The notes: generated by a model not told the origin, from the letters alone. Counted from the first letter of the whole stretch, positions 1 through 61,742 are shown. The stretch: 61,742 nt of DNA, filler included, from Platydemus manokwari (GCA_037951405.1; 6 parts of 6 records of this genome joined end to end with filler, not necessarily neighbours in it), one strand, 5' to 3'. Made by a program: numbers and translations.

Positions 1-640
1 TATAGTATTTTTATAAAAGACTGATAGTCGAGAGAGTTGATTTGAATTTAAATCAGATCAGCTTTAAAGAACTCACTTGTGTTGGGATCACTAACTAATA
101 AGAACAAAACCCAACACTTCTTTTGTCAATTCGCTTGGAGCAATCTTTATTATTTAGGTAAGTAATAAGAGTAATCATAAGAGTAATCATTCAGGACAGT
201 GATAATATCTTCCATTTCTTCATCGTCGTTGAATTGGTCATTTTCACTATATATCTACCATTTCAACCATTAGCGCCAATACGACTCCTTCCCAAGGACT
301 GGAGGTATAGGGGATGTCATCCTTATAAGAGTAATCATACTTTCTGTCCAATCATTATGGTTGTCTTCTTTATCAGGTAAGTCTGGGTTTTCCCGTCCAA
401 GTAAGTTTGGAATTTCGGGAGAACCTATTGTGGGAGTTCCTCTTAGTGCTGAGGTCATGATTAAGACCATTATCTTTGTGAGCATACTCATCATAATCAA
501 CTCTATTGATAGAGACAAGTAGTTTTTGATCAAGTGCAAAAGCATGGTAGTTTTGTGTTACCTGATAGATTCCTTTAGTTGACGTCAAATTTATTTTAAA
601 AAATAAATTTTTAAATTCAGCAATTTTCAATTAAGTAATA
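1..640 (-). mobile_element. Decayed retroelement-like remnant
   Basis: GC-richer, stop-interrupted coding-like sequence (DYDEYAHKD...KYDYSYKDDIPY) followed on minus by a purine tract AAAAGAAG then TGTTGGG (position 116 leftward), like PPT + LTR start. Motif CAATTCGCTTGGA is shared with about 21719. Confidence 0.3.
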
Positions 641-999
641 ATTTAAATGATACTATGTATTTCGCAAAATTAGAAATAATTGAATCGTTTATTAAATTAA
701 GTTACAATCAAGATAATTATTCATGAATTGAAATACAAAATAAAGACATTTGAATTTTTTGTTTTTTAATATTAAAATTGATATTTTTATTCAAAGCATT
801 ATTATCAACTAGCGTTTATTTTAACTAGTTGATGAAATATTAAAAAAATAACTGAGGTGAAAAATAAATGACTAATTTTTTTAGATTCCCGAGCTTTCTA
901 ATTTAATTGCACGTTATATTATGATCTCAATATTCACATATTCTCTAACATTGTTTATGTTAGATTTGATGGTTTTCTCAGTGTCAAAAATCAAAACTG

Positions 1000-2434
1000 T
1001 TAATATTCTTCGTCAATAGTTGTATCTTGAAATTGCTGGTATTCACTAATCAGATCATTTAAATTAGATTCAGCCTCAGTAAATTCCATTTCATCCATGC
1101 CTTCTCCTGTGTACCAATGTAAGAAAGCTTTTCTTCTGTACATAGCAGCGTACTGCTCAGCTATTCTTTTGAATATTTCTTGAATTGCCGTATTATTTCC
1201 AATAAAAGTAACAGCCATTTTCATTCCTCTAGGGGGAATATCACAAACTGCAGTTTTAACGTTACTGGGAATCCATTCCACAAAATAGGCGCTATTTTTA
1301 TTTTGAACATTTAGCATTTCTTCGTCTACCTCTTTTACTGAAAGTCTTCCTCTAAACATTGCTGCAACAGTAAGATACTTCCCGTGTCTTGGATCACAAG
1401 CAGCCATCAAATTTTTGCAATCAAACATCTGCTGTGTAAGGTCATGTACTGAATATGTTCTATACGGTTGAGAGTGTCGGCTAGTTAAAGGTGCAAAACC
1501 AGGTACAAAGAAATGCAATCGAGGAAACGGAATTAAATTCGTTCCTAGCTTTCTTAAATCTGCGTTTAGTTGACCAGGAAATCTTAAACATGTTGTAACT
1601 CCAGACATAGTTGCACTAACCAAATGATTCAAATCACCATATGTTGGATTACTAAGCTTTAATGTTCTAAAACAAATATCATATAGAGCTTCATTATCTA
1701 TAGTGAAAGTTTCATCTGCCATCTCAACTAATTGATGAATAGCAAGAGTAGCATTGTATGGTTCTACTACAACATCCGATACCTATTAGAAAAGTTGATA
1801 TGGAAAACAACTTAAACACTTTACCTTAGGAGATGGATATGTAGAAAATGTACAGACTATTCGATCAGGAAATTCTTCTCTTATTTTACTAAGAAGCAAT
1901 GTTCCCATACCAGATCCAGTTCCACCTCCAAGAGAATGTACGACTTGAAAGCCTTGTAGACACTCACAAGCCTCAGATTCCTTTCGCACTAATTCAAGAA
2001 CAGAATCTATAAGCTCAGCTCCGTCAGTGTAATGGCCTTTAGCCCAGTTATTGCCAGCTCCAGTATGACCATAAGCAAAATTATCAGGTCTAAACAAACT
2101 TCCATATGGACCACATTTGACGGAATCCATCGTACTTGGTTCTAAATCTGTTAGTATTGTTCTTGGTACCAAGCGACCTCCTATTTTAAAAAGCTTACTT
2201 ATATCCAATGGAAATGAATATAAATACCAGTTGCTTCGTTGTAATATACATTTATTCTTTCTAGTTGTAAATCACTGTCACCTTTATAAAATCCATCGAC
2301 ACTTAATCCATGTTCATCAGATATAACTTCCCAAAACTAAACTTTTATGTATTAAAAACATGAAATTCATTGCAAACCTTCGCTCCCATTTGATTTCCAC
2401 ATTGGCCAACTTGAATGTATACAATTTCACGCAT
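1000..2434 (-). CDS. TUBB: Beta-tubulin, 4 exons (2434-2378, 2336-2228, 2180-1825, 1782-1000), 434 aa
   Basis: [15 protein letters not shown] start, [12 protein letters not shown] loop, [24 protein letters not shown] introns of 41, 47 and 42 nt give a continuous 1305-nt frame. Confidence 0.98.
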
Positions 2435-4059
2435 TTTTTCTTTTGAAGCTCTTTATTATATGTTGCTAAGCTTAGGTGAATAAGAATCGATTATTTCAAA
2501 ATTTCAAAATATGAAATCGAATTTTTAATAAATGAATCTTTTAAATTTAAATTATTAAATTCCAAACAACTTTGAAGTTAAATGAGAAAATGATGAAAAT
2601 CATGATAATCAATATAATCATAATAACAATGATAATCATAATCATAATCATAATATTAATATTCAAGAAAAAGTCTTCCAACTAAATGATTCATCTGAAA
2701 GCAATGAAACAGTCAGTTAAACATACAGCTTCAGTTTCAAAAGAAAAAAGACAGAAAATCAAAGGAATGATGAAATACTTCTACACTAGAAACTGCAATG
2801 AATAAAGTCAATAAAGAGATATGTAGGAAAGTAAGAAAAAGCAAATCATATAAAGTGTAATGAAAGATTTTGAGAATAGAGAATTGACGGAAAAATAAGG
2901 AGTATAGAAGAAAAGGCATCTAAAATATTGAGAGTTCATTGCTAATATATTGATAGACAAGTAGTGAATGCTAATGAGATAACATAACTTTTCAGTATCC
3001 ATAAAGCGCTTAGAAATGAATCTTTACAAGTCACCTCCACCTGGGAAATTACAAACATTAGAAATCCTTCTTAAAAATATTAATTATTATAAAAACAGGA
3101 TTATATCAAATTTTAAGTTTGTATTATCGTCATTTCGTTTCTTTAAAATAAGGATAGTAAAATCATAGTAAAATCACATTAACGCAGTTTTAGAGCCCTA
3201 AAATAAACAGAAATAATCAAAATCAGTTCGTTTTACAGTCCAAATTATGTTAAAATGTGTCTAACAGTTTAGATTTTCATCTTTTTTAGCTACGGATTTT
3301 AACTCTTGAATTTTGATTGATTACTTCCTGATTTCCATTTTTTTAAGTATAAAGATGTAAGTTCTTTGTGCATTCTTCTTGTACCAAACATAAATTTCAA
3401 GATATGTGATTAAAGGGCTCACATGATGTTTCTCCACCATCCGTATGTACCATTTCAAAGAGGTTATTTCAAGGTCCTGATCAAGATTTTTTCTAAAGAT
3501 TGCCTGACACTTCTTAATATTTTGTCCAGAAATCTCAATTATCATCTACTACTAATTACTTTTACATTTAGTTAACATTTAAATGAACTAAAAATTCATC
3601 GCTTGGGTGAAAATTTATAAATGATTTTTGAATATTTTAACTAACTTAAAGTAATCATCTTCAGTGGATTTTTTCATTTTAAATAATTAAGATTTCAAGA
3701 AGGAAAATTACTTTAAAACATGAACAGACTAATTTAATTCTTGATGTAAAAAAGTTATTTTCATGATTCCAACCAACTAAAATCTTGTTTGACTTTAATT
3801 GAAATAACAAATATCAGTTAAAATATAAAAACAAAGTGCTGTCCAAAGGACAATATCAATATTAATAAATTTAATATATCAAGAAAATAGTTTTATTGTC
3901 ACAAAATCACAAAAGTCTTTACATGAAATTGATTGTTTATTGGATTATCCATTCGAATTATCCAAATCCAATACAGACAATTTTCTTTAATTTCTTGCAT
4001 ATATTTGCTCTATTTCTTGAATATCTCTTGATTTATTAAACTTCAGATTAGATTCTTTC

Positions 4060-4330
4060 CAAAATTTTCAATTGTCTAAAAAAGGCATTAAATATGATAT
4101 TAAACAGAAACAACCATTAAATTTCATTTGTATTATTAAGTTGGATTCCGATGTAGTTCGAACACATCCCGAAATAATCTTTAAATTTATAAATTCAATT
4201 ATTAAATCTATGAACCCAATTTGTAAGCCAATTATCATCCCAAAATCATTATCACAAACCAGTCATTCTATAAACTTATCATATCGCGAAGCCAGTACAT
4301 ATTCTTCATCAACTCCCATTTCAGTCTATC
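4060..4330 (-). mobile_element. Possible non-LTR retrotransposon RT C-terminal remnant
   Basis: Minus-strand reading GVDEEYVLASRYDKFIE*...LKIISGCVRTTSESNL resembles the post-RT WG...Y...LRxITGAxRTT signature of LINEs; has stops. Confidence 0.3.
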
Positions 4331-4878
4331 CTGTAAATCAAGAAACAGGATTGATTTTTGTGTTTTGATGTTTGACAATTAGTAATTAAAGAAGCAACTG
4401 ATTATCGAAAATTTGATTTTTTTGTTTTGTCAATGTTAATCTCTCGATTTTGGATTACAAGTTAAACATATTTAAAAATAAATTATCAAAGTTCTTGCGC
4501 TCATGGCAGGATCACTAAGACTTATTGTTTTAAAAATCATCTGTGTTCGACTTATTCAGTGTGAAATTTTTGTGATTGATTTAAATAAATTTTATAATTC
4601 AATTTGTATTAATTGAATCTGTATTTCTATTCCAATAACTTTAAAACTTTCAATTATATACATAATTGAGTTCCATAACAACATAAATAACACCAGAAAC
4701 CCAAAAATTACGTATATATTATCAGTGATAATGATACAATAATAAATAAGTCGAAATTAGTAAATATAATCTTTGTTAAAATCAAGATAGTCAGTTCGAA
4801 GAAATAAAGAAAAGCCTACCATTTGTGACCGACAATAAAGTATAATAATCATTTTTAAGAATCGATTATTTTATAGGT

Positions 4879-5800
4879 TGTGTTGCATCTGTTTGCTTGC
4901 AACCTCAAGTTTTACTTTTAGTTTATTAGAATCATTGGATAATTTGTTCACATATTCTATTAATAATCCAATCAAAGAGTGGTAGTGCTAATCGGCTATC
5001 TCTCTAGATGGTTATTCTAATGGCTTTACTAGACGTTTTGGATTCGTTTTGTTTCGTATTCTTTGAGGTGGGTTTGGATCTGTAATTGAACTTGTTAAAT
5101 ATTTTATCTGTACAATTTCTTATTAAATACATATTTTCTTAAAATCAGTAAAATTTCAAAATCTGTAAAACTGGCTTAAGGTAATTCTTTGCCCATTTAA
5201 ACACAAAATCCAAGCAATATAAAAATGATATTAAAGCCTATTAAAATTCATATTCTGTACTTCATCAACTATCAGTTAAATTTAATTATCCCTGATTTTA
5301 CAAACCTGGCAAAACCCATAATTTGATTTGACAATATACATGGGTTTTTGTGTCTTATTGATACTTAATTATTATTAATAAAAGAGATCCGAATTAGGAT
5401 GATTCTTTTAATTAATTTGACAATTTTAGATTACTATTTTGATTTTAAACCCAACACATTTAGGCTCTTTAGGTGTATTTATAGTACACCTGACTCTAAA
5501 AGGTGAATGTGTCTAATTGATGAACGAGTTTATTTGAATATAAATAAATAGCAAAGATAAATAAAATTGTAATTTAAGTAACAATTATCTCAACAAATAT
5601 TTCAAGAATATAATTATGAGTTAAATAACAATTACTTTACTATAAATAACCAGGTGATTTGATGGGACGTCTTAAGATAATTTTGTTTCTGTTTCTTAGA
5701 GACTGTATTCAGATAGGGTGAAGATTTTATATGGGTTCTTATGACTCTGACTGTAAGGATCCTCAGGCCTAAAGGCATCGTAACCACTATACTTGATTTG
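4879..5800 (-). mobile_element. Candidate LTR (4879-5458) plus adjacent internal remnant
   Basis: Terminal inverted repeat TGTGTTG...CAACACA spanning 580 bp, with AATAAA about 40 nt before the 3' end on minus. Upstream minus-strand remnant SLRNRNKIILRRPIKSPGYL resembles a retrotransposon pol tail. Confidence 0.4.
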
Positions 5801-7410
5801 TTTTTGAATTTTTAGAGTTTATTTTATTTTAATTTCTAGTTGAACTGGATTCAATATAGAATTCGCATGTAAATTGTTATAAGATATCTGGTTCTAATTA
5901 AAACAATCGATGGTTAGTTGTAAACGCACAATTAATTTAATATTAAAGATAATGATTAAGTGGTTACTTTAAAGATTTAAATGATGTAAATTTGCAAAGA
6001 ACTATTACAAACTACTCTACGTTTAAGTATAATGTGCTTACTAAACTGTCTGAATACTCTGTTCAAGGTCAACGCTAGTTTATTTGTTCTCGGTAGGGGT
6101 CTAATTTTCCTTGAATCAAAATATATCAAATATATTTGATCACAGTATCTTTTTTACAATTTTGACGAGATGAATTCCTTTAGTTTTCATGGTTTACGTT
6201 TATTTTTGTTTCTACGTTAGTTTTTTATTAATTCCCGTTAGATTAATTCATTATATATATGAATAATATTTGCTAGCTATAATTATCTGTTTGATTAGTT
6301 AATCCTCGGCAACGATCATGGATTTGATTAACTGTTCCACAAGATCGAATATGATAATTTAATAGCTTTGATATCTATTAATTGAAATGATTCAATTTAG
6401 AATTGATAATGATTTACTTTCTTAGTTAATGCCTATCTTTCCATACGGGCGCACTTAATAAATAAGTTACCGTTTATATAATAATATTTTCCTGGGCGCT
6501 TTTTTTATAATTTTGTTTATTTTTTATGCTATTTTAAGGTATTTTATTAATTTATTTTTATTAAGGATTTATTTGATCTATTTACGTTTATTATTTTATT
6601 TTTAGTTTTATTAAACATTCATGGAAAATTTTTTTTACTTTTTTTTATTTGTGTTTTAGCCTAAATATTTTCCTTATCTATCTATTAATTACTTTGTTAT
6701 TATTACAGGTATATTGCTATTAATATTTCATTAATTTCTTATGATTATTTTACTGCTCATTATTTTGTCTGAAAAAACATTCGATAAAGACAAAGATTAA
6801 GATGAAAATAAATTAAAAATAAGTCATTATTTTTTACATTTAAAGATTTCAATATTTTACATTTCTGGTTTCATTAGAATAAATGAAATTAAACCATATT
6901 CAATAGTCAATGTTAATATTTTGTAAATTTAAATGTGGCTATTGGCCTTAATTCTGTTTCTGCTTTATTGAAACAAAAGTTCCCTTAATTAGGAATTTAA
7001 ATAATTCATTATGGATCTCCTAACTTATCTCCGATAGACTTCGCCATAACGAAAAATAATCTAAAATGTGTAAATTTTGAAATGTTACTTTATTCATATT
7101 CTCCCATTAAGTAATATTTATTTATTTCATAGAAAATTACTTATAATGCTATAATAGTTTCATTTTCTTGATAATTTGTAACTAATGATAATTTGTATTA
7201 GGAATAAATTTTATAAGCATTGTGTTATTTATATATTAAGTAAACAATCATTTTAGATGAATTAATAATTTTGAATTAATTAACACGTAAATTAATGTTA
7301 TGTGCAAACTAAATATAAAGTTTTAAAAATAAAAATTCTGTTTAATTTTTTTGATAGTTAACAAAGATAATTCTATTGTTTAAATTAGCTTATTAAGTTT
7401 CAATTTTAAC

Positions 7411-8227
7411 ATGTCTTATGCTGGTGATTTAAGTAAAAGAAAGATATATGTTGGAAATCTTCCACCTGAAATAAGGCATCGCGATCTTGACGATTTATTT
7501 TATAAATATGGTAAAATAATAGATATTGACATAAAAGATAGAAAGAAGCCACCTTTTGCATTTATTGAGTTTGATGATCCTAGGTTAGCTTAATAGATTT
7601 TAACTCCAGCATACAATTCAAACATTTTTATAGGGATGCTGAAGATGCAGTTAATGGTAGAAATGGATATAATTATGACGGTTTCAGATTGAGAGTGGAA
7701 TTTCCCAGAGGAAATAATGACAGCCATGGAAGCTATTCCGGTCGCAATAAAACGGACGAAAGAACATTCACCCGAAATAAAACTTCTGGACCTTCTCGTC
7801 GTTCAGAATTTCGGGTTTTTGTGTCTGGGCTTCCTCCTACTGGGAGTTGGCAAGATTTGAAAGATCACATGCGTGAAGCAGGCGATGTCGGTCATGCTGA
7901 TGTATTTAGAGATGGCACCGGAGTTTGTGAGTTTCTTAGAATTGAAGATATGAAGTATGCAATGAAGCATCTTGACGATACGAAATTCAAATCTCACGAG
8001 GTTATAAGTTTAAGATCCGGCAATATTAAAGGATAATTCAGGGAGAAATATCATATATTAGAGTAGAGGAAGATCGAGGAGCAAAAGGTAGGTCTCGGTC
8101 AAGATCTAAATCGAGAAGTTATAAAGTTCGTGTTAATGGAAGGCAAACACCAACTTATTCTCCGATGAGAAGAAGTTCTCCCACATATTCTAATTATTCT
8201 AGATCGCGATCTAAATCACGTACTTGA
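7411..8227 (+). CDS. SRSF1: Serine/arginine-rich splicing factor SRSF1/9-like, 3 exons (7411-7583, 7634-8000, 8042-8227), 241 aa
   Basis: RRM1 IYVGNLPP...[17 protein letters not shown], pseudo-RRM [15 protein letters not shown], short RS tail ending RSRSKSRT*. Introns of 50 and 41 nt at the DPR|D and SHE|G positions. Confidence 0.95.
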
Positions 8228-8850
8228 TGTGAGCTTTTATTGTTTTTGCATTATAAAAAAATTCAAGCGCTCAGTACCATAAAAGTAAATTTAACTCATT
8301 AAATAATTTCTTGCAAGGATTTTGGACAAAGAAAATGAAGTAATCGACATAGTTTATGAAAATTGCAGAATTTGTTAACTTTCATGTTATCGTTAATTTG
8401 CTTGGATATTTTTAAATGGACAAAATGTATAAAGGATATTAATAATAATTACATTGGATAAGGATTTTGGATAGCATATCCTTGGTGAGTTGCTCAATTA
8501 CATGATGTTAATTTTGTTCTGTCCTTTTATCGGTTTCTTTCTCAACTTTTACTTGTTAATTAATTTTATCTTTATAATATTGTTTTATCGTTTATTTTAT
8601 GATGTTTTTATTTCAGATCTTTCAAGGAGAAAGTTATAGAAATGATATTGTACATTAACTGTAATATTTATAAATTGTTACTAATTAAATAGTTTTGTAA
8701 TAAATTGGTGATATTTTTAATTATTTAATTAATCTTATGAATTAAAATTAAATGAGTTGATTAATGTTTTAGATTGAAAATTAAGTCAACTTATGTTATT
8801 TCGACTATTAAAGTTTTCATTTAAATTATCTAGATTTCCAAACTTTAATT

Positions 8851-8950
8851 NNNNNNNNNNNNNNNNNNNNNNNNNNNNNNNNNNNNNNNNNNNNTTAATT
8901 AATTAANNNNNNNNNNNNNNNNNNNNNNNNNNNNNNNNNNNNNNNNNNNN
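8851..8950. other. Artificial contig spacer
   Basis: 44 N + TTAATTAATTAA (stop codons in all six frames) + 44 N; identical five times in the window. Confidence 0.98.
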
Positions 8951-10065
8951 ATTTTAAAGCGAGTTATAGTATTTTAAAGTATACGTTTACAAACGGCCAT
9001 TATTTTCCCAACAACCTAATAATAAAAGTACGTCTTATAATCGCTATTATACAGTAATTTTTATAATTGGGAGCCATATGATGGTTTGTGAAATTATAAA
9101 CCATATTTAATCAACCTTTTGATTTATTCATAAATTATGAAACACAAATTAAGCTCTCATGAACTGTTTATTCTTCACAATTCTGTCAAACATTTTTATT
9201 GAAAAAAATTTTTTTATAACGCATATACGAATTTTAATATTAAATGCAATACTACAACAAGCGAGTATGAAATCATTGTACAGGATAATTTTTATTCTCA
9301 TTATTTATATCTACAAGTAGTCAACAAATTAAATTGTAATTAAACGGGAAACAATTTATTTTTTATAAAATTCTATGCATAAGGGTGTTTTTGCAGGATG
9401 AAATTGTAATTTTAATCTTGCCATAAGCATAATATTGTCAGTAATCACGCGAGATGGATGTTTCGATATTGTAAATACGAATTGTATTCATGTAGGCCTT
9501 AATAAATGAGTTGATGTGACGGGATAAAATTTTATTTTGTCTTGACATTACCAGAACTTGATTATATTTTGATAAAATAAAAATACTAACGTTTTGTTTT
9601 TTAATAATTCATTAAAAGATATAATTCAGCCATTTCTTTATCAAGAAACAGAACTTGAATTATAGATAGGTTCATATTAATCCTATTAGAATTTTATTAC
9701 TCTAACGTTTTTCTAGAGATAATCAATCTATCGAAATATCCGTTTGTTATGATTGCTTAAGGATTTTGGACTTCACACTCCTTCGTAATTCATTTACCTA
9801 AGATATGCGTACACTCAACCATTCCAAAAATGGCAACAAAGACAAATTAACAAAGCACCTTAGTTTGAAAGCTGGGAAATACCCCAATGAAATCGTATTC
9901 AATGCAGACCTAATTAAATCAATAAATTCCAAGCAGATAATTCACAACCAAATATTCTATTGACTTCAAAATTTATCAGTAATCGTCTATCTATTTAATA
10001 TAGAATATTATTTATGGAATTTAAAGTGATCAGAGCTAAAGTTTGCATTTATTGATAATATAACC

Positions 10066-10562
10066 CAGTGATTCCCAAACGTTTCGGGTGTACCGCCCCC
10101 TTTTTAGAATAAATATTACTTAGCGCCCCCCAAACTAACTCACACCAATTTTTTAAAACTTTTAGTAGAAATTTATAAAATAATCTTAATGTTACTATCT
10201 TTTGTTACTTAATTTTAACTTCTCGTAATATCACATCAAACTAGCCTTTCTTTTAGTTTTATTTCAGTTAATCATTACCGGGAATCCCATAAATATTACA
10301 GCTCTACTACCGGACTTCGGCGTTGCAAGCGACAAAGCGCATAGCAGTAGCATTGAGTGCGCGATTACACATACTTCAATGAAAACTAGTGAGAACGTAC
10401 AGCACGTTGTTTAAAGACAAATTAAGCGTTTTGAGCAATTGAAGCACATCAAAATTTTTAATAATCATTTTCTTACATTCTTATAGTATTATCGCCCTCA
10501 AATGAGCTTGTATTCACCACCGACCCTCTGGATACTAGCAGCGTCCACCTTAGGAATCACTG
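10066..10562. mobile_element. Non-autonomous hAT (Buster/Charlie-type) MITE, 497 bp
   Basis: TIRs CAGTGATTCCCAA / TTAGGAATCACTG; perfect 8-bp TSD ATATAACC (10058-10065 and 10563-10570) with central TA. Confidence 0.92.
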
Positions 10563-11589
10563 ATATAACCTATTATATACAAACTATTGCTAAAAATCGA
10601 TATTAGATGAATTCCACTGATTTTCTCAACCACAAGGGTAATATTTATTAATAATATAATATAACTGTGAATAAACAACCTTATAATTCCACTACATTTC
10701 AATCATAATAAAAGTTATTAACAAACTGTACTGATTATGCTCGGCATTAGAAACCAAAGATTAATAAATGTATTACCTATTTTGTTGACTATTTTTGATG
10801 TACGATTAATATTTCATTGAAGGTATTATCACACTTAAGTTAGGAGAAAAATAATTACTAATTAGACTTGAAAACCAATTTGGACGTTTGTATTTGAATG
10901 CCGGAATAACGACTGGTAATGCAATGATCTGAAAAATAAATTTTTAATAAGAATTCTCGTCAAATGTAACTGAAATTTTAGTAGTGTTTTTGGACTGAAT
11001 TTTTCAAGAATAGTCGTTTCAATTTGTGTTTCAATTATGTTTTCGTGCATTTAGATTGAGAATGGATCTCTGATTTATTCTTTGATTTATGATGCTTGCA
11101 CGTACATGAATGCATATTTGATGTTAATTCTATTGTAGCTTTTTGTTGTCACGGCAATCACCATAATATTATGGAGATCACTCTTTGCCAATGTGATTTT
11201 ATTCGTTTTTCATGCTTGTGATCATTCGTGCCATTGCTTTTACATTGATAACATACACATTATAGAGGCCAGTTTAATATGAAATATTCGATATTGTGAA
11301 ATTCTGATTGAGTATATCTTTATCATGTTTTTCGTTCTGTAAAATAAAAATTATGAGGACTAAACTTGAAATTGAGCGATATTTATGTTATTTTAAATCA
11401 TAATATTTATAAAATAATATTATAATAATAATTATAATAATATAATTATAAAATAATAAATCGAAGTTGCTCAAGGAAATAATAGTCCAAAGAAACATAT
11501 GTCAGAATTACAATGGGTTCATCATCCTAAAAATCAAAAATAAAAACAATTTACCGACTAGAGGACTTGCTGTTGTTTTTGAGAATCGA

Positions 11590-11790
11590 TCCATTTATAG
11601 ACTTTTTGACTTACAGCTTTGCTTTTCATTGGTTACAATCGTCTGAAAAATAGCATGTTTATAATTTTCTTCTAACTCTTATGTTATTGGTGTATCTCGA
11701 TGTTCGTTGCCTGGTTGTTGGTATGCGCAATTGTGATCTAAATATAGATTGATAATTTGAATACCTATGATTCGTTATCGGCACGTGTGT
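11590..11790 (+). repeat. Dispersed repeat, diverged direct copy of about 15030-15220
   Basis: Shared collinear blocks TGCTTTTCATT..AATCGTCTGAAAA.TAGC, TGTATCTCGAT.TTCGTTGC, ATTGATAATTT, CTATGATT. Confidence 0.75.
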
Positions 11791-14700
11791 GTATCCCATG
11801 GTTTCTGTAAGCATTTTTGATCAGTTCTGTATACTAGAAAAAATAATTAAGCACAAAAATTGGCTAATCAGAGTCGACAGAATTAGCTGAAAAATAAAAA
11901 GCAGAAAGCTACTACTTTAAAGACTTATAAATCAACAACTATAATTTAACAGTTAGATCGGTATTGATGAGTGATTGCTAGCAAGAACAAATATTTTTTC
12001 TAAATGCTCATACGCTCCATGGACCGAGAGACAGGAATTATGTAAAGATCACTATGGAATGTTGTATTGTAAGAATAACCATCAAAATAACTTAAAATAA
12101 ACAAGCAACGTGTGAATATTCAAGTATAATGAGTATTTACTGGCAACTACATTGTAAGATAAAACACAGATGACTGAACAAAACGATTTTATTCATTTGT
12201 CTTAATACTTTTCATCAGAAGTGTTTGCTCTTCTTCTTCTGTACAAAAGGATATCAACATTTATTGAAAAATTGCATTGACGTTGAGCAAAATGAAAGTG
12301 ATTATTGATCAAAAGCTTCAGTGAATTGTTATAACTGTAATCCAATGTTTAAGTATTAATGAGTCCAAAATAATACAATAACTATAAAATTAAAATGAAT
12401 AAAAATAAAAAGTAAAATATAATAAAAAAATAAATATTGAAAATTAAAAATAAAAGATAAATCCATATAATGCGACGAAATTACTATGAAAATAATTGTG
12501 TTATTTAAAATAAGGTTAGTTTATATAATTATATTGGTTAAACCAGTGAGTAAGAGCAATTACAGAAAATACTAAACTTATTTCATAATTTAAAGTCGAG
12601 AATAACAGTTTTCAATTACAAAGATGAAAATTGGTAAAGTTCATCCTGTAGAAACTTCGAACGACAGAATGCAAACAGAAGGGATATGCATGAGATAACT
12701 ATATTGAGTGAGGTAGCTCTTTATGTTCTCTATTTCAAAGAGAAGAATATTAAAGGTAATATGATTAATTGTAGTGTAACAAACCTTTCACCAAGCATAG
12801 TTGTGAAGAAATAAAGTATCGTACAGCAGCTGTAACTAATTCACAGTGAGCTTATTAGTAACTTAGTGTAATATTGAGTTGTAATATCAGCCAGGAGTAA
12901 ATTCTGATTTAAATTAATAAAAGGCAAATAAAATACCAAAGAGATCAATAAGTCTTCATATAAGTTGTCGAACGTCGAGGCTACTGAAGATCAATTTATT
13001 TAGGTTAAAATACTATTTGAGTGTCGAAAAGAACTCTGAGGGATAATAAAAGAGGTAAATAGTGAGTATCAATATATATTTATTTTTAGTCAAAGCCATT
13101 AACATAATAAATAAGGAGATGACATAATTTTTGTTTATCTTAACAAATCTCTGACTATAGGATATACTGTAATCTGAGTTTTCCTAAATGGTGTGGTGTG
13201 TTCAATATAATATTTTCATAAATGAGAACTATAGTTCAAAGATACCACAAGTCGCTATATTTTTTACTAGATTTTTCAATAAATAGTGGATTTTGATGAC
13301 ATTTTAGCTCATTAAAATCGTAAAAAACTTTAAATCCACCAATTCACAACTCATTGCCTTGTAAATTCGAATCAATGGTAATTCCACTCAACTTTGCCGT
13401 AATATTAAAACAGGGCCATTTATGGATTTTGTTTCCTCATCAACACATCCCTAAGATCACATGTTATTCTTATTCTCCGCTATGAATATTTGTTGTGCAA
13501 TGTATTTGATAGATTTTTTAAATTATATTTTCACTTCACAATATAAATCATTTATCATTCAAAATAAGATTTATGATGAATTATTATCAAACTTTTTCCT
13601 TAAAGACAATCGTGAATTTATACGAGTCTCTAACTATCTATGATAGAAACGAAGATGTTTTAATAAATCTGTTAGTGAAATCTTACCGACATTTTGCCGC
13701 TTACAATAAAAGTGGAAATTTTCACCTGGATGCAAGATATTTTGAGAATTTTCCTACACACGAATAGCTGCATATATATATAATGTATTACTAATATGAT
13801 TATATTTTTGATTAATCCTTTCGCTGTTTCGATGATATAATTCAGACTTAGAGCTGAAATTATAAATATCAAATAATTTTCTGATAATTTAATTTTCTAT
13901 TATAATCATTGCGAGGAAATAAATTTATTAAATGATAAAATTTCCAGTCGATGTGAGTTATTGATCCACATTTACAATGTGACAACAATGGCTCATCAAC
14001 ATTTCATAAAATTCATTGGTCAAACAAGAAAATCCATGATTTGTAAATATTTATTTAAAAATTTCATTTCTGAATTCATTTTCAATTTGGAGATAAACTT
14101 GTTTATCAATAAGAAATCTAATCGACAAATCAGTTAAAAAATCGAATCAATAAAAATCTAGATTTCCACTTGTTTTCAACAAGTGAGAGAAATCAGAAAA
14201 TTAACAAAAGACAATTTGAATGAAATGTCGATTTCGTTGTATTGCAACATATTTTTGAGATGGTAAAATGATGAAGATAGAAATTGTTCTTTGAATATTG
14301 TTGGGAAAATCATAAAGGAATTCTAAAATTAAATATAAAATAAATACATTTAAAGGAAAATGAACTTTATATAAACTCTATAAAATAATATTTATATCAA
14401 AACAACACAATTAATTGTTATTAACGAGTATATTTTATTAAAGAGTAACCCAGCAAGGACGTACTTTGGAACTCATGATAAATGCAATGACTTTTTGAAT
14501 TTCAGTAATATTTTATTGCCATTTATATTATCAGGCTTGTATGTACTTTATAAATAATTAATATATTAATTACGTCATTATTGTTAAATAAAAGTATAGT
14601 TATTATCTACAATTATCATTCTAAGAAGCAACACGGATTTCAATTTGTTCGGCATTTGGAATCGTGAACTCAAGCATGGCAGCAAATAATGCTTTATATT

Positions 14701-15029
14701 TTATTACTTGTTAGATTTTTAGTTTCTTTGAGGCTTGTTGGTAATTTTAGCCACAATATAATAATCCGTATTATTTATTTATTGGTGGATAATTTAATAT
14801 CTATATTAGCGAAATGAATAGCTTATGATACGATAATTACTAAAACTCAAAATTCCAATTATAAAATTACAGTTCGTAAAAGTCCAATAAGGTCGTCAAC
14901 GCACAACACTCAAGGATCACAAATCAAAGGTACTATAAGAAAAATTTTCAAAATTCAAAAAAAGCCAGCACTTGAAAAATAAAAATAATGAAAAAATTAA
15001 CCTATCAAGAAGACCGGTAGTTGTCTTCC

Positions 15030-15220
15030 TTTATCGACTTTTCGTGAGTGGCAACTCTGCTTTTCATTATTGGAATCGTCTGAAAACTAGCTTATGGAAA
15101 TATTTCCTTCTATCTTTATGCTATTGATGTATCTCGATATTCGTTGCTTGTTGCTGATGCGAGTCAATTGACAATCAAAATTTAATCAGAAATTGATAAT
15201 TTAAAGGTCTATGATTGGCT
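15030..15220 (+). repeat. Dispersed repeat, diverged direct copy of about 11590-11790
   Basis: Same collinear blocks as 11590-11790. Confidence 0.75.
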
Positions 15221-16169
15221 ACTGATAGGTCTGCTTACCGTATTTATGAATATTCCGAAAATTATTTTTATAGTGTCAATAGATATTCTTGGTCGATTAG
15301 TCACATATTCCAAACTGTTATTTTCAAGAGGCCGATAAATCATATAAAGGGCTGAAATAGGACTACTAATAACAATTTTGAAACCTCAAAAATTGTTATT
15401 TTATTTTTATTGAAATTTTTTTAACAACCTCAAAGAAGTATAAACAAATACAAATGAATCATAAACACAAACACAACTGCTGTTTAAAACACAACTGTTT
15501 AAAATCTCTCGAAAAATAAGCCATTATCGCAAAAGTTTATTATAAATATTTGATCAAATTATTTTATTTAAATTTAATTTATTACTCGTTTAATACTTTC
15601 ATTATCTAAATTTATTATTATAAATATATTATTAAATCTGAATGAATGGCTTTCTACAAAACACATTTAAATTATTAAATTAGCAATTTCAAATAATCCA
15701 AAATAATTTATACGGCTCAGACACCAACCAGCTTATAAAAATAAGTTAAATTATAAAACAGATCACAGTGGTGATAGGGACGTAAATAATCTATAGCGAT
15801 CTTTAGGTGTTTGAGTTTTGGGAAACAGATCTTTATACAATCTTACATAATGCTTGATGGATAGAATTGATTTTGTATTATAAGCGTTGTAAAAATTATT
15901 TTGTACTTTTCATTTATTAACTTACCTATTATTAAATAATTATTCTATAAAACAAAGCAATTACTTATTCAGTAATTTACTTAATTGAGGTTATTATTAT
16001 CAACCACTAGAATTAATAAAATAATCATTTTAAATATTAATTATTCAGTGGAAACACCAAAAATGGCAATATTTAAGGTATTTTTAAAGGATATTGTTGG
16101 ATCCTTTAAACCCTGACTCAAAAATAGAAGGCTAATATTATATTTTTCTTATGTACTGTTCAGTACAGC

Positions 16170-16400
16170 ACCACTTAAAATATACTTCACAAAATATCAA
16201 CCAAAACTTGACTTTCAACTGGCAGTTGGCCGTCTTTATATCTATCTTTATATTCGCAATCTGTGTGTCATTTATGTGTCATGTAATATCATATTTTGAT
16301 TCGATATTTGCATTTTCCATGTCCTTATTGGGTTTTTAAGTTTTTGCATGAATGGAATTGGTCAATCCCTATATGTGCGTTGTTGTGTGGCTATGCCCAT
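16170..16400 (+). repeat. Dispersed repeat, inverted diverged copy at about 50380-50600
   Basis: TGGCAGTTGGCCGTCTTTATATC vs reverse complement TGGCAGCTGGTCATCTTTACATC; GGAATTGGTCA..TATGTGCGTTGTTGTG vs GGATTGGTCA..TATGTGTGAGTTATTGTG. Confidence 0.6.
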
Positions 16401-16859
16401 TTTTCCAATTGTCATTTACCATCTGACTTCACTATGATTAGCTGATTGCTAAGCCTGTATGATTGTGTAGGCTACAAATATTTAAAGTGTTTAAACAAGG
16501 GTTCCAAGTTGCAAATCCGTTATTCTTTTTGCAGAATTTCATCTCATTTAACAATATGTATTTAACATATTGTTTTGTTAATTTAAAAAGAAAATAAATA
16601 ACCATTGAATATTATTTTCGTTTTCAAGTAATTTCGATACATGACGAATAACAATTTTTTCTTAATTTTTACCAAAGACATCTTATTCATCACAAACTAG
16701 TTTGATAGAATCCTTTCGTCAACATTGCATTGTTAAAATCATTTGAAACGCTCTCTTATGTTCTCGTTTTAAATGCGAATGGAAAATGAACTGAAAATGA
16801 AACTGAAAAGATGAAAAGAAAACAGAGGATATCTTGCCGATGGCCTTGGAACATTAAGA

Positions 16860-17900
16860 ATTCCTATGCAATAACGTCTTCAAATTCGACTGTATTTCAC
16901 TCTCTCAAAAAACCTTATAAAAGATTTTCCTTCGATGCATTTTCATTTGTAGCGAAATATTAAAAAAAATTGTTTCACTTCTTTTTATTTTCTTCAATCA
17001 CGAACGAGACTTTTTCCTTCGATTTCATCTAAAGAACATCTACATTTAAAATGATTTATTTTTTTATTATCAAAAGGAATTTCAAAAATATTTCTTTGAA
17101 TAGAAAATCAAAAATTATGAGACCATTCGTCGGTTATAATTTCAGTTGGAAATTTGTAATATCTGATTCTAAATTTATCTTGCTATTGCTTGCATCGTAT
17201 TTTCTAACTTTCTTCCACACCAATATTAAAACGGAAATGATTAAAATCATGTACATAATATCCATCATTATTCCATGAATTAAAAATAATTTATCAATGT
17301 TATCAAACTTGTTTTGATTCATCCAATTAATTTCGACGAGGTTTGGAATTTCTTTTCCATATTTTTCAATAAATTGAATACCTTTGGGTTGTTCTGTGAT
17401 TACAGAACTCATGACATCATATTGATAATTTAATAGATATATTTAATCGATTATTTATTATTGAAGTCATAAAGCATTTCGATAATAAAATGATGTTGAA
17501 ATTTTTTCTTGATCATTTAATATTTCATATAATTGGGGTTTATACTTGGATTAATTATAGATAACATATGAACTATTGAAGAAGCTAATGAAAAACTATG
17601 AATGGCATTTGATATTGAAATTGTATTGAAATTATCGGTAATAAGAAATCAAATACAGTCGAAATCTGTAAATATTTTCTCGATCGATCACTTCTATACC
17701 TGGATAATGTGATTTTAAACCAAATTAAAAAGAAATTAATTAGTCGAAAGTTAATATCAAATAGATTTTCAATTATCGTGATATTAATTGAGCAAAAAGA
17801 CTTGAAATTAGTCATTGTTATTAAGATTCCCATCGCTGACTGGCACACACACACCAAGGAATAAGTACCACAGCACTTCATAATAAATAGAAAACCAAGG
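16860..17900 (-). pseudogene. Decayed intronless single-pass membrane protein gene, possibly Ig-like
   Basis: Frameshifted pieces with beta-rich Cys segments (GTYSLVC; KCFMTSIINNRLNISIKL), a TM with basic stop-transfer (IMYMILIISVLILVWKKVRK) and a cytoplasmic part with repeated IEGKS; many stops. Confidence 0.3.
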
Positions 17901-18568
17901 AGTTAACAAATAAAAGGTTACCATTGGATTAGACAAAGATCTAAAACACCTCCAGCATATGAAAATTAGGCATGTCTTATCGACTTAATCTACAGATTTT
18001 GCTCTATAAAATGGACTGAATTGCTTTTGTTCTCATTATTGGTCTTGTCGGTATTTTATTTGTGAATCATACCGATTTTAATTCATCTTCCCGTTGGAGT
18101 ACCTGTTATGTAATTCGTTAACTGACTTTGATCTCGTGAACTTCTATTTGACTAAATTTTAGCTTTGTGTGTGAAGCAAAATAGTAAAAAATAATCAATC
18201 AATAGAAGTCGACCTGAGATTTCAATCCCACTGAGTCGCGCAGTATTGCTTATGTTAAATAAATATATGTATTTTTTCTAACGACAACAAATCTTATTTT
18301 TATTATTCATCGTTATCCTAGGGTAGTCATGAATGAAATCAAAACTTATTTTTATTAAAATATGGGTATAATATAATAGTTTCGATTTTGCATAGACAAA
18401 ATGTCATTCAGGAAAATGGAATTAGATTTCTAAATATAATTAGATAACAAATAATGCATCTGTTGCTTCAAATGATTAGAGTCATTAGTTATAAAGCAGG
18501 GAATAATTGCACGTGAATAATTTCATGTGGAGAAATGAGTAAAAAACAATTCAAATATGTGATATGAA

Positions 18569-19347
18569 TGTTGGGATCCGAATCCATAATGAGTCACACA
18601 GTGACATATTACGCCCACAAACATAGCCATATAATTAAAAATTCATAAATAAATGAAAATCCTATAAATAGAATCTATTAATTACAAAAATAGATCAGAA
18701 AACAAAAATAGGATTTTAAAATTCCAGAAATAGAAAAATCGTGATTGGTTACAGTTATAACGAAAATTAGTATAAAGGCAGCTGGAGAAATAGGACAAAT
18801 CACCAAAAAGTTTACTGTAAATCACCACTCATCAGACTACAAGCACAGTCATCTAGCAGAAAAACGACGATAGCGTAGCAGTAAGAGAAAATTAGTCACA
18901 GCAAGCAGTATTAATCAGCGACAAGACAAACAGGAAAATTTCCTCTACAAGCCAATCAATTAAGCAGCGAAGTACATACCGAATTATTGATTGATTTTCA
19001 TACCGTGTCGATAGATTCGGTATTAACTAAATATCTCTTCGTTTTGCTCCTACCTTTTTTAATAGTTTTTACTCATTGTGCGGTTCACCCGTATCGTGAG
19101 TTTTGCCCTCTGGTTAAGTGAGACACTTCGCCAGTTCCTTGTTAACACATCTATATTAAATCAATCTTGTTTATTTATTATTGTAGTGATTTTGATTAAT
19201 AATTATATTTTCAGTATCATCTTGTTATTGTCATTCATTATATTGTTATTTATAACCTACCTATAACCTACTTCAAACGAACGCAGTCAATCGTCTGGAG
19301 GCTGGTTAGCATTCTAAGCGAGAATCTTCATAACCAATAAACCAACA
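18569..19347 (+). mobile_element. Candidate solo LTR, about 780 bp
   Basis: TGTTGG...CCAACA termini, internal TATAAA (18771), non-coding and GC-richer; start TGTTGGGATC matches positions 80-89. No TSD found. Confidence 0.35.
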
Positions 19348-21601
19348 ACAACTATTAACACAATAGAAAACCAATATGAAATTTGAAATAAAAGTTTGGA
19401 ACTCAAAATAATTATAAAAATTTTCAATTACAATAATCTAAAAATGCGATTGATTCTCATTGTTTTGTCAAATAAACTCAAGGACATAGAAAACTTGAGA
19501 CAACACCGTGACTATAAACAGTTTCTCAAAAAGGTTAATATAAATATTTAATGTGATAAAAAATAGTAACACACACAAATTACAAAAAGTAGCTATATAT
19601 GGGAATAAAATGTCAACAAATCTTTACGTATAACGAACTCGCATAGAGGAAAAGAAAATAATTGTTGCACGGCACATTCATCAAGGCACATTATTTTACA
19701 ATATGTTTCATTTTTTATAGCTTATTATCTCATCACAAGATTTAAGGCGTAAATTTACAATCCACAAATTACTTTTGTGATTATCGAACCAATTCACACT
19801 GAAGAAGACTTTCATTTTTATTTTAAACAGAAGAAATTTATTATTTGCCAATTTTCAGCACACCGCATGATAAGTAATTTCATATTTCTATTCAAACCAT
19901 CAGCTATTTCCAGTACTGTGCGATTCATTCTAATTGATATTGAATTCTACTCTAAATTCTCCGCTTACATTTTTTCTACTAAGTTAGGCATACTTGAATT
20001 CTTTCACTACAAAGTCCAGCTTTCCACAGTACCAGTTATTTATCAAAATCATAGTTTAGCTTTGCTTTATATATATATATATATATTTATTTTAGATATT
20101 TGTTTTTTTTTAAATTATCTCTTATGTTATCATGTATTTTTCAGGTAAATAGGGATATTTTATTCCAGGCCACTAATCATTTAGATTGTTATAAATCATA
20201 GTTTATTATCAAACACAAAAATATTTTTAAAAAAGTGTAGGATTTAAGTAGGGGAAAACTCTGGATCATAATATATTATAAAATCAGCAAATTTTTATGG
20301 AACCCCAACATACAGTTTATTGAAATAAGGGCCTTTGATCTCTCAATATCTCAAGGAAAAGTTAAATTTGAAATAATTTTCTCATTGTTCCACTTTAGTA
20401 ATGACAATGTTGTGAATAATAATTATTAGATAAAGCAATAGCTAAAATTAATGAAAACCGATAACAGAAAACGTAGAAATTTCTCCATGAAACCACTTAG
20501 AGAGCCACACAAATATCTTCACCAACAAACAATCAATAATATTTTAGAATAGAAAAATGTGTTCCACTGAAATAAAATAATCAAAAAAAGTTTAAAAACT
20601 GCACTTATACAGCTTATGTCTTTTTTATTGTTATTTTTGGTATAATTCTAACAGCAGAAAACGGCTAATAAGATGTTTTTCAGATTGAATTTTATGTAGG
20701 GAAAAGATCTATTTCGTGAAATACATCACAATTCAAAGGTTGGTGATCGGTTTTTGTTTTCATTGATTTCCAATTGACCCAGAATGTGATCTCAGAGTAT
20801 ATATTTACAACACAAAATTCAAACACCACTCGAACTCAAATATTTTCATCGCAACAGCTAAAGATAAAAATTATGATATTATTATCCAACCCTCATAAAA
20901 ATTGATAGTAAACTGATAAAAGTTAATTGAAAAACTAAATACAAACAGTGAGATGCGTCTTAAATTGACTGATTAATAGAAGGAGTATTAGCCCCCGGTC
21001 ACCATTAATCAATTTTGAGCTTGTAAATTGTATTTAAATTTTTCATAAATTACTTCATATTCTTGTACCGTTGGTAACCGCTGTTATTTATTTAAAATTT
21101 CGAATTGATCAAAAAATTAAAATTTCATCAAAAACTGAATTATTACAAAAAAAACAAAAGGGGTTTCCTTAAAAAAATTTAAAATAACATAAAAACCCCG
21201 CAAATATATAAAATTACTTTACCTAAAATTTCAGGGAGCGAAATAAAAGAACTACTTTCCTAATTTCGAGCAAATAATTCTGTTAAATACAAATCTATGC
21301 GAAGTTATTTTAAATAAAAATTCCGATTCCCGGATTGAGCAATTTGTTTGGTAAACTAATATTCAGCACATATTGAGTGTGTATTACAGAAAATAGCATA
21401 TAAACTGAAGATAAAATGTTTATTGTTGCCATAACACAAAAAAACCATAACATAATTATATAACATGTTTATTAATATTTACAATAAATTACCAAGTTCG
21501 TAGAAGTCGCGAAGATTTTGAATTGTACAGTAGATGTAACTTAAAAGAACTTGATATATTTGCCATAGAATAAAATAATGATACTGTTGGGTACTAAATA
21601 C

Positions 21602-21701
21602 NNNNNNNNNNNNNNNNNNNNNNNNNNNNNNNNNNNNNNNNNNNNTTAATTAATTAANNNNNNNNNNNNNNNNNNNNNNNNNNNNNNNNNNNNNNNNNNN
21701 N
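21602..21701. other. Artificial contig spacer
   Basis: 44N-TTAATTAATTAA-44N. Confidence 0.98.
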
Positions 21702-23469
21702 ATACTATATAAATTTTGCAATTCGCTTGGAATTCCTTTATTTACTGGTTACTAGTTTGTTGGTGCCCTCAGAGTATAGCATAGCCCTATTTTTATTTAA
21801 TAAATTTGTTTATTTAATTATATTATTTCAGAATTTCTGTGTAAATTTAGCGTATTTAAACAAATTTGTATTTTTTTAAGTAAATTTTTATTTTCGTTAT
21901 TATTATTATTTTATGTGTTCTATTTGCTATCCGATTTTAGTTTAGCATCATTTTAGGTTTATTTTTATTAAAAATTTTAATTATTTTTCATATTGTTATT
22001 CCTTACTGCACTGACAAATACAAATATACATAGATAATTAAGGAAGGACTTGGGATGTACATTAATTCAAGATAAGGATAACAGACAAAATCAAAACGAA
22101 TCATAAATAAATCTATGCATACCCGTAGTTGAACTCCTCCTGGTTTGTGGAGTTCCCACCAACTCGATGTCTCGATCATTGCATTATCTGGGATTGCCGG
22201 TTCTGTTTTGATATTTTTCTTTCTTTCACTTCGGCCGACATTTTCAGGATTATCCCCTTCCAGATAAATTACTCCATTCAAATTTCATTAGTCATCTAAT
22301 TCGATTCGTTGTTTTATATATGTATGGAATCTCCACATTTACGATTTTTTAAGGTGATTGAAATCTCCAATTCATTACAACATCATATTAAATAGATATT
22401 AATACCTGAAGAGAGGAGAAAGCAAAAAATATCGAGCGTTATTAAAAGTGAAACTTGTTTTTTGTCCTAAAAATTTACCATGAATTATAAAATGTATTTT
22501 GTAATTAACAGTGTATTAGACCCAGCCCAGCCCCTACCTAACTAATCAATAAAACACTTATTTTATTTTAAAACAAATATATAACATTACATCTATTATT
22601 TTATTTAGTTTATTTAAATTTAATATCGTTTACATCATTTTGTTACACTGCGTTCTGGAGTCAGGAATTACAAGTTTATAAATTATAATAAATTAAAAAC
22701 CTTCTGAAGTCTCAAAACCAGGCAAAACATAACAATACATTTCCAGTGTACTCTCGTAACAATCATAACTATATACCATTCTTAATTTCATCCAAAAAGA
22801 TATGGATAAGGATATAATATTTTGATCGACTGATGGATAATGAGATTTTTAATTGTATACTACCAATATTCACCACAGCAACCGGACTTGGTATTAATTA
22901 TCATCGCTCTAATTGCTAGACAAAGAAAATAGGCTAAAGTTCAAAAAAGAGATTCTAAAATAAAATTTAAAATCTACTGAATTTGTTGCAAAATTCTTTA
23001 TAATTTTTTGAAGATATTCTTTAGAAACCTTTTGAATTTTATTTTTAAGTACTTAAGAAGAGTTTCAGTTGATTGATATAAAATATTAAATTGACTAGAG
23101 CTTCAAAACCACGTAAAATTTTTTGATCATTTGAAAAAGAGATCACCATGAGTCGAATTGCAATTTATTGAAAATAAGCGAGGACCCCTTTTTTTAACAT
23201 TGGAAGCAAATTGAGAGATGTTCTAATTTTTTGCAATTATTTTATAAAAATAAGCAATGATATTATTAAACATATCTGTAATTAACGACCAAGATTTATA
23301 ACATCCCAAAAGTTAGATATTAACTGAATTATACGAATAAATCAAATATTATTATCAAATATAAAATTAAGTTATAAAATTATATCATACGCGAAAATTC
23401 ATTATAAACTCCAATTAAATATTGAAAACACTATTGCTATAGAATTAAAATTCTCTTTAAAAAACATAT

Positions 23470-23903
23470 TACTAACTTGTTGAGGTTACCTCTGTCAGAA
23501 AAGCAGTTTTAAAGCCTTGAACATATTATATTTAATGATAGAAAATAAAGTAAATCAACTGTATCCTTCTCTGCCATATATATTATTATTTGCTTGGTTA
23601 TTGACAAGCTGTCAAGTAGTACAATCAGCCATTTATCCACTTTACTGTGATAACAAGATCCTGTGTAATAATGTTACATATTATTTGAACAGTTTGGACA
23701 TTTACCTTATTTATATCTCCATTGCTATTTCCGTCAACAACTTTGCCACTAGTCCAATTATTAAATACATTAGATGCAAATGTAAGTCGGTGTCGTGAAA
23801 GTAGAGCTGGATAAATTAATAGATAAATATAATAAATGAAAATTTTTGTTACCAAATCGCTCATGGCACCCGATATCAAATAGAACAACTTTATGATATA
23901 CAA
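23470..23903 (-). pseudogene. Truncated tandem paralog of the F-type lectin gene at 25629-26596
   Basis: Homologous exons (LLSRHRLTFASN..KVVDG; SCYHSKVDKWLIVLL) but ATG is TTG, introns 1 and 2 have phase mismatches, and exon 4 is truncated with no CELEVYG or PAN exons. Confidence 0.8.
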
Positions 23904-25628
23904 GAGGAAATAATAATTTCAATTAGATTCTTTGAATAATATAGGATATGAGTATCAGAAAAAAACGTCACCTCAAACAATATTGCCAGTGATTTGAAAC
24001 TTTGTCAATAATGCCGTTGTGTAACAACAAAACACTCTTTGAATAAAATAAATATCAAGCGGCATTGACAATTCAATCAATAATAGGAATTAATAAATTA
24101 TTAATATTAATTTTATTACTATTATTATTATTATCATTTATTAATTATTTAATTAATTAATCCAGTTCCTGATGTACTAAGATCAATTCGAATCATTTTT
24201 AAAGTACCGCGGTTATTTTGAATTTATAGAATTTTCCTCTTAAAAATCTGAAGTTTTTGTTACATTTTCATAATTTTCTACGTTATATTTGCGCATTTTT
24301 ATTAATCTTTTATATTGTTCTGTGCAATTCACATTTCACAGAAAAAATACGCCACTAGAAAGCTCTTTTTGTCCACTTCCAGTATTGATAATGGCCATAT
24401 CATAAATTTCATTTTATCTCGCTGAAAATCTCGCTCAAATCTATTTTTAATTCAAAAACTTGTATAAGTCTGCATAAATGTCAGTGTTATTTAATTTCCA
24501 TTTGTTTCAATAATTATAATATTGGAGCCTATTTGCATTGAAGAAATTGAAATACAGACTTTCATAATAGGATTGTTTTAGTCATCATAGGACACCAATG
24601 ATATGGTTCAAGGTAACTTAGAGAACACTTCTGTACATGAAAGTAAACTTAATATTCAAGAGAATTGATAGGAAACAATAATATCGAGTGAAAACTTTTG
24701 TCAAGTTTTCACATTCACTATATATCACATTTCTCTATGGTAACAATGACCTGGACAACAATAAACGACATGTTTTAATAAATTTTCATAAATGCATTCT
24801 ATGATTACTGATCACAAGTATTATCACCATATTATCGATATTCAATATCATCACTATTATTATAGGTATCTCTATCATTTGACGTAATTGATATTTAAAT
24901 CGACATGGGAATTTATTGATTATTAATACCTGTCTTATCGAAACAGAATTTCTTTTTTACTCGTTTTGAAAGCATATCAGAATCACGTTTGATAAGTTCC
25001 TCCTATCATTGTGCCACGCAATTTGAATTTAAATTTATAAATGTTAAAATTGTCCACTTTGTCAATCTTATTGCGGGAATATATTTAACGATCTTAAATA
25101 CCACGACAGTAAATTTCAAATCTTTGTCTAGATGTTCATTACACCTACCCGGACGTCAGCAACTATGTTTACGTTTACTATAGTGCTGAGAGCTTATAAG
25201 CTGACCTTACTTCGCTAATAGAAAATCCAGTTAAACATGTTATTTAGCATATTCATATGTGGTGATATAATCTTCTTTAAATGTAATCAATTTTAAATGT
25301 TTCAAATACTCTGATTTCTATAGCTATCATTTTCAAATTGCATTTATCATCAAATCATAAGCATCACTGATCAATAAATCTTGAAATGATATATCGAATC
25401 TCTATCCTTGATTAACAATTATTTTAACATCTAACTCAATATAAGACAACCTCTAAAAAATCAAATCATTTAATGCGATTTATTTTATAAATTAAAATTT
25501 TTTTGACAACATCGATAACAGATAATGATTTTGTTAATATGAGTTAAGAAACAAAAATGTCCAATGCTGATTACGAGTTAATAAGTAAATATTGATTTGG
25601 ATTGAACAATCAATCACTTCATCAATTT

Positions 25629-26596
25629 TTAAAAACTCAGATAAAACCCGGCAGCATTGTTGTAGAGCAGGCATTGATTATCCTCTTCAAAAGTGAACGA
25701 AACACAATTCCATGTTTGTACACAAATTATCGAACAATCTATTTTCGATGTTGCCATGACATTGTCAATACATTTCACATTTTCATATATAGAGATTGGT
25801 CCAAGAAATTGAACTACAATCAATTTTACTCGATAATATTATATATTTATTAATGATCTCACAGGTCATTGAATTCTTTTTTATAAAATCGTAGCCGTAA
25901 ACTTCCAATTCACAAATATTTATTGCATCTTGCTCTCTGGGTTTTGTGACCACAATAGTTCGTGACACCTAAACGTATCAAATATCTAATAAAATAGTTC
26001 AATCAATACAAGTCTCGTCATGTTGATATTGGTTACAATCTCACCATGTGGTGGAGGACCTCGATAATATGTCACATTATAGAATTTAGGTGAAAATTTA
26101 TCGAATCGAGTTAAATTGTCGAAACTTCCGTAAAATGTTAAAAATGCGTTTTGATGGTCTTAAGATAATAATATAAAAAATATATTTAATGATATATCAA
26201 GTTAATTAACTCAAGTCGAGTGAACCCCTTCGGTTGGTTCTGCTATAAATTCGTATTTGAATGATAATCGATAAACGGTCTAGTAGTACCATCCACCATT
26301 TATCCACATTTTTCATTGCACTATGATAACAAAATCCTACGCAATATTAGATATACTTTAATAAAGTGGAACGTTTATCTCTACCGTGTTCCATGATTCC
26401 ATTGTATTTCCCATCAACAGCTTTGTCCTTAGTGTAAGGTAAATAACCATATGAATTCGCTGCAAATGTAGGTCGGTGTCGTGAAAGAAGATCTGAATAA
26501 AATAATCAATAAATTAAATAAACAAAAACTGAAATAGTTATTACTAATTTGACTCACGACACCCGGTATCAAATAACATAAACTGGTGATGTACAT
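25629..26596 (-). CDS. Secreted F-type lectin (fucolectin/FTLD) + C-terminal PAN/apple-like domain; 6 exons (26596-26545, 26492-26385, 26336-26211, 26158-26010, 25968-25863, 25813-25629), 241 aa
   Basis: Five GT-AG introns (52, 48, 52, 41, 49 nt) give an open 726-nt frame. Short hydrophobic leader; FTLD motifs KAVDG, CYH..WWMVLL, IRIYSR, ICELEVYG; PAN pattern CSIICVQTWNCVSFTF..QCLLY. Confidence 0.85.
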
Positions 26597-28547
26597 CAGA
26601 AAATAAGAATCTCAAAAGATATATTGACTAATATAGGATATGAATATGAGAGAAATTCTTGCAACAAAATAATACGACCAATGGCTGTTTGAAATATCAA
26701 TGCAGCTCCAATTTCAAAATACACATACTCATGAATTTCATTGCATCCACTTTAAACCTGAAAAATTGAAATTTGTAGTCATGTCATATAATAATATGAT
26801 ACCCAAAATATAGTGTTATCGGCAACACATTAGTCTCCATAGAAATAAGTTATAAGAAAACGTTAGTTTGAATACTGTCTTAGTTACCGTGGTTATAATG
26901 AAGTTTAAAAAAGAAGAATTTAATTCAATTTAATTAATATGGGTTAAGTAAAAAAATGGAAAGTAAATTTAATTTAATTCCTTCAATATTTAGTAACTTT
27001 TCAGTCATCTATCTTTGTATTGAGAAATGTCTTTAATAAATGATGCTAGATAATTTCTTGTAAATATCTAAACTTATCATTTTGGAGGTAGTATTTGAAT
27101 TTATTCTGTTTTGATCTAAATGATAACCAGTTTAATTTTGGGAACAATTAATCAATTAATTAATTACTGAAAACTCATTGACCTTACTGCAGATTCTGTA
27201 TAAACATAGTTTAACGGTTTAATTTGGAAAATGGGTTATTGCTATAAATTCTGAATTACTGAATGCTTCTTAAAAATACTTCAAAAACGTTAAAAATATT
27301 TTCTTTTGTTAAGTGTCTTTAATAATATTTTATGACGATGATTTTATAATTTGCTAAAATATTGTGGCCGAAAATCAATAATAAATGTGGGTTGCAACAT
27401 ATTGAAAAATAATCATGCTGCAATAAGGAAATTTTCATAGAAATAAGTAAGTTGAATAAAAATTAACTTTAATTTTACCAATTTAATTTTTACTTATTCA
27501 TTGTAATAAATTTTTCTGTAAATATTAATATTTTATTGTTGTCGTGGCTTAGATTAACCAGACCTATAGAATATTTAATACAAGATTTCGATATATGATT
27601 ATGAATTGACTCGGATATTTTAAGCGTTTCATGTTCACATGGAATTTCAAAATCTTAAAAACATTTTGCTAATTATATTTTCCTAAGACAACCACTTAAC
27701 AGTCATTAAGAGAATGAAATTAAAATTATCGAAAATTATGGTGAGTTTAGTTAACGACTTTTCGGCAAGTGTAAGATCAGTTATCCAGGAATTTGATAAA
27801 GAAGGAACTATTTTGAGAATTTGAATTGAATTGACACACGGGATTTGGAATTGTAAATAAAATTCAAACAATCTAATTGATTATCACATAAGATTGAATT
27901 GCAAACCTAATATTTTGGAATACATCGAATAAATATGATATCAAAGCACTATATTAAGACCAGAAAGCTGGATTTCTTTATTATGATTGAAATTTCTAAC
28001 ATTGAGATCAGACCTAGCAATAATCTATAATCCATCATCATCCATTTCAACAAATAATCATCAACTAGCCTTTTAAATAATTTAACATAATCGTTCTCAT
28101 TATTATAAAGAAAAAGATAAGAAATAAAATATTAGCACCAAATAATAATAGAGTAAAACAAATTAAAAAAAATAGAAATAAATCAAATTAAAATTCGACC
28201 AATACACAAATTATTATTATGTAATACAACTGATATTTATTATAAAAACAAGTTGAATGTTGATAGATCAAGTGAATAATTTAAATAGAAAAATAAGCAT
28301 GTTAATAAGTAACTATTGATAAATAACTATTAAAATATCTATAACGATGTAGTAAGCAAATAGAATAGGCACAAAATTACACACAGGAAACCAAACTGCT
28401 GACAGAATTATCACAAATTATTATGCATAGTTCAACCAATCATAAAATTGAGAAAGTCAGTGAGTTATCATTATATCAAGTTATTCAGGTAATGCATATT
28501 TGATTTTTATCAAGAACGATAATTTGAATATTATAGCAAAACACAGA

Positions 28548-28842
28548 GGCTAAGGTATAGACTACTCTGAACATTGTTTTATCAAACTATTTTTACATTG
28601 TTACCATGGTTACCAAGGTGATTTGGTTATTAAAAATTAAAATTTGTTATTAAAAAAATAATTTTTACCAAAATTTTTTTTACCATATTCCTGCGCCTTT
28701 GCTATTAATTGCATGTCAGGGAGACCGATAAACTTTCTCTCGAAATCATTTGTTAAATATTCATTTATATTTATATTCATAATATGTAGGTAGATTAAAT
28801 TAGTTTGATAAAACAATGTTCAGAGTAGTCTATACCTTAGCC
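28548..28842. mobile_element. MITE with 42-bp perfect terminal inverted repeats, superfamily unresolved
   Basis: GGCTAAGGTATAGACTACTCTGAACATTGTTTTATCAAACTA at 28548-28589 and its reverse complement at 28801-28842; no clear TSD. Confidence 0.85.
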
Positions 28843-29434
28843 CTCTTAAACATTAAAGAGTTCATTGATTTAAAATATCTGGTGATTAAGAGAATATTTC
28901 CGTATTTGTTCCAATCGTGCAAAAACTCTTTAAAATTAATTGATTTTGGTATTTTTTGGTTAAAATAAATTATATTGTTTTAATAAATTTATTATTTGAA
29001 AGTAATTTGAACAACAAAAGAAGTCATTTCTAAGATTTTCTTAACTTTTATTTAAAACAAACAAATCAAACAATTTAAAAAAAAATTAATTATCTTTTTT
29101 TAAAAATATTTTTCTAGAGATCTTAGTCTATCAATAATTATAAAATAAGATAACAATATTTTATTTAATTAATATTTAATTACCTTATATTAAACAATAA
29201 TAGATAATTTCAAAATATTATTTTTTACTATGAAACTTATTATTAAATTATTAAAATTGTAATTAAAATATTTTTATTAAAATTTCTTATTTAAAATTAT
29301 AATTTATTTTTTCAAAGTTTCCTCTCAATTACATGAGAACTCTTCTCGATTTCAATTAAATTTTTTCATTGCCTGGACAATCCATACCACAATCAAATTA
29401 CATTCATTCATGATATTATTGATATCATTTTTAT

Positions 29435-30115
29435 CAGAGGTGGCCAACTTTTGTGTACGTAAGATCGACTTTTCATTTGAATAACGTCTTTTGATCGACC
29501 TGTTGTCATATGCATAGTCTAACTTTAAAATCCATATCCAAGGAAATTAAAGTAACAAGAATGAATGTTAAAATATTTATTAATTCAAATTAGGTAAGCA
29601 CAAACAAAGATTTAAAATCTTTAACTAAAAAATCATAATTCGGTGTATACCCACACAAAGATAATAATAAAGAGTCATGAGTATGAGAATCAGTCAACAC
29701 AGAACGTTGTTTGCTTTTCGTTAACTTTAAATAAGAAAACGCTGATTTACAAAGGTACGTAAATCAGAAACACGAGTAAATATATTCACAAAATTTCATT
29801 ATTTAGGGATATTTTGCTCGGTTGACGTATTTCCAAAAATCATTCTCAAATCTTCTGGCTTGTAATACCAAATCATTTTGGAAAATTATAATTTCATTTT
29901 CTAAAGACACTCGCTCAATAAGAAATACGTCAGAAATATTTTGGCTAATGCTTTTTATGCTTAAATCTTTTTTAAAAGGAAAAAATATAAATTCTACAAT
30001 TTCTTTAATTTTTTCAAAATCCTGGAATCTTATTTAAAAATCTTTAACAACTTTTTGGATATCTGCGACGTATTTATCAATGTTATAATTAATATTATTA
30101 TGTTTATGTAGGTGG
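29435..30115 (-). mobile_element. 3' end of a hAT (Buster/GTF2IRD2-like) transposon with dead transposase C-terminus
   Basis: One frame with three stops: YVADIQKVVKDF*IRFQDF...FWKYVNRAKYP*...CF*FTYLCKSAFSYLKLTKSKQRSVLTDSH (hAT dimerisation motif). TIR CAGAGGTGGCCAAC at 29435. Confidence 0.88.
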
Positions 30116-30625
30116 ATATGTGTTCGGCTAATAAAAAGCCCTTGATAGTTGGTCTCATACATAAGAACTCCACACATGTCTCGACATTTTTTCCTGATAA
30201 ATCGCACGGCATCCTGTCGGTGAACTGACATGAGAACTACTGGTAATTCTACTTCTTGGGCTCTGTCTTTCAATCTCTCCACTGATATTTTCCGGATTCT
30301 GTGGGTACGATCCTTGAGAGCTACTGCATTGAGAGGTACAAATATTATGATTCCATGCCCCGCAATGATAACGAATGACAGCCTTCGTGACTTGACATTC
30401 GCGAATTTTTGTTCTGTAAAAATCCAATTCCTGATAAATGAAATATGTTTCCTCTGGTCCTGTGGTAACGTTGTGAACGTGCATGGTGGGACATTCCATT
30501 AAGTCCACCATTGAAAATATGGTTGAATGCTTCGGATGTTGACAATCATACGCCGTTAATGGAGTTGATTTCCCGATTAGTCCAAGTATGAGCAATAATT
30601 TAAGAATCGTATTGAATGATCCGCC
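30115..30625 (-). pseudogene. Endogenous chuvirus/Monjiviricetes-type fusion glycoprotein fragment, internally deleted and 3'-truncated
   Basis: Hydrophobic leader then LTAYDC..SMVDLMEC..IYQ..IRECQV..YHCGAWNH, matching the xYDC..SL..C..Q..C.V..CGxxSH pattern of chuviral G. A second frame carries RFIRKKCRDMCGVLMYETNYQGLFI, similar to the downstream CGY..TEHPKLFI motif. Confidence 0.8.
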
Positions 30626-31386
30626 TCAATCCTCCTAACCCATTTGTCATTGGTTGGTTTACTACTACAAAATAGCTCCATCCACCTTGTGTTTGTATGT
30701 ATGGGCCCAGATATTGGTCTGCTAATCTAGCCAACATATTTAGCTCGTTTTAGAACTGATTTATATTCATTTTTGATGCAGTCAGCACCTTATCAACTAG
30801 GCATGTAATGGCTAGTTTTGCTCTAGATTCCGTAAGCCCTGCTTCTGTTAATTCTCTCATTACTTGTTCTGGTTCGATTTCATCGAGTTTAGCAAAGATG
30901 TGATGTATTTTCCTGGTGTATCCTTTGATTTCCTCTATCAAATCCTCATAACCTGCTGTGTCTGCCTGAGGCAATCGATGGGTCTATTCCCTTTGCGATC
31001 CTAAGCAGATAATTTTTTACCTCCGGTTTTGGTAAGTTTTCGATTTGATCTACTAAATGCATTAGTAATTGTGCGTGTGTTTGCCAATTTGTGTTCGGTG
31101 TTCGCATCCCTTGTGGTGCGGATGTAGTTGGTTGTGGTTGAGTTGTTACTCCACTGTTCGAGTGCTGCACACGAGTAGATTTGGGTGGTCTACCCCGTGG
31201 TCTCCGTGTTTGGCTTGGTGCGGGCATTGGAGGCTGAGTTACTCCGTTGTCCGGCTCTGGCGCTGGTGTCGTTACATCAACTATCTCGATTGGAGGTTCA
31301 TTTCTCTCCGTGTCCTGAAAAAGATTGTTTTCCATGTTGATTTGGAGAAATTGTTCCAAATCATTATTTGTGATGTCCTCGAGCGT
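30600..31386 (-). pseudogene. AT-hook + Bcl-2-like ORF upstream of the viral glycoprotein; one frameshift, one premature stop, open to the contig edge
   Basis: RRPRGRPPK AT-hook (about 31180-31206); BH1-like EQVMRELTEAGLTESR (30869-30822); after TAA at 30750-30752 the same frame continues to BH2-like DQYLGPYIQTQGGWSYFV. Confidence 0.72.
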
Positions 31387-31486
31387 NNNNNNNNNNNNNN
31401 NNNNNNNNNNNNNNNNNNNNNNNNNNNNNNTTAATTAATTAANNNNNNNNNNNNNNNNNNNNNNNNNNNNNNNNNNNNNNNNNNNN
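31387..31486. other. Artificial contig spacer
   Basis: 44N-TTAATTAATTAA-44N. Confidence 0.98.
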
Positions 31487-32460
31487 TTTTCTCTTAAATC
31501 GGTTTTAGTTTTGTCATCCAATTTAGTTGTGGAAGTTCCAGTTTCGTTTGTTTCTACAATTGTCTTTTCCCATATTTTAGTTTTTGAATTAAAAGTATAT
31601 CCGTTTTTAATAAACCCATGCATTTTAGAAAACGTAGTAAATGTTTGTATAAACCAATTAGCAGTAACCGTACTGATTTTATCAAACTGGTTATTATCAA
31701 CTGCTGTTATTACTATGATTAAATTATCTCTAATATTTTGGCGACTTCCTTCATCGATATATTGTAATAAATCTTCCCATTTAAAATCTTTCAATAATTT
31801 TACTTTTTCTCTTAAATCGGTTTTAGTTTTGTCATCCAATTTAGTTGTGGAAGTTCCAGTTTCGTTTGTTTCTACAATTGTTTTTTCCCATATTTTAGTT
31901 TTGGAATTAAAAGTATATCCGTTTTTAATGAATCCACTTATTTTAGAAAACGTAGTGAATATTTGTATGAACCATTGGGCGTTAACGGTATTGATTTCAT
32001 CAATCTGGTTATTATCAACTGCTGTTATTATCATTATTAAGCTATCCTCAATTTTTTGACGACTTCCTTCATCGATATACTTTAATAGATCTTTCCATTT
32101 AAAATCTTTCAATAATTTTACTTTTTCTATTAAATCGGCTTTTGTTTTGTCATCCAACTTAGTTGTGATAGTTTCACTTCCACTGGGTTCCACAACAGTC
32201 TTTTCCCATATTTTAGTTTTTGAATTAAAAGTGTATCCGTCTTTAATAAAACCATGTATTTTAGAAAGTTTGGTAAAGATACCTAGGAACGAAAGATAAA
32301 TCTTTTTATTCAATTTGTCCAATTGTTTATTTTCCACAAGCGCAAAGACGTGATTGATATCCTGTTTTACTTTCTGTCTAAAAATTTCGTCGATATACAC
32401 TAGTAAGGTCTCCCATTTAAATTCTTTTAATATCTTCACCTTATTCCTCAAATCCACTAC
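31487..32460 (-). repeat. Coding tandem repeat, 318-bp (106-aa) unit, about 3 copies visible
   Basis: TTTTCTCTTAAATCGGTTTTAGTTTTGTCATCC recurs at 31487 and 31805; GYTFNSKTKIWEKT occurs three times. Confidence 0.95.
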
Positions 32461-35400
32461 GGCTTTTTCACTCAATGTATTTTCTTCCTTAAATTTCAAA
32501 TCTTCTTGATTAATTAAATCGATAATGTGTTCAATGTCATCAAACCAATTGAAATTAATATCGACATTTTTATCTTTGGGTTGATTCAGTAACAGATTGA
32601 TTCGTTCTATCCATAGATTTTGATCGATTCCACGAATTCGTTTAATGATATCGATCCAATTATCTGGGAGATTAAATTGAATTGTTTTTATAATTTCTGT
32701 CGGTGTTTGAGAAATATTAGCAATTTTTATTTTTTGTAAGTGCAAAACGATATCAATTAAAGTGTTCAAAAATTCCACATCAATTTTATCAAATTGCTCA
32801 TTTTCAACGAAATTGATAAATTTTTCAATTGTTTTACTGATTTCTTCTCTCTTGTCCTTGTTTAAATGATTGAGAAGCACAACCCAATTGATTTGTTTCA
32901 AAATTTTAAAATAATCGACGGATGTTTTTGTTATGACTTCTATTTTGCTGGCTTTTGGTATTTTGTCAAGGACTTTTATTTTGGAAATCTTCTTCAGTTT
33001 TCTAATGAATTTCTTGATATATTTTATCAGTTGAATGTCCACATTTTTATAATCATGATTTTTAATCAATGAAATGAATTTCAGTATTTTTTCTGAGATT
33101 TGTACTCTCTTGGTGGAATCAAAATAATTCAGAAATTGTTCCCATTTGATTTGTTCTAAAATCTTAAAGATATTCACATATTTTGATGATAAATCCTTTT
33201 CCTTGTTTTTTTCAGGTAGTAATTTTTTTAATTGATCAGTAATATCGATTATGAATTTCTTCAAATGAGGAGTTATCTTATTAAATTGGTTTTTCTTTAC
33301 AAAAGATATGACCAATGCAATTTTATCTAATAAATCCGGGTTTTCACATTCATCAATTCGGTTTATTAGAGTCTCCCATTTAATCCGTTCTAAGAATTTT
33401 ATGAGTTTTATCAAATGAGCTTTATTGTCACTTTTATTCGCACTTGGTTTTACTTTTTTTAATTTAGTAAAAACTTCAGTTATGAATTGAAATAAATCTG
33501 TATTGATCTTGTCGAATTGTTTATGTCGAACGTAATTAAATATCAATTTCATCTTTTCCATAATTTCAGGTCGTTTTAACTCATCGAAATGATTGATTAA
33601 ATCCTCCAATTTCAATCCTTGTAAGAATCGAACCATGCTGATTATTTCGGTGTGTTTATTATTTATTTCACCTGTCGAAACAGTTTTGACATCTTTCTGT
33701 TTTTGTTTCAACTTTACCAGCAGATGAATTGCATCTACTACAAACTGATGTATGACTGCAGTAATCTTGTCGAATTCTTTGTTTTGTACTAATCTAATGA
33801 ACAATCGTATTTTCTCAATCATCTCGGGTTTCTTGACACTAACTAATTTTTCAATTAAATTCTCCCATTTCAAATTTATCAAAAAATGGACGATTCCCAT
33901 ATAATGCTCGAATTCGTTATCTTCCCTATCATATGTATTGCAATCGCATGTTTTTCTAATATTTATTCTTCTCAACTCTTTGATTATTTGATGCATACCA
34001 TTTAACAAGTTTAAGTTTATTTTAGTCTCATCTTTTCTTTCAATGAGTTTGATGAATGTTTTTATTTTCTCGACGATTTCTTCTCGGCTATTTTCATCAA
34101 AATATTCCACTAATTTCTTCCACTTGAGTGTCTTCAAAAATTTGACATATCTTAAGCCAGTGGTGAATATTTCCTTTTCCTTGTGTTTTTCCTTTTTGAT
34201 ATTGATTATTAAGTCAATTCTCAGTCTGTCTAAGGATGTAATGATTTCATTGATTGAATTTAGAAGTTCAAAATGGATTTTGTCGAATTGTTTGTCACGA
34301 ACCAACTCAATAAAAGCACGGATTTTGTCAGTTATTTGTTTTTTCTTACTCTCCTCCAAGTCATTCAAAAGATCTTCCCATTCCAAATGATCCAATAACG
34401 ACAGATAATGTTTCGATGTTTTGATTATTAATTTAACATTTTCATCAGTTTTGTCATGGTCGAAAAGAATTCTGATTCTGATTTTGAAAATTGTTTTCAC
34501 AATTTCACTGAAAGATTGAATCAGATCATCATCAATCTTGCCTAATTGATCGTTCTGTATGAAAGAAATGAATGATTTTATTTTGGAAATGATCTCCTCA
34601 CTCCGTGCCTCATCATAACGTTTCACCATATCTTCCCAATCAATTTTTTCAAGCAATTCAATATATCTCAATACGTTTTTAACGACATTTTTGAGTTTGG
34701 TAAAATCATTTCTATAAGTAATGAGATATCGAATTTTAAAGGATATTAATTTCGTTACAACATCCGTAATAAATTCTACCATGTCACTATCGATTTTGCG
34801 AAGTTTCTTCTTTTTCACAAGCCGAATAAATGACTCTATTTTCTCAATAATGGCCGGTCGTTTACTTTCTTCGTAATAATTGAGAAACTCATTCCATTTT
34901 GTTTTTTTCAGTATTTTGGAATATCTCTTCAAAATGGAATAAATCCTTTTTCTAATGTCTTTATCATCGATATCCCCGACTTTTGTGTGTCTCACTCTTT
35001 TGAAAGGTTTCAGTTTGATTCGGAACTTGGTTTCAAATCTGCAACGTAAAAATAAACGCATTTTCAGGTGTAATGACAAATTAAATTTGACGTAACATAT
35101 TTTCATTTTTATTTGTAGAAAAATATTAATAAATCGAAACGGTATCGATATCGATAAGAAACACATAAAACAGTGGGTTGTAATGAATCAATTTCACTTT
35201 TGTTTTATCGATAAAAACTGGTGTTCAGTTCTCATTTGAGAATAAATCATCCAATCGAAATTTTTAGATTCAGAACGAATTAAATCAAATCAAATTTACC
35301 TTTGACTGTGATCTGTCGATGGGTTGACGATCCATAAACGATGCTTTGCTATTTGGTGATGATACGGTTTTAAAACAGTCTAAAATCCTGATTTAAACAA

Positions 35401-35743
35401 AATATTTTTTCACGGAATTTAAACAAACTTTGTCTCTTTCATTAAATGGAGTTGGATTTTGTTGGGTTTTCTGCATACATATCGATTGAGCATCTTCATA
35501 AGTTGATTTAAATTTTGACACATAATAACAAGCTTCGTTGTTGACACAAATCGATTCTAGAGTCGAAAAATTTTAATCATAACAATTGATGATTTCTATT
35601 TCCCATACCGAATTGATCCTCACTAAATTCATTGGCGTCATAGAGTGCCGTACCTACGAAAAATGGAATTATAGAACAATTACGAACTGACAGTAAAAAG
35701 TCTAACATAAAACCAAAAAAGAACATATTGCTATCACAGACAT
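31487..35743 (-). CDS. Large secreted protein: signal peptide, partial C-type-lectin-like domain, at least 13 helical repeats; 3'-truncated by contig end. Exons 35743-35707, 35653-35609, 35556-35429, 35379-35300, 35038 to edge
   Basis: Phase-compatible GT-AG introns (53, 52, 49, 261 nt); MSVIAICSFLVLCTALY leader; CVNNEACYYVSKFKSTYEDAQSIC CTL-type N-terminus; stop-free exon of over 3.5 kb with periodic xKWExL...FDKI units. The last splice junction is the least certain. Confidence 0.8.
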
Positions 35744-36300
35744 TATTTTAGCCTGCAATTGGATTTCACTGAAATCTTGCTGAAGTTTATTTATATAAAA
35801 TTATGAAGAAAACATGATATAGAACTTCTAGAAATCTAGAGTTATTGTTCATGTAGATCAAGTGTTGGCTTTAAACTTCAAAAGCCCATCTATGATATTC
35901 AAATCCGTATTATCTAAAAGCGGCAGATTGTATCTATAAGTGGTATGCCTTTTGCTTTTTTACAAAAAATTCTGTTATTCAAGTATTTAATTTTTATGTT
36001 AAATGCGTTTAAAAATTTTCTAGCAGATCTGTTAAAATATACTTACGAGAAAGCGCTTACAAATTGTTGTAAAAATTGGCTAAAACGATTTATGTTATTG
36101 TTTTAGTAAAACAAAACTTTATCGACAATTCAATATGAGAATATCTTGACAATCCATTGACATACTTTTTGAAGTGAGAAAGATATTATGTTTAAAATAA
36201 ATGTGATAATTATTAAGAATAATATATATTATTCATGGTAATAGTAGATATAAATAATAAAGGTAATAAGTCAAATAATTAATATAATCATACCAATGAT

Positions 36301-37200
36301 TGTTGTGAATATTATAAGGATAGTTCACGAATGGATGAGTCCAGGGAATATTTAATAGTTTTACTTATTGGTTTCTTTAACTAGAATTCACTAGAAATTG
36401 GCTATAATAATAAATTGTATTTGAATTTTGGTTTCATATTACCTTATATTCCTTATCATTAAATGATAATAATTGTAGGATTTTTGCTTCATTCATCGGT
36501 TCACAACGTTCTAATTATAAACGGAGTTTGTTATTTATTTTTATAATCTACTTATTAACTTAAACTATAATTTAGGAACCAGTTGGTAGCATGTTTAAGG
36601 GTTAGGATATTAATATTATTATACACTATGCATCTAGATCCACTTACCAACATTTCTTTTGAATACCGATAGTCGTGTCCTCGGGGTTTCGATGTTAGTT
36701 GTGTCTACTTGTTTTCTGGGCTATGAATCTTCGTTTCTTACTTTTTGTACCCATAACATATCTCCTATATTCTCCTATATTTAAACTCTGGTTCCTTGAA
36801 TTTAACTTCCACTGTGAAATTAGAATTTCAAGATCTCCCATCAGAGCTATCGTTTTTATTCATATTTCTTCTCTAGCTTTCTCCAGTCGGTACTTTTCTA
36901 AACGGCCTTTTTCTTCTTAAATATTATCTTATAGGATATCTTACTTCTGCAAAATTTAATGGGATTAGTCTCCATTGTCGTTTAGATTAGGTTGTTAAAA
37001 CTAATTCTTCAAGATTATCCTCCAGTTCAGTTTTAATATCCATGGATTCGGATTCGTCTCTAATTACAATAGTTAAACTCAGAACAGCAACTGTTGACTT
37101 TCTGTTTGAGTCTACGGTTGTGGTTCTAAGTTTTTCGAAATTTCTGTCTTGCAATCATTGGATAATTTGGTTTCTGCACGTCATTAGTTTCAAACTTTAG
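36301..37200 (-). mobile_element. Candidate LTR (36301-36652) with decayed internal coding remnant
   Basis: TGTTG...CAACA ends; purine tract AAAAGAAA directly before TGTTGG on minus; stop-interrupted reading ..VRYPIR*YLRRKRP..EKYRLEKAREEI. Confidence 0.35.
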
Positions 37201-40200
37201 AGCAATAAAATAAACAAAATTGTAATGGTTTTGATTAATTTATTTTAATAAAATAACTCAACATGTTTCCGAAATTTGATGTTTTAATGATAATTTGGAA
37301 TTATAATTCTGAAGTACCAACCTGATGGACAAAGGCCCCAAAAGGCCTTATAATTATTATTTGGAATATTTTATGGAAAATGCTAAATTATAAAAAAATG
37401 TGCTCGGTCTGTTAACAGAGAAAGAGAAAGAGAGCAGTGTTTCTCAGCACAAAATGAGAAGTGAAATTTTTCTTATGAGTTTTAATTTTTTTATGAATAA
37501 TTTGTAATGAAAAACTTGAAATCATTACATTTCATGGCTTAAATCGACATTAAGAAATATAGTCAAGTTTATTACGATTTATTTATTATTTAAATTTAAT
37601 ATTTTATTTTTATATAATTTCATATTTTGTTTCAAAATTATGCTGCCCATCAATTGTAAATTAACATGCACAATAGGCCTTCAATATTGAAAGATTAGTC
37701 CTCCCTATGATGATACAATGTAGTTTTTTATAAAAAGTTATAATATTATTGGATAAGTCATAAAAACTACGAAAATATTCATGAAAACCAAGGAAATAAG
37801 CGACACATATGCGATAAGCGCACCTTGGCGATGGCCATTCAGATTCTTCCTTTATATCAATCCATGTTGGAATTCAATAAACAACTGAAGAGTACAAACA
37901 AGTGGCCACAAACATAGAGATTCACCAGCGGCACTAGAGATACAAGAAAATTTGGTAACAGACTGACGTGTGAACGACTCTATAAAATGAAAAGTGAAGC
38001 TCTGAGATATCAAGTGAACAAGCAAGATAAACCTATAAAATGAGTTGGATTTCACAAGCATCTGCCAAGCATTTTGGTACATACTTTTATTCGGTGTGAC
38101 TTTAACATGATTTTTCTGACAACCAGTCTTTGTGGTTGTCTTCTGTTTTGCCGTTTGACTTTCTGGTTCTGATTTCATCTTGCGTGATTATGTATTGTTG
38201 ATTTATAGTGATTAAAAATATTTTTAGTGATAATTAGGATTTATAAATTATTTCTATCAACGAATTATAAATCATTATTTTCGCATAACAAGTTTTTGGG
38301 AAAATAATAGAGAAGATCGAAAATATATCAGACTTTTTATTGATGATTTACAGTAACACTAAATTACAAGTGCATAATTTACCACTTTTTGTAAGAGACA
38401 TTGTCTGAAGAAAATTATGGAATTATTAGTTATAAATTTGGGCCCAATATTTCCACAATCTATTGCTATAGATTTATCGAATAATTTTATTAATTTTAAA
38501 CTCAAATTTGGTGAAGGGCATGCAAACTTCGTTGTGGAAACTTTCTAAAAATTTTCTTGTAATTAAAAACGAAATCATATCATCGCCCTAACACCAAAAA
38601 TTGGGAGGGATAAGTCTCTGCACAAAAGCTAATATATATGTTAATATGTTATTTTTGATTGGTAATATATTTTGTTTATTATTTGTTGTGTTCATTCATA
38701 CCTACAATCTTAATTATCTGGAATTTACTACTACTGCATCTTTATTACCGTGGAGTCCGATAGTTATGGTAATAATCTCTAATAGACTTTTGGAGTCATG
38801 TCGTAAATTTGACACACACTACTTCGTAACAACCCATTAATTTCTAGATATTTTCCATTCATAACCCCAACAGAACTCGTGATATCTTATTATTGCTTAT
38901 CAATCTTAGTCACAACACATCGTTTCCAGTATCATTATTAATGTCATTTTTCATTATCATACCGAGCACCCAAGGATGTTAAATACCATACATATTTTTA
39001 TCTCATTTTGATGTTATTGGGAACTTAGAGAGGTCGATAATAATTATATCAATATGTTTCGTTTTAATAAAAATTAAGAAAAGTTTTATTTATTTGGTAA
39101 TATACTCGTTGGAACAAACGTACCATGATTTGGAAGCCACAATTCCAGTTGATAAGCTCATAAAGCAAATATCTGTTAATGTTGATGTTTCTATTTCTGC
39201 TTTATTTGGCATTTAATAATAATATTACAAATAATAATAATACAAAATTATTAGAATCAACTATTGAAGATCGATAAATCAAGAAATAAATGCTTTACGC
39301 TTTCAAAATTCTAGATTTATAGTACCTAGATATAATAACAAAAAATTTTACGATTTACGGTAACAACCGTTACTTTATTTGTTGTTTTCAGAGAGAAATT
39401 TGCAGAATAGACAATTGATTATTGGAATTTTTTATCTTATAAATTATAACATGCTCTCCACTATAATACTCTTTCAATATCTCAATATTATTATACAATA
39501 GTTTCATGAATTTTAAAAAGATTTTTCAATAAATACTTTTATTACTCTGTTTTTTGTTCTTAGATGCACACAGACACCATTTTAGATTTGTTATACTGTG
39601 AGTCTCTTATCGACATTCAATGAGTGGCTGTTTTAAAATTTGTTATTGAAACAAATATACTTTAGTAAGTACATTTTTCATTGAAAATCACTTATTTTGT
39701 GGATTTCAAAATGATAAAACAAATCACTTTCATTCCAAATAGCTGCAAATGGATAAAAATCGAACAATGCCTACTCTAATACGGAATGAGTTATCTAACC
39801 ATAAAATACTATTTGATAGATTTTGGGTTAACAAAATACCTTGTAGTGGATATTTGGGATGAAGGTAAGAAATGGGATCCTTGACCTACTTTCGTTATAA
39901 TGAATTTTTGCTCATCACAATTTTATAACTTAATTTTATATATCACTCCTATGTTTGATTTATTCGTATAATTCAGTTAATATCTCAATTTTTAAAATGA
40001 CTAATAGTGACAAAACATAGTTTTAAAACCAAGTTCCTATTCTAATCACAACACTTCTCTAAGATTATTTGATTTTTTAAATTTAAATTTTATAATTATA
40101 AACCGACATGTTAATTACAGATATGTTTAATAATATCATTGCTTATTTTTATAAAATAATTGTAAAAATTGAGAATATCTCTCAATTTGCTTCTAATGTT

Positions 40201-40992
40201 AAAAAGGGGTTCTCGCTAATTTTCAATAAATTGCAATTCGACCTGCTTTTTTCATTTTTTAAAATAATCAAATTTTGGAAGATTTTGAAGATCTAATGTA
40301 TTTAATATTTGATTTCAAACAACTAAAATACTTCTTAAGTGCTTAAATATAAAATTCAAAATGTTTTTAAAGAATATAATTATATAAACTATATAGAATT
40401 TTTCAATACACTCAAACAATTTAAAATTTCATTTAGGATCCTTTAATTTAACTTTAGCCGATATTTGTATTATGATATTTCAATTGGTTACCACGTGTTT
40501 TTTATTATCGCTTTCCTTATGAATTGTAATACAATAACCTTTACACCAATGCCGATAATCAATTCTGTATTTAATCACCATACATTGTAGTAAGTAGATT
40601 CTACTATTTCATGTTAACTTCAAAAGTTTATTGTAAAGAAGATTTGAAGTTTTGATTAAAAATTAACACAATTAGATGTAATCTCATTTTAAAATTTTAT
40701 GACATTTTAAGTAGGCTATTGTTCGCAAAAGATATGAATAATTAATATTTAGAAACCTAAATTTTGCATTACATCTTTAATATACTATTTTCCAATACCT
40801 GATAGAAAACATGTGTATTTATATTTTCTAGATTTTTCAATCTTACTTATATTTAATATTTCTTTCAAAACAATTTCTATTACTGATAATAATAATCAGT
40901 ATATTTCCGAAAAATATCATTGTTTAAAATCGAAATATTAACAAACTATCATAAACATGATAAGCATGAAGAAAATTTCGCTATATTCCACA

Positions 40993-41850
40993 TCATAAGA
41001 TTTGAAAGAAATTCTCTAATAAATATTTGGAATCGTTCATATAATCTTTTATCTTGAGGAAACTATTGAATAATATCATTGATATCACTAAATAACATGT
41101 TGGTGGAATTATTAAAACAAACGTAACTACGATTGATATAATCAACCATTTCTGAATTGTTTCCACTGTTGTTTCATAATTAAATCCTGGAATATATCGA
41201 TATAATGATGTATTATTGATCAATATATCACTATAATTGCAACTTATTGTTGTATTCCATGTTCCGAGAGAATAATATATGATTTTAATAACATAATTAT
41301 TACTATAAATAGATTGTTTGGCATATTGTGCTTTATCTGTCAATTGTAGATGTGGTCTAATGAATGATAATTTGACGGAACATGAGATAAAAATTTTATC
41401 ACCAATATGAAAATTCGATTGATCGAAAGGATTTTTATAATTATAAACATTCAACCATAATTTGGTAATATTGATCTTGATCGTATATTGGAATTGTTTC
41501 GAACTATCCTGACAAACCCAATTGGTACTTGTTAAAGGATAGATGATAAATTCAATGAATGAAGTCTCTAAATGAGAATGACATTTAAACAATGGATTGG
41601 CCAGCTTAATCTTACAAAGTAGGTCGATCTCATATTGTTTGCCATCGGAATAAAATTGAATGATTGCATTTTCAGAGACATTTCTGACGATTTTAATCAT
41701 GAAAACTTCTCCGATTTGATAATCTCGATCATTGATAGTATATTTGATAGTCAACAATTCATTTGAAAACAATAATAACACCAATAATAAAATAAGCATT
41801 ATTGTAACATTAATCGATGAAATTATCATTGATTTGCATTGATTTTTCAA
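40993..41850 (-). CDS. Intronless type I membrane protein with probable two Ig-like domains (true start probably an ATG slightly downstream of the TTG)
   Basis: 285-codon ORF in very AT-rich DNA; signal MLILLLVLLLFS; IGEVFMIKI..NWVCQD and IGDKIFISCSV..P.L..TTISC Ig-like strands; TM WLIISIVVTFVLIIPPTCYLVISMILF; short tail. Confidence 0.7.
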   Translation of the reverse strand: MKNQCKSMIISSINVTIMLILLLVLLLFSNELLTIKYTINDRDYQIGEVFMIKIVRNVSENAIIQFYSDGKQYEIDLLCKIKLANPLFKCHSHLETSFIEFIIYPLTSTNWVCQDSSKQFQYTIKINITKLWLNVYNYKNPFDQSNFHIGDKIFISCSVKLSFIRPHLQLTDKAQYAKQSIYSNNYVIKIIYYSLGTWNTTISCNYSDILINNTSLYRYIPGFNYETTVETIQKWLIISIVVTFVLIIPPTCYLVISMILFNSFLKIKDYMNDSKYLLENFFQIL

Positions 41851-42919
41851 ATAAAAATTTAAATTACAATTTTAGAATTTGATGTTTGATCCTTTCTAAT
41901 TATTTCTACGATATTAATATTCTGACTTTAAAAGAAATCGAATAAGAAGTTTTGAAGACATAAAAGTAAAATTTTATTTTTTTTGGTTTACATTATTAAT
42001 AAATTAATGATAAATGGCATAATTTTTACATTTAAAAGATAAACATTGTCTTGGTATTGCCATTAGTCTGTCGATTAATATTATTAAAGAATATCATTGA
42101 TATAAAACCAAAATGTACGCGGCTTAAATATTCATAATATTAATAATTCACAGGTTTTGTAATATTATTTGTGTTATGAGTTAACGATGGCAAAAGAATT
42201 TTAGAGTTAATAAAAAATGAGTGAGACAGTCTATAAAAGGAATAATAAATATAAACGTGGAAGAATTAATTTAGATGAAGAATAATAATATATTTTATAA
42301 TATATTTTCAGAATAAGCAAAATATTAACATTGAACAGAAATTCAGGTGCAATAAAGAAAAATAATGTGAATGAATAAATATGTGTATATAAGTTTAAAC
42401 ACTAAAATAAAAAAAACATCAAAAATCTTTAAGATACTGACAGAACATCCTTAAGTAGGGTTTTTGGGAACCCGCTGAGAAATTTATATTGCAATTTTTC
42501 AATCAATATGTTAGTGAAATATTGCTCTTCAGTGACCAGGGCCAAAAAAGAAATTGAAATAAATAGGACTTTTAAATAAAGAATAAGATCCTTATGATTA
42601 CATTTCACAATTAATTAGTTCAAAATGCCGAAATTGCCAGACTGACAAAACAACACTTGAAAGTAAACTCGGTTCCAATTTACTAGATGTAAGCTGTCGT
42701 AAATTTGGAGATACCAAGTGATATAAGAGCCAACGCCGGACAACCGCAAATAACCATTTAAAAAGAACGAGAATCATACAGAAGAAAATTCAATTCAGCA
42801 TAACGATCTTCAATAAAGTCTATTTTCCGATAACAAATCTTTATAAAATTGAACTTAAGACGTCTATCTGTTTTTTGCAAATTAATTAACCAAAATAGAT
42901 ACAGATTGTAACTATTTAT

Positions 42920-43019
42920 NNNNNNNNNNNNNNNNNNNNNNNNNNNNNNNNNNNNNNNNNNNNTTAATTAATTAANNNNNNNNNNNNNNNNNNNNNNNNN
43001 NNNNNNNNNNNNNNNNNNN
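42920..43019. other. Artificial contig spacer
   Basis: 44N-TTAATTAATTAA-44N. Confidence 0.98.
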
Positions 43020-43573
43020 AATCAGCAAGTTCAGATATTGGTAATATTCTCCCCTCCTTCATATTTTTTATTGGTAATAATTTTTCTATATATCTTCATT
43101 TTTCTTCTATATATCATCTAGATAACTTCGCAATATCTCCGTTACATATATTCTATATTTCCCCCTTCTCTTCCGTAGTTCTATGTCATTGATATTCTCA
43201 GAATCGAATCCAAATGTGTGGTCACCATGTTTGCCGGTACCATTTTATAAAGCACACTTTGAAAACGAGATAAAAAGTTATGACGCCAATTTGTATTTTA
43301 ATAATTTTTTAGTAAAATTATTGTTTCAGTTCATTATCGAATTAGAGTCTGAATGCTTCTTTGATTTCATCACATTGATCAATAATGAGAACGAACTCTT
43401 TTGACCTCTTTAAAAACTTGCTTTTGAGTATTATTATTGTTCTGGGAATTTGATTTAGGTTTTGCAATGTGATCTTAAGTTATTTTCAAATCATTATTTT
43501 AAGTCTTTGATCTTGTTTTCAGGTACATTTTCTATGAAATTATGACACTTCTAAAAGTTTTTTCTGTTTAAAT

Positions 43574-43942
43574 CAGTGGTTCTCAACCCGGGGTCGCGAC
43601 CCCAAATGGTGTCGGCAAGCATTTTTAAAGGGGTTGCCGAATTATGGTAGTTGTACAAACCATTACTTGTGAAAAATCGTGTTTTATGATGCTGTTAAAT
43701 AAATATTTTGTAATGCTACTGTTCACAACTACTTCTGTTCACAATTACCTTGACTACTGATGTTAAGTATTTTATAGGTAATGTTATTATCTGATAATCT
43801 TATTATTATAGATAATTCATTACTTGTTGTAAATCAATGAAATGCTGCAAATTGGTTTTATTAAATATGATTAATTATGAATTATCTTTAGTAATGTTGG
43901 TTCTCTTTGGGATCATCATAGAAAAAAGGTTGAGAACCGCTG
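43574..43942. mobile_element. Non-autonomous hAT (Buster/SPIN-type) MITE, 369 bp
   Basis: TIRs CAGTGGTTCTCAACC / GGTTGAGAACCGCTG (1 mismatch); perfect 8-bp TSD GTTTAAAT with central TA. Confidence 0.93.
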
Positions 43943-45495
43943 GTTTAAATCATTTCAAAATTAGCTTTCTGATTGAGGCATTCAATAATTTTTATTAACC
44001 AATTAAATTATGAAATACCTTTTTTTCCTTTACATATTTATCACCGTCACAGATTATTTTTCGTGCTGTCATTTTACGATCTGCAATGTAAATTTACTCT
44101 ACTCGAAACTCAATCTTATACCAATTAAATAACTTCTCATAATTGACTAGTGTATTTGAAATAATTTTATACCATCTCATTTTTACGTTTCCCACATAAT
44201 GATACAATAAAATTTTAAATGGGCGAGATCTTTCTTAGAAAATTATATTGATAATCCAAATGATTTTGTTACACCTTAGAGATAATTTGGATTTTAGTGG
44301 GTCAACGTTTGAAATAAAAGATACAGATCGGTTAGTAATTATAGTTTTGTGCTTTATATAAGTTTATTTCAGTAAATCCTGACCACTTATTTGCTAAAAA
44401 TGGATGTAATAATGTTTAATTAAAATCTTTTATTTTTTATAAAAATATCCCTTTTATTTTTTTGTGGTTAAATATAATTTTTTTTATAATCATGTTTTAT
44501 AATAATAATTATTATTATATTATAAATCAATAAATTAAGTCTTTTTGCTATATAAACATTTTATATGACCAGGATAAAAATAATATTTTAAAATCAATAT
44601 TAAGCTCATTTCAATATTTTCTGAAGAACAAAATGATTTTTATCTGATGTCAATTTTCACTCTCATATTTTGCTGAGAATATTTTATCACATTATCATGG
44701 CATTACATATTTGTTCCAAAGACTTTGAAATATTTTATCCCATTTTAATATGATATTTAGCTATTGTCAGTACAGCGAATTAATAAATTGTAAGAGTTAC
44801 ATCATTGACATTTTCAGATATAATATTTATTTAAAAAACTAAACTAATCCGCCAATCACTTATTTCAACAAATACAACGCGTTTGTTTATTTAACCACGT
44901 TACTGTAAGAATTCAATATATTCATCATATATAATGATTGTTTTTGTAATGTAAATCACGTATTTACATTCGATTTAATTTAATTTTCATTGGATGATCC
45001 ATGACCTTAAAGTATTTTGGAAGCTGCTCTTATATTTCTTACTAAGCTCGATTATAATATTGGTGAACTTAGATAATCAATCATTGAGCATTCAATATGA
45101 ATTATATTGGATTTATGGAGCAGTCTTCATTTACAAATGGCAGAAAAATTAAATAAAATCGATTTGGGTAAGTCAGCAATAAACCATTGATCTTCTTCTT
45201 CCTTTTTATTACTTGGCTCACATTTTATTTTACGTATTATTTTCTTTTCCTCAATGTTCTGCTATTTTACTAGATGTTTTAGTCAATAGTTTATCTTTAT
45301 TTATTTATTAGCCAAAACATTGTTTCAAAAAACTGAGAATGTCAATTGATTTTCTCTTGGATTATTTGAGATATTCGGGGTAATCTCTGTTAAATCGATA
45401 TCAAATATTTGTATGTCATTTCCTGTTGAAAAATAAATGCGTAAAAATCACGATACACAATTTTCAACATTGTAAATTGATTTGATTTTTCATAG

Positions 45496-45840
45496 ATTCG
45501 CGGATACATGTCGTGCTTTAATAATGTTAATCCATTTCATCGTGCCTCAATTCATTGTACTGCGTGTTCTCAGAGGGTTGGTATTTGTATATTTTAAATA
45601 TACACAGTGTTCTATATTGCTTTTATATAAATAGGTTCTTGATGGCTTTACAAAAGACGGTTTCGAATTCTTGTTGAAAGTTTTCAATGATCCTGATTAT
45701 TTGGAAGAAGTCACAGGACTTAAGGATTTACAAAATTCGATCGATTTTGATTGTGTAAATTACTTATTCACTGAATTACTTGGTAATAATTAGTTCAGGT
45801 TACCGCACTGACGGACAGTGACGAAGATTATGACAAATGA
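45496..45840 (+). CDS. ATG7: ATG7 C-terminal three exons only (45496-45576, 45635-45754, 45799-45840)
   Basis: IRGYMSCFNNV..CTACSQRVLDGFTKDGFEFLLKVFNDPDYLEEVTGL..SDEDYDK* matches the ATG7 C-terminus (IRGFLS..CTACS..GFNFL.KVFN..LEDLTGL). Introns of 58 and 44 nt. Absent from the ORF track. Confidence 0.85.
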
Positions 45841-47077
45841 TTTGCAAATTCTTAATTTAATTGATAGTACTATTTACAATAAATAATTTAATTTGTCGAT
45901 AGTGCCTTTTTTTTAACTTTACTTTCACCATAGATTTTTTATAATTATTAATATTATTATTATTATTAATATTATTTTTAACTTTACAAATTCAATATTT
46001 TAAGGTGATTAAATAGATCGTAAGTTTATGACTGAAAGGCTTGTTATAGCGTGGTGTTTATTTATAATATTACCTAAGATTATTGATTTTTGAGGACGGT
46101 ATTTGATTCGTCTCTTCGCTTGTCTACTTGTGTGGTTATTTATTTTAATGAAATTAACTTTTTGGTTTATCATGATTCTAATTGGCCGATTGAGTGTCTG
46201 TAAGTTGTTGCATGTAACTTATATAATCAATGGTTCCCAAGGTGTCCAATGTCAGATTCTTAAAAACTCAACTATACAATAAGAATTAACAAAGTGCAAT
46301 AAAATTTATGTTTACTCTGATTAAAAAATTCGTTGAGTTTGAAAATCAATTTTTTGAGTTAGCCGATTTATAAAAGTTAATTAATTTCCGAACCAACCTA
46401 ACTATTTCAATTTATTTTTATTCGTATGATTTGATCTTTAAAAATGATTTTCATGTTTAAAACCGATGACTGAATTAAAAATAATGTCAAAAAACACTAT
46501 AAATAAAAAAACTGTTAATGAACCATCAATAAATTACTTCAAAATAATTTTGTGTAATATATATGTAATCTGGATAATTTTTATTTGCCATTCCTGCAAT
46601 AATTAACGAATGTGCCAGATATTTAAATTCAAAATAGCTTTATTATCAAGCTCATTAATAAAGTCTAATTGATTTAACAATAAACCTTTAGTCAAAAGAA
46701 GATATTTATTCGATTTCTTTCACTAATATATCTTATCTAAATGTCACCAAACATAAAAACTTAAAATTTAAGAAATAAAAAATTTTTTTTATAAATAAAT
46801 TTCCTTCTAAGTCTAAGTGACCTAAATAAAATTTAAAGTTTATCATACAATTCTTTTTCTTATTATTTCGTGATCTTAGATGTATTAGATGCACTTTTTC
46901 TTCCAAATATTTTTTGAATATAATTAATCTTTATGAAATTTCAAATTTTCATTTACAGAAATAGGCTAATGATAGGAATTATTTATATATTAATATTATG
47001 CAAGAGTGGCTATTTGTTTAAAACTGTTATAAAGAAATGCAGTAATTTTGAATTCTCAATTTTTAAATTATTAAGTT

Positions 47078-47855
47078 ATGTCAGTAATTGCATATTTCCT
47101 TGGTAAAATAAAGTATAAGGAAGCATATTCTTTGCAAAAACAAATTGTCAAACTGTCTTTAGATTTCAGCGCGCATAGAAAATTCAATACTATATTGTTA
47201 TTAGAGCATTTTCCAGTTTATACAGTTGGAATTCGAAATAGTGATACAACAACAGATTATTCAGATTCATATACTAAACACTTGACTTCAACTGGTGCTG
47301 ATTTTGTAAAGTAAACTCTTTATGAATTTGTTAGACATAATTACGCCATTTTCTTGCAGAACTGATCGAGGAGGATTAATTACATTTCACGGGCCAGGAC
47401 AACTTGTAGCATACCCAATTTTAAATTTAAAATCAGAAGGTTTTAAAAACAGTTCCCGTTGGTATGTGGAAACCCTGGAAAATACAATAATCGATACTTG
47501 TTTATCGTTTGGATTGAAAGCTAAACGTACAAATGACATTGGTATATGGGTTTCCGAACATCGTAAAATAGCATCAATCGGTATTCATAAACGATTATCC
47601 ATTACCTATCATGGAATGGCGCTCAATTGCGATGTGGATTTAAAATGGTTCAATAACATCGTTGCGTGCGGTTTGGTTGGCAAATCGATGACATCGTTGT
47701 CGGTTGAATTGGGTAAACGAATTTCAGTTCGTGATGCATGTGAGAATTTCTTGAAATCTTTCGAAAATAATTTCGGTCGCAAAGTTGACTACATTGATTT
47801 ATCAAACGGTGACAAGTCTGAGATTGAATCACTAAAATCGGAAAATGTATGCTAA
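47078..47855 (+). CDS. LIPT2: Octanoyltransferase / lipoyltransferase 2 (LipB-like), 2 exons (47078-47310, 47360-47855), 242 aa
   Basis: LLLEHFPVYTVGIR, TDRGGLITFHGPGQLVAYPI, KIASIG, HGMALN, IVACG; 49-nt phase-2 GT-AG intron. Confidence 0.96.
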
Positions 47856-50379
47856 ATTCGCAGCAGTTATTTTTGAGATTTTTTTAATCTAAGCACCAGT
47901 CGATGAATTTGTATTTTGTTGATTTATTGATTTTGATGTTTCACGGGAAACGGTTGAACCAGGAGTTGTTTTGATAACGATAATCAATGGATTCATAGAT
48001 AAATTACGAATGTGTGATTGTTGGAAATGTAATTTATTGATGTAGTTTTAGGTGTCACCCTTTTTTGTTAAATCTTGACCAGTGAAGTTGGCATGGTGAT
48101 TAAAATCTTCGGTTTGCGTTTAGCAATAATTTGTTGGATCTCGCGTTTCAACAGAGTGATAAGGGTTATCTTTTAAATCTTTGAAACCGATATGTCGAGT
48201 ACTGACGTAACTGTTGATCTTAAGCAGTCAATTTTTCTTGGGTTATCAGAGTCAGAAGTATCCTCTGTGGTTAGAGTTATGAATGGTTCTTTACAGGGCT
48301 CTCTTCAATCCATTCTCTTGAATCAAGGAACTTTAGCTCGTTGTCTTTCATCGTGATATATTCAGATCAAGATAAAATATTCCTTTTTGATTTTACCTTT
48401 GTTAAAGTTGCTTTTTATAGCAGGTATTTCTAGTGGGTGGTTTTGATATCAATACGAGTTTTATTGATCACGTGATAAAACAAAATTATTGGTCTATGAT
48501 CTACTTTGGTGATTAATTATAGAATATTTATCTACAATTAAATATCAATATCTTTTTGTTATGGATACACCTCAGCGTATTTTCACACAAAACATTGTAC
48601 AGTCCAGTCAACCAAGTCTCGGAATTCCAATTTAATCTAACTAAACGCTATAATCACTTCAAAAGTCGTCAATTTCGAATTAGTCAGTTGTACCCATGAA
48701 GACATTGATTAAAATTTTTATAAATAAAATATTGAATAATTTGGTATTTTGTGAATTTTTATTTTTGATTTTTACAACAATAATGTGGAAAACAGGATTT
48801 AATGTGAATATGTTTTAGTTTATTATTTTTTCTCAACATTTAAGAAACGCCAGTATAATAAGCAATTTTAATCAATTTAAACAACGTTATTGAATTAAAT
48901 TGAAGAATTTATTTTAATTTGATAAATATCAATAATAATCATATAAAAAGGTGTACATGTCAAAATGATGAGATAATTATCTGAACTAATTTATATGGTT
49001 ATATCCATTATATGACTCCATATATTATAATTTGCGTTAGTGTTCCCTTACCATATCACTCTTATAAATAATGGTTATTGAAGCTAATAATCATAACTTC
49101 AGTGATAAAATTTTAATATAAATAAAATCAAGATAAAACAAGAAATATAAAATAAAAATATATTAAAGTTAACAAATGAATTTTATTAACACTAGTAATG
49201 CAAGCAACATATGTGCTGATCAATGTGTCGACTAATGGCGTGAGTGTCTTATAAGTTTAAAAAATAACAGATATATGCAAGCTAAAGATACTTATATGAT
49301 TTTAGAACAGGGATGCAACCCTATAGGTAAAGGTTTGTTCCTTTCATCGAAAAAGAATTACTTGTTTCCAATTCCTGTTTTCTTATCAAAAATTCTTTGA
49401 TAAGAGATAATAATGATACGGATTGATCTGTTTCCTGACGAATAAGTTTTCGTAGTGATTCATGTCAAAGATAGCTGTTCTTGAGATTACTATTTCTGAA
49501 TGCTATGAGTCATCTTGAGTCTCACGTTGCAGATAATTTATTGAATATCAAAAGACAACAGTATAATATAATACAGTAAGTATGTAAAATGTGAAGATAG
49601 AAATTTAACTATGAATTCATGAACTATTGTTTTGCACTCCAATATTATTGGTTGCTTCCTTTTATACTACTTCGGTTTATGTTTCTGTCAATGTTCTTTG
49701 TTTAGCATCATGATTGGTCATTGTATTTTCTCCTTGTATTGTGTCTTGTTTTCACCATGTTTTCTAAATTGGATTTTTTTCAAGAACGATTATTAATTGA
49801 TTTTTTGACCATTATAGAAATAGAAGCGCAATTTTTGAAACCTTTTATTATTTTGTATTTTATTATTTATTATCATTATTTAATTATTATAATTATTTAT
49901 AATGCTATTTATAAATTATCTTACAAATCCACAACAAATGAAAGTGCGAATTAAAATAAAAGGACAATAACAGAGATAATTACAATAAATGAAATGGTTC
50001 CAATTGCTCATTCAAATGCGTTTTGATAAATCAAGGGAATTTCACGTGAAACTGATGTTTAACGAAATGGAGATTATATACACAGAATAGAAATGCAGTG
50101 AGCAGAAGTTACAAACGTCAACACATGATGTTTAATATAACACAAATAAGTTCTTATTCATGTCAATTCAGTAGGGAGTAATTTTATTTTTTACAAGTTT
50201 AGAACACATGACAATTATTTATAGTATTTATTGCTATTATGTGGAGGCACTAGAAGATAATTTTCAGAAAAAACATCGGATATGTTGATTGTTTACAGGA
50301 AAATTCATAAAATTATAAAATAATTTGCCTATTTCAAAAGTAAAAACTGCTATATGTAAGAACTCTCATCCTGATCATT

Positions 50380-50600
50380 GACATTGACCGAGCACATATA
50401 TTACGACACAATAACTCACACATAACAAATGACCAATCCAGAATACACAAAATCTGTATTTTGAGAACTAAGAGATTAAATCAATATGCGATACAAAAAT
50501 TGCACAAAGATTTCAAGCAAAAATAATGATGTAAAGATGACCAGCTGCCATTTGGATAATAAGTTTGATGTTGTTGTTTATTATTGATTACCAAGCGTTT
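50380..50600 (-). repeat. Dispersed repeat, inverted diverged copy of about 16170-16400
   Basis: See 16170-16400; the copies are on different contigs. Confidence 0.6.
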
Positions 50601-52322
50601 TGTTGAGTTTAGAATAATCTTGGATCCAAAATGATCATTACTTTTTTGAGAAGTACATATTACAACCTTCGATTCTTTTGAACCGCTAACACATTATTAG
50701 GTTTTACTTTACAACGTTCAATTATTATTTATCAATGAATAAGAGAATTGGTAAATTCAATAAAATCTCTAAATTTTTTAACCTATTTTAGATCAAATTT
50801 TCGTAATCAATAATAAGGTTAACTTTTTGTATTCATTAATGGATTAAATTTTCTTGTTATCAGAATAAGAGATAAATAATACTGCAGGTCTAATGCTACT
50901 TAATACATCAAAACACTCTCACAGCCACATGTCATGACGTTTCCAATAATTTAATATAGATTTGATAGAATATTTTACCAGGGCACATTTCATCTTAGAA
51001 AAATAGTTATTCGAAAGTAAAACATAATCAAATAACTAAAGATGGAATCAGTAATTGAGGATAAATTTACTGCTGCATACTTAAGTGACGCGATGATATT
51101 TTCAAGCCGCAAAAAGGTTAATTTAAATCGATACATTAATAATATGAAGTAAAAAAGTGACTTGTAAGTGATGGAATGATTTATTGAAAGTTTATTAATA
51201 GTGTGGATAATCGAACTCTGATCTGTATATACATATAAATACAGGATAAAATAATAAAAATTTTACAATTTCATAACTATTTTACGAAATTTTATAATTT
51301 TTTATTTGGGTTATAATATGAACGTGTAATCAATATAAATTGAGATTTGTTACTCAAGGCGTTTTACGTGATGATGTAAAAAACAGTCAAATCGAGCTGT
51401 CCTTGTTCGAAAAACCAGGTTGCTTTGTCTAGCAATGAAAACAACAAAGACAAGCAAGTAAAGAAAATCAGTGACTTTGTAGCAGCCCATAAAGAGTTCG
51501 GAAACCAAGACAGTGTAATTATAAAACCTAGCTATCTATTTATAATTTTACACAAAACTTAATAGAGAAATTTTGCTACTTTGTTTTGCGAAAAGTTGAC
51601 TAAGCACAAAATTGGTACAGTTTCATACCAATTGTATATACTATTCATATATTCATACCAATCGAGTATACTATTTGGAAGTATTAGAAGCTGAAGCGCG
51701 CTATCCAAGACCAATTCGGAAATTACATTTACTAATAGTCAAATCCACATTATCCAAATGAAAAACTACCCCAGTCTCTGATATTTCCTGCTCTTTCAAC
51801 TGTAATCGTTACAGCGTCTATTCCATTTATATGCAATCACCTCCATGATTTCACATTGTTATTATATAGGACAATGAGATATGATATAAAAAACAAAGAT
51901 TAATAAAAATTACTTAAAATAAATTCAAAAAACTAGAATTACCAAAAATAAAGTAACTCAAAACATTAATCGAATTACCATCAAAATAGAATGACAATCC
52001 TATTTAGGAATTATAAAATACATGATAAGCTAAATCAGAAAAAAGTATATTAATGCCTTGAGAAAACAAGAAAATGCATAAAAATGTATACTACATTTTT
52101 TGAATATATTGTAGTTGAATTAGCTACATGATTCTTTGTTTCCGCTAAATCGTGCGCAACTTGCCAACTGTGCGCAATATTAATTGGTTATTTTATCTGT
52201 CAATTTACCATTTTAACTTTTTAAAATTCTTATTACTTACAAGCCTTAATTAAATGATTTTGAATCTATCATTTATAATATTTTATTAAATAAAATTATC
52301 GTAAAATATAATTATATTATTT

Positions 52323-52324
<2 letters not shown>

Positions 52325-52398
<74 letters not shown>
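52325..52398. repeat. (TAT)n microsatellite at contig end
   Basis: Perfect trinucleotide run of about 24 units abutting the spacer. Confidence 0.95.
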
Positions 52399-52498
52399 NN
52401 NNNNNNNNNNNNNNNNNNNNNNNNNNNNNNNNNNNNNNNNNNTTAATTAATTAANNNNNNNNNNNNNNNNNNNNNNNNNNNNNNNNNNNNNNNNNNNN
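52399..52498. other. Artificial contig spacer
   Basis: 44N-TTAATTAATTAA-44N. Confidence 0.98.
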
Positions 52499-53437
52499 TA
52501 CAAACCTTAATATGTCGTGGATGTTATGATTTTTATTGCACAACACCGATTATTTCAAAGGAGTATTTGTTGTCGGTTACTGAAAACGAGAGCCATTCAA
52601 TCAACCATGAACCTATAATAAATTAAAGATTCCACGAATTATTTAACAACAATAAAAATGCAATGTGATATTAGCTAGCGATTTTACAATTTTCTATAAA
52701 TGCAAGAAGAGATTTACTTATGATGTTTTTAATTCATTAAAATCACTTTAATGTAATATCAATCTTGGAATGTCAGTGATAGGCAGATGATCCCGGTAAT
52801 TGGACTGATGGATTTGTAAATTTCTTTAACATAAACGATGGAAATTTATCAGCATTGAAATAATGATTCTTTCATATAATTGAAACTTTAATGGATCACC
52901 ACCCTACTCACCTAAAAACCTAAAACACTACTGGTGCAAAAATGTTGAAGAGTTTTAAAATTTTCAAGAATCAGCAGACATTGTATTATTGTTTTTGTCG
53001 ACTCTGTAAATAACAATGATTCGAACATATATTGTGTAGAGTGATGAGATCAAATCCATCACTCATAAACCACCACAGAGAATTACCATATCACGGTTTA
53101 ACTGAACCTTAATATACCAAGAATTACAATATGGTCTCACTTGTCATTAAGGGGGTTAGTGGGACCATTATTTTGATGTTTCCTGTTTACACTAACCTAC
53201 TACAACAGTCTGTCATGCCAAATATTTAAGAAGACTTTGAAGATAAAGAAATTTTTCTCAATGAGAAAGGAAACTTCCAAACCACCATCATAATGTTAGG
53301 TCTTTTATCAAATCAGATTTTCCCAAACTGACGGAATGAACAGAGGGATTTCGTATAGTAGCCCGCTCCCCTAAGTTCACCACGTTTCATATCACCGTAC
53401 TATTTTTTAAAAATAACTTCATATTATTCGTTTCTAG

Positions 53438-54564
53438 CTGGTTTCAATACCACTTCTTGGAGTTGGTATTTGGTTGAAAGTCGACAAATCGTCGGTCCAT
53501 AGACTCTTATCCATGGTAAAAGTTGATGGAGCTGTCCATAGTTTAAATAATTCCAATACATCTTTGATATCAATGTTTGCTCTGTTCCTCATCGTTGTCG
53601 GTTCGATTTCGATGATAATCGGTTTTTGTGGATGTTGTGGAGCTCTAAAGGAAAATAAGCTACTGCTCTATGTGGTAGGTTTTGAAATTTTATTGTTTTG
53701 TTTAAAACATATATCGTTTGATTTGTAGTACGTTATTTTGGTATCACTGTTAATCGGTTTGAAAGTAGCTCTGCTCATTGTGGTAGCCGTCAGAAAAGAA
53801 AAGGTTCCCTTTGATCCAATAAATATTTGAATTTCGATTGTCAATGAATTTTAGATTCATGATGTCATTCAAAAAGAATTCCAATCAATCCTGTTCAAAC
53901 ATTACCGAGGTTACGGTACAAATAATGCCACTTCATTTGCCAAGATCTTTAGTGCCATAATGATTAGGGTTAGGAAATTCGATTTAAGTCTACTATTTTC
54001 ATTATTGTAGAATCCTATCTACTGATAATAAAAAAAAATAAATCACTTAAATCAAACTGTTCATATTAATATCTCTGCCTTTAAATTCATTATTTCCACA
54101 GAGAGAATGCTGTGGAATTAGAGGAATTGAAGATTTCGATAAATTTACTTCGTGGAAAATTGATCCCACTGAGCCCAATGAAAGTCCCATTGCCTGTTGT
54201 CGTTTTAAATCCGAAATAAAATCACAGTTGGGAAATAATAGTGACAATGGTATTTTAACCAGTCATCATCTCGTTGATATTTTTCCTTTCAGTTTCTCTG
54301 GATACTCTCAAAGCAAATATCATCAATTCAGAATGTCTCACATCCAAAACGTCAGCGTATGTCATCAAAACTGGTTGTGGTGACGCTCTTTGGAAAACGT
54401 TGCATCGTGAAATGAAACTTATTCTGGTCATAATAGCCGTCGTCATATTGGTTCAGGTTGGAATTTTGAGAATGAATTTCGATATTGAAATGATTTATAT
54501 TAAGATCATATGCATCATATTCGCATGTTGTGTGATCAACAAGAGTTACGAGAAGCTGCGATAA
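53438..54564 (+). CDS. Tetraspanin, 5'-partial; exons 53438-53674, 53729-53803, 53855-53968, 54102-54249, 54293-54456, 54505-54564
   Basis: LLGVGIW, GFCGCCGALKEN, large loop ECCG..PIACC..GC, four hydrophobic segments; all introns GT-AG and phase-consistent. First coding exon not located. Confidence 0.92.
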
Positions 54565-54949
54565 GTATTCGACAAGATTTATGATATCAACATTTTGGTT
54601 GGGGAATAATTTTTGGACATTTTATGGAATATACTGATTCTTTGCTTTTCTTGTCATTATTATGCTTTTCTCTGTCACTGAACATCCATGATTTCTATAA
54701 TTTTCATGGAACCTTATTTGTGACTATAAGATTGGTAATAACTGTACCAAGCAGACAATTGTCCGCGAAACGAAATTCTACTCTTAGAGATGGAAAAAAG
54801 GCTGCGAAACTATTTAAGTAAGCGGTACAATAATTTACCCTTTCAGATGAAAAATTTTTTCTTTGGCCCTTAATCAAAATTATTAAAAAAAGGACACCGT
54901 AATCAGGGTTGTTGGATTTTTTGAAATATAATTATAGATTCTATTAGTA

Positions 54950-56314
54950 AGATCTTCGAGAGTAGAAATTCAGATTATCTGATAAGAGAGTTATTTAAAC
55001 CTAATATATAAAATTAGTTCATTTAATGAAAGTACCCTCAATAGCCAAATGGTAGAAAGGAATGACTCGTCTCTATCGATTTCAAGTATCCGAAAATATA
55101 AACAGAATCATTTTCTTATCGACTATCTATCTTCGAATCAAAAAGACCAGATTTAAAATATGTTTTCATTATTTTAACATCACTTGTTTTATGCTTTGTT
55201 GAAAGAGACATTTTTTTAAATTCCTCTAATCAGCCAATTTATGATTTTTGGGACTGAACAAAAAATTAACTCGAGTTGTAAAATTGATCTGAGGAAAACA
55301 ATTGAAAATAAGGTTTTACTATTATAAATCAATAATATCTGTGACAAAAAATTTTCACGTTGGCCGGTCGACTCTTCTAATTGAGAAGAGAATTCATAAA
55401 TATAATAATGTAAAGAAGAAAAGAAAATACGACACAAATACAGAATAAAACCAAATGTTAGGAATAAAACAATACAAACGATATTGAAATTTAATAATTC
55501 GAAACACCAATCTATTTCGATACTTTGCAATGGGATGAGTTCTGTTTCGATACATCTATAAGAAGAAATAACGTATTTTTATCGTTTAAGCATTGGGAAA
55601 TGGAGTTGTTTGAAAATCTCGATATTTTTTGCGGCATTTTAAATTCCAATGCCATCTTATAAATTATTTTTATAGCTTAGCGATCGTCTGACGAAGAATA
55701 AAAGAATAAATCATGTATTGATCTCTAAATATCATTCATTCATATTTCTCCAAAAGCCGATAATACAGGGTATGATTGATTTGCATTCATCAATGTCATC
55801 ACCATGGGCAATTAACGAAATAAACAAAAACGGACAGGTTATTACAAAATAACTGAAGCCTCACAGTTGCCGTTAATCTAGCAAGGCGATATGTTGATGT
55901 TAGTCAGTATAGCAAGACTTCAGTAAAGACTCCGTTAGTAAATTGAAACAGATTATTGTCGAACGATCAATGTCAAATTATGTGATGCCTGGAATCGATC
56001 CCTAAATCTATATTTCCAAAAGATTTCCAGCTACATTCGACAAACCTATGGATTTTGGATGTTTTGAATAAACAAAATCAATATTGTAAAATTACCCCAT
56101 TTCCGACGACAATTCAACGAAAGAAATGACATAATGTGTCGGGAAATCGAATCGAATTAGAAAATTCTCGTCATGTTTTCTTGGATCAAACGCAACACAA
56201 TCGATCGAATGTTTTCCGACATTATGCCAAAAATAACCACAATAACACATACGCATACACACAGATATACTCACAAGCACGCACACATATTTAGCCTCTA
56301 ACACAAAAACTCAT
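54950..56314 (-). pseudogene. Intronless LRR-TM(-TIR-like) receptor pseudogene, TLR-like
   Basis: Leader + CYC..IDC cap; LRR-like NGVF..LAILTNINIS; CPW remnant of the C-terminal cap; TM IVCIVLFLTFGFILYL, then LHYYIY and a stop-riddled tail ending LAIEGTFIK*. Many stops and frameshifts. Confidence 0.4.
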
Positions 56315-57599
56315 TATTATTTCAAACCAATACCGGCAATCGTAATAACTTTATCAGAAAAAACGTTATTTCAAAATTATATTTCCCATATACTTGTTTT
56401 ATATAATAATTAACATATTTATATATACACACACTCCTAATTTTAAGATATAATTTTAAAATTGTATTTTATTATCCCAAATACAAGTCAATATTTTGTA
56501 TTGAAAGATGAAACAAATAATTGATCGAATCGAGTTCACGTCTGTAAAATAGATCATTAATAGCCATAAATAATTCTTAATGAATGAAAATCATAAATTC
56601 CTTAACCCATTAAAAACGAGTAAATTTCATTTTTCAATTTAAAATATTAATGTTTTTGTTTGTTTCGTTGATTTGACATAACAAAAGATATTTTCATTTC
56701 AATATTATGATTTTCAAAAAATTGTTTTAAAATTTGATGATTTTAGTTAAACATGGTTTGATTTGATAATTTCGTAAGATTGGATATAATTGGGATTTTT
56801 CTTAGTAGGTGATAATAGCAAAATGAAATCTACTAGGAAACCTGATATGAAAAATACATTAAATCAGTATTTGCATATTTTGTTTACTTCCACTAATGAC
56901 ACTGTTATTATGTTCCAAAATTACTGTTTTCACCAATATTTATTTCATTCATTCAGTTTTTGCCCGACTATTTCATAAAATGATTATAATCCACAAAGAT
57001 TTCTAATAAAAATTATGCTTGTGTTTGTGACGTCACTTATTATTCTTTTTGACAAGAAAAAATATGTGTTTAACTTTCTCAAATAACTCCAATCGATTAG
57101 AAAAGTAATAAAAAATTTCACTATTTAAAGAAAATAATTTGGTTTTCATAATTTAAGACATTTATGGTGATATAAAGGCACAGTAGGGACTTAAAGATAA
57201 ATGTAAACCCCAATATAAATCTGGATTGCATGTTAATCTGTTTTATATAAATCATGGAAGAAACTCCATGGATTATTGAAAAAAGATCGACATTTGTAAC
57301 AATTATGTCTCTATAAATAAGTCAGATAAATGATAGTATGAAAGTATCATTGTAAAAATTTATTTAAATTTTAAAAACAAATTTTCATTTGATTATTTCC
57401 AAATATTTTCAATGAACCATTGATTTCGATTTTATCTTCGCATCTATTCAAATTAAAAATGAGTTGTTTCTTTTTCTATAATTTTTTTTCGATAATAAAA
57501 AAAAGAATTTTAAATCGCTTCTAAAATGAAGGAATTGGAGAATAACAATTAAAATTAGAAATTCTTAAAGATCGAAACTAAAAAATCGTTTATTACCAG

Positions 57600-59560
57600 T
57601 ATTATTTATCGCGTTAATAATTTAATCTTATCCAATTATGTGATTACTCAAGAGTATAACCAGCAGATTTGGGAGCACAATGTATACGTTAATGCTCTAA
57701 CCTTATTAACGGGTGAAAGTAGAATCAATGTGGAAACTTTTGATCTGATAGATAACCTCAGAGAATAATGTATCAGTCATTCATGGTTATCTAAAAGCGT
57801 GGATTTAATTTGCAAGAATATGACCAAAGTATCATTTAACGAGATGGTAAAAAAACATTCTGTCTTTTTGATACATCTATCAATGATCGATTCAATTTAT
57901 TTGTTGAGAAGTATCTATCGGAATAATAAAGGCCCGAAAATAAATTAATAAAAATGAATGGTGGAATGAACAGACGAAGGAGTCCTAAAATGCACTGCTG
58001 CTCTTTATCTGCTCAAAGGTGAGATAATGAATACATATACACATACTCTGTAATGATGGATCATCGAGCAAACGATCAAAAGATTAAGAAAGAGATAAAC
58101 TGCATCTTCATTGAATTGGTTGGAGAAAAATCACTCCCTGTTAGGAGTGTTAGTTTCTAGAAGGTAAAGATAAATCTGCCATCGATCCGCAAACAGTGTC
58201 TGGCAGTGCTCGTTGGATACCAGAATGACCAACTCCGTATTCGACGCTTCAGAAATTCCTGCAAAATGCGCAATGTGTTGCGACTTCTGACCTGCTTGGT
58301 CATCATAAGATAGATACGATCAAAAGCATTCTATTTCCAACTCTGGTCTTTAGTTTTCGAAACATGGAAATTGAAATGTATTCGTTAAGATCAACTCAGA
58401 GGTCAAAAAAGTCTGTTATATCACGCAATTTTACTACTTGTTCTAGAGAGGGGTAGTTTTATGTCTTGCAAACTAATTTTGATATATGTTAAGGCTATAT
58501 GGACAGAATACATTGAGGTACTCGTCTCTGTGGTCTGTTAGACGAGTATCGTGAACCATTGATTATCCAGGCTTTTAAACTGATGTCCAATGTCCAATGT
58601 CTTTTATTTAAGCTTTGGCATGTAATCAAAAGAGGACTGATAGAAGCCTCAAGAATCCGACTTTCTAGCCAAACCAATTCGTTAGACAATGCATTGAGGT
58701 AGCTAAATGGTACTACCGAGCCAGCTTGTTGTAAAAACTCTAAGAAAACCTCGTGATTGCCAGTGTTTAGAGCAATCGCGAGTTTTAAGATCAATATCTA
58801 GATCTTATTGAATTTTTGGATTTTTATAGAAGTTTAGAACTCGACGGAAATAGTGTTTGTATTCGTTTGAACGATGCTATTTGCAAGACACAGATAATTG
58901 AAGAGAAATGTAAGCCTCAAGTGAAACATATTCTTCACCAAGCACTTGCAGAATCTTATTTGCGTATATGGCTTCAGATTACTGTTTATGCTTGCGTCTT
59001 CACAAACCGTGTTAGACTTAACATACTCCCTTTGAATGTTCATGTCTTCATGAAAGACTCTCTTAAACAAAGATGTCGTCAATGTTATATTGACGAAGAG
59101 TCTCTGGCATATGTGTTAAAGTCATGTGTGCCATACATGGCTCTTATTGATGAAACACATGATGACTGTTGGAGACTGATTTACCAATTTCTTAATTCAC
59201 TAGATCTTATGGTCAATTCAAATGAAACCGGGTCATATCGATACTAGGAGTGAATCCATATATAGAAAATAGCTTGAGTCGTTGGATATTCTTGGTGTAT
59301 ATCAAATACCCACTCGATAAAGGCTAGCTGATAAAACAAGGTGATTAAAGGAACTTGACTCATTATGCTCCACTACAAAATATGATAAAGCAGTACAAAT
59401 ATCATTGTACTGTGAGTATTTATACTATAGTGTTGAGATTTTTGAGGTTGTATATAAAAAGAATCTCAATGTCCCCAAATTCCTATGAATATTGAACAAG
59501 AATATCAACAAACTCGCAAAATATCTGTCCACCTTAAAAATCCGACACTCTGCTTGGATC
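57600..59560 (+). mobile_element. Decayed R2/NeSL-like (RLE-type) non-LTR retrotransposon; boundaries approximate
   Basis: RVRLNILP..QRCRQCYIDEESLAYVLKSC..IDETHD matches the R.N.LP..CRxC..ETLxHVLxxC..RHD knuckle preceding the restriction-like endonuclease; GC-richer, heavily interrupted upstream region. Confidence 0.7.
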
Positions 59561-61742
59561 TGGCATGACCATCAAACATGAGTCCTTCTCAACGTGAAGG
59601 ATGGCTCAGACCTACAAGTTAGAGGAAATTCCGAACTTCGCCGATGTGTGTCACTGTCTTTGAGTCCTAACAAAACAGAAGGCAGAGGTCAAACACATCA
59701 AGCTCTGGCGTAAATTTCACAGTGACCTAAAACTGTATCATCTTCGAGTTTTAATGTAATAAGTCAATCCCATCGTTCTTCGAGACCTCGGGAAGAACAA
59801 AAAACGATGAACATGATCTAGCAATTCAAATTGTGGTCTCTTCTGATGATCAATGATGATCCTTAATGGCCTTAAGTTTCTCCCAAGACTGTCATATTCG
59901 AAAAAGCTGTTGTGATTTATTTAATTGGATTTATGTCTACCAGATATAAATTATTTAGCTCAATCGGGATTTCTGAACTCAATACCACAGTAGATACCTA
60001 CAGAGTGCACTTCAAATTGAAGATCGATCAGCTCCAATACGCTCAACGACGATCTATTGGAAAAACTGCATTAGAGCCTGCGCGCAAAACAGACTAGAGA
60101 TGCCAGAATTCTCAAAGAATCTGATTTTGCCAATTACGTGCCAAGGAGTATAACAGAAAGTAAAGATTCAGAGCTGAGAGAAATTCGCAATCCATTTTAT
60201 AAGAAGCCGGTTGACTAGCCTGCTCTTAGATTGTGATTTTTTTCTTCCTATCAGCTTATCGTAGCTCGGAGCCCCTCTAGTTTCGGTATCAAATTTTTTG
60301 ATTGGTCCATTTCAATTCTCGTTAATAGTGCTGCGTTGTTGTGATGCAATCCTCATTCTTCTGACGAGTCGAATCTCATAAATTTTCAGTGTATTATTTT
60401 ACATACTTCTTTATATATTACTTTATATGCTTCCTTGTTCCACATCTTTTGTGCTCACAATGAGAATCCAAATACATATAAATCAATACTTATAATTAGA
60501 GTATTCTTGAAAATCGAAGCAAATATAATTGGGAATTTAAAACTGAATTGAGAATTGAATTAAAGGATAAGAATATCGACATTGTCAAACAGAATGTTAA
60601 ACTTAAACTGGAGTTGGCTTTTTACCAAAGACGTTCCAATCGTAGCATTTTCTCATAAATAGCAAAGTATTATAGCACAAATGAGTTTAGTGCACAATCG
60701 AAGATGGATCAAAACACCTTAGCTGAATTGCATTTTTGGAAGTGTTCAGAGAACTTGTGTCAAAAAGGTAAAAACAAATTCTTTTCTAAACGATCAAAAC
60801 AAAATTTTGTCCTGCACATACGACATTGTAAGAAAATGAAAGAGTTCCATTTACTTGGATTACTTACAATCCACTAGATCAGACATAGTGGTAAACCGGA
60901 AAAGAATTCTTTTCAGTAAATTCGTAGAATGTGAGATTTTTTTTTTCTCTGAGATGGTTGATATCGTTTTGATAGTTTAGAGAACTTATAATATAAAGTT
61001 TGGAATACAGCCTCAGAAAGAAATAGTAAATATAAATCCAAAATATTTTAATAATAAAATTTGACAATTACCAAAATTGCGTTACAATAAGTTCTATATT
61101 TCACATTTGGTTACGAGATCAATTTAAAATTTAACATTTGATTTTTTGACACTCAATCGCGATTGATTTTTATAATTGATTTTCTGTTATTGAAAAGTCG
61201 GTGTTATTTAATTATACATTTTTTTGTAAAGAGAAGATACTGATTTATTTAAATGTAATGGCATAAAAGAAATAAATTACGAAAAATATAGGAAAATAAA
61301 GATATTAAAAAATAATTAATGAATGAAAAAAAAATAATAAGGTAATAAAAATATAAAAAATTGATAATCAGAAAAATAAAATCTGAAATGACAGATACAG
61401 GGGCAGTTCATACATTAATAGGGATTTAAATAAATGAACTAAATATCAAAACTCACACGACATTCCGAATAAAGCTTCTACTCTGAACTATAATTACCAA
61501 TTCATCAATAATAATTTCATATATTCAACTTCCGACATAATTATTGATTGATTGTCAATTCGGAAGGACTTACATTCTATCTGCAAGAATCCAGTTTTTA
61601 TAGAGGTTTTGATAATCAATTTGAAGAAACCTATATTCTATTCGCAAAGGTTTAATCTTGATCGAAGTTTAGAAAATTTGTGAACAATTGATTTCTAATT
61701 TGAAGAGAAAAAAACAATAAGATTAATAGTAATAGTAATAAT

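Follow-up and report, generated by a model that had tools for sequence, protein, structure and literature searches.

In the sections of PMC6431247 used here, Schmidtea mediterranea is described as having giant gypsy-like LTR retrotransposons, Burro1-4 / GYPSM1, and Dugesia tigrina as having a Burro-like element. According to the same sections, a BCL2-like motif is present in Burro-2, -3 and -4, and an env with many matches to the fusion glycoproteins of arthropod and fish mononegaviruses occupies the interval from BCL2 to the protease; this env is in frame, lies between gag and pol, and was likened to the gypsy Env (PMC6431247). BIR domains are also present in Burro, and decaying Burro fragments with stops and frameshifts were described in Dugesia japonica (PMC6431247). 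A second group of related systems, treated in parts of PMC13524379, comprises Ty3/gypsy errantiviruses of flatworms, nematodes and bryozoans that have a gB-type ENV in a GAG-ENV-POL arrangement, some of their ENV ectodomains sitting between two membrane spans; in the text and seven supplementary files of that source, with long table cells covered up to 400 characters, the string 'bcl' had no match. The Anakin elements of mosquitoes are multi-copy BEL/Pao elements with a chuvirus-type glycoprotein, and no Bcl-2-like leader is described for them in the sections of PMC7642597 considered.

The locus reported here, broken and about 1.3 kb long, is probably a further example of the Bcl-2-plus-envelope layout known from the literature on planarian Burro elements. 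The initial annotation had known of no described example, a statement superseded by the passages of PMC6431247 in which a BCL2-like motif is followed by an in-frame env. The window, that is, the whole stretch of 61,742 nucleotides that was analysed, consists of six contigs chained by 100-base spacers, five in all and identical. The element is found on the minus strand at the extreme end of the contig spanning 21702-31386 and is truncated by the contig end at 31386, so the sequence upstream of it is absent from the window. Tubulin and LipB genes are also present in the window. GC content is 36-56% across 30100-31300, compared with 20-29% in the 600 bases below. Translation gave the order Pro/Thr-rich linker, helical domain, hydrophobic segment and class III ectodomain within 1.27 kb, the arrangement that the initial annotation had proposed. 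We consider it very probable that an envelope-type gene present in many copies is the source of this broken and truncated piece. The gene likely belongs to a flatworm Ty3/gypsy GAG-ENV-POL (Burro-like errantivirus) retrotransposon, and the piece spans the junction between a likely Bcl-2-like domain and a gB-type envelope. Related contigs from four public runs (X1-X4), matching the element at 80-99%, served as the comparison set. The features, in the reading direction of the element, are the following:

31387..31486, strand., artificial spacer made of 44 N, TTAATTAATTAA and 44 N; contig boundary
31114..31386, minus strand, linker, acidic and then Pro/Thr-rich, of low complexity, open to the contig end (from translation)
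30988..31113, minus strand, N-terminal part of the helical domain; helices at 7-23 and 29-39 in the model, pLDDT <50; no Pfam family
30946..30986, minus strand, break 1, a frame change private to this copy; stops in both frames; contigs of 4/4 runs differ inside it
30669..30983, minus strand, central part of the helical, probably Bcl-2-like domain, with a BH1-like segment at 30822-30872, BH2-like segment with GGW at 30669-30716
30750..30752, minus strand, break 2, an in-frame TAA private to this copy; 6/6 listed X3 contigs differ, and X1, X2 and X4 differ too
30617..30632, minus strand, break 3, a frame change where the helical domain gives way to the hydrophobic segment; X2 and X3 contigs depart from the alignment at 30627
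30572..30616, minus strand, hydrophobic segment, predicted internal Env signal/anchor and candidate Bcl-2-like tail anchor; mean Kyte-Doolittle 2.0 over 15 residues
30347..30559, minus strand, beginning of the envelope ectodomain, class III (gB-type, Monjiviricetes-like); PF24664, E 2e-8
30127..30309, minus strand, second envelope piece, in a different frame and beyond a large internal gap; 19/41 identical to the end of the Smed_errantivirus_2 row (hand count)

The open frame runs in from the contig end and contains the Pro/Thr-rich stretch. An AT-hook-like RRPRGRPPK was seen inside the linker at 31180-31206, its Pfam AT_hook score (E 1.7, 9.2 bits) being below the cut-off of 17.4; in the 90 codons of this linker upstream of the helical domain no ubiquitin-like domain was matched by Pfam, nor was any integrase family in the upstream frame. 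The helical frame extends over 30603-30983 and is interrupted by the single TAA of break 2. Its C-terminal side offers a candidate anchor, as in Bcl-2 proteins, but the segment concerned straddles break 3 and the envelope needs such a segment anyway. The ectodomain opens with LTAYDC at 30542-30559. No Met opens the envelope frame, which fits an entry from an upstream polyprotein; the upstream frames enter the envelope across the breaks.

In order to join the frames, the initial annotation had called for a +1 shift at about 30985-30950, read-through of the TAA and removal of one base at 30626. Frame changes were indeed found between 30946 and 30986 and near 30626, and the stop is present, but its read-through was not supported, because other copies differ there. 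The envelope is broken again near 30346 and 30266. Extra sequence (loose ends) was found in X2 and X3 contigs at 30345/30347; the match to other copies stops near 30107-30122, and an X2 contig continues past 30122, a point beyond which the window sequence is AT-rich host DNA. The extra sequence together with the X2 continuation indicates losses from the window copy, namely an internal block and the greater part of the envelope. As it stands in the window, the envelope misses a sizeable internal block and roughly two thirds of its length, and a complete ectodomain with a C-terminal membrane span is absent from this copy (internal cut, end near 30110). One X3 contig, about 85% alike, spans 30366-30785 and has the BH2-like segment joined to the envelope, showing that a diverged copy likewise has the two side by side. 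The breaks reflect decay of the window copy; programmed recoding was rejected since other copies differ at the break sites. The window copy is a dead remnant that makes no fusion protein of this kind.

Contig depth in X3 was about 380-2400 over 30149-31386 and 41-49 over the flank at 29567-30051, contig depth not being equivalent to copy number; contigs of X1 and X2 covered the element and not this flank. Over 30640-30900, the X3 contigs represented a single deep variant plus a number of shallow variants with differences of about 4-17%. The element belongs to a multi-copy family. For a codon count, 38 of the 39 listed differences were used, the stop site having been dropped beforehand, and a difference was classed as shared when it was in at least two contigs or was carried by the deep variant. 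Among the shared or deep-variant differences, whose rows are not independent events, 17 of 19 fell on third codon positions of the helical frame (binomial P 6e-7), against 4 of 19 for the private shallow differences (Fisher P 5e-5 between groups). This showed that the helical frame was under purifying selection in the family. The third-position bias of the shared differences indicates that the helical domain is a real, selected protein region and a working cargo, not a passenger, and the pattern is that of a transposing family, with selection along active lineages and neutral decay after insertion. What is added to the published layout is codon-level evidence that selection maintains the helical, probably Bcl-2-like cargo in a family distant from those described.

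The similarity to chuvirus-type glycoproteins was corroborated by the PF24664 match, which reached 33.1 bits (cut-off 27) over profile positions 5-96 of 653 and kept an E of 1.7e-6 when the hydrophobic part was omitted. The second envelope piece alone (30127-30309) had no Pfam match, and in the ESM Atlas the envelope was assigned to PF24664 at 0.83, which we take as a lead only. Identities were then counted by hand against rows of the 229-row domain I-II table (PMC13524379 supplementary file 2); 3 of its 6 flatworm rows and 1 of its 3 BEL rows were counted, and a true chuvirus G is absent from the table ('chuv', 0 matches). Piece 1 (30359-30448) was identical to Smed_errantivirus_4 at 16/30 positions and to Smed_errantivirus_6 at 15/30, and piece 2 (30127-30249) to Smed_errantivirus_2 at 19/41 and to Smed_errantivirus_4 at 17/41, whereas the mosquito BEL-71_CQ row gave 7/30 and 7/41. 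The words VYQE/IYQE were confined to the 6 flatworm rows of the 229, and ETNY to 2 flatworm rows, with the proviso that gaps in aligned rows can hide words. Among the rows compared, the envelope is shown at the sequence level to be closest to those of planarian GAG-ENV-POL errantiviruses, and hand counts and words, rather than a tree, place it with the gB-type ENV of the flatworm (C1a) group. Taking the envelope as the sole basis, a flatworm host is likely. Searches of IMG/VR, a mostly prokaryotic collection and therefore a weak test, gave 0 loci for the envelope and 0 for the helical domain. The sole metagenome locus (L001) was rejected as a relative, as it is a GC-rich bacterial gene sharing eight residues.

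With Smed_errantivirus_1-6, whose ENV is of the HSV/gB type, the element shares the ENV motifs YQE..F..T...EC....CG and P.VL.S....D..RF..K......C....Y.TNY.G, at both ends of domain I-II. Its identity to the Smed rows is 41-53% over the two pieces, and the Smed rows shown are 32-64% identical to one another over the full domain. The element differs from them in forming a separate family of another genome and in being broken and truncated. The likeness to Anakin consists of a class III glycoprotein of the same Pfam family multiplied by a retrotransposon (PMC7642597, in part), but superfamily and host are different and the identities to BEL-71_CQ are low. With the Burro elements, as far as the sections of PMC6431247 describe them, the locus shares a BCL2-like motif just before an in-frame env, the many copies and the decayed fragments; in contrast, the Gag, MATH, BIR, ankyrin, ubiquitin-like, protease, RT and LTR parts lie outside the window contig. 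This is a likeness of layout by description, and it does not imply membership of Burro itself; that the matched envelope family is the Bcl-2-bearing Burro lineage is a putative link.

Evidence on the identity of the helical domain was mixed. Pfam gave no PF00452 row for it at E up to 1 or 10, and hhalign probabilities against Bcl-2 were 1-5%, so the profile check suggested by the initial annotation came out negative. A phmmer search of the PDB with a shorter piece had Bcl-xL in 3/5 rows (E 1.6-1.9); with the longer read-through, Bcl-xL was not among the matches. No true homologue was found among 1.84 billion representatives, where the sole match, a 6,147-residue bacterial repeat protein aligned via GGWSY, was rejected, and word-index searches of longer proteins gave 0 matches. 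The initial annotation had also read a BH3-like segment in this region. The BH3 motif has a Gly-Asp pair; the proposed segment is without the Asp and sits at the BH4 place, and Pfam gave neither motif. The last N-terminal helix (30988-31023) would occupy the place of a BH4-type first helix.

The BH1- and BH2-like segments claimed at the outset are present. The best BH2 window is QYLGPYIQTQGGW, with GGW, and the spacing from the BH1-like R to the BH2-like W is 48, compared with 42-49 in 8 Bcl-2 proteins. Where BH1 should have NWGR, however, the sequence reads TESR. With the BH2 anchored, a BH1-like 17-mer at the family spacing had p 0.0019-0.0068 in 20,000 shuffles, and its score was equalled by 72 of 12,353 natural blocks. 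The hydrophobic 15-mer starts 21 codons past the W of GGW (15-25 in 6 Bcl-2 proteins with a tail). A profile was built from a reference set of nine Bcl-2-family proteins, viral and cellular-type, gathered by motif scans, 8/9 of them above the Pfam cut-off; L146 was retained though below the cut-off, and L147, which had no Pfam match, was excluded. This profile scored the helical domain at 7.3 bits as opposed to 28.6-74.0 bits for left-out members, most of the score coming from the BH2-like segment. The value of 7.3 bits was reached by 0/3,000 full shuffles, by 9/3,000 when GGW was kept and by 124/3,000 when the BH2-like 15-mer was kept, as well as by 8/2,032 motif-enriched natural decoys. Whole-domain alignments with BH2 fixed gave Z from -0.9 to 2.7, and charged residues were found at a buried-helix position of the domain.

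Single-sequence models of the domain were all-helical, with pLDDT 54 (model 1) and 49 (model 2). In Foldseek, Bcl-2 proteins made up 11/12 top rows and 25/48 rows overall for model 1 (best E 0.85), and held rank 1 and 8/46 rows for model 2 (best E 0.74). The fold check thus ranked Bcl-2 first, as the initial annotation would have it, but not significantly, with a TM-score of at most 0.44; moreover, Bcl-xL is over-represented in the PDB and Foldseek scores sequence, so this ranking is not independent of the motif match. The wide VIA search had a Bcl-2 fold in 5/50 rows for model 1 (Z 4.4-4.9), including BHRF1 at rank 20 (Z 4.9, rmsd 4.2, 94 aligned), and in 0/50 for model 2; its leaders were unrelated helical proteins, with best Z 7.2 and 6.1. 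Re-scoring of the Foldseek matches placed Bax at rank 6 (Z 4.3). In BFVD the best E was 0.84, and an adintovirus Bcl2 appeared at rank 13 (E 2.4). Based on predicted models as they are, the structure searches do not decide the fold.

Comparison with the Bcl-2 proteins of large DNA viruses gave a similar picture: the GGW in the BH2-like segment, the 48-residue spacing and a tail about 20 residues on are shared, but the window domain is without NWGR, scores far below true members in the profile (7.3 vs 28.6-74.0 bits) and belongs to a polyprotein instead of having a gene of its own. Some poxviral Bcl-2 proteins are without BH motifs, as stated in a portion of PMC11209288. Because the PF00452 and NWGR tests failed, the helical domain is called 'Bcl-2-like' and is not a demonstrated member of the family. 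Judged from its own residues, a Bcl-2 identity appears somewhat favoured; when the published context is included, a Bcl-2 fold becomes likely.

The main alternative to a Bcl-2-like cargo is that the same retroelement carries a matrix-like, capsid-like or unrelated helical domain whose GGW resembles BH2 by chance, which we regard as unlikely. It would account for the lack of a significant library or fold match, for the unrelated helical proteins that head both wide structural searches (Z 7.2 and 6.1), for a profile score due mainly to the BH2-like segment, and for the charged buried-helix position and absent NWGR. It does not explain the BH1-like match at the family spacing, given the BH2 anchor, or the tail helix at the Bcl-2 distance; a capsid fold was absent among the best Foldseek and wide-search rows, and a BCL2-like motif is published at this very position in planarian elements, as the sections of PMC6431247 relate. 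At the other extreme, continued production of the fusion protein, either from a live host gene or from a gene recoded through programmed frameshifts and read-through of the stop, is scarcely credible: the frames do join within a short distance and the region has a GC of 0.36-0.56 in a flank of 0.20-0.29, but the other copies differ at the break sites and the envelope lacks its large internal block and some two thirds of its length.

Concerning the origin of the Bcl-2-like/envelope piece, the initial annotation had offered an RNA virus or an env-bearing retroelement. The retroelement stands, as highly probable in our assessment, whereas an RNA-virus or chuvirus/BEL-Pao origin gave way, the envelope being nearer to planarian errantiviruses. 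A fossil of a negative-strand RNA virus (chuvirus/mononegavirus), with a glycoprotein gene bearing an N-terminal Bcl-2-like extension passively copied in the host genome, is very unlikely, despite the definition of PF24664 on Monjiviricetes and the commonness of chuviral glycoprotein fossils in arthropods, for which parts of PMC7642597 and PMC10084718 are the source. Neither gag nor pol nor LTR was seen within the window, which counts against the retroelement reading, and the lack of pol and LTR would suit such a fossil. On the element's contig no LTR-like direct repeat was found, and 0/34 downstream open frames of at least 48 codons matched a retroelement family, as is expected of a truncated copy; no N or L gene family scored above the cut-off there either. 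A 1,250-codon frame at 31487-35187 was rejected as the element's pol, since it belongs to a different contig. Against the RNA-virus fossil, the identity of the envelope to the planarian errantivirus rows is over twice that to the chuvirus-type mosquito BEL row (true chuvirus G being outside this comparison), selection on shared and none on private differences is the mark of a long-lived transposing family, and IMG/VR held no relative, a weak point given its mostly prokaryotic content. In a BEL/Pao (Anakin-like) retrotransposon the chuvirus-type env would come after the integrase and the Pro/Thr stretch would be an integrase tail; AT-hook-like low-complexity tails can come after an integrase. 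Anakin is likewise multi-copy with a chuvirus-type env, as parts of PMC7642597 report, but no integrase family was found in the upstream frame and the BEL-71_CQ counts of 7/30 and 7/41 fall short of the 15-16/30 and 17-19/41 of planarian Ty3/gypsy, which makes this origin most improbable.

For intact elements of the Ty3/gypsy GAG-ENV-POL type favoured here, the published layout and general membrane-protein biology suggest the following mechanism. One long polyprotein would be made, of which Gag and the cargo domains would be cytosolic; by inserting in the ER, the hydrophobic segment would thread the gB-type ectodomain into the lumen, and a second membrane span would bring Pol back to the cytosol. 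If the chain were then cut immediately ahead of LTAYDC, the envelope would be released, and the Bcl-2-like domain would stay behind on the ER, held in the membrane by its tail and facing the cytosol, like cellular Bcl-2. There it would bind BH3 proteins with which the host promotes cell death, so that the particle-producing cell would die later. An anti-apoptotic role of the putative Bcl-2-like domain is slightly preferred to other uses, and the BIR domains reported for Burro in parts of PMC6431247 would fit an anti-death role. That one helix acts as both the Bcl-2 anchor and the Env signal seems reasonably probable. The complete proposal, in which this single helix is the tail anchor of a captured Bcl-2 reused as env signal, one cleavage releases a fusogen in the lumen and leaves a death regulator anchored in the ER, and the family may lie in a compact-genomed flatworm beyond planarians, is put forward tentatively and is less likely than not. 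The shared anchor/signal topology is not stated in the sections of PMC6431247 and PMC13524379 used here, and the original Burro paper (Grohme et al. 2018) may say more. If the shared helix is true, it would explain how a retroelement envelope polyprotein places a death regulator at the ER, and the published proposal that host apoptosis is affected by Burro elements could then be tested directly.

The window consists of six contigs joined by spacers, so that adjacency across a spacer is meaningless. The Pfam search revealed ordinary host exons in several places, and these are listed below together with the joins and a long open frame.

1000-2271, divergent tubulin exons, host
7584-8036, RRM protein exons, host
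47310-47855, LipB-type lipoyl transferase exons, host
53438-54564, tetraspanin exons, host
8851-8950, 21602-21701, 31387-31486, 42920-43019 and 52399-52498, spacers of 100 bases, all five identical
31487-35187, minus strand, open frame of 1,250 codons on the contig after that of the Bcl-2-like/envelope element

The tubulin is presumably a beta-tubulin and the RRM protein is taken here to be SRSF1-like. The introns were short and the GC content was 26-29%, both of which point to a compact animal genome.

On the contig that carries the element, an exon-like sequence was found in two copies (23570-23963 and 26239-26655) with about 70% similarity to each other. The copies lie 2.7 kb from one another, and the region between them contained a weak match to the PAN domain (25632-25838, E 0.002, below the cut-off). 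This pair is possibly a host gene in tandem duplication. A 295-base element at 28548-28842, with inverted ends of 46 bases and 98% complementarity, had a contig depth above 11,000 in X3, one of the four public sequencing runs compared with the window, and is a MITE-like repeat of very high copy. Two contigs also shared a dispersed repeat (22926-23407 and 39895-40465), whose copies were inverted relative to each other and showed about 81% similarity.

The 1,250-codon frame consisted of helical repeats that have diverged from one another and measure about 75-106 residues, with KW..L..Y.DE recurring in them, and its 3' end, at the contig break, carried near-identical 318-base repeats. The Pfam search of this frame gave no family above the cut-off.

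Outside the window, three loci contained a full Bcl-2-family gene according to PF00452: L013 (235-885, E 1e-21), L032 (274-759, E 7e-28) and L084 (698-1072, E 8e-12). Their contigs, two of the three long, were binned as bacterial genomes (Nitrospirales, Dehalococcoidia and PVC group), and the presence of these genes there may reflect contamination, a resident virus or a real transfer. The Bcl-2 protein of another locus (L002, 341-922) was coded on a viral contig and had BH4 without a hydrophobic tail; its sequence resembles a mosaic pieced together from parts of vertebrate Bcl-2 and Bcl-xL.
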